Part shown: positions 1 to 63,987 of the stretch, piece after piece
Layout of the letters: every line of letters begins with the position of its first letter
Position numbering within the stretch: the first letter of the stretch is position 1
Made by a program: the position numbers and the translations under genes
Origin: Curvibacter sp.
GTDB taxonomy: Bacteria; Pseudomonadota; Gammaproteobacteria; Burkholderiales; Burkholderiaceae_C
DNA: 63,987 nucleotides
Direction of reading: 5' to 3'
Assembly: GCA_003987795.1 (NCBI GenBank)
Contig: RXJO01000010.1
Span: 1 to 63,987, forward strand
The notes under the pieces: model-generated
Databases searched by the model: none
Told to the model about the DNA's origin: nothing
What the model saw: the letters and a program-made list of their open reading frames with translations, nothing else

Positions 1-546
1 GTCGACGAGATCAAACGAAACCCCAACCGCTACAGCTACGGCACGGCCGGCACCGGCTCGATCGGCCACCTGCTGATGGAGCTGATGGCCAGCAAGAGCG
101 GCCTGACCCTGACCCATGTGCCCTACCGAGGGTCGGGCCCGGCGCTCAACGACGCCATCGCCGGGCAGATCCCCATCGTGTTCGACAATCTGCCCTCGGC
201 CCTGCCCTTCATCAAAAGCGGACGCCTGACCGCCCTGGCCGTGGCGGCCCCGAAGCGCCTGCCGCAATTGCCCCAGGTCCCGACCTTTGCCGAGCTCAAG
301 CTCGATGAGGTGAACCGCACCGCCTTCTATGGCCTGTATGGCCCCAAAGGACTGCCGTCCGAAGTCGTCAAACGGGTGCACGGTGCCGTGCAAAAGGCCC
401 TGGCCGCCCCCGAGGTACGGCGCCAGATCGAGGACACCGGCTCACAGGTGATCGGCAACCGGCCCGAAGAATTCGCCCAGGAGATCGCGCTCGAGAACGC
501 GGTCTACAAGAAGATCGCGAGCGAACGCCACATCAGCGCGGATTGA
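1..546 (+). CDS. Bug/TctC tripartite tricarboxylate transporter substrate-binding protein, 5'-truncated by window edge
   Basis: Frame open from base 1 (VDEIKRNPNRYSYGTAGTGSIGHLLME...); Bug motifs THVPYRGSGPALND, VPTFAE, YGLYGPKGLP. Confidence 0.9.
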   Translation, partial: VDEIKRNPNRYSYGTAGTGSIGHLLMELMASKSGLTLTHVPYRGSGPALNDAIAGQIPIVFDNLPSALPFIKSGRLTALAVAAPKRLPQLPQVPTFAELKLDEVNRTAFYGLYGPKGLPSEVVKRVHGAVQKALAAPEVRRQIEDTGSQVIGNRPEEFAQEIALENAVYKKIASERHISAD

Positions 547-600
547 GCGACCGGTCTCACCACGGGCCAGCGGCACGGCGGGCGGCGTGCCGCGACGATC

Positions 601-1590
601 TCACTCCCGCATGTGGGCGTACTCGACCAGGCCCGCATACTGCCGGGTCTCCCGCGACATCAATGCGGACAGGTCTTCCTGGCCGCTGGCCACCACATTG
701 CCGCCGTCTTCCAGCTTGCGGCGCACCGCCGGATCGTGCAGCACCTCCTGCAGGGCCTGATTCAGGCGCTGCGCGACGGCCGCTGGCAGGTGGGCCGGCC
801 CCATCAGGGCAAACCACCCGCTGAGCTCATAGCCCTTCAGGGCCGGCAGCTCGCCCACGGTGGGCACCTTGGGCAAAGCGCTCAGGCGCTGGGCGCCGGT
901 GCAGGCCAGCGCCGTGATGCGGCCGCTTTGCAGGAAAGGCAAGGCGGCTGGCACCGACAGCATGGCCAGATCGAGGTTGCCACCCGCCAGGTCGCTGGTC
1001 AGGGAGGCCACACCGCGGTAGGGGATGTGCGTCATGAAGATGCCTGCGCGCTGCTTGAGCAGCTCGCCCGCAAAGTGCAGGGTCGACCCCACCCCCGAGC
1101 TGCCGTAACTGAGCTGACCCGGCTTGCGTCGCGCCAACTCCAGCAGCTCGGGCAGGGTCTTGACCGCCGCCCGGGGACCGGCCACCAGCAGCACTGGTGC
1201 TGTGGCGATCAGGCCCAGCGGGGTCATGTCCTTCTGGGCATCGTAACGCTGGGCGGGGTTCACCAGCCGGGTGGCCACCAGCTCATTGCTCGAACCGATC
1301 AGCAAGGTATAGCCATCGGCCGCACTGCCCGCGACCCGCTGGGCCGCGATGGCGCCGGCGGCACCGCCCTGGTTGTCGATCACCACCGGTGTCTTCAGGC
1401 GTTGGCCCAGCGCCTCGCCGACCAGGCGCCCCACGTAGTCGACCGAGCCGCCGGGGGGATAGCCGATCACCAGCTTGATGGGTCGGTCGGGATAGCCCGT
1501 CTGGGCGTGGGCGTGCAGGCCTGGGGCCAGCAGGCTGGTGGCCAGCCAGGCACCAAGGTGTCGGCGATGGGGGTTGAAAGTCGAGTTCAT
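601..1590 (-). CDS. Bug/TctC family periplasmic solute receptor
   Basis: Probable start MNSTFNPHRRHL (ATG 1590); YPDRPIKLVIGYPPGGSVD, DNQGGAAG, HIPYRG motifs. Confidence 0.9.
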   Translation of the reverse strand: MNSTFNPHRRHLGAWLATSLLAPGLHAHAQTGYPDRPIKLVIGYPPGGSVDYVGRLVGEALGQRLKTPVVIDNQGGAAGAIAAQRVAGSAADGYTLLIGSSNELVATRLVNPAQRYDAQKDMTPLGLIATAPVLLVAGPRAAVKTLPELLELARRKPGQLSYGSSGVGSTLHFAGELLKQRAGIFMTHIPYRGVASLTSDLAGGNLDLAMLSVPAALPFLQSGRITALACTGAQRLSALPKVPTVGELPALKGYELSGWFALMGPAHLPAAVAQRLNQALQEVLHDPAVRRKLEDGGNVVASGQEDLSALMSRETRQYAGLVEYAHMRE

Positions 1591-1634
1591 GGTCAGGGAT
1601 GGAAACAGCAAAGCCAGGTGACAAGGCGGCAGGT

Positions 1635-2852
1635 TCAGGCTGCAGTGGCCAGGAAATGCTCGGTCAGACGCACCCAATACGTGGCGGCCAGCGGCAAGAT
1701 GGCATCGTTGAAGTCGTAGCCCGGGTTGTGCACCATGCAACCTCCGCTGCCGTGGTGATCCCCGACCCCGTTGCCCACGATGAAGTAGCTGCCCGGGCAT
1801 CGCTCCAGCATGAAAGAGAAGTCCTCGCTGCCCGTCAGCGGCTGCACGTTCTCCATCACGCCCTGCGGGCCCAGCCAGTCCAGCGCCACCTGGCGAGCCA
1901 GCTCGGTGCAGGCGGGGTCGTTCACGAGGGCGGGGTAGCGCCAGTGGTAATCCACCTCGGCGATACAGCCCAGGGCTGCCGCCTGAGCGTGCGCCAGCTC
2001 GGTGATGCGTTCGCGCAACTGCGCCCGCACCTCGGGGCGGTAAGCACGCACCGAGAGCTTGAGCGCCACCGACTCAGGAATCACGTTCGGAGCATCTCCG
2101 GCATGGATGGCCCCCACGCTCACCACGGCCATGTCGCGCGGGTCCACATTGCGCGCCACCACGGTCTGCAGGGCCAGGATCAGGGTGGCGGCCGCCACCA
2201 CCGGGTCACGCGACTGGTGGGGTGCCGAACCGTGGCCGCCCTGCCCTTTGACGGTGATCAGCACCGTGTCGGACGAAGCCATGAAGGAGCCCGACTTGAA
2301 GCCGAACTGCCCCACCGGAAAGCCGGGCATGTTGTGCAGGGCGAAGATCGCATCACAGGGGAACAGCTCGAACAGACCGTCTTCGATCATGCGACGCCCG
2401 CCCCCCAGGCCCTCTTCGGCGGGCTGGAAGATCAAATGCAAGGTGCCGTCGAACACCCCGTCGCTGGCCAGGTGGCGAGCCGCCGTCAGCAGCGTCGCGG
2501 TGTGACCATCGTGGCCGCAAGCGTGCATCTTGCCGGCATGGCGGCTGGCATAGGGCAGCCCGGTGTTCTCGTGGATGGGCAAGGCATCCATGTCTGCGCG
2601 CAGGCCCAGACGGCGCCCGCCCGTGCCCCGGCGCAGGGTACCGACCACCCCGGTGCCCCCGAGGCCTCGGTGCACCTCATAGCCCCACGCCTGCAGGCGC
2701 TGGGCGACCAGGTCGCTGGTGGCCAGCTCCTCGAAGGCCAGTTCGGGGTGGGCGTGCAGGTGGTGCCGCAGCGCCACCATGTCGGATTCAATGGCCCGGA
2801 TGCCGGGTGCCACAGGGTCGGTGTCGGTCGGGAGGGCGGAGACAGTGCTCAT
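1635..2852 (-). CDS. M20D family amidohydrolase (hippurate hydrolase-like)
   Basis: HPELAFEE, RADMDALP, MHACGHDGH, IFQPAEEG, GSEDF and HNPGYDFND motifs. Confidence 0.92.
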   Translation of the reverse strand: MSTVSALPTDTDPVAPGIRAIESDMVALRHHLHAHPELAFEELATSDLVAQRLQAWGYEVHRGLGGTGVVGTLRRGTGGRRLGLRADMDALPIHENTGLPYASRHAGKMHACGHDGHTATLLTAARHLASDGVFDGTLHLIFQPAEEGLGGGRRMIEDGLFELFPCDAIFALHNMPGFPVGQFGFKSGSFMASSDTVLITVKGQGGHGSAPHQSRDPVVAAATLILALQTVVARNVDPRDMAVVSVGAIHAGDAPNVIPESVALKLSVRAYRPEVRAQLRERITELAHAQAAALGCIAEVDYHWRYPALVNDPACTELARQVALDWLGPQGVMENVQPLTGSEDFSFMLERCPGSYFIVGNGVGDHHGSGGCMVHNPGYDFNDAILPLAATYWVRLTEHFLATAA

Positions 2853-3015
2853 GAGAGGGTTCTGATCAGGTCGGGGCCAAGGGGGAATGACTGCAGTCTA
2901 GAAAGCCCACAGCCCACCCAGAAGACAGGCCACACCTGCCCCAACGGGTTTCAACTGTCGGGTGCAATGCGATGCCGGGCACAATCCCTGCAGCTCCCGG
3001 GCCGAGGTCTCTGAC

Positions 3016-3972
3016 GTGAAACTGCACCAAATCCGCTACCTGATCGCCGTGGCCAGCCAAGGCAGCATCCGCGCTGCTGCGCGCTCACTGGGCCTGACCC
3101 AGGCCACCCTCACGCAAGCCTTGCGTGAACTCGAGCAAGGGCAGCAGATGCCTCTGTTCGTGCGCCAGAGCTCCGGCCTGGCCCTGACCGAGGCCGGCAG
3201 CGCGCTGCTGCGCCACGCACGTCTGATCGCCGACCAGCTTGACCACGCCGAGGCCGAAATGGCCGGGCTGCGCCGCGCCGGCGCGGTGCAACGCCTGAGC
3301 GTGGGGGTCACGCCCTGGATCGCTCAGAGCATCCTGCCTGCTGTGGTGCAGGCCTTCACCGAGGACCAGCCCCAGGTGCGGCTGGAGCTGTTCGACGGTC
3401 TTTCTGCGGTCTCATTGCCCCGCTTGCGAGAAGGCGCGCTGGATCTGCTGCTGGGGCGCCTGCCCGAACCCGGTGCGGCGCACGACCTGCACGTCACGCC
3501 CCTGTTCCGCTACGAGGTCACGGTGGGCGCGCGAGCCGGCCACCCGCTGGCCCAGGCCCGCTCGATGCAAGCCCTGAGCGAAGCCCGGTGGCTGCTGAAC
3601 TACGCCCCCCAAGAAGAGGCGACCGTGTTCCACCACCTGTTCGAGCAACACGGTCTGCCGGTGCCGCGTGGGCGCATCCACCTGGCGCAATCGGCCGCCC
3701 TGATGCTCAAGCTGGTGGCCAGCACGGACATGCTCACCCTGCTGCCCTGGCCCTTGATCGAATGCGAAGGCGCGCATGGCCTGCTGGTGCCCTTGAACCT
3801 GGACACCCGCTTTGCCCCGCGCGAGATCGGCGTGCTGCGCCGCCGCCAGGCCGCGCTGAGCGCGCCAGCCGGGCGCTTTCTGCACCACCTGATGGCGCAG
3901 TTGCGCCAATGCCAAGGCTCGACAGACCCCATGTTGCAACGGGTGTTCCGCTCGATCGATCTGATCGATTGA
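3016..3972 (+). CDS. LysR family transcriptional regulator, divergent from amidohydrolase-Bug
   Basis: Probable GTG start 3016 (MKLHQIRYLIAVASQGSIRAAARSLGLTQ, LysR HTH); divergent arrangement. Confidence 0.9.
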   Translation: MKLHQIRYLIAVASQGSIRAAARSLGLTQATLTQALRELEQGQQMPLFVRQSSGLALTEAGSALLRHARLIADQLDHAEAEMAGLRRAGAVQRLSVGVTPWIAQSILPAVVQAFTEDQPQVRLELFDGLSAVSLPRLREGALDLLLGRLPEPGAAHDLHVTPLFRYEVTVGARAGHPLAQARSMQALSEARWLLNYAPQEEATVFHHLFEQHGLPVPRGRIHLAQSAALMLKLVASTDMLTLLPWPLIECEGAHGLLVPLNLDTRFAPREIGVLRRRQAALSAPAGRFLHHLMAQLRQCQGSTDPMLQRVFRSIDLID

Positions 3973-4025
3973 CCCTCGGCGCCAATTGGCACGCACACGG
4001 CCCGCACACGCCCACGGGCCACGCC

Positions 4026-5342
4026 TCAAAGGCTGCGCCGGTTCAGCAGAATGGACAGCCCCGCCAGCACCGCGGGCAAGGCCAGCGCCATGAAAATGCC
4101 CTCGAAGCCCCAGCCCAGGCTCAGCAACACACCGCCGATGGACGAACCCAGGATGCTGCCCAGGCGACCGACGCCCAACATCCAACTGACCCCTGTCGCG
4201 CGGGCCACCGTGGGGTAGCAGCCAGGGGCAAAGCCGTTCAAACCAGTCTGTGCGCCACTGAGGCAGAAGCCCACCGCCATGACCAGCATGACGATGGAAC
4301 CGGACATCAAGCCATTGAAGCCCATCACCACCAAGGCCACGGCCCCGAGCAGGTAGGCGCAGGCCATCACCCGGTTCGGATCCATGCGGCCCATCAGCCA
4401 ACCCACCAGCAGCGCCCCCGCCGTGCCCCCGAGCTGGAACATCGCGGTCACGTTGGCGGCCCGGTCGATGCTCATGCCGGCATCCTTCATCATGGTCGGC
4501 AACCAGCTCGTGGTCAGGTAGATCACCAGCAGCCCCATGAAGTAGGTCAGCCACAAGGTGGCGGTGCGCAGCCGGAAGCCCCGTTCGAACAACACCGCCA
4601 GGGGCTGGCGGGCCGGGGCCTCGGCCTCACCCGAGATGTAGGCCTTGACCCCCGCCAGCGGGGCCTGGCACACCCGGCCCAGCACGGCAGTGATGCGCTC
4701 CGGCGCCATCTTGCGCGCCACCATGAAACGCGCCGATTCAGGCAGGTACACCCACAACACCGGCAACAGCAGCAGGGGCAAGGCACCGCCCAGCACCAGC
4801 ACCGAGCGCCAGCCCGCCTGTGGAATCAAGGCGGCCGCTGCGAAGCCCACCAGGGCCGAGCCCAGGTTGAATCCGGTGAACATGGCGGCCACCAGAAAGG
4901 CCCGGCGACGCTCTGGCACGTACTCGGAGAGCAAGGTGGTGGTGTTGGGCATGGCAGCCCCCAGGCCCAGACCGGTCAGAAAGCGCAGCAATGCCATCTG
5001 GCTGGTGTCCTGCGCCAAGGGCGTGAGCAAGGTGCACAGGCCGAAACCCAGCACAGAGCCCAGCAGCACGCGGCGGCGCCCCCACCAGTCCGATGATGAG
5101 CCCGCCAGCACCGCGCCCACGGCCAGGCCGATCGGTGCCGCCCCCATCACCACGCCGAATGCGGGCCGCGAGATGCCCCACTCGGCCAGGATCGAGGGTG
5201 CGACGAAGCCCATGATGGCCACATCCATGCCGTCCACGGCCACGATGGAAAAGCACAACAGCACCAGCACCCACTGGTTGAAGGAAAGCGCTCGTGCGTT
5301 GATGAACTCCCTGACATTCAGGGGCTTGGTCGCTGGGTTCAT
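4026..5342 (-). CDS. MFS aromatic acid:H+ symporter (PcaK/GalT-like)
   Basis: DGMDVAIMGF, SDWWGRRRVL, GLGLGAAMPN, multiple TM segments; directly downstream of gallate dioxygenase. Confidence 0.88.
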   Translation of the reverse strand: MNPATKPLNVREFINARALSFNQWVLVLLCFSIVAVDGMDVAIMGFVAPSILAEWGISRPAFGVVMGAAPIGLAVGAVLAGSSSDWWGRRRVLLGSVLGFGLCTLLTPLAQDTSQMALLRFLTGLGLGAAMPNTTTLLSEYVPERRRAFLVAAMFTGFNLGSALVGFAAAALIPQAGWRSVLVLGGALPLLLLPVLWVYLPESARFMVARKMAPERITAVLGRVCQAPLAGVKAYISGEAEAPARQPLAVLFERGFRLRTATLWLTYFMGLLVIYLTTSWLPTMMKDAGMSIDRAANVTAMFQLGGTAGALLVGWLMGRMDPNRVMACAYLLGAVALVVMGFNGLMSGSIVMLVMAVGFCLSGAQTGLNGFAPGCYPTVARATGVSWMLGVGRLGSILGSSIGGVLLSLGWGFEGIFMALALPAVLAGLSILLNRRSL

Positions 5343-5382
5343 GAAGTCTCCGTGTTCTTGTTCGAGTGTGGTCTGCGGTGGC

Positions 5383-6669
5383 TCAGTTGTTCCAGCTCAG
5401 GGTCTTGCTGTCCTGGCCCGCGACCGAGTACAGCGCGCCCGGCGCATTGCGCGTCTTCTGGAAGTCTTCGAGCGACTCGCCGCGCATGGCCGCGTAGATG
5501 TGCAGGTTGGACACACCGACCACCGCACCCAGCTTTTCGAGCATGAAAAAGATCACGCCGTAATGGATCAGGCCACGCCAGTCGCGCTGTCGCACCAGTT
5601 CGCGCTCCTCGGCCGTCAACTGGGCCTGCTCGAAAGCGGCTTCCGGATCGGCCAGAAAGGCCTGACGTTGGGCCGGCACGATGAGCTGATGCAGGAAGCG
5701 GTTGAGACGATAGGCCTTGACGCTGCGCGCCAGATCGAAGGGATAGGTGCCCGTCAGGCCACCCGCACCGGCCAGCTCTTTCGCCATGTGGGCCCGATGC
5801 CGCTCCACCTCGCCGGCCACGGGCCCCGACGAGGCCTGGTTTTCATAGATCGCGGTGGCAATGCCGGTCATCGAGGGCAGGTAGTAGCTCTGGTGCACCT
5901 TGCGCACATTGGACGACAAGGCCCCACGCATGATCAGCCACATGATGACCTCGGCCCCCTCCAGTCCCCCCAGCGTGGCGAACTCGGCCTGGGTCATGCC
6001 GGCCAGACGCTCCGGATCCTGCTCGATCAGGTCCAGAAAGCGCTGGTCCCAGGCGGGGTTGTTGAAGCCGGCGCGCTCGCCATGCACCTGATGCGACAGG
6101 CCGCCCGTGGCCACCACCGCCACCTTCAGGTCTTCGGGATAGCTCTCGATGGCACGGCGCAGCGCCTGGCCCAGCTTGTAGCAGCGCCGTGCCGAGGGCA
6201 CGGGAAACTGCAGCACACCCACCTGCAAGGGCACGATCTGCACCGGCCAGGCCGGCTGGTGCGGGCACAGCATCGACAGCGGCGAGAAGCAGCCATGGTC
6301 GAGTGGCTTGTCCTGGAAGAAGGACATGTCGAACTCATCGGCCACCAGCGACTGCCCCACGTGGCGGGCCAGTGCCGAATGACCGCCCACCGGCGGCAGT
6401 TCGCGCGCCCCACCGCCTTCGTCCGCCACCTCGTAGCGCTCGCCCACGCCCAGCGCGAAGGCCGAATAGTGATCAAAGAAGAAGGAGGTGACGTGGTCGT
6501 TGTAGATCACGAACAGCACATCGGGTTTGCGGTCTGCAATCCATTGCTGCACCGGCTGGAAGGCCTCGAAGATCGGGGCCCAGACCGGGTCGTGCTGCTT
6601 GTCGCGGTCAAAGGCAAAGCCGATGGTGGGGGTGTGCGAGGTGGCGATGGCGCCGATGATCTGTGCCAT
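5383..6669 (-). CDS. galA: Gallate dioxygenase (LigB-LigA fused type II extradiol dioxygenase, GalA/DesB family)
   Basis: N-terminus MAQIIGAIATSHTPTIGFAFD, YNDH, LDHG, GGLSHQVHGERAGFNN; C-terminal LigA-like domain (YRLNRFLH...RDWRGLIHYG); 428 aa. Confidence 0.88.
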   Translation of the reverse strand: MAQIIGAIATSHTPTIGFAFDRDKQHDPVWAPIFEAFQPVQQWIADRKPDVLFVIYNDHVTSFFFDHYSAFALGVGERYEVADEGGGARELPPVGGHSALARHVGQSLVADEFDMSFFQDKPLDHGCFSPLSMLCPHQPAWPVQIVPLQVGVLQFPVPSARRCYKLGQALRRAIESYPEDLKVAVVATGGLSHQVHGERAGFNNPAWDQRFLDLIEQDPERLAGMTQAEFATLGGLEGAEVIMWLIMRGALSSNVRKVHQSYYLPSMTGIATAIYENQASSGPVAGEVERHRAHMAKELAGAGGLTGTYPFDLARSVKAYRLNRFLHQLIVPAQRQAFLADPEAAFEQAQLTAEERELVRQRDWRGLIHYGVIFFMLEKLGAVVGVSNLHIYAAMRGESLEDFQKTRNAPGALYSVAGQDSKTLSWNN

Positions 6670-7051
6670 GGATTGCTTTCGGAATTCGGTCCTGGAGAAG
6701 GCCGCCCTGCCGGGTGGCCCGAGTTGAGCGCCGGATTCTCGACAAGCACTCGCCGACCGGAAAGATGTCGGGCACCAAGGCGCGATACCCGGCGGTTATC
6801 GGCATGCCTTGGCTCCGTCCGCCAGGCAAGCCGGCTTAACCGCGGCACGCCGGTGGCCTTCATGCATCCAGCGACTATCCATGCGCCCAAATATTCGCCC
6901 CGCCATGGCCCAGGCTTTCTATATTGGGCACCAGGCGAACGGATCGCCCACCTACCCAAGCCCCCATGAAAAGCCAGGCTGGATCAGCGCCTGCAACGAC
7001 TGGGCCTGAGCCCGAACCCACACCAATTGATCTGCGAACTGCATCACGACC

Positions 7052-7237
7052 ATGCCCCAAACACTTCACGCCCTGCCGGCATCACCGCTTGCCCTGACTG
7101 ATCAGACCGCGCCCGCTGACGACGCGGCCCGCTTCTGGCTCGACCTCGCCCAGGCCCTCGGGATCGCGGTGCTGCTGGTCACGGCCCTGTTCCTGATCAT
7201 GGGGTTCCTGATCATGCCCGGGCTGCCCGGCGCATGA
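7052..7237 (+). CDS. Small hypothetical single-pass membrane protein (61 aa)
   Basis: ATG-started ORF with GC-biased codons and a hydrophobic C-terminus (ALGIAVLLVTALFLIMGFLIMP). Confidence 0.5.
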   Translation: MPQTLHALPASPLALTDQTAPADDAARFWLDLAQALGIAVLLVTALFLIMGFLIMPGLPGA

Positions 7238-7430
7238 AGGCTATGAACTCTGAACTCTGACTATCGTTATGCAAGCTCCTTCGTTCACGGCCAGCCCGCT
7301 TGATGCGACAGTGATGACATGCAGACGGTGAGGCGAAGCCCACGGACCAGCAAACCAGCTTGCGCCTCATCTGCACCGAATGGCTCGCGGGGGTGAGCTA
7401 TGTCCGGCCCACAGACCGGACCTTCCTGAT

Positions 7431-7468
7431 GGCCGCCAGAAGTCTCTTTCTGGCGGCCTCTTTTTTTT
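7431..7468 (+). terminator. Rho-independent terminator
   Basis: Perfect 11-bp stem GGCCGCCAGAA / TTCTGGCGGCC, 6-nt loop, followed by TCTTTTTTTT. Confidence 0.85.
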
Positions 7469-7491
7469 GGACAAGCCCGCAGAAGCCGGAG

Positions 7492-8871
7492 TCAACCGGC
7501 CGGCGCCCCTCGCAAGACCTGCACCTCAATGTGATGCATCGGTAGGCCTACGAGTCCGTGGACCGTGAGTGCGTTGTCAGATTGCAGGTGCAGCGCGTCA
7601 TGGATCCATTGCAGGTGCACATGCTGCGCCTGCGAGCCCTCGGCCACGGCCACCACCGTGCTGTAGTCCCCACTGAGCAGGTTGGGCAGGTCAAATGAGA
7701 ACGTGACCCGCACACGATCGCCGGCCTGCAGGGCATTGGATTGCGAAAATTGGCTCATGCGGGTGTTGTCACCGAACAAGGCCTGACCCGTCCGGTCCTT
7801 GACCATGAAGCCGATCAAGGGGCTGATCACCGGGCGCTCAAAAGCCACCTCGATGTCGAGCCACACCGTCTGCCCGGCGACCGCGCTCTGGACCTCCAGG
7901 CCCCCGCTGTCACGCACACTCACCCGCCGCACGCTGGCGCCGCCGAGGCCAGCCCCGGAATCCTGCAAAGGCATGGGCAAAAAGTGCACCCGGCAGACCT
8001 GCTCCGGCTGCGGGCTCGCAGGCACGGCAGGCACCACCACATAGCGCCCGGCCTCGTCACGCCCGGCCTCCGCGGCGCTGGGTTCGGGCGCTCGCATCAC
8101 CTGCTGCTGGCTCGCCAACAAGGCATCCAGGTAGTCTTGGCAGACCTCTTTCGTGGAGCCGTCCTGGATCAGGCGACCTCCTTCGAGCCAGATCACGCGG
8201 TCGCACAAGGCCTTGATGGCCTCGGTGTCGTGGCTCACCATCAACACGGTGCCACGCTGCATGAAGTTGCGCAGGAAGCGCATGCACTTTTGCGTGAAGA
8301 AGGCATCCCCGACCGCCAATGCCTCATCCACAACCAGGATGTCGGCATCCACATGCGCGATGACCGCAAAGGCCAGTCGCACGGCCATGCCGCTCGAATA
8401 GGTCTTGACCGGCTGATCCAGAAAGTCGCCGATGTCGGCAAATGCCACGATCTCGTCGAAACGCGCCAGCGCCTGCTCGCGGCTGAGTCCGAGCACACTG
8501 GCGTAGAGCAGCACGTTCTCACGGCCCGAAAACTCGGGGTTGAAGCCCGAGCCCAGTTCCAGCAGAGCTGCCACGCGCCCCTGGATATCGACACTGCCGA
8601 ACGAGGGATGGAGCGTGCCGCACAGCAGTTGCAACAGCGTCGACTTCCCGGAGCCGTTGCGACCGATGATGCCCAAGGTTTCACCTCGCCGTACGCTGAG
8701 GTTCAGCCCCTGCAAGGCGGTGAACGACCGATACCGGGCCGCCAGCGGCCACCTCAACCAGGCATTCCAACGATCGATGCCGAATTGCCAGAGGCGATCC
8801 ACAGGTCGCGCATAGATCTGATAGTGCTTGCCCAGGTCGACTGCCCGGATCACGATCGGTTCAGAGGACAT
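7492..8871 (-). CDS. wzt: Polysaccharide ABC exporter ATPase Wzt with C-terminal Wzt_C-like domain
   Basis: Walker A GRNGSGKST, LELGSGFNPEFSGREN, signature YSSGMAVRLAF, Walker B LVVDEALAVGD, about 200-aa C-terminal extension; start overlaps wzm stop. Confidence 0.92.
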   Translation of the reverse strand: MSSEPIVIRAVDLGKHYQIYARPVDRLWQFGIDRWNAWLRWPLAARYRSFTALQGLNLSVRRGETLGIIGRNGSGKSTLLQLLCGTLHPSFGSVDIQGRVAALLELGSGFNPEFSGRENVLLYASVLGLSREQALARFDEIVAFADIGDFLDQPVKTYSSGMAVRLAFAVIAHVDADILVVDEALAVGDAFFTQKCMRFLRNFMQRGTVLMVSHDTEAIKALCDRVIWLEGGRLIQDGSTKEVCQDYLDALLASQQQVMRAPEPSAAEAGRDEAGRYVVVPAVPASPQPEQVCRVHFLPMPLQDSGAGLGGASVRRVSVRDSGGLEVQSAVAGQTVWLDIEVAFERPVISPLIGFMVKDRTGQALFGDNTRMSQFSQSNALQAGDRVRVTFSFDLPNLLSGDYSTVVAVAEGSQAQHVHLQWIHDALHLQSDNALTVHGLVGLPMHHIEVQVLRGAPAG

Positions 8872-9688
8872 CGGCAAATCCCTTGCGGGTCTTCTGGAAG
8901 AAGACAAAGCCCATCCAGGCGACCAAGGCGGCGATCACCGCATACAGCAGCAGCCCATCCCATTGCAGAGGTTGGGCCCAGATCAGGCAACGGCGGGTCT
9001 GCTCGATCACGAAGGTCAAGGGATTGAGCCTCAGCCACATCTGCAGTGACTGGGGGGCCGCCTCCATGGGGTAAAAAACCGGTGCCAGGAACATCAGCCC
9101 GGCCGTGGCCAGTGTCGTGATCGATGAAAGATCGCGCAGAAACACCCCGGCGGCGGCCAGCAACCAGGCCAGCCCCAGCAGCAGCAAGCCGAACGGTGCC
9201 AGGACCAAAGGAAGCTGCAGCACATGCCAGGACAATTGGCCGCCCAGCAAGCACAAGGCTGCCAACAGCACCCCCAAGTTCAGCAGGCACTGAAACAGCC
9301 CTGCCAGAAGAGGCACCACGGGAAGCACCTCCAAGGGAAACATGACCTTCTTGACATAGCTGGTGTGCTCGGCGATCAAGCCAGGGGTGCGGGTGGTGAT
9401 CTCCGCCATCCATCCATGGAGGCTGGTGCCCACGAAGAGCACGACGGCAAACAAGCCATGGGTGTCGGCCTGACCGGCCCATCGGGCCTTGAAGATGCCC
9501 GAGAAGACCAAGGTGTAGATCGCCAGCATGAAAAGCGGTGTCAGCAGCGACCACAGCACACCCAGCATCGAGGCCCGGTAGCGCTGGCGGATCTCGCGTG
9601 AACTGAGCTGAAGCACCAGTTGGCGATGGCGCCAGATCGTCTGGACGGCGGCCCACGGGGGGGTTGGCGGCGAAGCGTGGGGGTTCAT
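8861..9688 (-). CDS. wzm: Polysaccharide ABC exporter permease Wzm
   Basis: REIRQRYRASMLGVLWSLLTPL, YVKKVMFPLE, PVFYP, LNPLT, C-terminal KTRKGFADVL. Confidence 0.92.
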   Translation of the reverse strand: MNPHASPPTPPWAAVQTIWRHRQLVLQLSSREIRQRYRASMLGVLWSLLTPLFMLAIYTLVFSGIFKARWAGQADTHGLFAVVLFVGTSLHGWMAEITTRTPGLIAEHTSYVKKVMFPLEVLPVVPLLAGLFQCLLNLGVLLAALCLLGGQLSWHVLQLPLVLAPFGLLLLGLAWLLAAAGVFLRDLSSITTLATAGLMFLAPVFYPMEAAPQSLQMWLRLNPLTFVIEQTRRCLIWAQPLQWDGLLLYAVIAALVAWMGFVFFQKTRKGFADVL

Positions 9689-10623
9689 GATGAAACCGCA
9701 GGAGAACTGCGGTGGAGTGGTTCTGAAAACAAGTGGTCAGACCAGCGTCTGCGCTCTGCCTCCGAGTCAAGACCGCGCCAGGCCAGGACGTCGTCCGCAT
9801 CAAAGCACAAGGGCCATTGGCCGGCCACCGGGTTGGGCTCGTAGTCCAGCGCGTCGAACAAGGCGGTCCAATGCGGGCCAAAGGCCTTGAACCAATCGGT
9901 CTGCCAGGCGCTGCGCCATTCGTAACGCAGACCGCGCCGGTTGAACTGGCGGGCGCCCGGATCATCGCGCAACAGCCGCGCCTCGACCTTCTGCAGGCGA
10001 TTGACCTCTGAGGCCGCCACCGCCCGGGCCAGCTCCAGCGGTTCGGGCTCCAGCCCCATCCAGCGGCAGGCCTCGGCCAGCTGCGTCTGTGGCTCGGATT
10101 TCCAGTCTTCAAAGCGCAGTCGCTTGAAGCGGTTCGGGTGCTGCTGGCACCAGGCCAGCCAGCTGCGCAGGTGCAGCCAGAGCAGGTCGATGTGGGAGAC
10201 GGGACCGCCGAAAAAAGGCATCTTCAGAAAGACCTCGAAGGGCGTGCCCGCCTCGATCTGACGGTTGCGGACTTGTCGCTGCCACTCCGAGTAAAGGGCG
10301 TCGCGGGGGTCGCGCACGATGAACACCGTGCGCTGCGAGAGGTCGCACTGCCAGGGAAAGCCATGGCTGAAGCGAGGTTGCAGCGACAGATCGAAGACCT
10401 GCAGCCGACCCGTCTGCAAACTGGCCAGTGTCTGCTGCCAGGGGCCGTGCTCGGCCACGTACCGATAGCGGCCGTCCTCCTGCAAGGCCCACTCGGAACG
10501 CGTGTCAAAGCCCCAGAGCTCCCACAGAGGAACGCCCAACTCGATCAAGGCATTGGCCAGCCAGGCCGCACCACAGGGAAACTGCGGCGAGACGATGTTC
10601 AGGTTGAAAGTCGGCTGGTCCAT
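9685..10623 (-). CDS. Sulfotransferase-fold protein (candidate phosphoramidate transferase)
   Basis: 3'-phosphate-binding motif IVRDPRDALYS, LRFEDWK, FNRRGLRYEWR; N-terminal loop SPQFPCGAAWL is a divergent version of the PKSGTTW loop; start overlaps upstream stop (TGATG). Confidence 0.75.
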   Translation of the reverse strand: MDQPTFNLNIVSPQFPCGAAWLANALIELGVPLWELWGFDTRSEWALQEDGRYRYVAEHGPWQQTLASLQTGRLQVFDLSLQPRFSHGFPWQCDLSQRTVFIVRDPRDALYSEWQRQVRNRQIEAGTPFEVFLKMPFFGGPVSHIDLLWLHLRSWLAWCQQHPNRFKRLRFEDWKSEPQTQLAEACRWMGLEPEPLELARAVAASEVNRLQKVEARLLRDDPGARQFNRRGLRYEWRSAWQTDWFKAFGPHWTALFDALDYEPNPVAGQWPLCFDADDVLAWRGLDSEAERRRWSDHLFSEPLHRSSPAVSS

Positions 10624-11201
10624 CAACACGCCTCCAATGGCTGCCCGCGCAGCGCCAGCCACAGATCCAAAGCCTGATCCAGGTGCCGGGATCGGGAGCC
10701 CTCTGCAAAATCCTGCTGCAGCACCAGTTCGGGTCTGATGGGGTACTCGGCCACCACGTCGATCCCCACCACGTGAGGGACCGGTACACCGCCCGGCGCC
10801 CCATACAGGGCCGGCTTGCGCCTGCGCAGAAGTTCAAGATCGGCTTGCAACAGGATCTCGGCATAGGGGGCCAGACCGGCTCGGGACCAGGCCTGCACAT
10901 CGTGGCGAAGGGAAATGGTGGCCACGATGACCGGAATGCCTTGAAGTGCAGCCCATTGCGCCATGCGGGCCGTGCGCCAGGCCCGTTGCAGACGCTGCGC
11001 GGGAAGATGAGAGTCCTGCTCCTCGGGGGCCTCCAACAGTTGGCGCAGCTCATCGCCATCGAGCAACAAGGGGCGCTGCCCTTGCGCCCGCAAAACGGCG
11101 ACCAGGGACCGCGCCAGCGTCGACTTGCCGACCCCCGACAGGCCGGTGATCCAAAGAATCGGCGCCGGCGACAAAGCGGGCCTCTCAGATTCTGAAGTCA
11201 T
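10623..11201 (-). CDS. APS-kinase (CysC)-fold kinase, probably Cj1415-like cytidine diphosphoramidate 3'-kinase
   Basis: WITGLSGVGKST P-loop, LLDGDELR, VIVATIS; operon context; no ATP sulfurylase nearby. Confidence 0.8.
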   Translation of the reverse strand: MTSESERPALSPAPILWITGLSGVGKSTLARSLVAVLRAQGQRPLLLDGDELRQLLEAPEEQDSHLPAQRLQRAWRTARMAQWAALQGIPVIVATISLRHDVQAWSRAGLAPYAEILLQADLELLRRRKPALYGAPGGVPVPHVVGIDVVAEYPIRPELVLQQDFAEGSRSRHLDQALDLWLALRGQPLEAC

Positions 11202-11967
11202 GGCTGTACCCGGTTTCCGACAAAGCCGCCTCGACCACCGCCAGATCGTGAGGCGAGTCGATTTCGACCCAGCCGCCGGCGACCTCGACGCAGCGGATCT
11301 GGCGGCCCGCCTCGACCAGGCGCTGCAGCAGGCTGGTCATGTCGAGCCGATCCACCGCAGCCGCACCTTGATCGGCCGCCAGCTGACCCAGGCATGACGC
11401 AATCCAGCGCCAACCGGTGGGCGAAGTTCTCAGCAGCCCCATGTATTGTCCCTGGATCTCATTCAATGAAGCGGCGCGAAAGCCGATGCGGGTGAGCACA
11501 CCTTCATGCGACTGAAGCACCTCGGCATCCGCGAGCGGGTCGGCAAAACGCCGTTGCCACAATGCAAGCCACAGATGATCCACCGGCAGGCTCAGGGGCG
11601 CCGGGTCCGCCGTCACAGCACGGCGGATCGCGGCCGTGCTGTAGGCCCCATCGCCATAGACGACCAGCGTGGGGGCACGCTCCAGCCAGTCTGCTGCCAA
11701 CTGAAGGCTGCGCACCATGTTTGACTCTTGCCACCGCGGATTGAAACGCAGATCGGGCGACCAGGGCGCCAGGCCCTCAGATTGCCAACCCGTCACGATC
11801 AGCACGCGTTCGATGCCGTTCGCACGCAAGGATCGCAGCGTCCAGCCCAGCAGAGGCTGCCCGGCCAGTGACACCAGGCATTTGGGACGGTCCGCCGTCA
11901 ACGCTTCCATGCGGCTTCCACGGCCAGCCGCCAACACCACGGCCTGGCGAATCTCGGAGGCACTCAT
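11185..11967 (-). CDS. NTP-transferase, LicC/Cj1416-like (putative CTP:phosphoglutamine cytidylyltransferase)
   Basis: AVVLAAGRGSRM, RPKCL, NPRWQESNMVRSL, YGD, WVEIDSPHDL; ATG 11967 overlaps methyltransferase stop. Confidence 0.82.
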   Translation of the reverse strand: MSASEIRQAVVLAAGRGSRMEALTADRPKCLVSLAGQPLLGWTLRSLRANGIERVLIVTGWQSEGLAPWSPDLRFNPRWQESNMVRSLQLAADWLERAPTLVVYGDGAYSTAAIRRAVTADPAPLSLPVDHLWLALWQRRFADPLADAEVLQSHEGVLTRIGFRAASLNEIQGQYMGLLRTSPTGWRWIASCLGQLAADQGAAAVDRLDMTSLLQRLVEAGRQIRCVEVAGGWVEIDSPHDLAVVEAALSETGYSHDFRI

Positions 11968-12713
11968 GTGCGGGCCGTCCAAAGGCGGCTGATATAAGGC
12001 ACAGCCAACACCTCGGCCGTGCCCAGCAATTGCTCGATGCCGGCCAGGATGGCGGGCAGGGTGTCGCCGGCCTGCCGCCGCAATGTGGCATGCGAATGCC
12101 AGGCCTCCATCCAGGCCGGCCTGCTGATCTCGACCACGAATCGTTGCTCGTCGGCGCGGATGTCGTGCCACCGACCATGGGCCAGCAGATCCGGCTCAGG
12201 CGAATGCCGGCGGCGACCCAACTCATAGCCCGGCAGGTGCCGCCGGATCAGCGCCTCCACCGCCTGCTGCAGTGGGTCGTCCAGGTCGCGGTGGTTCCAG
12301 ATGGCCAGCCAATGCCCGCCCGGCTTGAGAACCCGAACGCATTCATCGAGCGCCAGCGGCGCCGGCAGCACATTGAAAGAGGAGCCGAAAGCGACCAGCT
12401 CGCAGCTCTGGTTCTTGACCGGGAGGGCTTCGCCTCGCGCCGCCAGCCAGCGGGCCCGACGATCCAGTCCTTTCGATAAGGCAAGCGCCCGCATGCGTTC
12501 GTTGGGCTCGAGGGCCGTCAGATCCAGGCCATGGTCGCAGAGCAAGGCTGTGAGCTTGCCGGTGCCGGCGCCAACCTCCAAGGCAGGCGTTCCAGCCCCG
12601 CAGCCCAAGCGTAAAAGCGTGCGCCGGATGAGTTCAGCCGAGTAATCAGCCCGCTGGTCGTAGGAGTCGGCCAGGTCGGTGTAATCCCACTCAAGCGTTG
12701 GGTTCTGGGTCAT
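11964..12713 (-). CDS. Class I SAM-dependent methyltransferase (Cj1419/Cj1420-like by context)
   Basis: LEVGAGTGKLT SAM motif, LEPNERM, FGSSFNV, RVLKPGG. Confidence 0.88.
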   Translation of the reverse strand: MTQNPTLEWDYTDLADSYDQRADYSAELIRRTLLRLGCGAGTPALEVGAGTGKLTALLCDHGLDLTALEPNERMRALALSKGLDRRARWLAARGEALPVKNQSCELVAFGSSFNVLPAPLALDECVRVLKPGGHWLAIWNHRDLDDPLQQAVEALIRRHLPGYELGRRRHSPEPDLLAHGRWHDIRADEQRFVVEISRPAWMEAWHSHATLRRQAGDTLPAILAGIEQLLGTAEVLAVPYISRLWTART

Positions 12714-12717
12714 CGTT

Positions 12718-13365
12718 TCAAGGTCCTCGAGAATTGGAAAACGTGAAGATCTGGGCCAGCCATGACCGGGTCAGGTCAGCCGCGCCCTGAGGGCGCTCCG
12801 GATGCCACATCAGGCCCAGCCAGGGCAGATCGCGGTGGCGCATGGCCTCCACACTGCCGTCAACGGCCAATGCCGTGGCCTGCCAGCCTTCGGCCAGTTC
12901 GCGGATGCCCCAGCGATGCCAGGAGTTCACGGTCTGGTCTGGCCAAGGAGACCGCAGCCGATGGGGCTGCCCGACATGGTCTTCGATCGCGATGAGCTCG
13001 CCCCCGGCCTCACGGTGCAGCATCTGCATGCCACGGCACACCCCCAGCACCGGCCATCGCCGCTCACGGGCCCGCTGGATCAGGCTCAGCTCCAGCGCAT
13101 CCCTGACGTCCGAGCTGCCCACATCCTCACCGCCCGTCAGCAGCAAGGCATTGACGCCCCAGCCCGCCAGCCAATGCAGGGCCTGATCAGCTGCTGCGAA
13201 ATTGGGCAAGGGCAGGAACTGCGCCCAGGAGGCGTTGGCACAGAACCAGTCAGACCACTCGGCATCTAGTGCATCACGAGCGCTGCTCGTGGCACTGCCG
13301 GCCAGTCGGCGCTGGGTCACCGCCACCCGCCAACGCGCGGTCGGAGCCAACGTCAGTGGAGCCAT
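12718..13365 (-). CDS. Class I glutamine amidotransferase / peptidase C26 family, Cj1417-like gamma-glutamyl-CDP-amidate hydrolase
   Basis: LLLTGGED, nucleophile motif GVCRGMQ, VNSWH, MWHPER (Cys-His-Glu triad); start MAPLTLAP at 13365. Confidence 0.85.
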   Translation of the reverse strand: MAPLTLAPTARWRVAVTQRRLAGSATSSARDALDAEWSDWFCANASWAQFLPLPNFAAADQALHWLAGWGVNALLLTGGEDVGSSDVRDALELSLIQRARERRWPVLGVCRGMQMLHREAGGELIAIEDHVGQPHRLRSPWPDQTVNSWHRWGIRELAEGWQATALAVDGSVEAMRHRDLPWLGLMWHPERPQGAADLTRSWLAQIFTFSNSRGP

Positions 13366-15662
13366 AGTCCGCCTCCTGCAGGATCGATGGTGGCCCGACG
13401 GGCCTTTCTGGCCTTGAGCAGCACGTGTTCGCCACAACCGATGGCCGCAGCCAGGCCCTGCTCGGCACAGCGGATGGCCATGTGCGAATTGGCGCCCCCC
13501 CAGACCGTGATCAAGCCGGCGATCGGGTGATTGAACAGCCAATCAAAACCAGGGTCGGCCTGCTGCAACAGGACCACGGCATGGTGAAGCGCTGCGGCCG
13601 GATGGTCGGGTCGGGGCTCAATCACCAGAGGCCCCTCGGCCACACGCTGGCCCACAAAGTTAGGCAAGGTGTTGAAGCTGTCCACCACATCGCGCTGGGC
13701 AGGGTGCCAAAGCACCGGACTCACCATCTGATGGGCCTGACCGGCATGGACAGCACAGGCCTCGTGCGCCTGGTCGGCCCAGGATGCCCGGCTTTCGCGC
13801 CCAAGGGCAGGGTCTGCCGCCAGCTGCTCCAGGCTCAGCCACGAAGCGGTCTCCCGATCAAGGCCGATGTCCTCGAAGCCGGTAGCGATCAACTCCAGGG
13901 CCATGGAAAGCTCGGCACTGAAGACCTGCTTGGCCCACTCTCGGGCGCTGGCCGTGGCCTGAACGAACGCCACCCATGCGCAAGCCGTCAAGGGCAATTC
14001 GGACTCACCCAGCAACGCCGTCAAGTCCCGGTCCTCGGCAGGGCTCAAGAAGCAGGCGCGAGATTCGCAGCCCAAATCCTGGTCTTCGATGGACACGCAG
14101 GCGGGCACGGGTCGCTGCAGGATGTCGAAGGCGCCAGGGCGCAGGGCCGCCCCCGCCCCGACAAGCCCGAAAGGCAGGAGGTGGGCAAAGCGCTGACGCG
14201 CTGAAGCTTTGATCTGGAACGCCCTCTCAGGGGTCAAAGCCCCGCGCTGGACAGCTGAGCGAAGCTGGGCTTCACCGATGAAGGCCAGACGCGCGAGCAC
14301 AGAAAATGAATGACTCCCCAGCCGGCTGCGCCGCAGGCGCGCGGGCCAATCGAGCGAACCCGGCGATGCCACCGAGCCCAGGGACAGTTTGCAGATGCGA
14401 TCCCAATGCTGGCCGAACATGGAGTCTGGCGCCGTCGAGGTCAGGCTGTGCGCCAAGCGACCCAGCGCGGCCTCCCATTGGCCCCAGCCATCGACGCCCA
14501 GCACATCGACCCATTGAGCGCGCAAATCCGAGCGACGTTTCAGATCTCGGATGGTTCTGTAGACCTCGAACTCGACCTTGTCGTGCAGCTCCGGCCGGGC
14601 CTGCAGCGCTGAGATGACATGCTGGACAAGCCGCCCCCGCAGTTCGCTGCCAAGGCCTGCGGGCAACAAGGAATTGGCGCTGCGGCGCACGTCCACCATC
14701 GGGCGCCCCTGCCAGACATGCAGCAGCGAAGCCGCCGGCTCGGGCGGGCTTGCGTAACCCATCTCGGCCCGGGCCTGCCACCAGACCTGGTCAGAAATCA
14801 GGTGCTGGAAAAGCGACAGGGCGAGGGGGCGAGGATGCGACCCCAGCAATTCAGCCGGATTCCAGTCGGCCATCAGGGACAACACGGTCTGCGGGCCGGC
14901 GACTTCAGCACAAGGATCCGGCTCACAGAGGAAACCCGCGTCTGGCAACGCGATCCGAGCGGATGGCCAAGCCCACTGCGTCTGGACAATGGGTCGCACC
15001 TGAAACAGGTACAGAGACGGAGGCGCCATGTCGACTTGAGCCGCACCCAGGGCGAACTCGATCTCGATCGGCTGTCCGCGATGGAGGTCTTCGATCTCGC
15101 GCAACAGGTCGAGGGCCTGCCGCACGCTGGTGCTCAGTTGCGCCAGCGCCTGAGGGTGACCGACTGCTTCACGCCGAATGGCATGCATCCGGCCGGTGGA
15201 GCGCCCGGCCGTGACCGTGGCGCTGTCCCCGGTCGACAGTTCAATGCAGTACCAGGGCGCTCCGTCGTGAATCCGGTGCGTGGAGGCCACACCGGCCATG
15301 GCCACGTCCGTGATCATTGTCTGGACCATCACCTGGTCATCGGGCAGGCCAGGCAGGGATTCGAACACATCGTCGATCGCGGCCTCCAGACGATGAGGCT
15401 CGACATTCAGCTGACTTCTGAAGCGGCCGGCCTGCGAGGAGTGCACCTGGTCTTCAGACGCCGCATCACTGCGCACGGCCAACAGGTGCTGCCCCAGTTC
15501 ATCTTGGCATTCCCGCAGAAAACAGGTGCGCGACGATCGCCACTCATCCAGGGAAACCACCCTGAATGCCGGGATCTCCGCAGCGCTCAGCCGTGAGCGA
15601 AGCCGGTACAGCCCGGCAGACTTGCCAAATGATCCCTCAACGGGGTCGACAGGTTTCAACAT
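13353..15662 (-). CDS. PPDK/PEP-synthase-like protein, Cj1418-like L-glutamine kinase
   Basis: N-terminal ATP-grasp (LAVRSDAASED...QAGRF, VMVQTMI, YLFQVRPI), central MADWNPAELLG and HDKVEF, C-terminal phospho-His swivel domain GGANSHMAIRCAEQGLAAAIG. Confidence 0.82.
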   Translation of the reverse strand: MLKPVDPVEGSFGKSAGLYRLRSRLSAAEIPAFRVVSLDEWRSSRTCFLRECQDELGQHLLAVRSDAASEDQVHSSQAGRFRSQLNVEPHRLEAAIDDVFESLPGLPDDQVMVQTMITDVAMAGVASTHRIHDGAPWYCIELSTGDSATVTAGRSTGRMHAIRREAVGHPQALAQLSTSVRQALDLLREIEDLHRGQPIEIEFALGAAQVDMAPPSLYLFQVRPIVQTQWAWPSARIALPDAGFLCEPDPCAEVAGPQTVLSLMADWNPAELLGSHPRPLALSLFQHLISDQVWWQARAEMGYASPPEPAASLLHVWQGRPMVDVRRSANSLLPAGLGSELRGRLVQHVISALQARPELHDKVEFEVYRTIRDLKRRSDLRAQWVDVLGVDGWGQWEAALGRLAHSLTSTAPDSMFGQHWDRICKLSLGSVASPGSLDWPARLRRSRLGSHSFSVLARLAFIGEAQLRSAVQRGALTPERAFQIKASARQRFAHLLPFGLVGAGAALRPGAFDILQRPVPACVSIEDQDLGCESRACFLSPAEDRDLTALLGESELPLTACAWVAFVQATASAREWAKQVFSAELSMALELIATGFEDIGLDRETASWLSLEQLAADPALGRESRASWADQAHEACAVHAGQAHQMVSPVLWHPAQRDVVDSFNTLPNFVGQRVAEGPLVIEPRPDHPAAALHHAVVLLQQADPGFDWLFNHPIAGLITVWGGANSHMAIRCAEQGLAAAIGCGEHVLLKARKARRATIDPAGGGLWLH

Positions 15663-15949
15663 GAAGGGCAGGCGCCTTTCCCGGCGGGCTGCGGCTGTCT
15701 TCGCAGCCGATCTCCCACCCTGCCGGGTGTATCGCACTCGTTGTTAAACGGGGTGAGCGCACCAGCCTCTGTGAGCATTGAGGCAGGCGGATCTCGAGGG
15801 CATCGTATCACCCTGTCAATGACCCATCATCCGAGCGGAGCGCAAGCGATGGACGATGACGATCCGCCGAACTGATGGTCTGTTCGATCAAGGCCGACAA
15901 GCGGCCAGCAAGAAGGCAAAATCAGGCTCGACAACATGGAGGAGACCTC

Positions 15950-16933
15950 ATGCCCATCTGCCGCAGAACCGCCCTGTCCCTGCTTGCCCTCTCTGCAGGG
16001 GCGGTGATCGCCGCACCCGGCCTGGCCCAAGACAGCAAGTTCCCCAACAAGCCCCTCACCCTGGTGGTGCCCCAGGTGGCCGGTGGTGCCAACGACGCCA
16101 TCGCCCGCATCGTGGCCCAGAAGCTGGCGGAAACGCTGGGGCAAGCCGTCGTGGTGGACAACCGACCCGGCGCCGGGGGCAACATCGGCACCGCGGCCAC
16201 CGCCCGGGCCAAGCCCGATGGCTACACCCTGCTGCTGACGGCCGACAGCGCCTATGTGATCAACCCGGCGCTTTACAAATCCACCGGCTTCGATCCGCTC
16301 AAAGATTTCGAGCCGGTGGGCACCGTGGCCTCATCGGGCTATGTGGTGGTGGCCAACAACCATTTCGCGCCCAACAACATCGCTGAACTGATCACCGCCG
16401 CGAAGGCCGCGCCCGGCAAGATCAACATCGCCTCGGCCGGCAACGGCACAGTCAACCACCTGTTCGGCGAGATGCTGGGCAAGGCCGCCGGCATCGACAT
16501 GACCCATGTGCCCTACAAGGGCGCCTCGGCCGCCGTGACCGATCTGGTGGGGGGCACCGTGCAGGTGTCGGTGCAGAGCCTGCCCTCGTCGATCTCCTTC
16601 ATCAAGGGCGGCAAGCTCAAGGTGTTGGCCGTCGTGAACGAGAAGCGGATCGCGGCCCTGCCGGACGTGCCCACCGTCGGCGAAACCGTCAAGAACCTGG
16701 GCTATACCCCCTGGTACGGCGTCTTCGCCCCCGCCGGCACCCCCAAGCCCATCGTGGCGCAGTTGCAGTCAGCCATCGGCCAGGTGCTGGATGCCCCCGA
16801 TGTGCGTGAGAAGCTCGCCGGCATCGGCTGCGAACCCCTGAAGATCGGCCCCGAGGCATTGGCCAGCCTGATTCGCCGCGAGCTGCCGCGCTGGGCCAAG
16901 GTGGTGAAAGAGGCGGATGTGACCCTCGATTGA
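15950..16933 (+). CDS. Bug/TctC family solute receptor
   Basis: GGAGGA RBS before ATG 15950; FPNKPLTLVVPQVAGGAND, DNRPGAGG, HVPYKG. Confidence 0.92.
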   Translation: MPICRRTALSLLALSAGAVIAAPGLAQDSKFPNKPLTLVVPQVAGGANDAIARIVAQKLAETLGQAVVVDNRPGAGGNIGTAATARAKPDGYTLLLTADSAYVINPALYKSTGFDPLKDFEPVGTVASSGYVVVANNHFAPNNIAELITAAKAAPGKINIASAGNGTVNHLFGEMLGKAAGIDMTHVPYKGASAAVTDLVGGTVQVSVQSLPSSISFIKGGKLKVLAVVNEKRIAALPDVPTVGETVKNLGYTPWYGVFAPAGTPKPIVAQLQSAIGQVLDAPDVREKLAGIGCEPLKIGPEALASLIRRELPRWAKVVKEADVTLD

Positions 16934-17135
16934 CATCGAACCCAATGACATCGCACCGGGCTTTTCGGCCTGGGTCAAACCCTGCCCCAAGGCTGAGCCC
17001 AAACAGGCCCGATGCGATGGTCAGCCCCCCATTTTTCGTGCTGGCTTATGCAAATTCCGCGCAAGGCGGGTGCGGCCGCATGCGGACAATCTGGGCAACA
17101 CGACTGCGCAGTCCACCACTGCCGAACGCCCCGAC

Positions 17136-18107
17136 ATGCCCACGATTGAAAGCACCGCCCGACGCCGCCTCCTGCAGGCTGGCTTGGCCCTTCCGGCCGC
17201 CCTCGCGCTGAACCCCTTGCAGGCCGCCGATGCCGACCGACTGCGCATCGGCTATCAGAAATCGTCCACCCTGATGATCTACCTGAAGTCCAAGGGGGTG
17301 CTGGAGAAAGCGCTCACCCCCTTGAACGTGACGGTCCAGTGGCATGAGTTCAACTCGGGCCTGCCCTTGCTGGAGGCCTTGAACGTGGGCGCCATCGACC
17401 TGAGCGCCGACGTTGCGGATGCGGTGCCACCGTTTGCGCTGGCTGCCGGCGCCCAACTGACCTACTACGCCATCGAGACCCCCTCGCCCCAGGCCCAGGC
17501 CATCGTGGTGCGCAAGGATTCTGCCCTGAGCAGCGTGGCCCAGCTCAAGGGCCAGAAGGTGGCCTTCGCCAAAGGCGCGGGGGCGCACTACCTGCTGCTG
17601 GAGGCGCTGGCGCGCAACGGCCTGAGCATTCAGGACATCGAGCCGGTCTACCTGAGCCCGGCCGATGCACGCGCCGCCTTCGAGACCGGCAAGGTCGGGG
17701 CCTGGGTGATCTGGGATCCGTTCCTGGCAGCCGTGCAGCGCCAGTCGGGTGCCCGCATCCTGGTCGACGGCAACAAGCTGGCCGCTTACCGACGCTTCTA
17801 CCTTGCGGCCACGCCTTATGCACAGCGCCGGCCCGATGTGCTGGGCCTGGTCTATGCCGAACTTCAACGCGCGGGGCAATGGATCAAGCAGCACCCGAGC
17901 CAGGCCGCCGAATGGCATGCCCCGGTGATCGGTCTGGACGCCGCCACCGTCGAGGTGGCCAACCAACGCCGCAGCTACCAGGTGCAGCCGCCCGATGCCG
18001 AAGCCCTGGCCGAACAGCAGCGCATTGCCGATGCCTTCAGCCAGGCCCAGATCATTCCGCGCAAAGTGCGCATCGCCGACTCGCCCGTGTGGCGCCCGGC
18101 GCCCTGA
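17136..18107 (+). CDS. ssuA: Aliphatic sulfonate ABC transporter substrate-binding protein (SsuA-like)
   Basis: LRIGYQK, EFNSGLPLLEALNVGAID, LKGQKVAFAKG, WVIWDPF; twin-Arg-like leader (ARRRLL); no cognate permease adjacent. Confidence 0.82.
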   Translation: MPTIESTARRRLLQAGLALPAALALNPLQAADADRLRIGYQKSSTLMIYLKSKGVLEKALTPLNVTVQWHEFNSGLPLLEALNVGAIDLSADVADAVPPFALAAGAQLTYYAIETPSPQAQAIVVRKDSALSSVAQLKGQKVAFAKGAGAHYLLLEALARNGLSIQDIEPVYLSPADARAAFETGKVGAWVIWDPFLAAVQRQSGARILVDGNKLAAYRRFYLAATPYAQRRPDVLGLVYAELQRAGQWIKQHPSQAAEWHAPVIGLDAATVEVANQRRSYQVQPPDAEALAEQQRIADAFSQAQIIPRKVRIADSPVWRPAP

Positions 18108-18121
18108 ACTGAAAAGCTCGC

Positions 18122-18532
18122 TCAGGCCCCTGACCAGCGCAGGGTGCAGCGGTCACCCACTGCCTGACGCTCGACAGTGATGGCGCTGAGCTGGGGCAAC
18201 ACGGGGGCCAGTTGGCGCCCAATGAACAGGCAAAGGTTCTCCAGGGTGGCCGGGCCCAGGCCGGGCACCTCGTCGAGGAAGTGGTGGTCGAGCTGCTCAC
18301 GCAGGCGCGCGATCTCGGCACGCACGAAGCCGAGGTCGACCACCATGCCCGTGGCGGGGTCGGGCGCACCGCTGACGTGCACCTCGGCATGGTAGGTGTG
18401 GCCATGGATGCGGCGGCTGCCCTCCGCCTCGATCTGGCGTTGCAGGGTGTGGGCTGCATCAAAGAAGAAGCGCTGCGACAGTTCGAAGACCGCGCCCGCA
18501 CGAGGGAAAGCGTTGCTGGGGGAGAGGCTCAT
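18122..18532 (-). CDS. queD: 6-carboxytetrahydropterin synthase QueD-like (PTPS family)
   Basis: FDAAH, HGHTY, LDHHFLD, TLENL; start overlaps queE stop; CxxxHGH appears as SxxxHGH. Confidence 0.8.
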   Translation of the reverse strand: MSLSPSNAFPRAGAVFELSQRFFFDAAHTLQRQIEAEGSRRIHGHTYHAEVHVSGAPDPATGMVVDLGFVRAEIARLREQLDHHFLDEVPGLGPATLENLCLFIGRQLAPVLPQLSAITVERQAVGDRCTLRWSGA

Positions 18533-19161
18533 CGGATGTCCAGGACTTTGTGGGTTTGCACCGACAGGCGCCAGCGGGGCTGGGCCTGGCAGTAGGCGAT
18601 GCAGGCGCGGGTGTTGGCCAACTGCTCGGGGTTGTCCATGGGCTGCAGCAGGAAATGCTCGAAGTCCAGGTGCTGCAGTTCGGCCGGGTCAAGCCCGGCC
18701 TGCGGGTAGACCAGCTTGAGCTCGTGACCACTGCGCTGCACCAGCGGTGCGCCCGCCTTGGGGCTGACGCAGATCCAGTCGATGCCCGCAGGAGCGGGCA
18801 GACTGCCGTTGGTCTCGACCGCGACTTCGAAGCCCTGCGCGTGCAGGGCCTGGGTCAAGGCCTCGTCGACCTGCAGCAGGGGCTCGCCACCGGTCAGCAC
18901 CACATAGCGATGGCCCTGGCCTGCGGGCCACTGGGCCGCGATCAGGGCAGCCAAGGCCTGGGCATCGGCGAACTTGCCGCCCAGCGTGCCGTCGGTGCCG
19001 ACGAAATCGGTATCGCAGAAACGGCAGACCGCGGTGGCGCGATCGGCCTCACGCCCGCTCCACAGATTGCAGCCCGCAAAGCGGCAGAAGACCGCAGGCC
19101 GGCCGGCGCGCAGGCCCTCACCTTGCAGGGTGTAGAAAACCTCTTTCACGGCATAGCTCAT
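18529..19161 (-). CDS. queE: 7-carboxy-7-deazaguanine synthase QueE (minimal radical SAM, CX14CX2C type)
   Basis: MSYAVKEVFYTLQGEG, C-NLWSGREADRATAV-C-RF-C, TGGEPLLQ, ETNG, SVQTHK. Confidence 0.93.
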   Translation of the reverse strand: MSYAVKEVFYTLQGEGLRAGRPAVFCRFAGCNLWSGREADRATAVCRFCDTDFVGTDGTLGGKFADAQALAALIAAQWPAGQGHRYVVLTGGEPLLQVDEALTQALHAQGFEVAVETNGSLPAPAGIDWICVSPKAGAPLVQRSGHELKLVYPQAGLDPAELQHLDFEHFLLQPMDNPEQLANTRACIAYCQAQPRWRLSVQTHKVLDIR

Positions 19162-19277
19162 GCAACCCCCTGGGCGAACGGGCGCTGGGAACGGCACAGA
19201 CCGGAGAAGGCAGCGAAAGATGGGTGATGGAAAACGACAGGCAGCCGCACGGCGTGCGGCAACGAGGTTTTGAACAT
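19158..19277 (-). CDS. Candidate 39-aa leader ORF coupled to queE
   Basis: AGAGGA RBS 5 nt before ATG 19277; MFKTSLPHAVRLPVVFHHPSFAAFSGLCRSQRPFAQGVA; TGA overlaps queE ATG (ATGA). Confidence 0.4.
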   Translation of the reverse strand: MFKTSLPHAVRLPVVFHHPSFAAFSGLCRSQRPFAQGVA

Positions 19278-19369
19278 GGTGTTCCTCTACATGGCCCCGG
19301 GCTTGAACAACATGACCTTGGCCGGGGCGGCAAGGCGCGCAATTCTAGCTGAAGGTCAGCCGGCGCCTC

Positions 19370-20911
19370 TCAGACGACCGACTGGGTCGTGCCCTGGGCC
19401 GCGGGTTCAGCCGTGTGCGGCACCTCGGGGGGGTGGGTCACGATGCTGTCGAGCGCAGGCACCGGCGGCTTGAGCGCACCGAGATCAGGCAGCGGGCGGC
19501 GCAACGCCGGCGAGGCCGCAAAGGCCTGCTCCAGGGCACGTGAGGCCGACAGCAGCTCCAGGTCGCCGCGGAAGCGCCCCACCACCTGCAACCCGAAGGG
19601 CATGCCCAGCGGATCGGTACCGCAGGGCAGGCTGATGGCCGGATGGGTGGTCAGGGTGATCACATAGGTCAGCGCCAGCCAGCGGTAGTAGTTGGCCTGG
19701 GCCTTGCCATCGATCTGATCCGCGTGGGGCAGCGTCCAGGGGAAAGGCGACACCGGAGTGGTCGGGGTCAGCAGCAGGTCGTAGTCGGCGTACAGGGCCT
19801 GGAAGCGGTTCAGGATGCGGGTCTGCTCAGCCTGGGCCCAGGCGCTGTCGAGCAGGCTCATGCGGGCGCCGATCTCGTAGTTGGCGCGCGGGTTGGGGCC
19901 CAGGCTCGCCGGGTCGCATTCGTAGGCCTCACGGGTGCCGGCCACGAAAGCCTCAGCGCGCAGCACATCGAAGCAGCGGTGCACATCGCCGAGCTCCAGG
20001 TTCACCTCGTCGCAACGGGCGAACAGGTGGCGCATGGACTCGATCTTGCTCAGGAAGGTCGAACGGATGAGCGGGTCCACATCGCAGGACCCCAGGTCGG
20101 TGCTGTAGGCCACGCGCAGGCGCCCGAGATCGCCCATCGGCGGGCGCAGAAACACCAGCGGGTCCAGCGGGTAGCTCAGAGGGTCGCCCGGGTGCATGCC
20201 GGCCGAGGCTGCCATCTGCAGGCAGGCGTCATCCACCGTGCGCCCCATGGGGCCGACCACCGAGATCGGGGTCCAGCCCAGCAGTTTGCGCACGCTGGGC
20301 ACCACGCCCGGCGACGGACGCAGCCCGACCACGCCGCACTTGGCCGCCGGGATGCGCAAAGAGCCCCCGGTGTCCGAACCGGTGCAGACCGGCAACATGT
20401 CGGTGGCCAGCGCGGCCGCCGAGCCACCGGACGAGCCGCCGGCATTCAAGTTGGGGTTGAAGGGGTTGCCGGTGGCCCCCCAGACCGGGTTGCGCGAGTT
20501 GGCGCCGGCGCCCATCTCGGGCACATTGGTCTTGCCGGTGACGATGGCGCCGGCGCGGCGCAGACGCGCCACCAGTTCGATGTCCTGCGCCGGGATGTTG
20601 TTGCGGTAATTGGGCGAGCCGAAGGTGCTCAGCAGGCCGGCCGTGGGTTCCAGGTCTTTCACGCCCAATGGCAGCCCGTGCAGCAGGCCCAGGGGCTCGC
20701 CGCGCAGCACCGCCTGCTCGGCCGCACGGGCTTCGACGCGGGCACGGTCATAGCACTTGGCGGTGACGGCGTTGATGCTCGGGTTGACTGCCTCGATGCG
20801 CTCGATGCAGGCCTCGAGCAATTCGACCGGTGAAATCTGGCGTTGGGCGATCAACTCGCGCAGTTCGACAGCGGAGCGCGTGACGAGCTCGGAGGAGGAG
20901 GTGGCGTTCAT
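19370..20911 (-). CDS. Amidase signature family protein
   Basis: LHGLPLGVKD, GKTNVPE, GGSSGGSAAA, GSDTGGSLRIPA (Ser-cisSer-Lys triad). Confidence 0.92.
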   Translation of the reverse strand: MNATSSSELVTRSAVELRELIAQRQISPVELLEACIERIEAVNPSINAVTAKCYDRARVEARAAEQAVLRGEPLGLLHGLPLGVKDLEPTAGLLSTFGSPNYRNNIPAQDIELVARLRRAGAIVTGKTNVPEMGAGANSRNPVWGATGNPFNPNLNAGGSSGGSAAALATDMLPVCTGSDTGGSLRIPAAKCGVVGLRPSPGVVPSVRKLLGWTPISVVGPMGRTVDDACLQMAASAGMHPGDPLSYPLDPLVFLRPPMGDLGRLRVAYSTDLGSCDVDPLIRSTFLSKIESMRHLFARCDEVNLELGDVHRCFDVLRAEAFVAGTREAYECDPASLGPNPRANYEIGARMSLLDSAWAQAEQTRILNRFQALYADYDLLLTPTTPVSPFPWTLPHADQIDGKAQANYYRWLALTYVITLTTHPAISLPCGTDPLGMPFGLQVVGRFRGDLELLSASRALEQAFAASPALRRPLPDLGALKPPVPALDSIVTHPPEVPHTAEPAAQGTTQSVV

Positions 20912-20974
20912 GGGCAAGCTTTGCGAAGGAAAGGTCAACTACGGACGGTCGCGGACGATCGCGGATCGGTCGGC

Positions 20975-21976
20975 TCAATCGGCCTGGATGTTGGCCCGCG
21001 CCGCGGTGGCGCGCATCAGGGGCAGCTCACTCTCGATCAAGGCACTGGCCTCGGCCGCGGTGGAGAAGCTGGGATCCAGGCCCTGGTCGATCAGGGCCTT
21101 GCGCACGCCCGGATCGGACAAGGTATCGCTCAGCGCTTTCTGCAGCTTGGCCTTGATCGGCGCCGGAGCGCCACGCGGGGTCAGCAGCATGACCCAGGAT
21201 TCGAGCTTCACGTCGGGGTAGCCCGATTCGGCAAAGGTGGGCACATTGGGCAAGGCGGCGAGCCGCTTGGGCGAGGCCACGGCGATCGCACGGATCTTGC
21301 CGGTCTTGAGTTGGGGCAAGGTGGCGGTGACCGTGTCGAAGGCCAGCGGCACCTGGCCGCCCAGCAGATCCGTCATGGCAGGCGCACTGCCCTTGTACGG
21401 GATGTGGGTCACCTTCAGGCCCATGGCATAGAAGGCCATCTCGGCCACGAAATGCGAACTGGTGCCGGCACCGAAAGAGGCGTACGAGAACTTGTCGGGG
21501 GCCGCTTTGACCGCGGCCTTGAGCTCGGCCAGGTTCTGCACCGGCACCTGGGCGTTGGCCAGCAACAGCAGGCCGGCACGGGTGATCATGCCGACGGGCT
21601 CGAAGCTCTTGACCGGGTCATAGGGCAGGTTCTTGCGCACTGCCGGGTTCAGCGTCAACGTGGAGCCTGGTCCCATGAACAGGGTGTAGCCGTCGGGCGC
21701 GGCCTTGGCCACGAAGGCGGCCCCGATGGCCGTGCCGGCACCGGGCCGGTTGTCGACCACGATGGTGCCTCCGAGGCGCTCGCCCAGCTTGGGGGCGATG
21801 GCGCGGGCCACCACATCCGTGCTGCCGCCCGGCGGGAAAGGCACAACCAGCGTGATCGGATGGGCAGGATAGGCTGGCTGCGCTGCGGCCATGCCGACGC
21901 AAAGCGCGCCAGCCGCCAGGCCCAGGGTGTTCAAGGTGGCACGGCGACTCAGCACAGAGGAAAAGGTCAGCTTCAT
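20975..21976 (-). CDS. Bug/TctC family solute receptor
   Basis: YPAHPITLVVPFPPGGSTD, DNRPGAG, HIPYKGS; upstream of amidase. Confidence 0.92.
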   Translation of the reverse strand: MKLTFSSVLSRRATLNTLGLAAGALCVGMAAAQPAYPAHPITLVVPFPPGGSTDVVARAIAPKLGERLGGTIVVDNRPGAGTAIGAAFVAKAAPDGYTLFMGPGSTLTLNPAVRKNLPYDPVKSFEPVGMITRAGLLLLANAQVPVQNLAELKAAVKAAPDKFSYASFGAGTSSHFVAEMAFYAMGLKVTHIPYKGSAPAMTDLLGGQVPLAFDTVTATLPQLKTGKIRAIAVASPKRLAALPNVPTFAESGYPDVKLESWVMLLTPRGAPAPIKAKLQKALSDTLSDPGVRKALIDQGLDPSFSTAAEASALIESELPLMRATAARANIQAD

Positions 21977-22108
21977 GACAAGGGCTCCTGACGACTTGAA
22001 AAAGTGGTTCAGAGCCATTGTTAGGCAGCTGTGCCCCCTGCAGCAACGGCAATCCAGACAAAGTTGCGTTGCGATCCTCGCAACGCAAGCAGCATCAACA
22101 GCCGTGGG

Positions 22109-22654
22109 TCAACGCAGACGGTCGAGGTTGTACTCGGCGTCGCGCACGCGGTCACGGGCGCGGCGCAGGTTGCGGTCGTTGTCCGACAGGTCGTCGCGCA
22201 GCTTCTTGCGGGCCTCGTCGCTGCCGGCATTGCGCAGCTTGTTCTCGAGGTCGATGCGCCGGCTGTCCAGACTTCGCACCTGCTCACGCGCATCACGCAC
22301 CTCGCGCCCCACGCTGAACCGACGCCGGAACTCGCCATCGATGGCGGCCGGACAGACGCCGTTGTAATACTTGCCATCAAGCCCCAGGCGCACCGCATTG
22401 GGCATCTGGCAGTAGCTGAGCAGGCCCTGATCACGCCCGGCCAGGTAGGCCCGGGAGTCCACCACCACCTTGGCCTCGGCACAATCCTTGGACAGGTCAC
22501 TGAGCTTGGACAGCGGCTCGCCCGCCATGCCGTCACGCAGACCCACATCGCTCCAGCGGGCCACCTTGCATTCCTCCACGCTCATCGTCGAACAACTGGC
22601 CAACAGGCCCAGGGCCACGATGGCGAGCCAGAACATCCACTTCTTCATCTGCAT
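22109..22654 (-). CDS. DUF2799-like lipoprotein
   Basis: GGAGG RBS; lipobox LLASC; MSVEEC...WSDVGLRDG, C...YLAGRDQGLLSYC, YNGVCP; coiled-coil tail. Confidence 0.75.
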   Translation of the reverse strand: MQMKKWMFWLAIVALGLLASCSTMSVEECKVARWSDVGLRDGMAGEPLSKLSDLSKDCAEAKVVVDSRAYLAGRDQGLLSYCQMPNAVRLGLDGKYYNGVCPAAIDGEFRRRFSVGREVRDAREQVRSLDSRRIDLENKLRNAGSDEARKKLRDDLSDNDRNLRRARDRVRDAEYNLDRLR

Positions 22655-22817
22655 TTCCTCCAAGAATGGTGGGTCCGGCCGGTCACAGCGGCCGTGACAT
22701 GATGGGTGCATGGCCACGCTGGCCTCACCTCCCCGCGCCGATGATAGGAGATCAGATACATTGCGTTGCAATTTAGATGATCACGCCTTGCCACTTTCCC
22801 AGATGACCCGCCCCGCC

Positions 22818-23729
22818 ATGAACCACCACGCCCTGCAAGAGACGTCTTTGCGCTACTTCCTGGAAGTGGTGCAGACCGGTTCGGTGACCGAGGCAGCGGC
22901 TCGCCTGAATGTGGCCCCTTCGGCGGTGAGTCGTCACATCGCCCGGCTGGAGGCCGAGCTGGACACGCTGCTGTTCGAACGGCGTGCCCGCGGCATGGTG
23001 CCCAACGCCGCCGGCGAGCTGCTGGCCACCCATGCGCGCCGTGCCTGGCAGGACATCGAACGCGTGGCCGACGAGATCCAGTCCTTGCGCGGGCTCCAGA
23101 GTGGTGTGGTTCGCCTGGCCTGCACCGAAGGCTTTGCCGCCGAATTCATTCCCGGCCTGATCGTGGATTTCCAGCGTCAGTACCAGGGCATCCGATTCGG
23201 GCTGCAGGTGAGCCTGCAGGCCCAGGTGCCCGAGAAAGTTCGCCAAGGTGAGGTGGACATCGGCATCACCGTCAGCACGGTCTCCGAACGCGGCATCAGT
23301 GTCGCGCTGCGCCACCCCTCGCCCATCATCGCCGTGCTGCCCCCCAGCCACCCGCTGGCAGGCCGCAGCCAGCTCTCACTGGCCCAACTCGTCGGCCATG
23401 CCGTGGCACTGCCCGGCGCGGACTCCACCCTGCGACAGCTGTTCGACATCAGCTGCAGCCGCCAGGGCCTGGCGTTCGAGGCCGTGTTCGAATGCGACCG
23501 CTTGGACCCTTGCCTGTCTTTCGTGCGCTCGGGCGGCGGGATCACGCTCAACGGCGAGCTCGCCCTGCGCGAACGACTGCGACGCGGCGAGGTGGTGGGC
23601 ATCCCCCTGCGCGACCGCGAGATGAACGAGCGTCATTTCGAGGTTCAGACCCTCGCAGGCCGCACCCTGCCCCGGGCCGCCAAGGCGTTTCTGGACCATC
23701 TGCTGGCGGCGCTGGGTCAGCTTGAGTGA
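22818..23729 (+). CDS. LysR family transcriptional regulator
   Basis: LRYFLEVVQTGSVTEAAARLNVAPSAVSRHIARLE HTH. Confidence 0.92.
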   Translation: MNHHALQETSLRYFLEVVQTGSVTEAAARLNVAPSAVSRHIARLEAELDTLLFERRARGMVPNAAGELLATHARRAWQDIERVADEIQSLRGLQSGVVRLACTEGFAAEFIPGLIVDFQRQYQGIRFGLQVSLQAQVPEKVRQGEVDIGITVSTVSERGISVALRHPSPIIAVLPPSHPLAGRSQLSLAQLVGHAVALPGADSTLRQLFDISCSRQGLAFEAVFECDRLDPCLSFVRSGGGITLNGELALRERLRRGEVVGIPLRDREMNERHFEVQTLAGRTLPRAAKAFLDHLLAALGQLE

Positions 23730-23866
23730 AAACCAGCGCTGTGACCATCAGCACCCCTTGGCCACGGGCTTGACCAACCGGGCGAAGCGCTCTGACCGCC
23801 GCGCATCGACTGCGCCACAATAGCCCGGCGGCCTGGGTGTGCCAAAGCCGCTGACCACCGATCGCC

Positions 23867-24796
23867 ATGAACCAACTCGACTCTCTGCGCGCCCTGTTGA
23901 CCGTCATCGACCTGGGTGGCTTTGCGGCGGCGGCCCGCGCACTCGACACCTCGCCCGCCAAGGTGACGCGGCTGATCCATGATCTGGAGCGGACCCTCAA
24001 CACCCGACTGCTGCAACGCACCACGCGGACCTTGTCACTGACCGAGGCCGGAGAGCTCTACGCGGCCAGAATCCGACCGGTGATCGACGCCCTCGATGCG
24101 GCCAACGACGAGGTGAGCACCCGCGGCCGCCTGCCCAGCGGTGTGCTGAAAGTGCGTTCATCGCTGGACTTTGCCGCGGCCCAATTGATCCCGCGCATCT
24201 CGCGGCTGCAACGCCTCTATCCGAAACTGGAGGTCGAGATCAACACCAGCGACCGCCTGCTGGAGGCGCCTGATCTCGAATCGGACATCACCATCCTGTT
24301 CTCGCGTCATGGCCTGGCAGATGGCGATTTCGTGGCCCGCAAGCTCGGCATGACCTCGGGCGTGCTGTGCGCCTCACCCCAATACCTGAAGATCCACCCC
24401 GCGCCCACCCACCCGTCAGACCTGAGCCAGCATGAATGCCTGATCCCGACCGGCAAAGACCTGCCCGACACCTTTGTGCTGGCCTCGACGCAGCCGGGCG
24501 ACCCCCGGCATTTCGAATTCAGCCCCGGGCCGGCCAAGTTCCACTCCAACAGTTCCGAGGCACTGTGCCAAGCGGCGCTCCAGGGACTGGGCATGGTCGG
24601 CATGCTCTCGGTCCACGCGCAACCCTACATTCGAAGCCATGCCCTGGTGCGCGTGCTGCCCGATTGGATCGGCGAGCGCTGGCAGGTGTGGGCTGCCTAC
24701 ACGGGGCGCAAGCACGTGCCGCGCAAGGCCCAGGCCTTTCTGGAGTTCTTGCAGGCCGAGTTTGGCGATCCGGATCTGGATCCCTGGCTGCTTTGA
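23867..24796 (+). CDS. LysR family regulator (CrgA/DmlR-like)
   Basis: GGFAAAARAL...LLQRTTRTLSLTEAG, CASPQYL, LVRVLPDW. Confidence 0.92.
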   Translation: MNQLDSLRALLTVIDLGGFAAAARALDTSPAKVTRLIHDLERTLNTRLLQRTTRTLSLTEAGELYAARIRPVIDALDAANDEVSTRGRLPSGVLKVRSSLDFAAAQLIPRISRLQRLYPKLEVEINTSDRLLEAPDLESDITILFSRHGLADGDFVARKLGMTSGVLCASPQYLKIHPAPTHPSDLSQHECLIPTGKDLPDTFVLASTQPGDPRHFEFSPGPAKFHSNSSEALCQAALQGLGMVGMLSVHAQPYIRSHALVRVLPDWIGERWQVWAAYTGRKHVPRKAQAFLEFLQAEFGDPDLDPWLL

Positions 24797-24867
24797 GGCG
24801 CCCCGTCGTCTCCGTCATCCTGGCAATCCATCGGCCACTGGGGCTTGGGGCCCGTTCAGGTCGCGAC

Positions 24868-25713
24868 TCAATGCCCTGCCAATTGATCGGTGAGGTTGGC
24901 GATCCAGTCTTCGATATCGGCATCACTGAACATCAGCGCGCCGGCCACCGAGTCACTGAACTTGGCCCATTCCTGGTTGTGGTTCATGCGCGAATAGACA
25001 TGGATCGAGTGATCACACAACAACACCATTGCGATCAGTTGTGGGATCGGTTCCCGTATCTCCGGATCTGAGAACGCTCCTTCGTTGTGGTGGTGCTGGA
25101 TCGCCTTCACCAAGGTGTCATTCAGACCCCACGCACGCGCCATCATCGCGCCGATGCGCGCATGGTCCATGCCGTGGCGCTCAAACTCCAGCTCTGTGAA
25201 TGAGTGGGTGGACTCCTGGTTGGCCAGCCGGAGCGTCTCGATGTATTCGGGAAACCGCTGCATCAACAGCGGGATGCCGACGTCGCAAAAAAGGCCCATG
25301 GCCTGTGCCAGGTTCGGATTGACACTTCGCACCCCTCGACAAAGCCTGACCATGAGCTTGGCGCGCTTGTCCGACGCATCCCAGAAACGCTCGAGCTTCA
25401 TGTTCTTGAAGCTGCTGGCATTTCGCATCGCCACCGCCATCGTGAGGTGGGTCAGTTGCTGCAAGCCCAGCACGCCCACGGCCTGCTCAATGTTGTCAAT
25501 TCGGCGGTTCAAGCCAAAGTGGGCGGAATTGACCAGAGACAGCACGGCGATGCTCAAGGTCACATCGCTGCCCACGATCCGAGCCAACTGTCTGAAATCT
25601 GGCTCGTCCTTCGCTACTTCGTTCTGCAGATCCAGGATGACGGCCGGACGAGCCGGGATCACGAGCCCACGGAGTACTTGTTCAGCGGAACGGTCGGTGT
25701 CAGTTTTCGTCAT
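24868..25713 (-). CDS. Stand-alone HDOD domain protein
   Basis: IPARPAV, SDVTLSIAVLSLVNSAHFG, GLFCDVG, DHARIGAMMARAWGL, AIQHHH. Confidence 0.88.
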   Translation of the reverse strand: MTKTDTDRSAEQVLRGLVIPARPAVILDLQNEVAKDEPDFRQLARIVGSDVTLSIAVLSLVNSAHFGLNRRIDNIEQAVGVLGLQQLTHLTMAVAMRNASSFKNMKLERFWDASDKRAKLMVRLCRGVRSVNPNLAQAMGLFCDVGIPLLMQRFPEYIETLRLANQESTHSFTELEFERHGMDHARIGAMMARAWGLNDTLVKAIQHHHNEGAFSDPEIREPIPQLIAMVLLCDHSIHVYSRMNHNQEWAKFSDSVAGALMFSDADIEDWIANLTDQLAGH

Positions 25714-25934
25714 GTGCTTGTGGTTGCCGACGCCTTGTCAAGCTGGCGCGTCGATTCAGGTTCAAAGGTCTTTGGGCAATGCCGGCTTAGCGCTGCCCCT
25801 CACGTCATGACGACACGGCGCAGGCCTCCGTCGTGGCGTGAGAGGCACTCGGGTGATTCCTTGTGCTGGCGTGGCCAGAGCGGGTGTGTGACTGTTCATG
25901 GGACATCCCAACAGTGCGCAGGTCAGCAGTCTGC

Positions 25935-26410
25935 TTTTTTACAGTTTCAATCCGTTCGAAATGCGAGTCAATCGGTGCGATGTGATTTCCCAAGGTTTCA
26001 CTTGAATGAGCTCAAAATTATCACATATGTTCGAAATGATGTTGCGGAATTTCTACGCAGACGATCCTCGAGTAACAATTTGAAACAGCATAGACGATAC
26101 ACGCAAAGAAAGGTGGTGAATCATATATATCATCTGTCGGTTGTTTATTTAATCTAAACTACCGTATCTATCACTTGATATGACTCGAATTTCTTTAAAA
26201 AGAATTTTCATGGGTTTTATGTGATTTCAAAGTGATTGACTGAAAGTCTTTTTGCGATTGTGATGAGGTCTTCGTGCACCAAGTTGGCGTCAAGTGGCTG
26301 AAAAAATGAAGCGCTTTGTCAATTGATAGTGAAGCATATGGATCATTTCGATCGAATTCACCCATCGACCGCGGCGAACAAAATTCAGCTTTATTGATAC
26401 TTTCTATTGC
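25935..26410. promoter_or_regulatory. Long AT-rich divergent intergenic region between the HDOD and hybrid kinase genes
   Basis: Visibly AT-rich (e.g. gtttatttaatctaaact, ttctttaaaaagaattttca) against a GC-rich background; no credible ORF. Confidence 0.6.
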
Positions 26411-26483
26411 AATGACATCTGGCGGGGAAGCCCATCGCCGAGGTGTCAACCGCGAACACCGTGACGAAGAACATCGCTCAGCC

Positions 26484-30070
<3,587 letters not shown>

Positions 30071-30074
<4 letters not shown>

Positions 30075-32626
30075 TGAATTCGAACTCCCTCACTCCCGAG
30101 CGATCGGGCCCACCCTCATCGCCAGAGCCTGACCAGGCAGTACACGCATCACCGACGATCAGCGACGCTGACATTGAAGCCTTGCAATCACTGTTGCAAG
30201 GGCTGAGCCGTCAAGACCTCGCGCGTCTCGACGCAGCGGCCAAGAACCTGATCCGGACAGCCAGGTCGCACGGCGGCGTCCCCGACCCAGGCCAACACAG
30301 CACCCTGCTCCAATCCCTCGGCCTGACACAAGCCGCTGCCGATCCTGATCCCATCGAATTGCGTCACAAACTCAGGCAGGTCTGCCACGCGTTCAAGTCT
30401 GACGAGCAGCGCGGCGAAGGCCTTGCCGTGTATGAGCCCATTTTTGCCTTGTTGATGGACATCACACGACAAGGCTCAAACAAGCCCTCCACCGCCTCAA
30501 CCCTGCCCTTGAAGGCGATCCTCAAGCTGGCGTTTCTGATCTGCAACACGGCCTACGCCATTCAAAACCAAGGTCGCGATGAGCTGATCGCGGATTTGCA
30601 GCCTTTCGCCACGGCATTCAACCTGCTGCCTTGCGGCGCGCTGCTGGTCACCGAAAACCTGCAGGTCCTGTACGCCAACCCGGCATTTGAAAGGATGTTC
30701 GTGCTGGCTCATCGTGAGTTGCAAGGCAGCCTGCTGGGTGATGCGCTGGCGGTGGATGTCCTTCCTCATTTGATGCGCCATGCAGCAAGGCTGGGCATGG
30801 CCCGATGCCAGGCGACCGTGCAGTCACGGCAAGCCGAAGCCGCGATGCCCGTGCGCCTGACTGTGCATTGCCTGGGGCAGATCGAACCCAGTGGTGTCAC
30901 GCACTATTCGATCGTTTTCGAAGACCTCTTCGCGATGACGCATTGGCATCAGGAGCTTCTGCATGCCCAGGAGGTCGCCAAGGTGGGCAGTTGGCATTTC
31001 GAATTCAGCGGTGGCCCGGTCTCACTGACCCCGCAGGCCGAGGCGGTGTTGGGCTGGGCCCACGGTGGCCCTATCACCTACTCCGGCTATCTGAGCTGTG
31101 TCCATCCCGAGGATCGGCCTGCCGTCGAAGCCGCCTGGGATGCCGCGCTGTCCACAGGTCATTTCCAGATCGAGCACCGGGTGGGCACCGGCGCATCAAC
31201 GCGCTGGATCGAGGTGCAGGGCCGTCTTGAATACGACCACGAGGGCCACCCTACACGGGCATTCGGCACCTGCATGGAGATCAGTCAACGCAAGCTGGCG
31301 GAACAGGACATGGCGAGACTGGCCCGGCACGATGCCTTGACCGGGCTGCCAAACCGATCACATGGATTGGCGCTGCTGGACACGGAGCTTGCAAACGCCC
31401 GACACGAGGGTGTCCCGTTGGCCCTGTTCCTCATGGGCCTGGATCGCTTCAAGGAGACCAACGAAAGGCTGGGATACGCGGTCGGAGACCAGTTGATCAT
31501 CGCCCTGGCACATCGGCTGCAGGAGATCTGGCGTCACATCCCCGTGATCGTCCGGATGGGGGGAGACCAGTTTCTTCTGGCGGGCAGGGTCGGCGATGCG
31601 AAGCAGGCGCAGATGCTGGCCACAGAGCTGCGTCGGGCCCTCTTCAACCCGCTGGAAGTCGGTGTGATCCGCCATAGTGTGGACGCCAGCGTGGGGATTG
31701 CCCTCGGTCCCCAACACGGCAACAGCACCATCGAGTTGCTCAAATGTGCCGAAATGGCGATGTACGAGGCCAAAAGATCGGGGGGTGGCTCTGCGAAAGT
31801 CTATGACCCGGAGTCTGGCGAGCGGCAGCACCATCGTTTGCGCATGGGCATCCGCCTCGAGGAGGCCATTCGCAACGACCGGCTCGAGCTGGTCTACCAG
31901 CCCAAGGTGGACCTTCACAATGCCCGACTCAGTGGCGCGGAGGCACTTTTGCGCTGGCACGATCAGGAGCTCGGTTGGGTCTCGCCGGCCGAGTTCATCC
32001 CCTTGGCCGAAGAGCGTGGATTGATCCTGATGGTGGGCGATCTGGTGCTGGAAAAAGCCTGTCGACAGCTCAAGGCCTGGAAGCAGCAAGGCAAGACCTT
32101 GAACAGCCGGCTTGCGATCAATGTGTCACCCGCCCAGATGGCAGACCCCCGCTTCGCACAACGGGCCATCACGATCACCGAAGACGCCGGTGGCCTGCCC
32201 GGCGAGATCGAGTTCGAGATCACCGAATCCGCCATGATGCATGAGCCTGAACTGGCCCTCTTCAATGCCCACGTGTTGCGGGAGGCAGGCTTCATCTTGT
32301 CGATTGACGATTTCGGCACGGGTTATTCGTCGCTGACCCGACTGCACACCTTTCCAGTGCGCAAACTCAAGATCGACATCTCATTCATTCAAGACATGCT
32401 GATCAACCCGGGCCACCGGACGATCGTCACGGCGGTGATCGGGATGGCATCGGCACTGGGCCTGGAAACCGTTGCCGAAGGTGTCGAAACACCCGCCCAG
32501 GCAGCCCATCTGCGCCATCTGGCCTGCAACACGGCACAGGGCTATCTGTTCTCGAAGCCATTGTCGCCATCGGAGTTTGCGCTGGCCTGGCTTCAAGAGA
32601 TCCCCAAGGGCGAAGGCCAAACATGA
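30071..32626 (+). CDS. PAS-PAS-GGDEF(degenerate)-EAL c-di-GMP phosphodiesterase
   Basis: Start overlaps kinase stop; HDALTGLPNR, RMGGDQF, YQPKV, AEALLRW, DDFGTGYSSL, VAEGVE. Confidence 0.9.
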
Positions 32627-32723
32627 TGCCCGACCCACGCGCCACCCGCCCCATGCGGTGCGCCAGCCATGGCACGCACCTGTCGAACCGCCCGGACGTG
32701 ACGGATCCCATGGAGGCCGCCAG

Positions 32724-34175
32724 ATGATGACCCCGACCCCGAGCACCTTGTTGACTGGGCTGGGCTTGTTGACCGCTGGCCTCGGCGCGACCTGGGTCGC
32801 CCACCTGGAGGCCTACTGGACCCTGTTCCCGCTGCTGGCCTGGGCCGCCGCCCGCGGCAACCTGGCAGCTCGGCAACGCACCCACGCACAGGCTGACGCC
32901 ATCGAGCAGATGCAGAGGATCATCGACGCCAAGCCGCAGGCCGTCTGCCTGATGAGCGTCGATGGCACGATCAACTACGCCAATCCGGCTTTCGCGACGG
33001 AATTGGATCTGCCGCCGTCAAAGCTTGCCGGCGCCAAGTTGATGTCATTCATCCACCCGGATGACGTGCCCACGTTCAAGCAAGCGATGCTGGCACTGGA
33101 AAGCGGTTCCAGCCCATGCAGCCTGAGTTTCCGCATCGTTCAGAACAACGGCCGCTCAGTTCATCTGTACCGCGAAATGAAGCCATTCTTCGATCGACAT
33201 CGGAAGTTGATCAATGTGCAAATGCTGGCCCACGAAGATCCTGAAAGCCAGGCGGAGATCTCCAAACTGCGCGAGATCAGCCGCCAGCAAGACCAGATGC
33301 TCAATACGCTGCATGTCGGCGTGCTCAAGACCCACCATCAGGAAATCATCTGGCAGAACAAGGCGGCGACCGAATTGCTCGGTTACAGCCCACAAGAGAC
33401 CTTTCTTCAACCTGGCCGCATGCTGTACTTTGACGACGAAAGTTTCATCGAAGTGCGTCGGCTGGCTTTGGCGGCCAACGCACGCGATCAGGAGTTCACC
33501 ACCCAGGTCCGGCTGCGCAAGAAAACAGGTGATCCGGTGTGGCTGGAGGTCCGATGCTTCCGGATCTCGAAAGAGAGCCACGAGTACCTCTGGATGATGA
33601 TGGATATCACCGAGAAGAAGCAGTACCAGGATCAGATTGAGCACATTGCCTTCTACGACGCCCTCACCGGCCTGCCGAACCGCCTGCTGCTGGCCGACCG
33701 TTTGAATCAGGGCTTTGTCACCGTCAAGCGGCAGAACAAGGCGCTGGCGCTGGGCTACATCGACCTCGACGGCTTCAAGGAGGTCAACGATACCCACGGG
33801 CACCATGCAGGCGATGTCGTGCTCATCGAGGTCGCACTGAGAATCAAGGCCACTTTGAGAGGCGGTGATACCGTGTCCCGCCTGGGAGGTGACGAATTCG
33901 CGCTGGTGCTGACGTCCGTCGAAAACGAAGACGAGTGCCAAACGGTTCTGGCCCGCCTCCAGCAAGCGGTGTCGCAGCCGATTGAGATCGGCACCGGCTC
34001 ATCGGTGTCGATCACGATGAGCATCGGATTGTCCACCTATCCGAAGCACGCCACCAGCGCTCGCACCCTGCTCGAAATGGCCGACAAGGCCATGTATCGA
34101 TCCAAGCACAGCGGTGGCAACCGGGTGACCGTCTACAGCCCGGAACTCGAATCGGAGACGCACCATGAACCATGA
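32724..34175 (+). CDS. PAS-PAS-GGDEF diguanylate cyclase with N-terminal hydrophobic segment
   Basis: GGAGG RBS; DALTGLPNR, IDLDGFKEVND, RGGD I-site then SRLGGDEF. Confidence 0.9.
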   Translation: MMTPTPSTLLTGLGLLTAGLGATWVAHLEAYWTLFPLLAWAAARGNLAARQRTHAQADAIEQMQRIIDAKPQAVCLMSVDGTINYANPAFATELDLPPSKLAGAKLMSFIHPDDVPTFKQAMLALESGSSPCSLSFRIVQNNGRSVHLYREMKPFFDRHRKLINVQMLAHEDPESQAEISKLREISRQQDQMLNTLHVGVLKTHHQEIIWQNKAATELLGYSPQETFLQPGRMLYFDDESFIEVRRLALAANARDQEFTTQVRLRKKTGDPVWLEVRCFRISKESHEYLWMMMDITEKKQYQDQIEHIAFYDALTGLPNRLLLADRLNQGFVTVKRQNKALALGYIDLDGFKEVNDTHGHHAGDVVLIEVALRIKATLRGGDTVSRLGGDEFALVLTSVENEDECQTVLARLQQAVSQPIEIGTGSSVSITMSIGLSTYPKHATSARTLLEMADKAMYRSKHSGGNRVTVYSPELESETHHEP

Positions 34176-34821
34176 GAAGCCCGGGCGTCGGGGCACGGAC
34201 AGCCTGCACCAGGGCGCTGATTGCAGCCTTGCGCGTTGGCTCAGCCTGTGCAAGCTGGCCCTCACGCGGGTCTCGCGAGCGCTGTCTCGCAAGACCGATC
34301 CCCTCCTTCTTGCAGACCCACCTCGCCTCTCGTGCGACAACGGTGTTGGGTCAGCGATGTCACTTAACCCGCACAAGGCGACAGCCCCGCGTCGCCGGCC
34401 GGCCGGCTATCGGGTGAGCCTGCCTGTGTTGACGCCCGACCCGAACATCGGACGATGGCGGCGCCCCCCCACCAAAATGCCCACCCGGCCGCTGAAGGAT
34501 CGGGCAGAGGCCACTGAACGCATGCTCGGAGAGCTGCAACGTCTTTGCATCTGCAATTCGGACGAGCGATTGACGCGGGGCATCGCCGCACCCACGCGCC
34601 CCCTGGAAACGATTGCTCGATTCAAATATCAACTGGCACACGCAAAGTTGGCCTACGGTCAGGTGATGCTGGATTTGCACACCCGCAACAAGCTGATGGC
34701 CATGATGAACGAAGACCTGGGGCTCGAAAATCATGGCAATGACCTGGACTCTGTCCTCCAAGCTGGGGCGGACAAGGCCCTTCCAGGGCAAGAAGATTCG
34801 ACAATGAAGCCGACGCCATGA
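34165..34821 (+). CDS. Hypothetical protein (true start may be internal)
   Basis: 218-aa ORF overlapping the DGC stop; only the C-terminal half looks helical and protein-like. Confidence 0.35.
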   Translation: MNHEKPGRRGTDSLHQGADCSLARWLSLCKLALTRVSRALSRKTDPLLLADPPRLSCDNGVGSAMSLNPHKATAPRRRPAGYRVSLPVLTPDPNIGRWRRPPTKMPTRPLKDRAEATERMLGELQRLCICNSDERLTRGIAAPTRPLETIARFKYQLAHAKLAYGQVMLDLHTRNKLMAMMNEDLGLENHGNDLDSVLQAGADKALPGQEDSTMKPTP

Positions 34822-34969
34822 GTCACTTCAAAGGGTGCAGGGCACCACTGGGCCAGACGCTCGAAAGCCGGTCTGGACTTCAGAAGGCGACGCCAACGCA
34901 CTGTTACATCCAAGATTATCAGTAACAGAGTTGCGCGCGTAAGATACAAAAAAGCCTTGCGAGGTCCTT

Positions 34970-35599
34970 ATGCGAACCACCTCTTTTCTGCTGCCCTTTT
35001 TGTTGAGTGCCGTGACATGCGCAACTGCCGCCCAGACAGACGGTGGTGTTGCGAACCCTACCGGGTCACCAGCGGCCCGAGCTCCCGCCGACGCGCAACA
35101 AGCCAAGAACCGTTACAAGCAGGACTTGCAGATCTGCGCCAGCGAGACCAGCGCCGACAGCCGCATGCAATGCAAACGTGACGCCAAGGCCGAATACGAC
35201 CAGGCCCTGGCGGCCTTGAAGGCCAGCCCACCGGTCTCGGCCCCTGAGCACGCCGGCCAGGCCGCCTGCCCCGATTGCGGCACGGTCAGCTCAGTCAGCC
35301 AGATCGAGCGCGAAGGCGAGGGCAGTGCCCTGGGCCTGATCGCCGGCGGTGTGGCCGGTGCGGTGTTGGGTCATCAGGTGGGTGGCGGCTTCGGCAAAGA
35401 CCTGGCCACCGTCGCAGGGGCTGCGGGCGGCGCCTACGCAGGCCGCGAAGTCGAGAAGAAGGTCAAGAGCCACAAGGTCTGGGTGGTCACGGTCCGCTTC
35501 AACAGCAACAGCACCCAGCGCTATGAGTTCCAGAACGACCCGGGATTCAAGGTCGGTGACACGGTCAGGAAATCGAACAAATCGATTGTCCGATCCTGA
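34970..35599 (+). CDS. Glycine zipper 2TM domain exported protein
   Basis: Signal peptide, CPDCGTV, GLIAGGVAGAVLGHQVGGGFGKDLATVAGAAGGAYAG. Confidence 0.85.
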   Translation: MRTTSFLLPFLLSAVTCATAAQTDGGVANPTGSPAARAPADAQQAKNRYKQDLQICASETSADSRMQCKRDAKAEYDQALAALKASPPVSAPEHAGQAACPDCGTVSSVSQIEREGEGSALGLIAGGVAGAVLGHQVGGGFGKDLATVAGAAGGAYAGREVEKKVKSHKVWVVTVRFNSNSTQRYEFQNDPGFKVGDTVRKSNKSIVRS

Positions 35600-35628
35600 A
35601 AGCCGCAGCGCCCGCCGACCTGCCGGGC

Positions 35629-37203
35629 TCAGCCCTCGACGTCGAACTTCACCCCCTGGGCCAGGGGCAGTGCGCGTGAGTAGTTGATGGTGTTGGTGGC
35701 GCGGCGCATGTAGGCCTTCCAGCTGTCCGAGCCCGCTTCACGACCACCGCCGGTTTCTTTCTCACCGCCAAAGGCCCCCCCGATTTCGGCGCCACTGGGG
35801 CCGATGTTGACGTTGGCGATGCCACAGTCCGACCCCACGGCCGACATGAAGCGCTCGGCCTCTCGCAAGTCCAGCGTGAAGATGGACGACGACAGGCCCG
35901 CACCCACGGCATTGTTGAGTTCGATCGCCTCGTCCGGATCGGCATAGCGCTGCACGTAGAGGATGGGGGCGAAAGTCTCGTGCAGCATGGGCCCCGCCTG
36001 ACCGGGCATCTCAACCAGGGCCGGACGGGCATAGCAGGCCGCCTCGCCGGCTTCGGTGAGCACGCGCTCGCCGCCATGCACCCGGGCGCCCAGATCGCGG
36101 GCCTGCTGCAAGGCCTGTTGCATCGCGGCCAATGCGGCCGCATCGATCAGCGGACCGACCAGCACCCCATCTTCGCGCGGGTCACCGACCCGCACACTGG
36201 CGTAGGCCTTGATCAGGCGCGGCACCAGGGCGTCGTAGACCGACTCGTGCACAAAGAGACGACGCAAGGTGGTGCACCGCTGGCCCGCGGTGCCCATGGC
36301 CGCGAAGGCGATGCCACGCAAGGCCAGATCGAGGTCGGCACTGGGGGCGACGATGGCGGCATTGTTGCCCCCCAGTTCGAGGATGGCGCGTGCAAAACGG
36401 GCGGCCAGCTTGGGACCCACGGCACGCCCCATGGCGGTGGAACCGGTGGCCGAGACCAGGGCCACGCGCGGGTCATCGACCAGGGCGGCACCCACCTCAC
36501 GCTCGCCCAGCAGCAGGGGCAGCAAACCCTCGGGCGCATCGCCGAATCGGTTCAGCGCGCGCTGCACGATGGCCTGGGTGGCCAGGGCCGTCAGGGGCGT
36601 CTTCTCGGAGGGCTTCCAGACCACCGAATTGCCGCAGACCAGCGCCAGCGCGGCATTCCACGACCACACGGCCACCGGGAAGTTGAAGGCCGAGATCACA
36701 CCGCACACGCCCAGTGGGTGCCAGGTTTCCATCATGCGGTGACCAGGACGCTCGGTGGCGATGGTCAGCCCATGCAACTGCCGCGAAAGGCCCACGGCGA
36801 AGTCGCAGATGTCGATCATCTCCTGCACCTCGCCCTCGCCCTCCGAGGGGCTCTTGCCCACCTCAAGGGTGACCAACTGCCCGAGCAAGGACTTGTGGGT
36901 GCGCAACTCCTCGCCGATCAGCCGCACCAGTTCGCCACGGCGAGGAGCCGGGATCTCACGCCAGGCCAGGAAAGCCTGCCGGGCCTGGGCGATCACGGCC
37001 GCCACCTCAGACGCCTGCTGCAGGGGCAACTGAGCCATCACCTCACCGGTGATGGGCGAGCGCACGCTCAGACCGCCTGCCTGGCGATATTGGGCGGGCG
37101 ACACCCCCAGGGCCCCCATCAGACGATCGAGCTCCTGGGGCGCTGGCGGAAAGCCGCTGGAAAGGGGAGTGGAAGCGGAGGACGGACTGCGGGTGCTGCT
37201 CAT
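35629..37203 (-). CDS. ALDH7/antiquitin-like aldehyde dehydrogenase (piperideine-6-carboxylate / aminoadipate semialdehyde dehydrogenase, AmaB-like)
   Basis: GEVQEMIDICDFAVGLSRQL, SAFNFPVAVW, LELGGNNA, GTAGQRCTT, GAEIGGAFGGEKETGGGRE. Confidence 0.88.
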   Translation of the reverse strand: MSSTRSPSSASTPLSSGFPPAPQELDRLMGALGVSPAQYRQAGGLSVRSPITGEVMAQLPLQQASEVAAVIAQARQAFLAWREIPAPRRGELVRLIGEELRTHKSLLGQLVTLEVGKSPSEGEGEVQEMIDICDFAVGLSRQLHGLTIATERPGHRMMETWHPLGVCGVISAFNFPVAVWSWNAALALVCGNSVVWKPSEKTPLTALATQAIVQRALNRFGDAPEGLLPLLLGEREVGAALVDDPRVALVSATGSTAMGRAVGPKLAARFARAILELGGNNAAIVAPSADLDLALRGIAFAAMGTAGQRCTTLRRLFVHESVYDALVPRLIKAYASVRVGDPREDGVLVGPLIDAAALAAMQQALQQARDLGARVHGGERVLTEAGEAACYARPALVEMPGQAGPMLHETFAPILYVQRYADPDEAIELNNAVGAGLSSSIFTLDLREAERFMSAVGSDCGIANVNIGPSGAEIGGAFGGEKETGGGREAGSDSWKAYMRRATNTINYSRALPLAQGVKFDVEG

Positions 37204-37353
37204 GGGCATCTTTCGGAAGAAGGCTCGAAAGGCCGCACTATCGCCCAATCCTCCTGGCCTGCCTATCGACGTTTTCGAAAGAGTTGATGTCAGATTGGAA
37301 TCAAGTGGAGAAATACAGTGCTTGACTGATCATGCTTTCATTCATTTAGCTCA

Positions 37354-38205
37354 TCAAGCGGGATCAACCGAATCGGGTGCCGCGGGTCCGCTCCAGGGCT
37401 CGGCCAGGCTTTGCGAGGGGCGGCGCAGCACTGGATCGAAGGGGTTGATGCGCGGCCCGATCTGGGCCGCCTCGCGCTGCAACAGCGCCACCACGGTGGG
37501 CAAGCGCTCAGGGTTGAGCCGGTCGGCGATGGTGCCCACGCTGAGCGCAGCCACAGCCCTGCCGTCTGCGCCCAGAACCGGCACCGCCACCCCGGCCATG
37601 CCATCGAGCAGACCGGTGTTGCGCCCCGCATAGCCGAGTTGGCGCACCCGCTCGACTTCGGTGCGCAGATAGACCTCGTCGTACACGCCGAACTCACGCA
37701 CCCGCGACAGGTTGAAGCGGATCACTTCCTCACGCTCCTCCTCAGGCAGGAAGGCCAGGATGGCCAGCGCCCCCTGCCCCACGCCCAGGGCCACCCGACC
37801 GCCAATGTCGCCGGTGAAGGAGCGGATCGGAAAAGGCCCCTCGGCCCGATCCAGACAGACCGCATCAAAGCCACTGCGCACCAGCAGGAACAGCGTGTCG
37901 CCCAGGCTGGCACACAAGCGCAGCAGCGCCGGACGACACAGCGCGCGCAGCCCGCCGGTGTTGCCGGCCTGAGCCGCCAACGCAAAGAAATCGACGCTCA
38001 GCCGGTACAGCTTGCTGCGGCCGTCCTGCTCGACCATGCCCTCAGCCACCAGGGCCTGCAGCAGGCGGTGGGTGGTGGCTTGCGTCAGGCCCACGGCCTG
38101 CGCCAAATGGGTGACCCGTGCACCTTCCGGGGGCACTCGGCTCAGGGCCCGGATCACCGCGAACACCCGTTGCACACCGCCGGTGCCGGTTTCTGCTTCT
38201 GCCAT
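37354..38205 (-). CDS. IclR family transcriptional regulator
   Basis: VTHLAQAVGLTQATTHRLL HTH; GRVALGVGQGALAILA; GVAVPV; divergent from the ABC operon. Confidence 0.9.
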   Translation of the reverse strand: MAEAETGTGGVQRVFAVIRALSRVPPEGARVTHLAQAVGLTQATTHRLLQALVAEGMVEQDGRSKLYRLSVDFFALAAQAGNTGGLRALCRPALLRLCASLGDTLFLLVRSGFDAVCLDRAEGPFPIRSFTGDIGGRVALGVGQGALAILAFLPEEEREEVIRFNLSRVREFGVYDEVYLRTEVERVRQLGYAGRNTGLLDGMAGVAVPVLGADGRAVAALSVGTIADRLNPERLPTVVALLQREAAQIGPRINPFDPVLRRPSQSLAEPWSGPAAPDSVDPA

Positions 38206-38244
38206 CTTCACCTCGTTGGAACAGATTTGAGGCATTCAGCCCTC

Positions 38245-38300
38245 AATATTTCATTAATCGGAATATTTTATATATTTCTTCTGTTTAATGGAATATCCCA
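38245..38300. promoter_or_regulatory. AT-rich divergent promoter with possible IclR operator sites
   Basis: Two related imperfect palindromes, TTCATTAATCGGAA and TTCTGTTTAATGGAA, between iclR and the ABC operon. Confidence 0.45.
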
Positions 38301-38412
38301 TTGTTTTTGGCCCGGGTATTGCAATAGATTGAAAAAAGAACAAACGACTTTCCAGCTTTCACTCCTGATCGACGCCGATGCCCTGACCGGCATCCGCTGA
38401 AAGGCTTTCACG

Positions 38413-39504
38413 ATGTCCTTTTTGCAACTGCACAACCTGTGCAAAAACTACGGCAGCACCCGCGCCGTGAGCGATCTGAACTTGCAGGTCGCACAAGGCG
38501 AATTCGTCTCGCTGCTCGGCCCCTCGGGATGCGGCAAGACCACGACCCTGCAGATGATTGCCGGCATCGAAGCGGTCAGCAGTGGCCGCATCGTGCTTGA
38601 TGGCCAGGACATCACCCACACCAAGACCAGCGACCGGGGCCTGGGCATCGTGTTCCAGACCTACGCCCTGTTCCCGCACATGACCGTGGCCGAGAACGTC
38701 GGCTTCGGGCTTGAAATGCGCCATTGCCCCAAGGCCGAAAGAGAGCAGCGCGTGGCCGAAGCGCTGGCCCTGGTCCGGCTGGACCAGCACGGCCAGCGCT
38801 ACCCCCGCCAGTTGTCGGGAGGGCAGCGCCAGCGCGTGGCCCTGGCCCGAGCCCTGGTGATCCGCCCGCCGGTACTGCTGCTGGACGAGCCGCTGTCCAA
38901 CCTCGATGCCAAGCTGCGCGAAGAGATGCAGTTCGAGTTGCGGCGCATCCAGCGCCAGGTGGGCACCACGACGGTGATGGTCACCCATGATCAGTCAGAG
39001 GCCTTGTCCGTCAGCGACCGGGTGGTGGTGATGGAAGCCGGACGGATCACCCAGGTAGACCACCACGAAGCGGTGTACGAGCACCCGGGCAACCGTTTCA
39101 TAGCCACCTTTGTGGGCAAGGCCAATCTGATCCCGGCCCAGGTGGTCGCGGGCGATCAAGGGTCCGAAATCCGCCTGGGCCCCTTGCAGCTGGCCCTGCC
39201 GGGTCTGACCCAGGCACCGGGCAGCACGGTGCTGGTCGGCCTGCGACCCGAGAAGCTGCGCCTGTGCGCACCGGGCCAGGGCCGGCTGGAAAGCCAGGTA
39301 CTGGAGCGCTTCTTTCTGGGCAGCCAATGGCTGTACCGCCTGCACAGCCCGCTGGGCGAGTTGCTGGCGCTGGCGCCCAACGACGGCGGCCCCACATTGC
39401 CCGTCGGCGCCGCTGCAGGCATCGACTGGCCGCTGCACGTGACGCGGGTGCTGGAGGCTTCGGCCCCTGCCAGCGGCAGGGCTGCCAACGGGGCTCTGGC
39501 ATGA
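38413..39504 (+). CDS. ABC transporter ATP-binding protein (PotA-like, TOBE domain)
   Basis: GPSGCGKTT, VFQTYALFPHM, LSGGQRQR, LLDEPLSNLD. Confidence 0.93.
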   Translation: MSFLQLHNLCKNYGSTRAVSDLNLQVAQGEFVSLLGPSGCGKTTTLQMIAGIEAVSSGRIVLDGQDITHTKTSDRGLGIVFQTYALFPHMTVAENVGFGLEMRHCPKAEREQRVAEALALVRLDQHGQRYPRQLSGGQRQRVALARALVIRPPVLLLDEPLSNLDAKLREEMQFELRRIQRQVGTTTVMVTHDQSEALSVSDRVVVMEAGRITQVDHHEAVYEHPGNRFIATFVGKANLIPAQVVAGDQGSEIRLGPLQLALPGLTQAPGSTVLVGLRPEKLRLCAPGQGRLESQVLERFFLGSQWLYRLHSPLGELLALAPNDGGPTLPVGAAAGIDWPLHVTRVLEASAPASGRAANGALA

Positions 39505-40349
39505 AGCGCCCCGTCCCGTGGTTGCTCAGCGCCCCGGCGCTGTGCCTGTTCGCCACCTTGCTGATCACGCCCTTGCTGCTGACCGCCTTGCTGTCGTTCA
39601 ATGGCTTTGACTACGCCACCGGGGTGAAGCCGGACGAGTACACGCTGGCCCACTACACCCATCTGTTCAGCGACAGCTACTACCTGGGCATCTTCTGGCG
39701 CACCTTCTGGATGGCCGCCCTGACCACGTTGATCTGCATGGCCGTGGGCGCACCGCAGGCCTATGTGCTGAGCCGCATGGGCAGCCCCTGGCGCTCGATC
39801 CTGCTGCTGGTGGTGCTGGCACCCCTGCTGGTGTCGGTGGTGGTGCGCGCTTTCGGCTGGTCGATGCTGCTGGGGCCCGAAGGCCTGATCAACCAGGCAC
39901 TGATGGGCCTCGGGCTGGGGCGTGTCAAGCTCCTCTACACCGAGGCGGCGGTCGTGATCGCCCTGGTGCATGTGATGCTGCCCTTCATGGTGATCCCGGT
40001 CTGGACCTCGCTGCAAAAGCTCGACCCCAGCGTAGAGCACGCCGCTGCCTCGCTGCAGGCCAGCCCCTTCACCATCGTGCGCCGCATCGTGCTGCCCCAG
40101 GTGATGCCCGGCATCCTGTCGGGCAGCCTGATCGTGTTCGGCCTGTCGGCCAGTTCCTTCGCCATCCCGGGCCTGCTGGGCGGGCGCCGGCTCAAGATGG
40201 TGGCCACCATCGTCTACGACGAGTACCTGCATGAACTGAACTGGCCCCAGGGCGCGGCTGTGGCCCTGACCCTGCTGGTGGCCAACCTGATCGTGATGCT
40301 GAGCTACAACCGATTGGTTGAGCGCCGCTACCAGAAAGCCTTGGGGTGA
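39501..40349 (+). CDS. ABC transporter permease (PotB-like)
   Basis: ATGA overlap; EAA loop EHAAASLQAS; multiple TM segments. Confidence 0.9.
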   Translation: MKRPVPWLLSAPALCLFATLLITPLLLTALLSFNGFDYATGVKPDEYTLAHYTHLFSDSYYLGIFWRTFWMAALTTLICMAVGAPQAYVLSRMGSPWRSILLLVVLAPLLVSVVVRAFGWSMLLGPEGLINQALMGLGLGRVKLLYTEAAVVIALVHVMLPFMVIPVWTSLQKLDPSVEHAAASLQASPFTIVRRIVLPQVMPGILSGSLIVFGLSASSFAIPGLLGGRRLKMVATIVYDEYLHELNWPQGAAVALTLLVANLIVMLSYNRLVERRYQKALG

Positions 40350-40356
40350 ATCCAAC

Positions 40357-41193
40357 ATGAGCACCACTGCAACCCATCCTGCCTCCGGGCGCATTCCGGG
40401 CAAGAACGGCCCCCTGGCCCTGCTGTTCAATGCCCTGGTGGTCAGCTTCATGCTGGCCCCACTGCTGATCGTGTGCGTGGTGGCCTTCACGCCTGAAAAC
40501 ACCCTGACCCTGCCGCGCAACGGGCTGTCGCTGCGCTGGTTCAAAGCCGTGTTCGACCACCCTGACTTCGTCGCCTCGTTCTGGAACAGCCTCTGGCTGG
40601 CCCTGGGTTCGGCCACGCTGTCCACCGTGCTCGCGGTGCCGGCCGGCCTGGCGCTCACGCGCTACGAGTTCCGGGGCCGCGAGATGATCAACGCCCTGTT
40701 CCTCTCACCGCTGATCATCCCCCACCTGGTGCTGGGCGTGGCCCTGCTGCGCCTGTCCAGCCTGGTGGGCGCGGCCGGCAGCTTCGGCTTTCTGCTGCTG
40801 GCCCATGCGCTGGTGGTGATGCCCTATGTGCTGCGCCTGGTGCTGGCCTCGCTGGTGGGCTTTGATCGCAGCATCGAGCAGGCCGCGCTGTCGCTCGGCG
40901 CCTCGCCCTGGCGCAGCTTCCGGCGCATCACCCTGCCCATGATCCTGCCGGGCGTGAGCGGTGGTTGGCTGCTGGCCTTCATCAACAGCTTCGACGAGGT
41001 CACGCTGTCGATCTTTGTCACCTCACCGTCCACCGTCACCCTGCCGGTACGCATGTACATGTACGCCACTGAATCGATCGACCCGCTGATGGCCGCCGTG
41101 TCTGCCTTGATGGTGGGCCTGACCGCCGTCGCCATGCTGGTGCTCGATCGCCTGTACGGGCTCGACAAAGTGCTGGTCGGAGGCCACAAATGA
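40357..41193 (+). CDS. ABC transporter permease (PotC-like)
   Basis: SLRWF, EQAALSLGAS, FINSFDE, TLPVRMY. Confidence 0.9.
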   Translation: MSTTATHPASGRIPGKNGPLALLFNALVVSFMLAPLLIVCVVAFTPENTLTLPRNGLSLRWFKAVFDHPDFVASFWNSLWLALGSATLSTVLAVPAGLALTRYEFRGREMINALFLSPLIIPHLVLGVALLRLSSLVGAAGSFGFLLLAHALVVMPYVLRLVLASLVGFDRSIEQAALSLGASPWRSFRRITLPMILPGVSGGWLLAFINSFDEVTLSIFVTSPSTVTLPVRMYMYATESIDPLMAAVSALMVGLTAVAMLVLDRLYGLDKVLVGGHK

Positions 41194-41513
41194 ACCCCCA
41201 CACCCTGAAGAAGTCCGGCCTCGGGCTGTTGCACCGGGTGGCAGAAACCAGCCGCACCCCGCTCACCCTGCTGGTGGACGGACAGCCCGTGCAGGCCCTG
41301 GCCGGCGACACGGTGCTGACGGCCATCCTGCAGCACCAGGCGGCTTTGCGCCACAACGAATTCAGCGGTCTGCCCCGTGCCGGCTTCTGCCTGATGGGCG
41401 CCTGCCAGGATTGCTGGGTGCGCACCGAGCAGGGACCACGCCTGCGGGCCTGCAGCACGCTGGTCAGCCCCGGCCTGAGCATCCTGACCCGCGCCGAGGA
41501 GAACCCGCTGTGA
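41190..41513 (+). CDS. [2Fe-2S] subunit, HcnA/opine-oxidase small subunit-like
   Basis: GDTVLTA, GFCLMGACQDCWV...RAC. Confidence 0.88.
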   Translation: MNPHTLKKSGLGLLHRVAETSRTPLTLLVDGQPVQALAGDTVLTAILQHQAALRHNEFSGLPRAGFCLMGACQDCWVRTEQGPRLRACSTLVSPGLSILTRAEENPL

Positions 41514-42946
41514 GCACCCCGCTCTGCACCACACTCAACCCGAACGTTCCGCCGGTGATCGTGGGCGCCGGCCCCGCCGGCATCCGCGCCGCCCAGACCC
41601 TGGTGGCCCAGGGCCTGCGGCCCATCCTGATCGACGAGGCCGCGCGGGGCGGTGGCCAGATCTACCGGCAACCGCCGCCCGGTTTCTCACGCCCACCCGA
41701 GGCGCTGTATGGCTTCGAGGCCGCTCGTGCCCGGGCCGTGCACGACACCTGGCTGACGCTGCTGCCTCAGCTGGATTACCGCCCGGACCACCTGGTCTGG
41801 AACGCCGGTCCGGGCTGGCTCGACGTGCTGCACGGCGATCAAACTCAGCGACTGGCCTGGTCGCAGGTGATCGTCGCCACCGGCGCCACCGACCGCGTGC
41901 TGCCGCTGCCCGGCTGGACACTGCCGGGGGTCTACACCCTGGGCGGTGCCCAGGTGGCCTTGAAGTACCAGGGCTGCAGCATCGGCCGCCGCGTGCTGCT
42001 GACCGGCACCGGCCCGCTGCTCTACCTGGTGGCCTACCAGATCGCGAAGGCCGGTCGCGCCCACGGCGTGCAGGTGGCCGGGGTTCTCGACACGGCCGGC
42101 TGGGGCGGCAAGATCGCAGCCCTGCCCGCCTTGCTGACCCAGCCCGCCACGCTGGGCAAAGGCCAGTACTTCCTGGCCTGGCTGCGGGCGCATGGGGTGC
42201 CGGTGCACTGGGGCGTACAGCCCTTGCGGGTGCTGGGTCAGGAGCGGGTCGAAGGCCTGCTCTGGCGTGATCGCCAAGGTCGAGAGCACCGCACCGAGGC
42301 CGATGGCCTGGCCCTGGGTTACGCCCTTCGCTCAGAGACCCAACTGGCCGATCTGCTGGACTGCCGCTTCGAGTTCGACGCCCTGAACCGGGCCCACCTG
42401 CCTGTGCGCGATCCCGCTGGGCGCAGCAGCGTGCCAGGCGTCTACCTGGCCGGTGATGGTGCCGGCATCCAGGGCGCCGACGCCGCCGAATGGGCTGGCG
42501 AACGCGCGGCACTGGCCCTGCTCGAAGACCGCCAGGGACACCGGCCGGGCCCACGCGGCCAGCTGCTGGAAGCCCGGTTGGCCCGCATCGGTCGATTCCG
42601 CCAAGGGCTGGAGCAGGCCTTCCCCTTCCCCGTCCGCTGGGCCGCCCAGGCCCCGGATGAGCTGGTGGTCTGCCGCTGCGAAAACATCACTGCAGGCGAG
42701 TTGCGCCAGCAGGTCAAAGACAGCGGTGCCCCCGAACTGAACCGCCTCAAGGCACTCAGCCGGGTCGGCATGGGCCGTTGCCAGGGCCGCATGTGCGGCG
42801 TGGCTGCGGCCGAGATCCTGGCGCACGCCAGCGGGCTACCCATCGACCAGGTGGGCCGCCTGCGGGCCCAGGCCCCCATCAAACCCCTGCCTCTGATGGC
42901 CCAGGCCGCGCAGGCAGACCCGGCCAACGCTGCGGAGACCGACTGA
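41510..42946 (+). CDS. FAD/NAD(P)-binding oxidoreductase with BFD-like Fe-S domain (HcnB/OoxA-like)
   Basis: GTG start overlapping upstream stop; VGAGPAG, ATGATDRVLPLPGWTLPGV, VCRCE, GMGRCQGRMC. Confidence 0.88.
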   Translation: MSTPLCTTLNPNVPPVIVGAGPAGIRAAQTLVAQGLRPILIDEAARGGGQIYRQPPPGFSRPPEALYGFEAARARAVHDTWLTLLPQLDYRPDHLVWNAGPGWLDVLHGDQTQRLAWSQVIVATGATDRVLPLPGWTLPGVYTLGGAQVALKYQGCSIGRRVLLTGTGPLLYLVAYQIAKAGRAHGVQVAGVLDTAGWGGKIAALPALLTQPATLGKGQYFLAWLRAHGVPVHWGVQPLRVLGQERVEGLLWRDRQGREHRTEADGLALGYALRSETQLADLLDCRFEFDALNRAHLPVRDPAGRSSVPGVYLAGDGAGIQGADAAEWAGERAALALLEDRQGHRPGPRGQLLEARLARIGRFRQGLEQAFPFPVRWAAQAPDELVVCRCENITAGELRQQVKDSGAPELNRLKALSRVGMGRCQGRMCGVAAAEILAHASGLPIDQVGRLRAQAPIKPLPLMAQAAQADPANAAETD

Positions 42947-44094
42947 TGCAGACCCTTGATTGCGATGTGTTGGTGGTGGGGGGTGGCATCGTGGGCAGCT
43001 CGGCTGCCCTGGCCCTGGCCCGCGGTGGCAGCCGGGTGGTGCTCATCGAGCGCGACCTGTGCGGATCACGCTCCAGCGGGGTCAATTTCGGCGGGGTACG
43101 CCGTCAGGGCCGCCCCTTGAACCAACTGCCGCTGGCCCAACGAGCCCACGGCATCTGGGGCCGGCTGACTGAGCTGATCGGCATCGACGGCGAATACCAG
43201 CGCAGCGGCCATCTCAAACTGGCACGCAGCGAGGCCGACCTGGCCTCGCTCGAGCGCTATCGCGAGCAAAGCGCGGCCTTCGACCTGGGGCTGCAGGTGC
43301 TGGGCCGCACCGAGGTTCGGCGGCGCTGGCCCTGGCTGGGCGAGGTGGCCGTGGGCGGCTCGCTGTGCCCCGAAGACGGCCAGGCCAACCCGCGCCTGGT
43401 GTCACCGGCGTTCGCCCGCGCCGCCGAACGGGCCGGCGCCCGCGTGCTGGAGCGCACTCCGCTGATCGCCGTGGCCCACGATGGCCAGCGCTTTGTGGCC
43501 GAAGCGGGCCCCGAGGGCCTGCCAGCATGGCGCCTGCGGGCGCCCCAATTGATCAACTGTGCCGGGGCCTGGGCCGGACGACTGGCCGCCCAGTTCGGCG
43601 AAGCCGTGCCTTTGGTGTCAGGCCACCCGGCCATGGCGGTCACCGAGCCGCTGCCCTTTTTTGCCCCGGTGAGCCTGGGGGTGGAAGGCGGTGGCATCTA
43701 TGGCCGCCAGGTGCGGCGTGGCAATTTCGTGCTGGGGGGTGGCTCCGGGCTGGCCCTGGACGAACAACGCGCCCGCAGCAGCAGCGCGGCCCTGCTCAAG
43801 CTGACCCAGCAGGCCGTCGAGTTGCTGCCCGCGCTGCGCGGCGCCCACATCATCCGCACCTGGAGTGGCACCGAAGGCTATCTGCCTGACCGTCAGCCTG
43901 TGCTGGGGCCCAGTCACCAGTGCCCTGGGCTGTGGCATGGTTTCGGCTTTGCCGGAGCCGGCTTCCAGATCGGCCCGGCGGCCGGCGAGGTGCTGGCCGA
44001 GTTGGCCTTGCAGGGCCACACCAGCACGCCCCTCGAGGGCTTTGACATCGCTCGCTTCCCAGACACGGCCAGCGCGGCAATGGCCGGCCACTGA
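42946..44094 (+). CDS. FAD-dependent amine/D-amino-acid oxidase subunit (HcnC/OoxB-like)
   Basis: VGGGIVGSS, SSGVNFGGVRRQGR, NCAGAW, GFAGAGFQIGP. Confidence 0.88.
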   Translation: MQTLDCDVLVVGGGIVGSSAALALARGGSRVVLIERDLCGSRSSGVNFGGVRRQGRPLNQLPLAQRAHGIWGRLTELIGIDGEYQRSGHLKLARSEADLASLERYREQSAAFDLGLQVLGRTEVRRRWPWLGEVAVGGSLCPEDGQANPRLVSPAFARAAERAGARVLERTPLIAVAHDGQRFVAEAGPEGLPAWRLRAPQLINCAGAWAGRLAAQFGEAVPLVSGHPAMAVTEPLPFFAPVSLGVEGGGIYGRQVRRGNFVLGGGSGLALDEQRARSSSAALLKLTQQAVELLPALRGAHIIRTWSGTEGYLPDRQPVLGPSHQCPGLWHGFGFAGAGFQIGPAAGEVLAELALQGHTSTPLEGFDIARFPDTASAAMAGH

Positions 44095-44172
44095 ATGGCA
44101 TCCGAAGCCTCTCTTTTCACCTGTTTCCGCACCGTTCCACTTCATTCACCCCAAGCCAACAAGGAGCACCGC

Positions 44173-45249
44173 ATGACAACCTCCCCTTCTGTGAACGCAC
44201 GTCGCCTCAGCCGCCTTGCCAAGATCGGTGCCGCCCTCGGCGCCGGCGCGGCCCTGGCCGGTACCGCCCTGGCCGAGACCAAAACGCTGTACATCGGCAT
44301 GAATGGTGGCCAGATGGAGAAGGCCTACACCCAATATGTGTTCCCGGCCTTCGAAAAGGCCTACGGCGCCAAGGTGGTGGTGGTGCCAGGTACCTCGTCC
44401 GACATCCTGGCCAAGGCCCAGGCCAACAAGGACAAGCCGCAGATGCACGTGATGTTCCTGGACGACGGCATCATGGCGCGCGCCATCAACATGGGCCTGT
44501 GCGAGAAGCAGCGTGAGACCCCGGTGCTCAAGGACATCTACCCGGCGGCCCGCCTGAAGAACGACATGGCCACCGGCGTCAGCCTGGGCATGACCGGGCT
44601 GGCCTACAACAAGAAGATGTTCACCGAGAAGGGCTGGGCTGCGCCCACCTCGTGGATGGACCTGGCCGATCCCAAGTACAAGGGCAAGGTGGTGTTCCAG
44701 TCGATGCCCTCGTCCACCTTCGGGCTGCACGGCTTCCTGATGTTCAACCGCATCCAGGGCGGCACCGACAAGAACGTCGAACCCGGCTTCAAAGCCTGGG
44801 CCAACACCATCGGCCCCAATGTGCTCGAGTACATCCCCAGCTCGGCCAAGATCTCCGAGATGGTGCAGACCGGCGAGGCCGCACTGTTCCCGCTGACACC
44901 CACCGCCGTCGCAGGCCTCAAGGCCAAGGGCATCCCGGTGGAATACGCTCAGCCCAAGGAGGGCTCGGTGGTGCTGATGGTGGCTCAATGCGTGATCGCC
45001 AAGAACAGCGAACCCGAACTGGCCCAGAAGCTCGCCGAGTTCCTGCTGTCACCGCTGGCCCAGGCCAATGTGCTGCAGTTCGGTGACCAGATCCCGACCA
45101 ATCCCAAGGCCCCGGTGGTGGGCAATGGGGTCGAACAGGTCAAGCTCATCAACGGCTACATGAAGACCGCGATCACCGTCGACTGGGACGCCATCAACGA
45201 ACAACGCCCGGGCTGGAACAGCCGCTGGAACAAGACCATCGAGCGTTGA
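44173..45249 (+). CDS. ABC transporter substrate-binding protein (PotD/SBP_bac_6-like)
   Basis: AAGGAG RBS, signal peptide, PTSWMDLADPKYKGKV, PKEG. Confidence 0.9.
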   Translation: MTTSPSVNARRLSRLAKIGAALGAGAALAGTALAETKTLYIGMNGGQMEKAYTQYVFPAFEKAYGAKVVVVPGTSSDILAKAQANKDKPQMHVMFLDDGIMARAINMGLCEKQRETPVLKDIYPAARLKNDMATGVSLGMTGLAYNKKMFTEKGWAAPTSWMDLADPKYKGKVVFQSMPSSTFGLHGFLMFNRIQGGTDKNVEPGFKAWANTIGPNVLEYIPSSAKISEMVQTGEAALFPLTPTAVAGLKAKGIPVEYAQPKEGSVVLMVAQCVIAKNSEPELAQKLAEFLLSPLAQANVLQFGDQIPTNPKAPVVGNGVEQVKLINGYMKTAITVDWDAINEQRPGWNSRWNKTIER

Positions 45250-45257
45250 GGCAGCCT

Positions 45258-45282
45258 TCGGCCGGCCTCGGAGCCGGCCGAA
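45258..45282. terminator. GC-rich hairpin after the SBP gene, possible terminator
   Basis: TTCGGCCGGC-ctcgga-GCCGGCCGAA stem; weak U-tract. Confidence 0.45.
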
Positions 45283-45377
45283 TTGATACCATTTGATACA
45301 TTGAGCCTCCAACCCAGTGGATGCCTCTCCCTTCGCGACGCCAGAATGGCGGCAAAGTCCAAAAGGGAGGTGGCAGC

Positions 45378-46430
45378 ATGAAGCTGTTCAATGGGGTGCT
45401 GTTTCTGATCATCATCGCCCAGCTGTTGCTGGCGCTGTATCAGTACCGGCGTCATCGGCGTCTCAAAATGCACCAGCAGCGGCTGGTGGAATCCCTCGCC
45501 GGTGTGCGCTACTGGCGTGTTGGCATGGCGCGTGTCGAGTTCCTGAAAACCTGGCCCAAGCTGGGCCCGCAGCAGGCGCTGGGCGTGCTCATCGATGATG
45601 GCGACACCCTTCGCCTGCGTGGCCGATGGCATGGCGCCCAGGAAGATGTCGAGAAGGTCATCCGCAAAGACAGCGTCGGGCTCACCTGGATCCCGCCCCA
45701 CCCGTTTCGCACCGCCAACCTGGCCTGGTTGCGCCTGGACGACCCGACCGGATCTCTGCTGATCTGCGCAGAAACCCTCCCTCAGCCCAAAGCCTCGCGC
45801 GAAGCCCTGGCCGACCTGGCGAAAGCGGTGTTCCCGCACTTCCGGTTGCCACAGGGCGCAGCCACCGAGTTCTCGCTCGAGAAAAACCGGTACTCGCTCA
45901 CAGCCATGTTGCTGTTCCTGGCGTTGGCGGCGTTCTCGCTGCTGGACACCTATGTCTTCAATCCTTACGAGCTGATCGAATCCCAGGTGGCCAAGCTGCT
46001 GGTCAACCCGCTCGTGGCGCTGTCGGCCTTGATTGTTCTGGCGGGCGTGGGTTTCTTCAGTTACCGCCGGCTCATGGCCGGACAGGTGCCCGCCCAGGAA
46101 TCGGTGGTACTGACCGTCTTCCTGACCGCCTCCTTGGCCATGGCGGCCCTGCCAGCGCTCAAGCGGGTGGATCAGGCCCTGGCCCCAGAGGGATCCACCT
46201 GGTACCGCTACCGCCTGGTGGATCGCGTGGTCCACTTCAGCCCCGTCGACGCGCGTCAAGGCCTGCCGACCTTGCGCTTCACCAAGGCGCCTGAGTACTG
46301 GGCCCAGATGGAGGTCGGCAGCGAGGTCCAGATCCCGCTGCTGCGTGGCCCGCTGGGTCTGTGGCAACTCGATCACCAACGCTTCGATCCCCCGATCCTG
46401 AAGTTCTACGAAAGCAGCAACGCCAAATGA
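45378..46430 (+). CDS. Hypothetical membrane protein
   Basis: GGAGG RBS; N-terminal TM, soluble domain, three further TM segments; host-like codon bias. Confidence 0.75.
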   Translation: MKLFNGVLFLIIIAQLLLALYQYRRHRRLKMHQQRLVESLAGVRYWRVGMARVEFLKTWPKLGPQQALGVLIDDGDTLRLRGRWHGAQEDVEKVIRKDSVGLTWIPPHPFRTANLAWLRLDDPTGSLLICAETLPQPKASREALADLAKAVFPHFRLPQGAATEFSLEKNRYSLTAMLLFLALAAFSLLDTYVFNPYELIESQVAKLLVNPLVALSALIVLAGVGFFSYRRLMAGQVPAQESVVLTVFLTASLAMAALPALKRVDQALAPEGSTWYRYRLVDRVVHFSPVDARQGLPTLRFTKAPEYWAQMEVGSEVQIPLLRGPLGLWQLDHQRFDPPILKFYESSNAK

Positions 46431-46505
46431 TGACTTGGCGGCCACTGTGGCGGCCGCCTGAGCTCGGGTTAAGCTCGGTGAACTCGAATCATCCCGGATG
46501 ACACC

Positions 46506-46769
46506 ATGCCGACCCCTCCTGCCGCTCCAGCCCAGCCTCGCAACCCTTTGCACGGGCTGACCCTGGAGGCCATCGTCACCGCCTTGGTCGACTTCTATGG
46601 CTGGGACGAACTGGCCCACTTGGTGCCCATCCGCTGCTTTGCCCTCAACCCCAGCATCAAGTCGAGCCTGACCTTTCTGCGCAAGACACCCTGGGCACGG
46701 GAAAAGGTCGAAAGCCTTTACCTGTTCATGCTGCGCGAGCAACGCCGCAGCGGTCTTTCAGATCACTGA
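46506..46769 (+). CDS. DUF2132 / VF530-family small DNA-binding protein
   Basis: [12 protein letters not shown]...YGWDEL...[26 protein letters not shown]. Confidence 0.88.
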
Positions 46770-46777
46770 GGCCGCTC

Positions 46778-47224
46778 TCAGCGCCAACAATCGGCCGCCC
46801 CCTGGCTGCCCCCGCTCACGCCCTGCACCCCCAGGCTGCTCAGGGTGTAAGCACCACAGGCATCCTGCACCTGGCGGCCTGTCGGTGTGGCCGTCAGGGT
46901 GTAGCTGCTGCCGCTGTTGGCCAGCGCCACGCTGAGGGTGTAGGTGGCCGCATCGGCCGAAGGCACGCTGATGGGGAAATCGCTGCTGAAGCCCAGCGCC
47001 GCACCCGTGCTGGCATAGACCTGCCGGAGGCTCATGTACCGCTCCTGACGCGAGGCGAGGTCCAGCAAGGCCATCTTCGCGTCGGTGCGATGCGATTTGA
47101 GAATCTGCCGCTGATACGTGGGCAAGGCCACGGCAGTGAGGATGCCGACGATGGCCACCGCGATCATCAGTTCGATCAGCGTGAAGCCGGTATTCACCCT
47201 TTGGCGGGTCACAGGAAAAGTCAT
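46778..47224 (-). CDS. pilE: Type IV minor pilin PilE
   Basis: Class III signal GFTLIELMIAVAIVGIL; QERY; D-A-C...CW C-terminus. Confidence 0.88.
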   Translation of the reverse strand: MTFPVTRQRVNTGFTLIELMIAVAIVGILTAVALPTYQRQILKSHRTDAKMALLDLASRQERYMSLRQVYASTGAALGFSSDFPISVPSADAATYTLSVALANSGSSYTLTATPTGRQVQDACGAYTLSSLGVQGVSGGSQGAADCWR

Positions 47225-47254
47225 GGAGGAACTCGATGGATGCAGAGCGCGGAA

Positions 47255-50200
47255 TCAGCGGATTTGTTGCCAGGTGACCCGGGCACCAAAGGTGCCGCCC
47301 GGGGGGTTGATCTTTCGCACGTCACCGGTGCCCGAGCTGGTCTGATTGACGATGTAGGGCTTCTTGGTGCCGCCAGCAGGCCCAGCGGTGACGATCGACG
47401 GGCTGCCCACGGCGGCGAGTTGCAGACCGCTCACGACCAGACCCGAGTAATCGACGAACCGGCCCGTGCTGTCGGCAAAAAAGGATTGCTTGAACGAACC
47501 GCCCGAACCGATCGAGATGGCCAGCGTCCAGCCCGAGTCGAGGTTGCTGGCGCAGTTCAGCGGGGTGTTGTTGGCCGGAATGAGGGTGTTCACGATCAAA
47601 ACCCCCTCGTAGAGGATGGGGCTGAAGATCACCTGCTCCTGCGCGGTGGGCAGGTTCAGGTACCAGCCGTACCGGTTGCTGAGGTAGCTGCATTCACGCC
47701 CCCCCTGCCAGCACACCTTGTTGCTGGAGACCGTGCGGTAGTTCGTGCCGCTGATCAGGGAGATGGTCTGCAACTGCAGGTTGGCGGTGGTGATCGTCAC
47801 CGGTCCCACCAGGCTGTTCATCTGGGCGCTCGGAGCCGCCTTGGCGTTCCAGCCCGCCATGTCCCAGTCCCAGACGCCGTAAAGACTCTGGGGGCCGCTG
47901 GCATATTGGGCCGCCGCACTGATCGTCTGAGGGGTCTTGTTGCCGGTGCCGAACGACACGATCACACGCGGGTTGCCCTGCAGGGCGGGCACGATGGCCA
48001 CCACGGGTTTGGTCGAGATCGGCTGCGCGCCCGGGCTGCTGAACAGCGGGGTCGGCGTCGAGCGCCCGAACCTGGAAACGGCCCAATTCGAGGGCGCCGC
48101 ATGGGTCAGGTCAAATCGCCAGACATTGCCTTTGACATCGCCCGCATACACGTAATCGATGATGTGGTCGCCATCCAGGTCTGCCGGCGTGACGTAGGTG
48201 ATGCCGTTGCTGGCGCTGCTGGTGCCACTGCCCGTGTCCAGGTAGTAAACCGCCTTGGCGCCGCTGGCCGGATGGACCAGCACCACGAAGATGCCGGCCG
48301 TGCCCTGAGAGCTGTTCAGCCCATTGCCCAGCACGAAGCCCCACTGACCATTGTGAAAGCGCCGGATCTGGGGGGTGCCAAAGGTGTAGCCCAGCGCGTT
48401 GCCGCAACTGCTCGCATTGACGCAACTGAGGGTCGAACTGCTCCAGTCGCCGACCACCAGGCTGCTGGCCCGGCTTTCACTGAACTGCGTGGGATCGGTG
48501 ACATCGAGCGCATAAAAGCCCTTGCCGCCGGTGCCCAGCCCCGCCACCAGCCAGGTATGCCAGGCGTTGTTGTAGAACAGATCCCCGGCGTAGGCGCTGC
48601 CGTTCACATTGAAAGCATGGGCATATTGGGGGCTGCTGTAGTCGAGCGCTGCCGTGCTGTTGTGGATGCTGCTGAGCACCGTCACCGGCATGTAGGCCAG
48701 CACCTCCTGCCCGTCGTTGGGCATGCTGGCCTGGCTGACGAAGTTGCCGCTGCGGTCATAGGCGCCCGACCGGAAGCCATGCATCAGGCCATCATTGGCG
48801 CCCACATAGACCACGTTCTGGCGTGTCGCCGCAGCTGTTTTGAAGCTGGAGTATCGCTGGGCGCCCCCGGCGTTCTCGGGCAGCGATGCGGCGGCGACGA
48901 GTTTGTCGGACCAGGTGTCTGAATACGGTGCTGATGGCGGCCCCACCCAGGCCGGCGCCGAGTCCTGGATGTCGGCCAGCGCACTGGTGCGTTGGCGGAA
49001 CTGGCCCGCGCCACTGGAGCTCATCTCCAGGCTGCGCTCACCGCGCAGGTAGTTCAGCCGATTGGCATTGGCGGTGCTGTCCCCCTGGCTCAGAGCCGCC
49101 TGCTGGCTGGCACTGAGGCTGTTCCACTGAAACGGAATGCCCGCACTGCCGTTCCAGCTCAGGATGTTGCGGGACGACGGGCCCTGGGCAGAGGTGCTGC
49201 GCCCCGTCGCGGTGCAAGTGCCGCCGGTGAGCACGCACGAGGCATCCCAGTTGGCCACCGAGGCAATGCTCACCGTGTCGGCGCCGGGGTCATAGAGCAG
49301 ATCCTGCGAGGTCATCTGGCCCCACCAGTTGTTGGTGTGGTAGTAGGCCAGATAGACCTGGGTGCCGGTCTTGACCTGCCCGGTCTGCTGGGTGTTGATG
49401 CCCGCCGAGCTGGCCGATTGAGACGCCGGTGCGGCCTGGAAGCAGGTCACCTCGTGGATGTTGTTCGACCCCCCGGTGGCGCCCGAAAAGCCGAAGCGGA
49501 AGGTGCTGGGCATGGGGCCGTTGGAGTTCGCGATCGACTGGTTGGTCAGCACCGGCTGGTAGACCCCGCCGTTGTAGCTGTAAGCCAGGCTCAGCAGACT
49601 GTCCTGGGTGATCTTGAGCTGGTAGGTGACGGGCACCGCGCTGGGCCGGGTGCTGGCCTCGGTGTAGAGCGGCGTGGACTCGGGCAAGGTCACATGACCG
49701 CCCGGAATCAGGTTGTAGTTGTAAGTGATCTGGCTCTTGCGGGTGGGATTGCCCACGCTGCGGGAAAAGTCCCAGAGGTAGCCGGTACGGCAGGTTCTTT
49801 GCACGGCATTGCGTCGATCGCTGCTCGAGAGTCTGGTGGGGTACCAATCGGGGTACTGGGCATTGAGCCAACCCCATCCCGTGTTGCCCGACCCACGCAG
49901 ACCGATCCGGCCCGCCTGGAAGCCGTCGCCGGTTGAGGCGACATCTTCCGCGTTGAGGAAGTTACCGAACTCGTCGATGCCCAGGCCGATGTAGCCGCCA
50001 AGCAGTCCGTCGTAGATGTTGTTCGTGTTGGAACACGCATACCCCAGGCTGCCGCCCAAGGCCCCCACGGCACGGGGCTTCAAAGAGCCGTCCATCAAGA
50101 AGAAGCCGATGCCATCGGCCCCGGTCCCGGCATAGGTCACCGTCGAGAACGTGACGGCGATTCCGCTGCCCGACGGGAAGGTGAAGTTCGACACAATGGC

Positions 50201-50515
50201 CCCGGTCTGGTCATCGGTGTTGTTGGTGAAGCGAAGCGCGCCATAGCCCACGGGGTCGGGCAAGGTGCCGGTCTGGCCGCCATTGAGCCGGACGCCACGG
50301 TAGTAGGGGTTGCCATCGCAGGCGGGTATGGAGCCCGTGCCGTTGCCGGCCGTGAGACAGGCCCCGTCGAACACCAACCAGTTCTGCGCAGCGGTGGCTC
50401 CGGTGAAGTTGTCCTGGACGATCACGTTCTGAGCCGAGGCCAGCGCAGCCAGCGTCAGCGCGACACAGGCCAGCGTTGCCTGCTTGAGCCTGACCAAAAG
50501 GATTTCAAGGGTCAT
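47255..50515 (-). CDS. pilY1: Type IV pilus tip adhesin PilY1/PilC with N-terminal lectin-like domain
   Basis: Signal peptide; NYLRGE, VYVGANDGLMHGF, YALDVTDP, Ca-loop DLDGDHIID, YAGD..GNVWRFDL, GWYLNL, RVTWQQI. Confidence 0.88.
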   Translation of the reverse strand: MTLEILLVRLKQATLACVALTLAALASAQNVIVQDNFTGATAAQNWLVFDGACLTAGNGTGSIPACDGNPYYRGVRLNGGQTGTLPDPVGYGALRFTNNTDDQTGAIVSNFTFPSGSGIAVTFSTVTYAGTGADGIGFFLMDGSLKPRAVGALGGSLGYACSNTNNIYDGLLGGYIGLGIDEFGNFLNAEDVASTGDGFQAGRIGLRGSGNTGWGWLNAQYPDWYPTRLSSSDRRNAVQRTCRTGYLWDFSRSVGNPTRKSQITYNYNLIPGGHVTLPESTPLYTEASTRPSAVPVTYQLKITQDSLLSLAYSYNGGVYQPVLTNQSIANSNGPMPSTFRFGFSGATGGSNNIHEVTCFQAAPASQSASSAGINTQQTGQVKTGTQVYLAYYHTNNWWGQMTSQDLLYDPGADTVSIASVANWDASCVLTGGTCTATGRSTSAQGPSSRNILSWNGSAGIPFQWNSLSASQQAALSQGDSTANANRLNYLRGERSLEMSSSGAGQFRQRTSALADIQDSAPAWVGPPSAPYSDTWSDKLVAAASLPENAGGAQRYSSFKTAAATRQNVVYVGANDGLMHGFRSGAYDRSGNFVSQASMPNDGQEVLAYMPVTVLSSIHNSTAALDYSSPQYAHAFNVNGSAYAGDLFYNNAWHTWLVAGLGTGGKGFYALDVTDPTQFSESRASSLVVGDWSSSTLSCVNASSCGNALGYTFGTPQIRRFHNGQWGFVLGNGLNSSQGTAGIFVVLVHPASGAKAVYYLDTGSGTSSASNGITYVTPADLDGDHIIDYVYAGDVKGNVWRFDLTHAAPSNWAVSRFGRSTPTPLFSSPGAQPISTKPVVAIVPALQGNPRVIVSFGTGNKTPQTISAAAQYASGPQSLYGVWDWDMAGWNAKAAPSAQMNSLVGPVTITTANLQLQTISLISGTNYRTVSSNKVCWQGGRECSYLSNRYGWYLNLPTAQEQVIFSPILYEGVLIVNTLIPANNTPLNCASNLDSGWTLAISIGSGGSFKQSFFADSTGRFVDYSGLVVSGLQLAAVGSPSIVTAGPAGGTKKPYIVNQTSSGTGDVRKINPPGGTFGARVTWQQIR

Positions 50516-51123
50516 CAGAGTCCTCCTGCATCAATCACATTGCTTCTGACGCCGAACACGCTCTGCACCACCGCGACGGTGTCTGCCGTGGCGCCTTGGG
50601 CCATGGCGCTCACCTGGTAGAGCTGCACCAGTCCGCTGGGGTCGGCGCCCAGCGGACTCACATAGAAGCGCGGCTTGATCGCGAAGGAGCCCTTGCCCGG
50701 CGTGCTGGAGACCGTCACACCCGGCGGGGTGTAGGCCACCCCGAGATCGACCCCGTCAGCGGTCTTCCAGGGCACCACCGAGACCTGGGCCTGGGTCGGG
50801 GTGGCCGGGGTGCTGATCAAGGCATTCGTGCACACCTGGGTGGTGGGCGGCAACGTGTCGGCACTGAGCAAGGAGGCGCAGTTCGAGCCCGCGCCACCAT
50901 TGCCCTGGCTCACCCACCACTCGGCGTACTGGAGGGTGTTCTGGGCCACATCGAAGGCGCGCTGCTTCTCCAGGCTGTTGCCCGACATGCGTTCCAGCCA
51001 ACCAAAATTGCGGTACATGGCCACCGCCAGCACCGTGACCACCATCAGGATGATCATGGCGGTGATGAGCACGATGCCGCCCTGGGCACCGCGACGACCT
51101 TGCTGGAAGGTTCTGGCATGCAT
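50515..51123 (-). CDS. pilX: Type IV minor pilin PilX
   Basis: QGGIVLITAMIILMVVTVLAV (lacks Glu5, typical of PilX); RAFDVAQNTLQYAE; position in operon. Confidence 0.85.
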   Translation of the reverse strand: MHARTFQQGRRGAQGGIVLITAMIILMVVTVLAVAMYRNFGWLERMSGNSLEKQRAFDVAQNTLQYAEWWVSQGNGGAGSNCASLLSADTLPPTTQVCTNALISTPATPTQAQVSVVPWKTADGVDLGVAYTPPGVTVSSTPGKGSFAIKPRFYVSPLGADPSGLVQLYQVSAMAQGATADTVAVVQSVFGVRSNVIDAGGL

Positions 51124-51848
51124 CATGCGCGGCTCATGAGGTTGATGACCCGCACCGATGAGATCGGCTGCGTGCGGTCGAGCGGGTTGATGAAGGACAG
51201 CGTCACCTGCACCGAGACGACGGTGGCCCAGTGGGCTGGGGTCATGGCCGAGGCCGGCAGATAGGCATTGACCGATCCGCTGCCGTCCGAGTCCACGCCA
51301 TAAAGCACCGAGAAGGCCGTGATGCCACCGACCAGGGCACGTGCTGCCTGCGAGCCCACGGCACAGGTCAGTTCATGGGCCGAATTGATGGCAAAGGTGT
51401 TGATCGACATGGTGCTGGCGCCCCCCGCCTCACCGCCCTGGCAGTCCTCCAGGAAGTCCGAGCTGCTGCTGCCCGAGGGCGAGGGGAAAAAGCGCACGGT
51501 GAGGGTGTCCTTGCCTGGGTCGCTGCCTGACGTTCCGGTGAGCACCTGACCGGCCGTGGGGAACTGCGCAGTGGCCGGAAAAGCCGTGGTGCGGAGCTGG
51601 TCCTGCGGGTCGTAGAAATAGCCCGCGTGCTCGATCGCCGTGGTCAAGAGCGTCATGGCCGTGCGCTCGTGATCCTGCCACTGGCTCATGCCGATCTGGG
51701 CAGTGAAGTTCTGACGCGTGCTGCTGAACACCATGACGATGCCCGCCAGCAAGAACAGCCCGATGACCATGCCGATGAAGGTCTCAAGAAGGCCGAATCC
51801 GCGCTGACGGGCCCGGCGTCGTGAAAGCGACGAGATGAGGAGGCTCAT
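51123..51848 (-). CDS. pilW: Type IV minor pilin PilW
   Basis: Start MSLLISS at 51848 overlapping pilV stop; QRGFGLLETFIGMVIGL; IEHAGY; LYGVDSDG. Confidence 0.85.
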   Translation of the reverse strand: MSLLISSLSRRRARQRGFGLLETFIGMVIGLFLLAGIVMVFSSTRQNFTAQIGMSQWQDHERTAMTLLTTAIEHAGYFYDPQDQLRTTAFPATAQFPTAGQVLTGTSGSDPGKDTLTVRFFPSPSGSSSSDFLEDCQGGEAGGASTMSINTFAINSAHELTCAVGSQAARALVGGITAFSVLYGVDSDGSGSVNAYLPASAMTPAHWATVVSVQVTLSFINPLDRTQPISSVRVINLMSRA

Positions 51849-52420
51849 GGGGTCACCGAGCTGGTGTAGGTCTGGGTGACCGTCTGCTGGCTGCGGTCGA
51901 GGGTGCTGGGGTTCAGCCCCACATACCGCTCGTTCCAGCTCACCGTGATCATGCAGGTGGCGAGCTGCCCGAAGGGGTTGGAACAGAGGACCAGGCCTTG
52001 CCCACCGGGCAGTTGCTGCAGGCTTCGGCCCCAGGTCTTGAGATCGGCGCTGGCCATCTGCACAGGCGTGCACTGCGGACTGGGGTTGCTGACCGAATAG
52101 GTGCAATCGGCGTTCTGGGCATCGAGCGTGGCGTCGCCCAAGGTCTCTCCGACGACCGAGATGCGGCGCCAGGTCGTGCCCTCCTGCCAATACGCGCGGT
52201 TGGCGTGCATGGCCGAAGACAGGCTGCCCACATAGATCGCTGCCAAGGCCCTGCTGCCTGCCACCTCGGTATTGCCGATCGCCAGCGCATGCATCTTGGC
52301 AATGCCCAACAAGCCCACGGACACGATGAACATCGAGACCAGGACCTCGATCAGGACGAAGCCAGCCAAGCTGCGTGGGGCCGAGCCAGATCGCCCCGCG
52401 ATGGTGCCGACCCTCAGCAT
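51845..52420 (-). CDS. pilV: Type IV minor pilin PilV
   Basis: AGFVLIEVLVSMFIVSVGLLGIA; MHANR; DLKTW...LPGG; ITVSW. Confidence 0.87.
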   Translation of the reverse strand: MLRVGTIAGRSGSAPRSLAGFVLIEVLVSMFIVSVGLLGIAKMHALAIGNTEVAGSRALAAIYVGSLSSAMHANRAYWQEGTTWRRISVVGETLGDATLDAQNADCTYSVSNPSPQCTPVQMASADLKTWGRSLQQLPGGQGLVLCSNPFGQLATCMITVSWNERYVGLNPSTLDRSQQTVTQTYTSSVTP

Positions 52421-52944
52421 GCGCCAGTGCCCGGTGGCTGCATCGCCAGACGACCCGACGCGCCCACAGCCAGGCAGCGCTTCTGCAGACCGGCGTTGGT
52501 GGGCGGTGTGACGCCAAAGGTGACCGGATCGGCGGGCAGGCCCGCCACCATGCCCTTGCTGCTGAAACGCAGGCTGCCGACGCCGTTGTCGGCCTCCAGC
52601 AGATCGGGAGAATCCCAGGCCGGCTGCAGACGCAAAAGGGTGTCGCCGCGATCAAACGCTGCGTTGTGGTTGGGGTCGACGAACACCAGCCAGCCCGTCT
52701 TCCAGTTGCTGCTGCCTGAGCAGCTGCGGCCGTCGACACTGCTGCACACCGTCACCGACAGACCCCGCCGGAGAGCCTCGCTGCGAGCCAACTGGAAGCT
52801 GGTCTGCAAGCCATCGAGCTCGCTTGAGATCCGACTGCTGTTGATGATGAATTGATAGGACGGTACCGCCAGGCGAATCATGATGGCCACAATGGCCACG
52901 CTCACCAGCAGTTCAATCAGGGTAAAACCCCTGCAAGGCTTCAT
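52414..52944 (-). CDS. FimT/FimU (GspH-like) minor pilin
   Basis: RGFTLIELLVSVAIV, ARSEALRR..VTVC, WKTGWLVFVD; first gene of the minor pilin operon. Confidence 0.87.
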   Translation of the reverse strand: MKPCRGFTLIELLVSVAIVAIMIRLAVPSYQFIINSSRISSELDGLQTSFQLARSEALRRGLSVTVCSSVDGRSCSGSSNWKTGWLVFVDPNHNAAFDRGDTLLRLQPAWDSPDLLEADNGVGSLRFSSKGMVAGLPADPVTFGVTPPTNAGLQKRCLAVGASGRLAMQPPGTGAC

Positions 52945-53260
52945 ATTGGGTTTTCAGTGTTCTTGGCTCCCTTGTCCATTTTTTTAGGCGCCATTGTCAT
53001 GACCACTCGCCCGCATACAAACACCGAACATCCAAGAAGAATAACCACCCATCGCACCAACGTAAAAACAAAACTATTGGCGTGATTTTTCGTAATTAGG
53101 TACAGCAAAAGATTCAGCATCCGGCATCCAAGAAGCCGCAGATTCAGATGCCTTCCCGGCCATCCTGCCGACAGCAGCGCACCCGGCCCCAGAAAGGGGC
53201 GGGTCCGGCACGTTCGCCAGCCCGCTCAGGGCCCGGCGCCGGTCGAGGGAAACAGGCGCT

Positions 53261-55474
53261 TCAGCGGATCACGTAAAGGGTGATGCTCTGCGCCGGCACC
53301 TTGTCATTGATCTGAGACCCGGTGTAGGTCAGCGGGCCCGACGCGGTGATTTGATTGGACGCGCTCAGCTGCCAGCGCTGACTGGAGCCACTGCCATTGC
53401 CAAAGTGGCTGAGCTTGAGGCTGATCGGGTGCGCGTTGGTGAGGTCCTTGTTGATCACCATCACCGTGAGCGCACCATCGAGGCTTCGCACCGCCGCGAA
53501 GGCAGACACCTGATCGGGATCGGGCGCCGAGGCCTTGACCGACTGATCACCGAAGGTGGACATCTGCCCATCGTAGTTGCGGTACATCTGGAAAGCCTTG
53601 TAGGTGGGCGAGCCGACGCTGGGCGCCGTCCAGCGGGTGGCGATGTCCACCCCTTCCCGGCCCAGGATGCCCAGCACGTCGGCCTGGGCCGTGGCGCCAT
53701 TGATGTGCTGGTCTGCTCCCCAGCTGTATTCGGTCAAGGCGATCTTCAAGCCCGGCGCGTACTGTTGCACCCACGCCTTCATCCGGGGGATCAGCATCAC
53801 CTTGCTGGCAATCCAGCTTTTGTCGGTGTAGGCAGGGTCCCAGAGCGAACGCGTCGACTGATTGCGCAGCAACTGGGTGGCCTGGCCCACATCGGCGGAA
53901 TACTCATTGCTCTGCGGGTAGTAGTGCAAGGAAAACACATCCAGCAGCCGGGTGCCGCTGCTCTGCTCGGCCTGTCGAATCTGATGCAGCAGCCAGGGCA
54001 CGTAGTCCATGCCCCCATGGGCGGTCCGATCTGGCGGATTGGACCAATTGCCGATCTGAAGGTCTTTGCCCGAGAAGTAATACCCCGACCAGCCGGCTTC
54101 CTCCGGCCCGACAATCTGAGCCCCTGGGTCGGTGGCCCGGATCATGCTGGCGTAGCGTCGGATCCGAGCGAGCACCTCGTCCATGCTGGCGCCGGCGGGG
54201 TGGGTGTCCCGATGGGTCTCGAACCAGATGCTGTGCTCGTTGTCGAGCAGGTAGTACCGCACGCCACCCTGGTCGGCAGCGCCGAACTTCTGCATCAGAA
54301 GCTGCACCAGACCGCGCTGGAAGTTCTCGTCCGCGGGCACGTTCGCATCGTTGGGATCGTTGTTGGTGATCAGGCTGCCATCCATGCGCACACCATTGCC
54401 GGCGTCGGGCATCCATTGCGAATCGGTGGCTTTCTGGGCGCCATACTTGGCCACGGAATAGCTGGCCAGCTTGCTTCGGTTGGGGCCGAGACGGGCCACC
54501 CAGTCGAGCATGGGGACGGTGACCATGCTTTGCGCCTGCGCCTGGCGGTTCGCCTCCACCAGCCCCGTCACCAGGCCAGCGGGGGTCGCGTCGCCACTCT
54601 CGCTCAGGCTTTCGTAGTACCAATCATCGGCATGGTTGGCGGCATTGAGCTTCCAGTTGTAGGAGGAGCTCGTGTTGCCGCCGTATCGGTTGATCGGACT
54701 GTTCAGGCCTTTCAACACCGCAGCGGTGTTGTCGAAAGCCGCCACCCCGTAGATCAGTGGCGAGATGGCATGTTGGTCTGCCGTGGCGTCGATCGCGATG
54801 GCGACCGTGCTGCCCGCCGCGGGTGAGGTGGCCGCCGTCAGGCTCAGCAAGATGTTGTTGAGGTAGAACTTGGGATGGCCTGCCGAATTCATCAGCCAGA
54901 TGTCCTGGAAGCCCTGCCCATTGAGCTGCGCGGCCAGCGGGATGCTCACGCTGTTCCAGGCATTGGCCTTGGGGCTGCTCAGAAACCGGGCCAACGGTGC
55001 GCCCGTCGTGCCCGAACCGAAACCCAGGTAGATCTGGTTCATCGTCTGGGTCGGCGACGGCCCCAGGAAGATGTCGAACTTCAAGGCACTGGCGCTCAAG
55101 ACCGGCTTGTCCAGGTGCAGGTAGGCACCACTGGACCACGCCCCCCCACGGCACTCGTCGGCCACCAGAGTGACCACCGAGCCGACCGTGGCCGTCAGCG
55201 AGGTGTTGCAGAGGTTCCAGCTCCAGTTGGACACGCCGGCCGCCAGCGCCCCCTGAACAAACAGGTTCTGGCTGTCCGTGGTCGCGGTCGGCGTGGCGGC
55301 AGCAGCCGCGACACTGCGCTGCAGGCGCGTGGCCGCCTGCTGTCTGGCCGAGACGGCGCCCGGCTCGGCACCCGTCGTCGCAGCCTGGCCCATGCCGCAG
55401 AAGCCGGCAAGCCCCAGCAGGCCCACCCCCAGGCGCATCACGCCGCCCCACCTCGGCGTCCATTCTGTTTTCAT
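53261..55474 (-). CDS. Secreted glycoside hydrolase family 44 (endoglucanase/xyloglucanase) with N-terminal accessory domain
   Basis: GAGGAGG RBS, signal peptide; ISPLIYG, RYGGN..SSYNW, YLLDNEHSIW.ETHRDTHP (acid/base Glu), GPEEAGW, LTEYSWG (nucleophile), AQADVLGILGREG, YRNYDG. Confidence 0.85.
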   Translation of the reverse strand: MKTEWTPRWGGVMRLGVGLLGLAGFCGMGQAATTGAEPGAVSARQQAATRLQRSVAAAAATPTATTDSQNLFVQGALAAGVSNWSWNLCNTSLTATVGSVVTLVADECRGGAWSSGAYLHLDKPVLSASALKFDIFLGPSPTQTMNQIYLGFGSGTTGAPLARFLSSPKANAWNSVSIPLAAQLNGQGFQDIWLMNSAGHPKFYLNNILLSLTAATSPAAGSTVAIAIDATADQHAISPLIYGVAAFDNTAAVLKGLNSPINRYGGNTSSSYNWKLNAANHADDWYYESLSESGDATPAGLVTGLVEANRQAQAQSMVTVPMLDWVARLGPNRSKLASYSVAKYGAQKATDSQWMPDAGNGVRMDGSLITNNDPNDANVPADENFQRGLVQLLMQKFGAADQGGVRYYLLDNEHSIWFETHRDTHPAGASMDEVLARIRRYASMIRATDPGAQIVGPEEAGWSGYYFSGKDLQIGNWSNPPDRTAHGGMDYVPWLLHQIRQAEQSSGTRLLDVFSLHYYPQSNEYSADVGQATQLLRNQSTRSLWDPAYTDKSWIASKVMLIPRMKAWVQQYAPGLKIALTEYSWGADQHINGATAQADVLGILGREGVDIATRWTAPSVGSPTYKAFQMYRNYDGQMSTFGDQSVKASAPDPDQVSAFAAVRSLDGALTVMVINKDLTNAHPISLKLSHFGNGSGSSQRWQLSASNQITASGPLTYTGSQINDKVPAQSITLYVIR

Positions 55475-55712
55475 ACTGGCCTCCTCGCCATGACGATGTG
55501 TAACCGGCTGATCGCCGTTCGTCGCAGTTTGTTAGCCGTATGACGCCTGCATGTAAGTAGATGCGTCTTTGACTTTGTCTATGACACACCCAGTTACCTT
55601 GCTTGCGATTTAGTCATCTCCGTTTGAAACAACAAAGACGAGCTGCCAGACGCCCGCCCCCTGGCACAGCCCCGAGCGACTTTGTGCCATGCCAGGTGCG
55701 CGGGGCGACGCC

Positions 55713-56624
55713 TCAGGCCTTGGGGCCGTGGTCCAGATAGGCCGACACGCGCTCGCCCCAGCGCTCTTCAGGGAAATAGTCCCAGACAGCATGGTGCTGG
55801 GTGGCCCAGTTGTCCCAGAACAGCAAGGTGCCCGGCTCCCAACGCACCCGCACCTGGAAGGCGAGGTTGCGCTCGATGTGGCGGTACAACTGCTGCAGCA
55901 CCGCCTGGCTCTCGTGACGGCTGAGCTGCACGATGTGCGAGGTGAAGGCCTCGTTGACGTAGAGGAACTTCTGCCCCGTGAACGGGTGCCGCGCCACCAC
56001 CGGATGCTCGGCGGCCGGGAAGGTCTTGCCCGGCTCGGGCTGGCTGCCGTAGCCTGCCGTCCAGGCTGTGGAGCCGTCGTGGACGGCGGTCAGGCCATCG
56101 AGAAAGGCCTTGTAAGGTGCCGACAGCGACTCATAGGCCAGCACGAGGTTAGCGAAGGCCGTGTCCCCGCCGCCCGATTCAGGCAGGCGGGTCACATGCA
56201 GGAAAGAGCCCCAGATCGGGTTCTCGTCGCAGGACACATCGTGGTGCCAGGCATCGCCCGCCGTGAAACGCGATTGCGGACCGGTGCGCCAGGCCAGGAC
56301 CTCCGGGTCATCGGTGCCGCCGGCCACAGCCCGGCTCTTGGCCAGCAGATGGCGGTGCAGCGTGCCGAAACGTCGTGCAAAGCGCTTGTGCGACTCCAGA
56401 TCCAGTGTCTGTCCACGAAAGGCCAGGACGAGGTTCTCGCCGATGGCGCGACGGATCTCTGCGAACTGCTCGTCGGGCAGTTCGCGCGACAGGTCCACAC
56501 CATGGATCTCAGCCCCGATCGTGGGCGCCAGGCGGGTCAGCTGGAAGGTCTTGTAGGGCGCACGGGGCAGCGCATGCCAGGCTTCGATGGCCTGCTTGTC
56601 ATTGAAGTCTTGGTAAAAGCTCAT
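55713..56624 (-). CDS. TauD/TfdA family Fe(II)/2-oxoglutarate dioxygenase
   Basis: IGAEIHGVDL, WHHDVS (HxD), GGDTAF, HPVV..HP.TG, WDNWATQH. Confidence 0.92.
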   Translation of the reverse strand: MSFYQDFNDKQAIEAWHALPRAPYKTFQLTRLAPTIGAEIHGVDLSRELPDEQFAEIRRAIGENLVLAFRGQTLDLESHKRFARRFGTLHRHLLAKSRAVAGGTDDPEVLAWRTGPQSRFTAGDAWHHDVSCDENPIWGSFLHVTRLPESGGGDTAFANLVLAYESLSAPYKAFLDGLTAVHDGSTAWTAGYGSQPEPGKTFPAAEHPVVARHPFTGQKFLYVNEAFTSHIVQLSRHESQAVLQQLYRHIERNLAFQVRVRWEPGTLLFWDNWATQHHAVWDYFPEERWGERVSAYLDHGPKA

Positions 56625-57115
56625 GGTGTTCACTCGTTCTGATGTCGCTTCGACATGGTTTCGACATGGGTTCATCACCGGCGCCGAGCCAGCCTTCCGC
56701 GGTGCTGGTCGTCATCGGTTCGTGCCGAATCTAGCCCTGGCTGGCTGCCGGCCTTCGACCCTTTTCAGATAAGAAAAAGTGATTCCAGCCAGATCTCCAA
56801 GGCTTGAGAAAACGCAAAAAAACAGCCGCCCGCAGGCGCAGCAGGTTGTTGCGGATCAAGTCACGCCAGCGGCGGCTGTGGCTGGCCGGCCCACGTGGCT
56901 GCCCCTCGAAGCCCCCTTTTCAAGGTCTTGTTTCGGTCCGATGTGCTGCCCGCAGGCGTTGAGGCAGGGCCTGCCCCACCGGGTCATTGCACCCGACTGC
57001 CGGTCGACCCCGGCGAGTTCCCCTACACTCCCCGGCAAACCCTGCTTTGGGCCAGCGCGCATCACAGCCCCCTTCGGGCCTGTGCGCAGCAACTGCCCCC
57101 TGCTGAACCCTCACC

Positions 57116-57931
57116 ATGCAAGCCCCCATCCCGAGCTCATTTCTCGCCCTGATTGAACCCGATCTGGCCCAGGTCGACACGCTGATCCAGCAACGCCTGA
57201 ACACCGAGGTGGTGCTGATTGCCTATGCGGCGCGGCACATCGCCCGCTCACCTGCGCAGCGGGTGCGCCCGGCGCTGGCCCTGGTCTGCGGCCGGGCACT
57301 GGGCGACAGCGGCGCGCACCAGCTGCAGTTGGCCGCCGTGGTCGAGCTGATCCATGCCGCGCTGGCCCTGCACCATGAGGTCGACCTGCCCCCCTCTGAA
57401 GCCACTTCCGGGCTGGGCAACGCCCCCAGCGTGTTGCTCGGTGACCTGCTCTACACCGGTGCGTTCCGCGCGATCGTCGAGTTGGGCAACATGCGCGTGC
57501 TGCGGGTGCTGGCAGACGCCACCAACCAGGTCGCCGAGGGCTCGGTGATGTACCAGCAGGCCTACCAGGCCACCGACTCGACACCCGCTGCCGATGAGTC
57601 CGGCGAGCGTCATCTGCGCATCACCGAGGCCCGCACTGCCTCGCTGTTCGAGGCCGGTGCGCGCTGTGCCGCCATCCTGGCTGGCGCCACCGCCGAGGCC
57701 GAGGCCGCGATCGCCGCCTACGGTCGATGCTGGAGTCTGGTCTGGCAATTGAGCGGCGAGATCACCGCTGGGGCGGCCACGCCGACCGGCCCCGCCTGGC
57801 CCAGCGATAGCGCTTTGACGGCAGCTCTGAACCAGGCCAGAAGCAGGCTGGCCGAAGCCCTGCAGGGACTCGAACGACTGCCAGAATCACCCGCCCGACA
57901 GGCCTTGCTGGGCAGCAGCACCCTCGCCTGA
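57116..57931 (+). CDS. Degenerate polyprenyl diphosphate synthase (IspB-like), probably non-catalytic
   Basis: RVRPAL, AAVVELIHAALALHHEV, GNAPSVLLGDLLY, AEG, RTASLFEA; both DDxxD motifs lost. Confidence 0.75.
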   Translation: MQAPIPSSFLALIEPDLAQVDTLIQQRLNTEVVLIAYAARHIARSPAQRVRPALALVCGRALGDSGAHQLQLAAVVELIHAALALHHEVDLPPSEATSGLGNAPSVLLGDLLYTGAFRAIVELGNMRVLRVLADATNQVAEGSVMYQQAYQATDSTPAADESGERHLRITEARTASLFEAGARCAAILAGATAEAEAAIAAYGRCWSLVWQLSGEITAGAATPTGPAWPSDSALTAALNQARSRLAEALQGLERLPESPARQALLGSSTLA

Positions 57932-57970
57932 CAACGCCATGGCGCGCCCTGCCGCGCCGAAGACGACACC

Positions 57971-58162
57971 ATGCCCGACACATTGCCTCCCAGCGACGAT
58001 CCCATGCCCGTCCCGCCCGTGCCGCCTGAGCTCGAGGACTGCTGCGGCAACGGCTGCGACCCCTGCATCTTCGACCGCCATGACCTGGCCATGGACGAAT
58101 ACCGCCAGGCCTTGCGCGCATGGCGCGCGCGTCAGCCCCAAGCTCAGCCGCCCGAGGCCTGA
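57971..58162 (+). CDS. Oxidoreductase-like domain small Cys-rich protein
   Basis: PVPPELEDCCGNGCDPCIFD...YR...W. Confidence 0.82.
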   Translation: MPDTLPPSDDPMPVPPVPPELEDCCGNGCDPCIFDRHDLAMDEYRQALRAWRARQPQAQPPEA

Positions 58163-58354
58163 GCCTGCTTCACGACCCGGCCCGTGTGGCAGATTTGCCC
58201 CAGGCGCAAGGCCTGGAGGCCGCTTGTTTGTGCTTCAAACGGGAAAATCACACGCTGGTCGCCGTTTTCGTTGCATTATGTAACGGTCAAACACACCGCT
58301 CGTTTTCGAAGATCGAGACTTGAAAACGCAGTAAACACGAAATCTGATAGACCG

Positions 58355-60208
58355 ATGCCGATTTTGCGCGAAATTGCCGACGACCTGACGGTGAGACGAG
58401 TTGAAATCCTGGTCTCTCAGTCCCGTCTGGGCACCTTGGCCGCGCTGTGCCTGTGCGCCTTGTTCGGCTTCACGCTGGTAGATCGCGTGGGGTGGACCGC
58501 TTATGGCCTTTGGTATGCCGTGGTGGCCTGCAGTTACCTGCTGCGGCAGTGGTATTACCACACCCGCCTGCGCCGGCGCGGACCGACACTGCGCACCCTC
58601 AACGTGATGGCGCTCCTCAACACCGTCACGGGGGCGCTGGCGGTCTCCTGCCTTCCCTTGTTCTCCCAGTCTCTGGACATCGTGGACCTGGCCTTGCTGT
58701 CGGCCCTGGTGGTGGGTTGGGCAGCCGTGACAGTGACCGTGCTCTCTGCCACGCCCCGCATCTATGGTCTGTTCCTGATCCTGAGCCTGGGGGCGGTGCT
58801 GCAAGCCTGGTTCGGGCACATCCAGCTGCACGCCCTGCTGACCCTGGGGGCAGCGCTGTTCTTTGGTGGCGTCCTGCTGCTCAATGTGTGCCGCATGCTG
58901 GATCGCCAGCAACAGTCCGAGTACGAACACCAGAAGGCGATCACCGACAGCCTGACCCAGCTGCCCAACCGCGAAGGCATCCGCGCCGATGGCGATGCCA
59001 ACCTGCGCCAGGGCAACGACCAGTTGGTGCTGGTGCTGGACATGGACCGTTTCAAGGCCATCAACGATGCCCTGGGCTATGAATTCGGTGATGCGGTGCT
59101 GATCGAGGCGGCGCGTCGCCTGCACAGCATCCCAGGCGCGAAGGTGGGGCGACTGCATGCCTCGCAGTTCTGCCTGCTCACCTCCAGCGATGCCGAGACC
59201 ACCGCCCTGATCGATCAGGTGCGCGAGCGTTTTGCCGATCCCCTCAATGTGATGGGCGAGCCGGTGGACATCAGCTTCACCATGGGCGTGGCCGTGGCCC
59301 CCCGGCACGGGCAAAGCATGCAGCACCTGATCCGTGCCGCCGCCATCGCCACCCACGCTGCCCAGCGCATGAATGCCGATTGGTTGACCTTTTCCGACAG
59401 CATGGAGCTGAGCACGCGCGCCGACCTGAGCCTGCTGTCCAAGCTCAAGGACGCGGTGACGCAAAACCAGATGGAGATGCACCTGCAGCCCAAGGTGCGC
59501 ATCGCTGACGGCAGCGTCGAATCGGCCGAAGCCCTGATCCGCTGGCGCCATCCCGAGCGGGGCCTGGTCCCGCCCCAGGAATTCATCCCTTTTGCGGAGC
59601 AGACCGGCAGCATCCGCATGTTGACGGAGTGGATGCTCAAGAAGGCCTTGCTGGTCTGCGCGCAGCAGCGCGCGGCCGGACGCCCGATTCAGATCTCGGT
59701 CAACATCAGCGCCAGCGATCTGCGCGATGACCGCCTGGGCCGTCAGGCCCAGGAGCTGGCCGCCCGGCTCCATGCCTCACCGCAGGACATCCGCTTCGAA
59801 GTCACCGAAAGCAGCGTGATGAACGACCCGGACACCGCCCTGAAGCACCTGTTCGCCCTGCGCGAGGCCGGCTTCAGCCTGTCGATCGACGACTTCGGCA
59901 CCGGGTACTCATCACTGGCCTACCTGCAGAAGATGCCGGTGCAGGAACTCAAGGTGGACCGATCCTTTGTGCGAGGCGTGCAGGTCGGCACCTCCTCCGA
60001 GGTGCTGCTCGATTCGATCTGCTCGCTGGCCCATCGCATGGGCCTGAGCATCGTGGCCGAGGGCGTGGAGACCGCCGAAGAGTGGGCCATCGTGAAACGC
60101 CTGGGTTGCGAGTACGTGCAAGGCTGGTATGTGGCCAAGGCCATGCCGGTTGAAGCGTTCTGGGACTGGCGTCAACTCAATGAGCCCGTGATCCCGCCCG
60201 GGCTCTGA
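58355..60208 (+). CDS. Membrane-anchored GGDEF(degenerate)-EAL phosphodiesterase
   Basis: About 6 N-terminal TM segments; DSLTQLPNR, GGDEF position reads RLHASQF; AEALIRW, DDFGTGYSSLAYL, VAEGVE. Confidence 0.9.
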   Translation: MPILREIADDLTVRRVEILVSQSRLGTLAALCLCALFGFTLVDRVGWTAYGLWYAVVACSYLLRQWYYHTRLRRRGPTLRTLNVMALLNTVTGALAVSCLPLFSQSLDIVDLALLSALVVGWAAVTVTVLSATPRIYGLFLILSLGAVLQAWFGHIQLHALLTLGAALFFGGVLLLNVCRMLDRQQQSEYEHQKAITDSLTQLPNREGIRADGDANLRQGNDQLVLVLDMDRFKAINDALGYEFGDAVLIEAARRLHSIPGAKVGRLHASQFCLLTSSDAETTALIDQVRERFADPLNVMGEPVDISFTMGVAVAPRHGQSMQHLIRAAAIATHAAQRMNADWLTFSDSMELSTRADLSLLSKLKDAVTQNQMEMHLQPKVRIADGSVESAEALIRWRHPERGLVPPQEFIPFAEQTGSIRMLTEWMLKKALLVCAQQRAAGRPIQISVNISASDLRDDRLGRQAQELAARLHASPQDIRFEVTESSVMNDPDTALKHLFALREAGFSLSIDDFGTGYSSLAYLQKMPVQELKVDRSFVRGVQVGTSSEVLLDSICSLAHRMGLSIVAEGVETAEEWAIVKRLGCEYVQGWYVAKAMPVEAFWDWRQLNEPVIPPGL

Positions 60209-60262
60209 ACCCCCTCTCCAAAAACTGGCAGACCCGGAGCCCCAACCGGATTCAGGAGCGAA

Positions 60263-61789
60263 ATGCCTATGACCACTGTGCGCTACGTCTGTCTGTCGGA
60301 TCTCCACCTCGGAGCCCCGGACAGCACCCTCACCCAGTTGAATGCCGCCGGCGAGTTCGATGCCGGCCAGCCCAGCCCCACACTGCTGCGCTTCGCCTCA
60401 TCGCTGAGACGCACGCTGCGGCACATGGCGCAGGCGGCCCGGTCCCAGGGGCTGACACCCAGCCCGCCGACACTGGTCTTGCTCGGCGACATCCTGGACC
60501 TGGGCATCTCGCCGATGGGACAGGTGGCGCGCGTGTTCGCCCAATTTGTCGAGGCCCTGTTCCCGCCCGGACAGGAACCGGTGCTGTCGCCCACCCTGCT
60601 GCTGGTCCCAGGCAACCACGATCACCATCTGTGGCGCATGGCCCAGGACACGCTGTTCGTCGATGCGCTGCGCCGGGGCGAGATCCACGATGACCTGATC
60701 GACCACTCGGAGTACCGCGACCGCCCTCCGGGCTCCGAGATCCGCTGCGACATGCTCACAGCCATCCTCCAGCGCCACCTGCCTGACGAGCCCCAGGCAC
60801 GGGTGCACATCGCCTACCCCAACCTCTGCCTGCTCGCGCCAGACCGCCAGCGCGGCGTGGTCCTGCACCACGGCCACTACGTCGACCCGACCTACCGGCT
60901 GATGAGCACGGTCAATGGCCTGATGTCGGGCCAGTCGATGGGCGACCTGAGCGCCGAGACGCTGGAGCAGGAGAACGGCGCCTGGGTCGACTTTCTGTGG
61001 TCCGATCTGGGCAGCGCCGGCGACACCGGACGTGAGGCCTTCTCGCTTTACCAGGTGATGAACAATGCGGGCGCCTCCCACGCCTATGCCGACCAGTTCC
61101 GCGAGCGGCTGCTCGACCAGGTCGCCACCCAACTCGGATTCAGCGGCAGCATGCCGCTGTACCAGGGCATCACGCTGCGCCAACTCGTGGGCGCGCTGAT
61201 CGAACTCACCCTGACCCGCAATGCCCAGGGTCAGCGCAACAATTTTCTGGACCTGGTCGCGCCTGAAGACCTGAAGAACCTCAGTGCCTACATCGCCGGG
61301 CCAGCGCTCTACGACCTGCAGGCGGCCCTGCGATCCGACACTGGCGCGGCCAAGGCCCTGGACGACTTCGATCTGTCCTTTGTCTACGGCCACACCCACA
61401 AGCCCTTCCAGCAGGAGTTGGTCATCGATGGCCTGACCCAGCCGGTGGCGGTCTACAACACCGGTGGCTGGGTGCTGGACCAACCCACGATGACCTTCAC
61501 CCAGGGCGCCTCGGCCGTGTTCATCAGCGATGACCTTCATCTCGCCGCCCTGCGCCTGTTCAACGACCCGGTGGACGGACAGATGGCCCCGGTGCGGGCC
61601 GAGGGCCTGCTGAACTTCCGGGACCGGCACAACCCCCTGCTGACCCAGATACAGCAGGCCGTCGCGGCCACCGAGGCCGACTGGGCCGCCTTCTCGGCCT
61701 CGGCGCGGGAGAAGCTCGAAGCCCTGGCAGCGGCGGCACTCCATGCCCGATCCATGGCCCACCCCTATCAGAAAGGAGCCCGGACATGA
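60263..61789 (+). CDS. Calcineurin-like metallophosphoesterase family protein
   Basis: All five motifs: SDLHLG, LGDILD, GNHDH, HHGH, GHTH; followed by YNTGGW. Confidence 0.85.
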   Translation: MPMTTVRYVCLSDLHLGAPDSTLTQLNAAGEFDAGQPSPTLLRFASSLRRTLRHMAQAARSQGLTPSPPTLVLLGDILDLGISPMGQVARVFAQFVEALFPPGQEPVLSPTLLLVPGNHDHHLWRMAQDTLFVDALRRGEIHDDLIDHSEYRDRPPGSEIRCDMLTAILQRHLPDEPQARVHIAYPNLCLLAPDRQRGVVLHHGHYVDPTYRLMSTVNGLMSGQSMGDLSAETLEQENGAWVDFLWSDLGSAGDTGREAFSLYQVMNNAGASHAYADQFRERLLDQVATQLGFSGSMPLYQGITLRQLVGALIELTLTRNAQGQRNNFLDLVAPEDLKNLSAYIAGPALYDLQAALRSDTGAAKALDDFDLSFVYGHTHKPFQQELVIDGLTQPVAVYNTGGWVLDQPTMTFTQGASAVFISDDLHLAALRLFNDPVDGQMAPVRAEGLLNFRDRHNPLLTQIQQAVAATEADWAAFSASAREKLEALAAAALHARSMAHPYQKGART

Positions 61790-63987
61790 TGCGCAGGATT
61801 GCTCAGGACATCGGCCAAGGCCAGGCCCATCTGCAAGACGAATACGAGGTGGTGGTGGTGGGCTCTGGCTACGGGGCCGGCGTGGCCGCCTCGCGGCTGG
61901 CGCGAGCGGGCCGTCAGGTGGCCCTGCTGGAGCGCGGGCTGGAGCGCCTGCCCGGCGAGTTTCCCGCCACGCTCACCCAGGCCCGGGGGGCCATGCGCGT
62001 GGACACCCAGGCCCAGACCATCGGCTCGCCCACCGGGCTCTACCAGTTGCACGTGCACAACGACATGCTGGCCATGGTGGGCAACGGCCTCGGTGGCACC
62101 TCGCTGATCAATGCCAATGTGTCGCTCGAGGCCGACCCGCAGCTGCTGCGCCACCCGGCCTGGCCTCAGCCCTTCCGGGACGACCCCCAGGTGCTGACCC
62201 CTTTTGTCGAACGCGCCCGGGCCGTGCTGGAGCCACGCACCTACCCGCTGGACCGGCCCACGCCGGCCAAGCTGGCGGCCCTGCGGCAATCGGCCAAGCA
62301 CCTCGACAAACCGTTTCGCCGGGTGCCGATCAACGTCACCTTCGAAGACCGGGTCAATCCTTTCGGGGTGGAGCAGCCCGCCTGCAACGACTGCGGCGAC
62401 TGCACCAGCGGCTGCAACACCGGGGCCAAGAACACGGTGCAGATGAACTACCTGCCCGATGCCGAACGCCATGGGGCCCACCTGTTCACCGGCGTGAGCG
62501 TGAGCCATGTCAGCCGCGAGGGCAAGCGCTGGCGGGTGCATTACCGTGCCACCGCCCAGCCCGAGAGCCCCTTGTCGAGCGTGCTGGCCGAGGTGGTGGT
62601 GCTGGGGGCCGGCAGCCTCGGCTCAACCGAGATCCTGCTGCGCTCGCGCGAACACGGCCTGCCCCTGTCAGACCGGCTGGGCGCCTCGTTCTCAGGCAAC
62701 GGCGACGTGCTGGGCCTGGCCTATGACGCGGGCTGGTCGCCCCAGGCTGCCGAGGCAGCGCAGGCCCAAGCCCTGGCAGACGGCCAGCCGAGCAGCGACG
62801 AAGACACGCCATCTGAGCCGGCCGTGGCCGATGTGCCCGGCCTCCACGGCTTGGGCCTGGGCCTGCGCAAGCCGGTCGAGGGCGCGCTGCCCGGGCCCTG
62901 CATCACCGGTGTCATCGACCTGCGCCAGGAACCCGACCCCAAGGACCGCCTGGTGATCGAAGAAGGCGTGATCCCCGGCGCACTCGCCCTGGGGCTGGCA
63001 CCCGCGCTGTTCTTTGCCTCGGCCCAGCTCAACACCGCCTTCGAATATGGCGCAGAGGACGGCAAGCGCAAGCTGCTCGATGCCAAGGCCATCGGCGACG
63101 CGATCCAGCAAGACCCCGGCCAACTGGCCGACATGGCCTACCGTGGTGCAGTCGACCGCACGCAGACCTTTCTGGTGATGAGCCTGGACGAGGCCCAGGG
63201 TCAACTGAATCTGCAAAATGACCGGCTGCGCATCGACTGGCCCCATGCCGGCCGCTCGCCCGTCATCGAACACGACAACCAATGGCTGCGACGTGCCAGC
63301 GAGGGCATCCAGGGCCAGTTCATCGCCAACCCGCTCTGGACCGAAGGCATGGGCCAGAAGCTGGTCACCGTGCACCCCCTGGGGGGCTGCGCCATGGGCG
63401 ATGACGCCGAACACGGCGTGGTCAACCACCAGTGCCAGGTCTTTGCGGGGCCTCACGGCGAGGCTGTTCACGAGGGCCTGTACGTGTGCGACGGCGCCGT
63501 GATCCCGGCTGCGGTGGGCGTCAACCCGCTGCTGACCATCACCGCCGTGGCCGAACGGGCCTGCCAGCGCCTGGCCGATCAGCGTGGATGGACCATCGCT
63601 TGGGGCGACACCCCGGCGGCGCCCCCCGCACAGGAAGCCCCCCCTGAGGCCCCGTCCGGCATTTGGGAGCGTCTCAAGAAGGCCGTGCACGAGGAAATCT
63701 CGACGGCAGAACACGCGCTGCAGCAGGCCGGCCACGCCCTGATCCAGGAGGTCATCCAGCCTCTGGAAGACGGCGTGATCGACTGGGCCAAGTCAGAAGG
63801 TGCCACCGCGCTGAAGGCCGTGATCGCTCGCCATCCGAAGCTGCTGAGCCCGGCGTTCTCGTTTTCCGAGCGCATGGCCGGCTGGCTCAGCACCGAGGCC
63901 CTGCACCAGAGCCAGCCGGGTGGACAGCCGCATGATTTCGAGCTAGCCAGCGCCTGGGGACGCCGCCGTGGGCAGGCGCTGAGCCTG
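61786..63987 (+). CDS. GMC oxidoreductase, cholesterol-oxidase-like, multi-domain, 3'-truncated by window edge (absent from ORF track)
   Basis: ATG 61786 overlaps upstream TGA; MMRRIAQ...VVVVGSGYGAGVAASRLA, GNGLGGTSLINANV, CNDCGDCTSGCN, GAGSLGSTEILL, TVHPLGGCAMG, GVNPLLTITAVAER; no stop seen before the window end. Confidence 0.88.
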   Translation, partial: MMRRIAQDIGQGQAHLQDEYEVVVVGSGYGAGVAASRLARAGRQVALLERGLERLPGEFPATLTQARGAMRVDTQAQTIGSPTGLYQLHVHNDMLAMVGNGLGGTSLINANVSLEADPQLLRHPAWPQPFRDDPQVLTPFVERARAVLEPRTYPLDRPTPAKLAALRQSAKHLDKPFRRVPINVTFEDRVNPFGVEQPACNDCGDCTSGCNTGAKNTVQMNYLPDAERHGAHLFTGVSVSHVSREGKRWRVHYRATAQPESPLSSVLAEVVVLGAGSLGSTEILLRSREHGLPLSDRLGASFSGNGDVLGLAYDAGWSPQAAEAAQAQALADGQPSSDEDTPSEPAVADVPGLHGLGLGLRKPVEGALPGPCITGVIDLRQEPDPKDRLVIEEGVIPGALALGLAPALFFASAQLNTAFEYGAEDGKRKLLDAKAIGDAIQQDPGQLADMAYRGAVDRTQTFLVMSLDEAQGQLNLQNDRLRIDWPHAGRSPVIEHDNQWLRRASEGIQGQFIANPLWTEGMGQKLVTVHPLGGCAMGDDAEHGVVNHQCQVFAGPHGEAVHEGLYVCDGAVIPAAVGVNPLLTITAVAERACQRLADQRGWTIAWGDTPAAPPAQEAPPEAPSGIWERLKKAVHEEISTAEHALQQAGHALIQEVIQPLEDGVIDWAKSEGATALKAVIARHPKLLSPAFSFSERMAGWLSTEALHQSQPGGQPHDFELASAWGRRRGQALSL

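Follow-up and report, generated by a model that had tools for sequence, protein, structure and literature searches.

The window analyzed here, a stretch of 63,987 nucleotides from Curvibacter sp., carries on its minus strand an operon of eight co-oriented, mostly overlapping genes in the order glutamine kinase, amidohydrolase, methyltransferase, cytidylyltransferase, APS-kinase-like kinase, transferase, wzm, and wzt. The sixth gene (10623–9685, minus strand) encodes a putative phosphoramidate transferase of 312 amino acids with a Lys-less sulfotransferase fold, an assignment based on Pfam, AF2, Foldseek, VIA, and a family alignment. Its ATG overlaps the stop codon of the upstream kinase gene (TGATG), a GGAGG lies just 5′ of the start, and its own stop codon overlaps the start of wzm (ATGA). 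The three motifs that the initial annotation had read in this frame are present exactly as described, namely SPQFPCGAAWL (residues 12–22), IVRDPRDALYS (residues 102–112), and FNRRGLRYEWR (residues 227–237), confirming that the motif observation reflects a real and conserved feature. Pfam Sulfotransfer_1 (PF00685) recognizes the protein with an E value of 6.5e-13 (49 bits against a cut-off of 22). A profile search of the genome, which is 94.75% complete, returned it as the sole PF00685 or PF13469 match. A homologue from Hydrogenophaga soli is 77% identical, and a plasmid search gave one weak partial match.

All five gene types of the Campylobacter jejuni set Cj1415–Cj1418 and Cj1419/Cj1420 are found in the operon, and its first five products share 27–35% identity with the corresponding proteins (C. 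jejuni sequences taken from locus L086). The operon differs from the C. jejuni MeOPN pathway in having one methyltransferase and no capsule locus. The first gene (13353..15737, minus strand) encodes a Cj1418-like L-glutamine kinase of the PEP-utiliser/PPDK fold, which would form the P–N bond; it scores 489.7 bits against NF004508 (cut-off 501) and is 27% identical to the C. jejuni protein over 789 amino acids (E 3e-79). It is followed on the same strand by a Cj1417-like γ-glutamyl-CDP-amidate hydrolase (12718..13383; best NCBIfam match NF045546 at E 3e-31, under the cut-off; 28% identical to its C. jejuni counterpart), a Cj1419/Cj1420-like SAM methyltransferase (11964..12713; Methyltransf_11; 32% identical to one C. 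jejuni methyltransferase and 28% to the other), and a Cj1416-like phosphoglutamine cytidylyltransferase (11185..11967; NTP_transf_3; 31% identity, E 1e-49). Downstream of the transferase gene, and also on the minus strand, lie the genes for a Wzm ABC-2 permease (8861..9688; ABC2_membrane, E 1e-18) and a Wzt ATPase with a C-terminal carbohydrate-binding domain (7492..8871; ABC_tran and Wzt_C, E 7e-31), the latter 55–67% identical over its full length to the Wzt proteins of the sister cassettes L005–L007.

The fifth gene (10623..11201, minus strand) encodes a Cj1415-like cytidine-diphosphoramidate 3′-kinase of the APS-kinase family that matches PRK05541 (E 1.7e-31) better than apsK (2.2e-18). 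Its similarity to C. jejuni Cj1415 (E 1e-28) exceeds that to a CysC (E 6e-14), and none of the CysC segments HGLCGDLGFS, ENIRR, and FISPY is present in it. In a quick-mode tree with long branches, it fell outside the CysC-containing clade and did not group with Cj1415, a placement that is not firm. From its sequence, we predict that it is a Cj1415-type CDP-amidate 3′-kinase rather than a CysC. Annotation of the operon revealed no ATP sulfurylase (cysDN), as the initial annotation had stated, and no glycosyltransferase; cysDN is nevertheless encoded in the same genome, on another contig (C116).

The cassette is free-standing among unrelated genes in a genome of 64% GC, and our search of the operon found no σ70-like promoter. 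Two further runs from two other studies yielded contigs that span the operon with the same gene order, including one contig of 8,783 bases in run X2 with 12 differences. An RNA run (X19) gave contigs of a relative about 93% identical across the operon, although contigs cannot show transcription.

An AF2 model of the 312-residue protein, built from 79 sequences, had a pLDDT of 95. All 39 of the 39 Foldseek matches listed were sulfotransferase-family entries (best E 2e-7), and VIA-align also placed sulfotransferases at the top (best Z 15.3, rmsd 4.0, 223 residues aligned). The proposed sulfotransferase fold is thus upheld at the level of predicted structure. The model is structurally closest to the cytosolic small-molecule SULTs and Teg/StaL. 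The family profile runs in register with human SULT1C3, SH/RDPRDxLxS/RFED/FNRRG..W of the former aligning with SH/RNPKDxLxS/FYED/FMRKG..W of the latter. His-87 aligns with the SH histidine of SULT1C3, the catalytic-base position, and the 3′-PB signature RxxxDxxxS is present as Arg-104, Asp-108, and Ser-112. With the cytosolic sulfotransferases (PF00685; SULT1/2/3/7, Teg12/StaL), the protein therefore shares the predicted fold, the catalytic His, the 3′-PB Arg and Ser, an RKG-like C-terminal motif, and the Gly and Trp of the loop. It departs from them in the loop itself, which is one residue longer than the loop SYPKSGNTW of the control sequences and has Pro-16 at the Lys position.

Residue conservation was scored in 294 distinct pooled family rows wherever the position was present; the family comprises 169 clusters at 50% identity (E < 1e-30). 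Arg-104 is found in 285/285 rows, Ser-112 in 284/284, Gly-18 in 266/266, and His-87 in 257 of 271. At the Lys position of the 5′-PSB loop, Pro occupies 237 of 262 rows, Arg one, and Lys none. This count has some circularity: the profile and one of the two scan patterns favor a PCGAAW-type loop, and canonical loops tend to be left unaligned by a profile whose own loops lack Lys. As a control, eight partial matches fetched from the genome searches of the class and its relatives all had canonical Lys/Arg loops. The Lys and both Thr residues of the loop had been reported missing; only the loss of Lys is family-wide, since the second Thr position holds Ser or Thr in 120 of 266 rows. With Gly-18 invariant, Pro dominant, and Lys and Arg virtually absent, the alignment indicates that the PCGAAW loop is under selection and not a product of drift. 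In PMC11625862, sulfotransferases are defined by three features, the sheet, the Ser of the helix, and a Lys or Arg in the loop; the same source mentions loops that depart from the consensus. Measured against PF00685, the 312-residue protein has the fold, the 3′-PB motif, and the catalytic His, and it lacks the loop Lys/Arg.

We then compared 57 metagenomic loci encoding a homologue of this family, six near-identical pairs included. At least one cassette gene was present in 47 of them, and the remaining 10 loci are only 1.4–7.3 kb long. Among the 26 loci of at least 8 kb, the glutamine kinase gene was found in 22 and the kinase gene in 25, whereas cysD or cysN was found in 0/57 loci, in agreement with the prediction that the homologues adjoin Cj1418-like genes and not cysDN. 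The four longer loci without a glutamine kinase are L001 and L035, each with a contig edge 1–2.5 kb upstream, and L040 and L053. The last two belong to distant subfamilies that adjoin a PEP mutase gene in place of the glutamine kinase, which suggests a phosphonate branch. Background frequency is low by comparison: of 399 other genomes of the class, only six carry a glutamine kinase, and none of these six is among the 22 that gave partial family matches. The PCGAAW family thus differs from cytosolic sulfotransferases in genomic context as well, being linked to a CTP-based P–N pathway rather than to cysDN.

In Campylobacter/Helicobacter glutamine-kinase loci, the gene beside the methyltransferases encodes DUF2972 proteins, which the accessible part of PMC5808241 ties to Cj1421/Cj1422, the genetically defined MeOPN transferases. 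The corresponding NCBIfam family, NF058596 (CJJ1420_fam), is named “O-methyl phosphoramidate transferase,” and the full-length proteins P0319 and P0269 pass its cut-off. The 312-residue protein matched neither NF058596 nor PF11186 at E 0.1, and blastp against Cj1421/22 was not significant (E 0.81). An hhalign comparison of the two families placed three motifs in register, again short of significance (E 0.006–0.024, probability 2–6%), and the DUF2972 profile had no relevant match in the PDB. These sequence-level links were too weak on their own, so we dropped them as evidence and relied on structure prediction.

We modeled a C. jejuni fragment (L086:102-1232) corresponding to positions 204–596 of the NF058596 profile, its C-terminal part (35 sequences, pLDDT 90). 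The best 18 VIA rows for this model were all sulfotransferases, led by 7sce (Z 12.7, rmsd 4.4, 212 aligned, residues 3–361), and the first kinase row had a Z of 9.2. Foldseek also returned sulfotransferases, more weakly, with a best E value of 1.6e-3 that falls short of 0.001. Two residues ahead of the loop Gly, 0/35 rows of the Cj1421/22 family have Lys and 1/35 has Arg; 33/35 retain the arginine of RDP. The only genetically defined phosphoramidate transferases are thus predicted to be Lys-less sulfotransferase-fold proteins. The initial annotation had held that the operon contains no Cj1421/22-type transferase; this stands at the level of sequence and fails at that of predicted fold, which the two models share, as judged by comparing each with sulfotransferases. 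This shared fold suggests that the 312-residue protein is probably a compact, sequence-unrelated structural relative of Cj1421/22 and not a separate invention or class.

The likeness to Cj1421/Cj1422 (NF058596; C-terminal Pfam DUF2972) extends to the donor pathway next door, the Lys-less β-loop-helix, and the 3′-phosphate motif RDP..R.K[ST], which is in register with RDPRDALYS. The two differ in architecture: the Campylobacter proteins are about 610 amino acids long, with an N-terminal part of about 240 residues and an inserted DUF2972 subdomain, whereas the protein described here is a single domain. Furthermore, the top rows for the C. jejuni model are heparan-sulfate sulfotransferases in place of cytosolic SULTs, and the Campylobacter genes are Kps-linked, whereas the gene studied here is linked to Wzm/Wzt-C.

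To compare transferase types, we used a motif scan that recovered 120 glutamine-kinase loci; the 80 with flanks were counted, and the other 40, of roughly 600 bases each, were excluded. A sulfotransferase-fold gene was present in 34 of 46 loci with the 3′-kinase and in 8 of 34 without it; three of these eight are from Campylobacter/Helicobacter and three are truncated. TagF-like CDP-alcohol phosphotransferases (PF04464), an unrelated family, showed the opposite distribution (4/46 versus 10/34). The classifying HMMs were seeded from the same 80 loci, and related loci are not independent, so that kinship inflates the statistics; in the kinase-positive set, moreover, two kinases are weak and one is CysC-like. 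Of the candidates submitted to Pfam, 26 of 30 sulfotransferases and 11 of 11 TagF proteins were confirmed. Outside Campylobacter/Helicobacter, among loci with full flanks, the corresponding figures for kinase-positive and kinase-negative loci were 20/27 versus 2/16 for sulfotransferase-fold genes and 1/27 versus 6/16 for TagF-like genes. Within the glutamine-kinase set, the presence of a sulfotransferase-fold gene goes with that of the 3′-kinase. The TagF-like protein is a probable alternative transferase in these cassettes, and its enrichment where the 3′-kinase is absent indicates that it probably uses unphosphorylated CDP-amidate.

Many sulfotransferase-fold partners of the 3′-kinase retain an Arg in the loop, and a small number (L064, L095, L122) appear canonical. 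Some of the 34 may therefore be ordinary sulfotransferases, and an eroded loop is not by itself diagnostic of the chemistry: the loss of Lys is a mark of the PCGAAW family and Cj1421/22, not a requirement. We also considered that loss of Lys/Arg might track the methyltransferase, as would fit a pre-methylated neutral donor, and found this unsupported, because Arg loops occur both with and without a methyltransferase. In one cluster, each of the 8 kinase-positive loci encodes a CysQ-like phosphatase, in one case as a fusion with the kinase, and such a gene would be expected where a 3′,5′-bisphosphate is set free.

Individual cassettes illustrate the range. Kinase-less plasmid cassettes of Vibrio and Roseovarius have TagF-like neighbors, the Vibrio cassette lying beside cysDN; Azospirillum has a family member together with a kinase carrying a fused domain that weakly resembles Sulfotransfer_2; and the Smac51 plasmid has the kinase and no recognized sulfotransferase-fold gene. 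In a held-out set of six genomes, one of them too short, the four kinase-positive cassettes comprised two with a Pfam-confirmed sulfotransferase neighbor, one with a weak local-HMM match, and one with none, and the kinase-negative cassette had an adjacent TagF gene.

Together, fold and gene context lead us to predict, with a probability of roughly 80%, that the 312-residue protein is the phosphoramidate transferase of the operon and uses 3′-phospho-CDP-amidate. The fold that it is predicted to share with Cj1421/22 provides the strongest support for this reading. According to the available portion of PMC11800397, the C. jejuni enzymes Cj1415–1418 make CDP-phosphoramidate 3′-phosphate, described as the “likely donor.” The four homologues encoded here would make the same compound, a PAPS look-alike, which would then be bound in the sulfotransferase-type site. 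We propose that Arg-104, Ser-112, and Arg-229–Gly-231 hold the 3′-phosphate of the donor, whereas the loop backbone would hold the 5′-phosphate. His-87 would deprotonate the acceptor hydroxyl, which would attack the β-phosphorus in line, as the sulfur is attacked in PAPS. The terminal phosphoramidate would thereby pass to a hydroxyl group of a surface glycan, probably one exported by Wzm/Wzt, with release of cytidine 3′,5′-bisphosphate (pCp), and the methyltransferase would add the O-methyl group before or after transfer.

An alternative, which we consider unlikely, is that the protein is a true PAPS sulfotransferase that sulfates the same glycan while another enzyme moves the phosphoramidate. 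Pfam and the predicted structure do group it with sulfotransferases, and non-consensus loops are on record. Because the genome carries cysDN, APS exists in the cell, and the operon kinase, the only strong APS-kinase-family match of the genome, could moonlight to make PAPS; a true CysC is also found in 2 of the 57 homologous loci (L039 and L043). However, the Lys that is treated as defining is missing from every family row scored, no homologous locus contains cysDN, and the operon kinase resembles Cj1415 more than CysC. Moreover, this alternative would leave the cassette with no candidate transferase, and the known MeOPN transferases have the same predicted fold.

Phosphoramidate transfer by the 312-residue protein is also to be weighed against a non-transferring, accessory function, in which it would bind, channel, or hydrolyze the 3′-phosphorylated donor or pCp and the real transferase would lie elsewhere. 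The loss of the transition-state Lys would fit such a function, as would the 12 of 46 kinase-positive loci with no nearby sulfotransferase-fold gene. Retention of His-87 in nearly all rows, the position of the protein as the only sulfotransferase-family match of its genome, and the same predicted fold with a Lys-less loop in the genetically defined transferase of C. jejuni make it very improbable.

If the 312-residue protein transfers phosphoramidate as proposed, the operon, lacking a glycosyltransferase, would depend on another locus for synthesis of the acceptor glycan, and a wecA/GT2/wzm/wzt locus on contig C206 is one candidate. The acceptor is probably an ABC-exported glycan. The wzm/wzt genes adjoin the transferase gene not only in the closest cassettes (L002–L008) but also in members of a distant subfamily (L043, L044, L047, and L049), and in the homologue P0087 the transferase and Wzm are fused, possibly through a frameshift artefact. 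In addition, Wzt carbohydrate-binding domains often read a terminal cap, according to the abstract of PMC9445017. That the phosphoramidate goes instead to a small molecule, lipid, or protein, with wzm/wzt as mere passengers, might be suggested by the missing glycosyltransferase, the resemblance of the model to cytosolic small-molecule SULTs and Teg/StaL, the close cassettes L001, L009, and L010 that lack wzm/wzt, and an extra B12 radical-SAM gene in L003, L006, and L007, but the recurrent transporter linkage, the Wzm fusion, and the decoration of glycans by the characterized system leave it little likelihood. A more specific and doubtful idea is that the phosphoramidate group is a chain-end cap read by the Wzt-C domain of the operon itself; the three close cassettes without a transporter count against it.

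Among the papers open to our search, we found none that attributes a sulfotransferase fold to DUF2972 or to any enzyme transferring phosphoramidate, although the PAPS analogy may stand in Taylor & Raushel 2018 or McNally 2007. The word “sulfotransferase” does not occur in the accessible parts of the Borg preprint, the Petkowski review, PMC12409886, and the Clostridioides difficile preprint, and the available text of PMC4483657, on a wzt-adjacent sulfotransferase of Aeromonas, makes no link to phosphoramidate. As far as their accessible sections go, two 2025 papers (PMC11800397 among them) call the 3′-phosphorylated donor only “likely” and leave the decoration step still to be worked out. In the portions available, PMC3907429 describes unmethylated phosphoramidates in Xanthomonas and Shewanella LPS, and PMC5808241 describes MeOPN as a phage receptor in C. 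jejuni. Phosphoramidate transfer is probably unreported chemistry for the sulfotransferase fold, and the operon is a variant of a known pathway.

More broadly, we give about even odds to the view that the sulfotransferase fold hosts an unrecognized class of substituted-phosphate transferases. A CysC-like kinase would 3′-phosphorylate a CDP-linked donor into a PAPS mimic and so reroute it from TagF-type to sulfotransferase-fold enzymes. Members would include Cj1421/22, the PCGAAW family, other bacterial and archaeal lineages, and phosphonate branches such as L040 and L053, and in the organism studied here O-methyl phosphoramidate would serve as a chain-end export cap read by Wzt-C. A shared sulfotransferase fold would explain why the donor is 3′-phosphorylated and predicts pCp as the product. 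It would also assign a fold to the DUF2972 proteins, whose reported “transmembrane” segment after residue 244 is probably a nucleotide-binding strand-loop-helix. As a single-domain enzyme, the 312-residue protein would be suited to a first in vitro test of phosphoramidate transfer. If these predictions are true, many “sulfotransferase” and “adenylylsulfate kinase” annotations would be wrong.

The family of Lys-less sulfotransferase-fold proteins, to which the predicted phosphoramidate transferase belongs, includes a 595-aa protein (P0087) that joins a family member to Wzm, either as a true fusion or through a frameshift at the ATGA overlap. Five proteins (P0105, P0113, P0117, P0119, and P0149) carry two sulfotransferase domains in tandem, with Lys missing from both 5'-phosphosulfate loops, which are of the NLQNSGASAI and PF[AS][CS]GVAW types. 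In a Helicobacter locus (L067:5413-6780), a Cj1415-type kinase is fused to a CysQ-like inositol-monophosphatase domain; on a plasmid of Azospirillum lipoferum 4B (L059:8473-11013), a kinase bears a 650-aa region at its C-terminal side, the N terminus of which weakly resembles Sulfotransfer_2 (E 0.19).

Distant Lys-less family members adjoin PEP mutase at L040:8512-12470 and L053:8133-10796, and both loci lack glutamine kinase. The former encodes a cytidylyltransferase-PEP mutase fusion, a kinase, and a methyltransferase, and its family member has Gln at the catalytic-base position, His87. These two loci possibly represent a phosphonate-transfer branch of the family.

Glutamine-kinase cassettes (L064-L143) are widespread, occurring in DPANN and Methanosarcinales archaea, Pelagibacteraceae, Prochlorococcus, Leptospira, Fusobacterium, and others. 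Those without the Cj1415-type 3'-kinase frequently combine a kinase of ~1000 aa, extended at its N terminus, with a neighbouring gene that is TagF-like or, as judged by reading the sequences, CDP-alcohol-phosphatidyltransferase-like. In sister cassettes (L003, L006:10911-12662, and L007), a B12-binding radical-SAM gene lies immediately 3' of the transferase gene.

In the window, a strong terminator-like hairpin (7431-7458; T-run on the + strand) faces the operon end, and there appears to be a short membrane-peptide-like ORF around 7050-7230 (+). A pair at 18122-19197 reads as queD/queE-like (6-carboxytetrahydropterin synthase and radical SAM) from its sequence only.

A second wzm/wzt locus lies on another contig of the same genome (L218; G000:C206:995-14082) and includes a WecA-like gene. 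It also encodes a 1300-aa methyltransferase-GT2 protein, a PPIase, and, adjoining type II secretion-like genes, a 634-aa protein that lacks annotation and looks secreted. This locus is a candidate source of the acceptor glycan.
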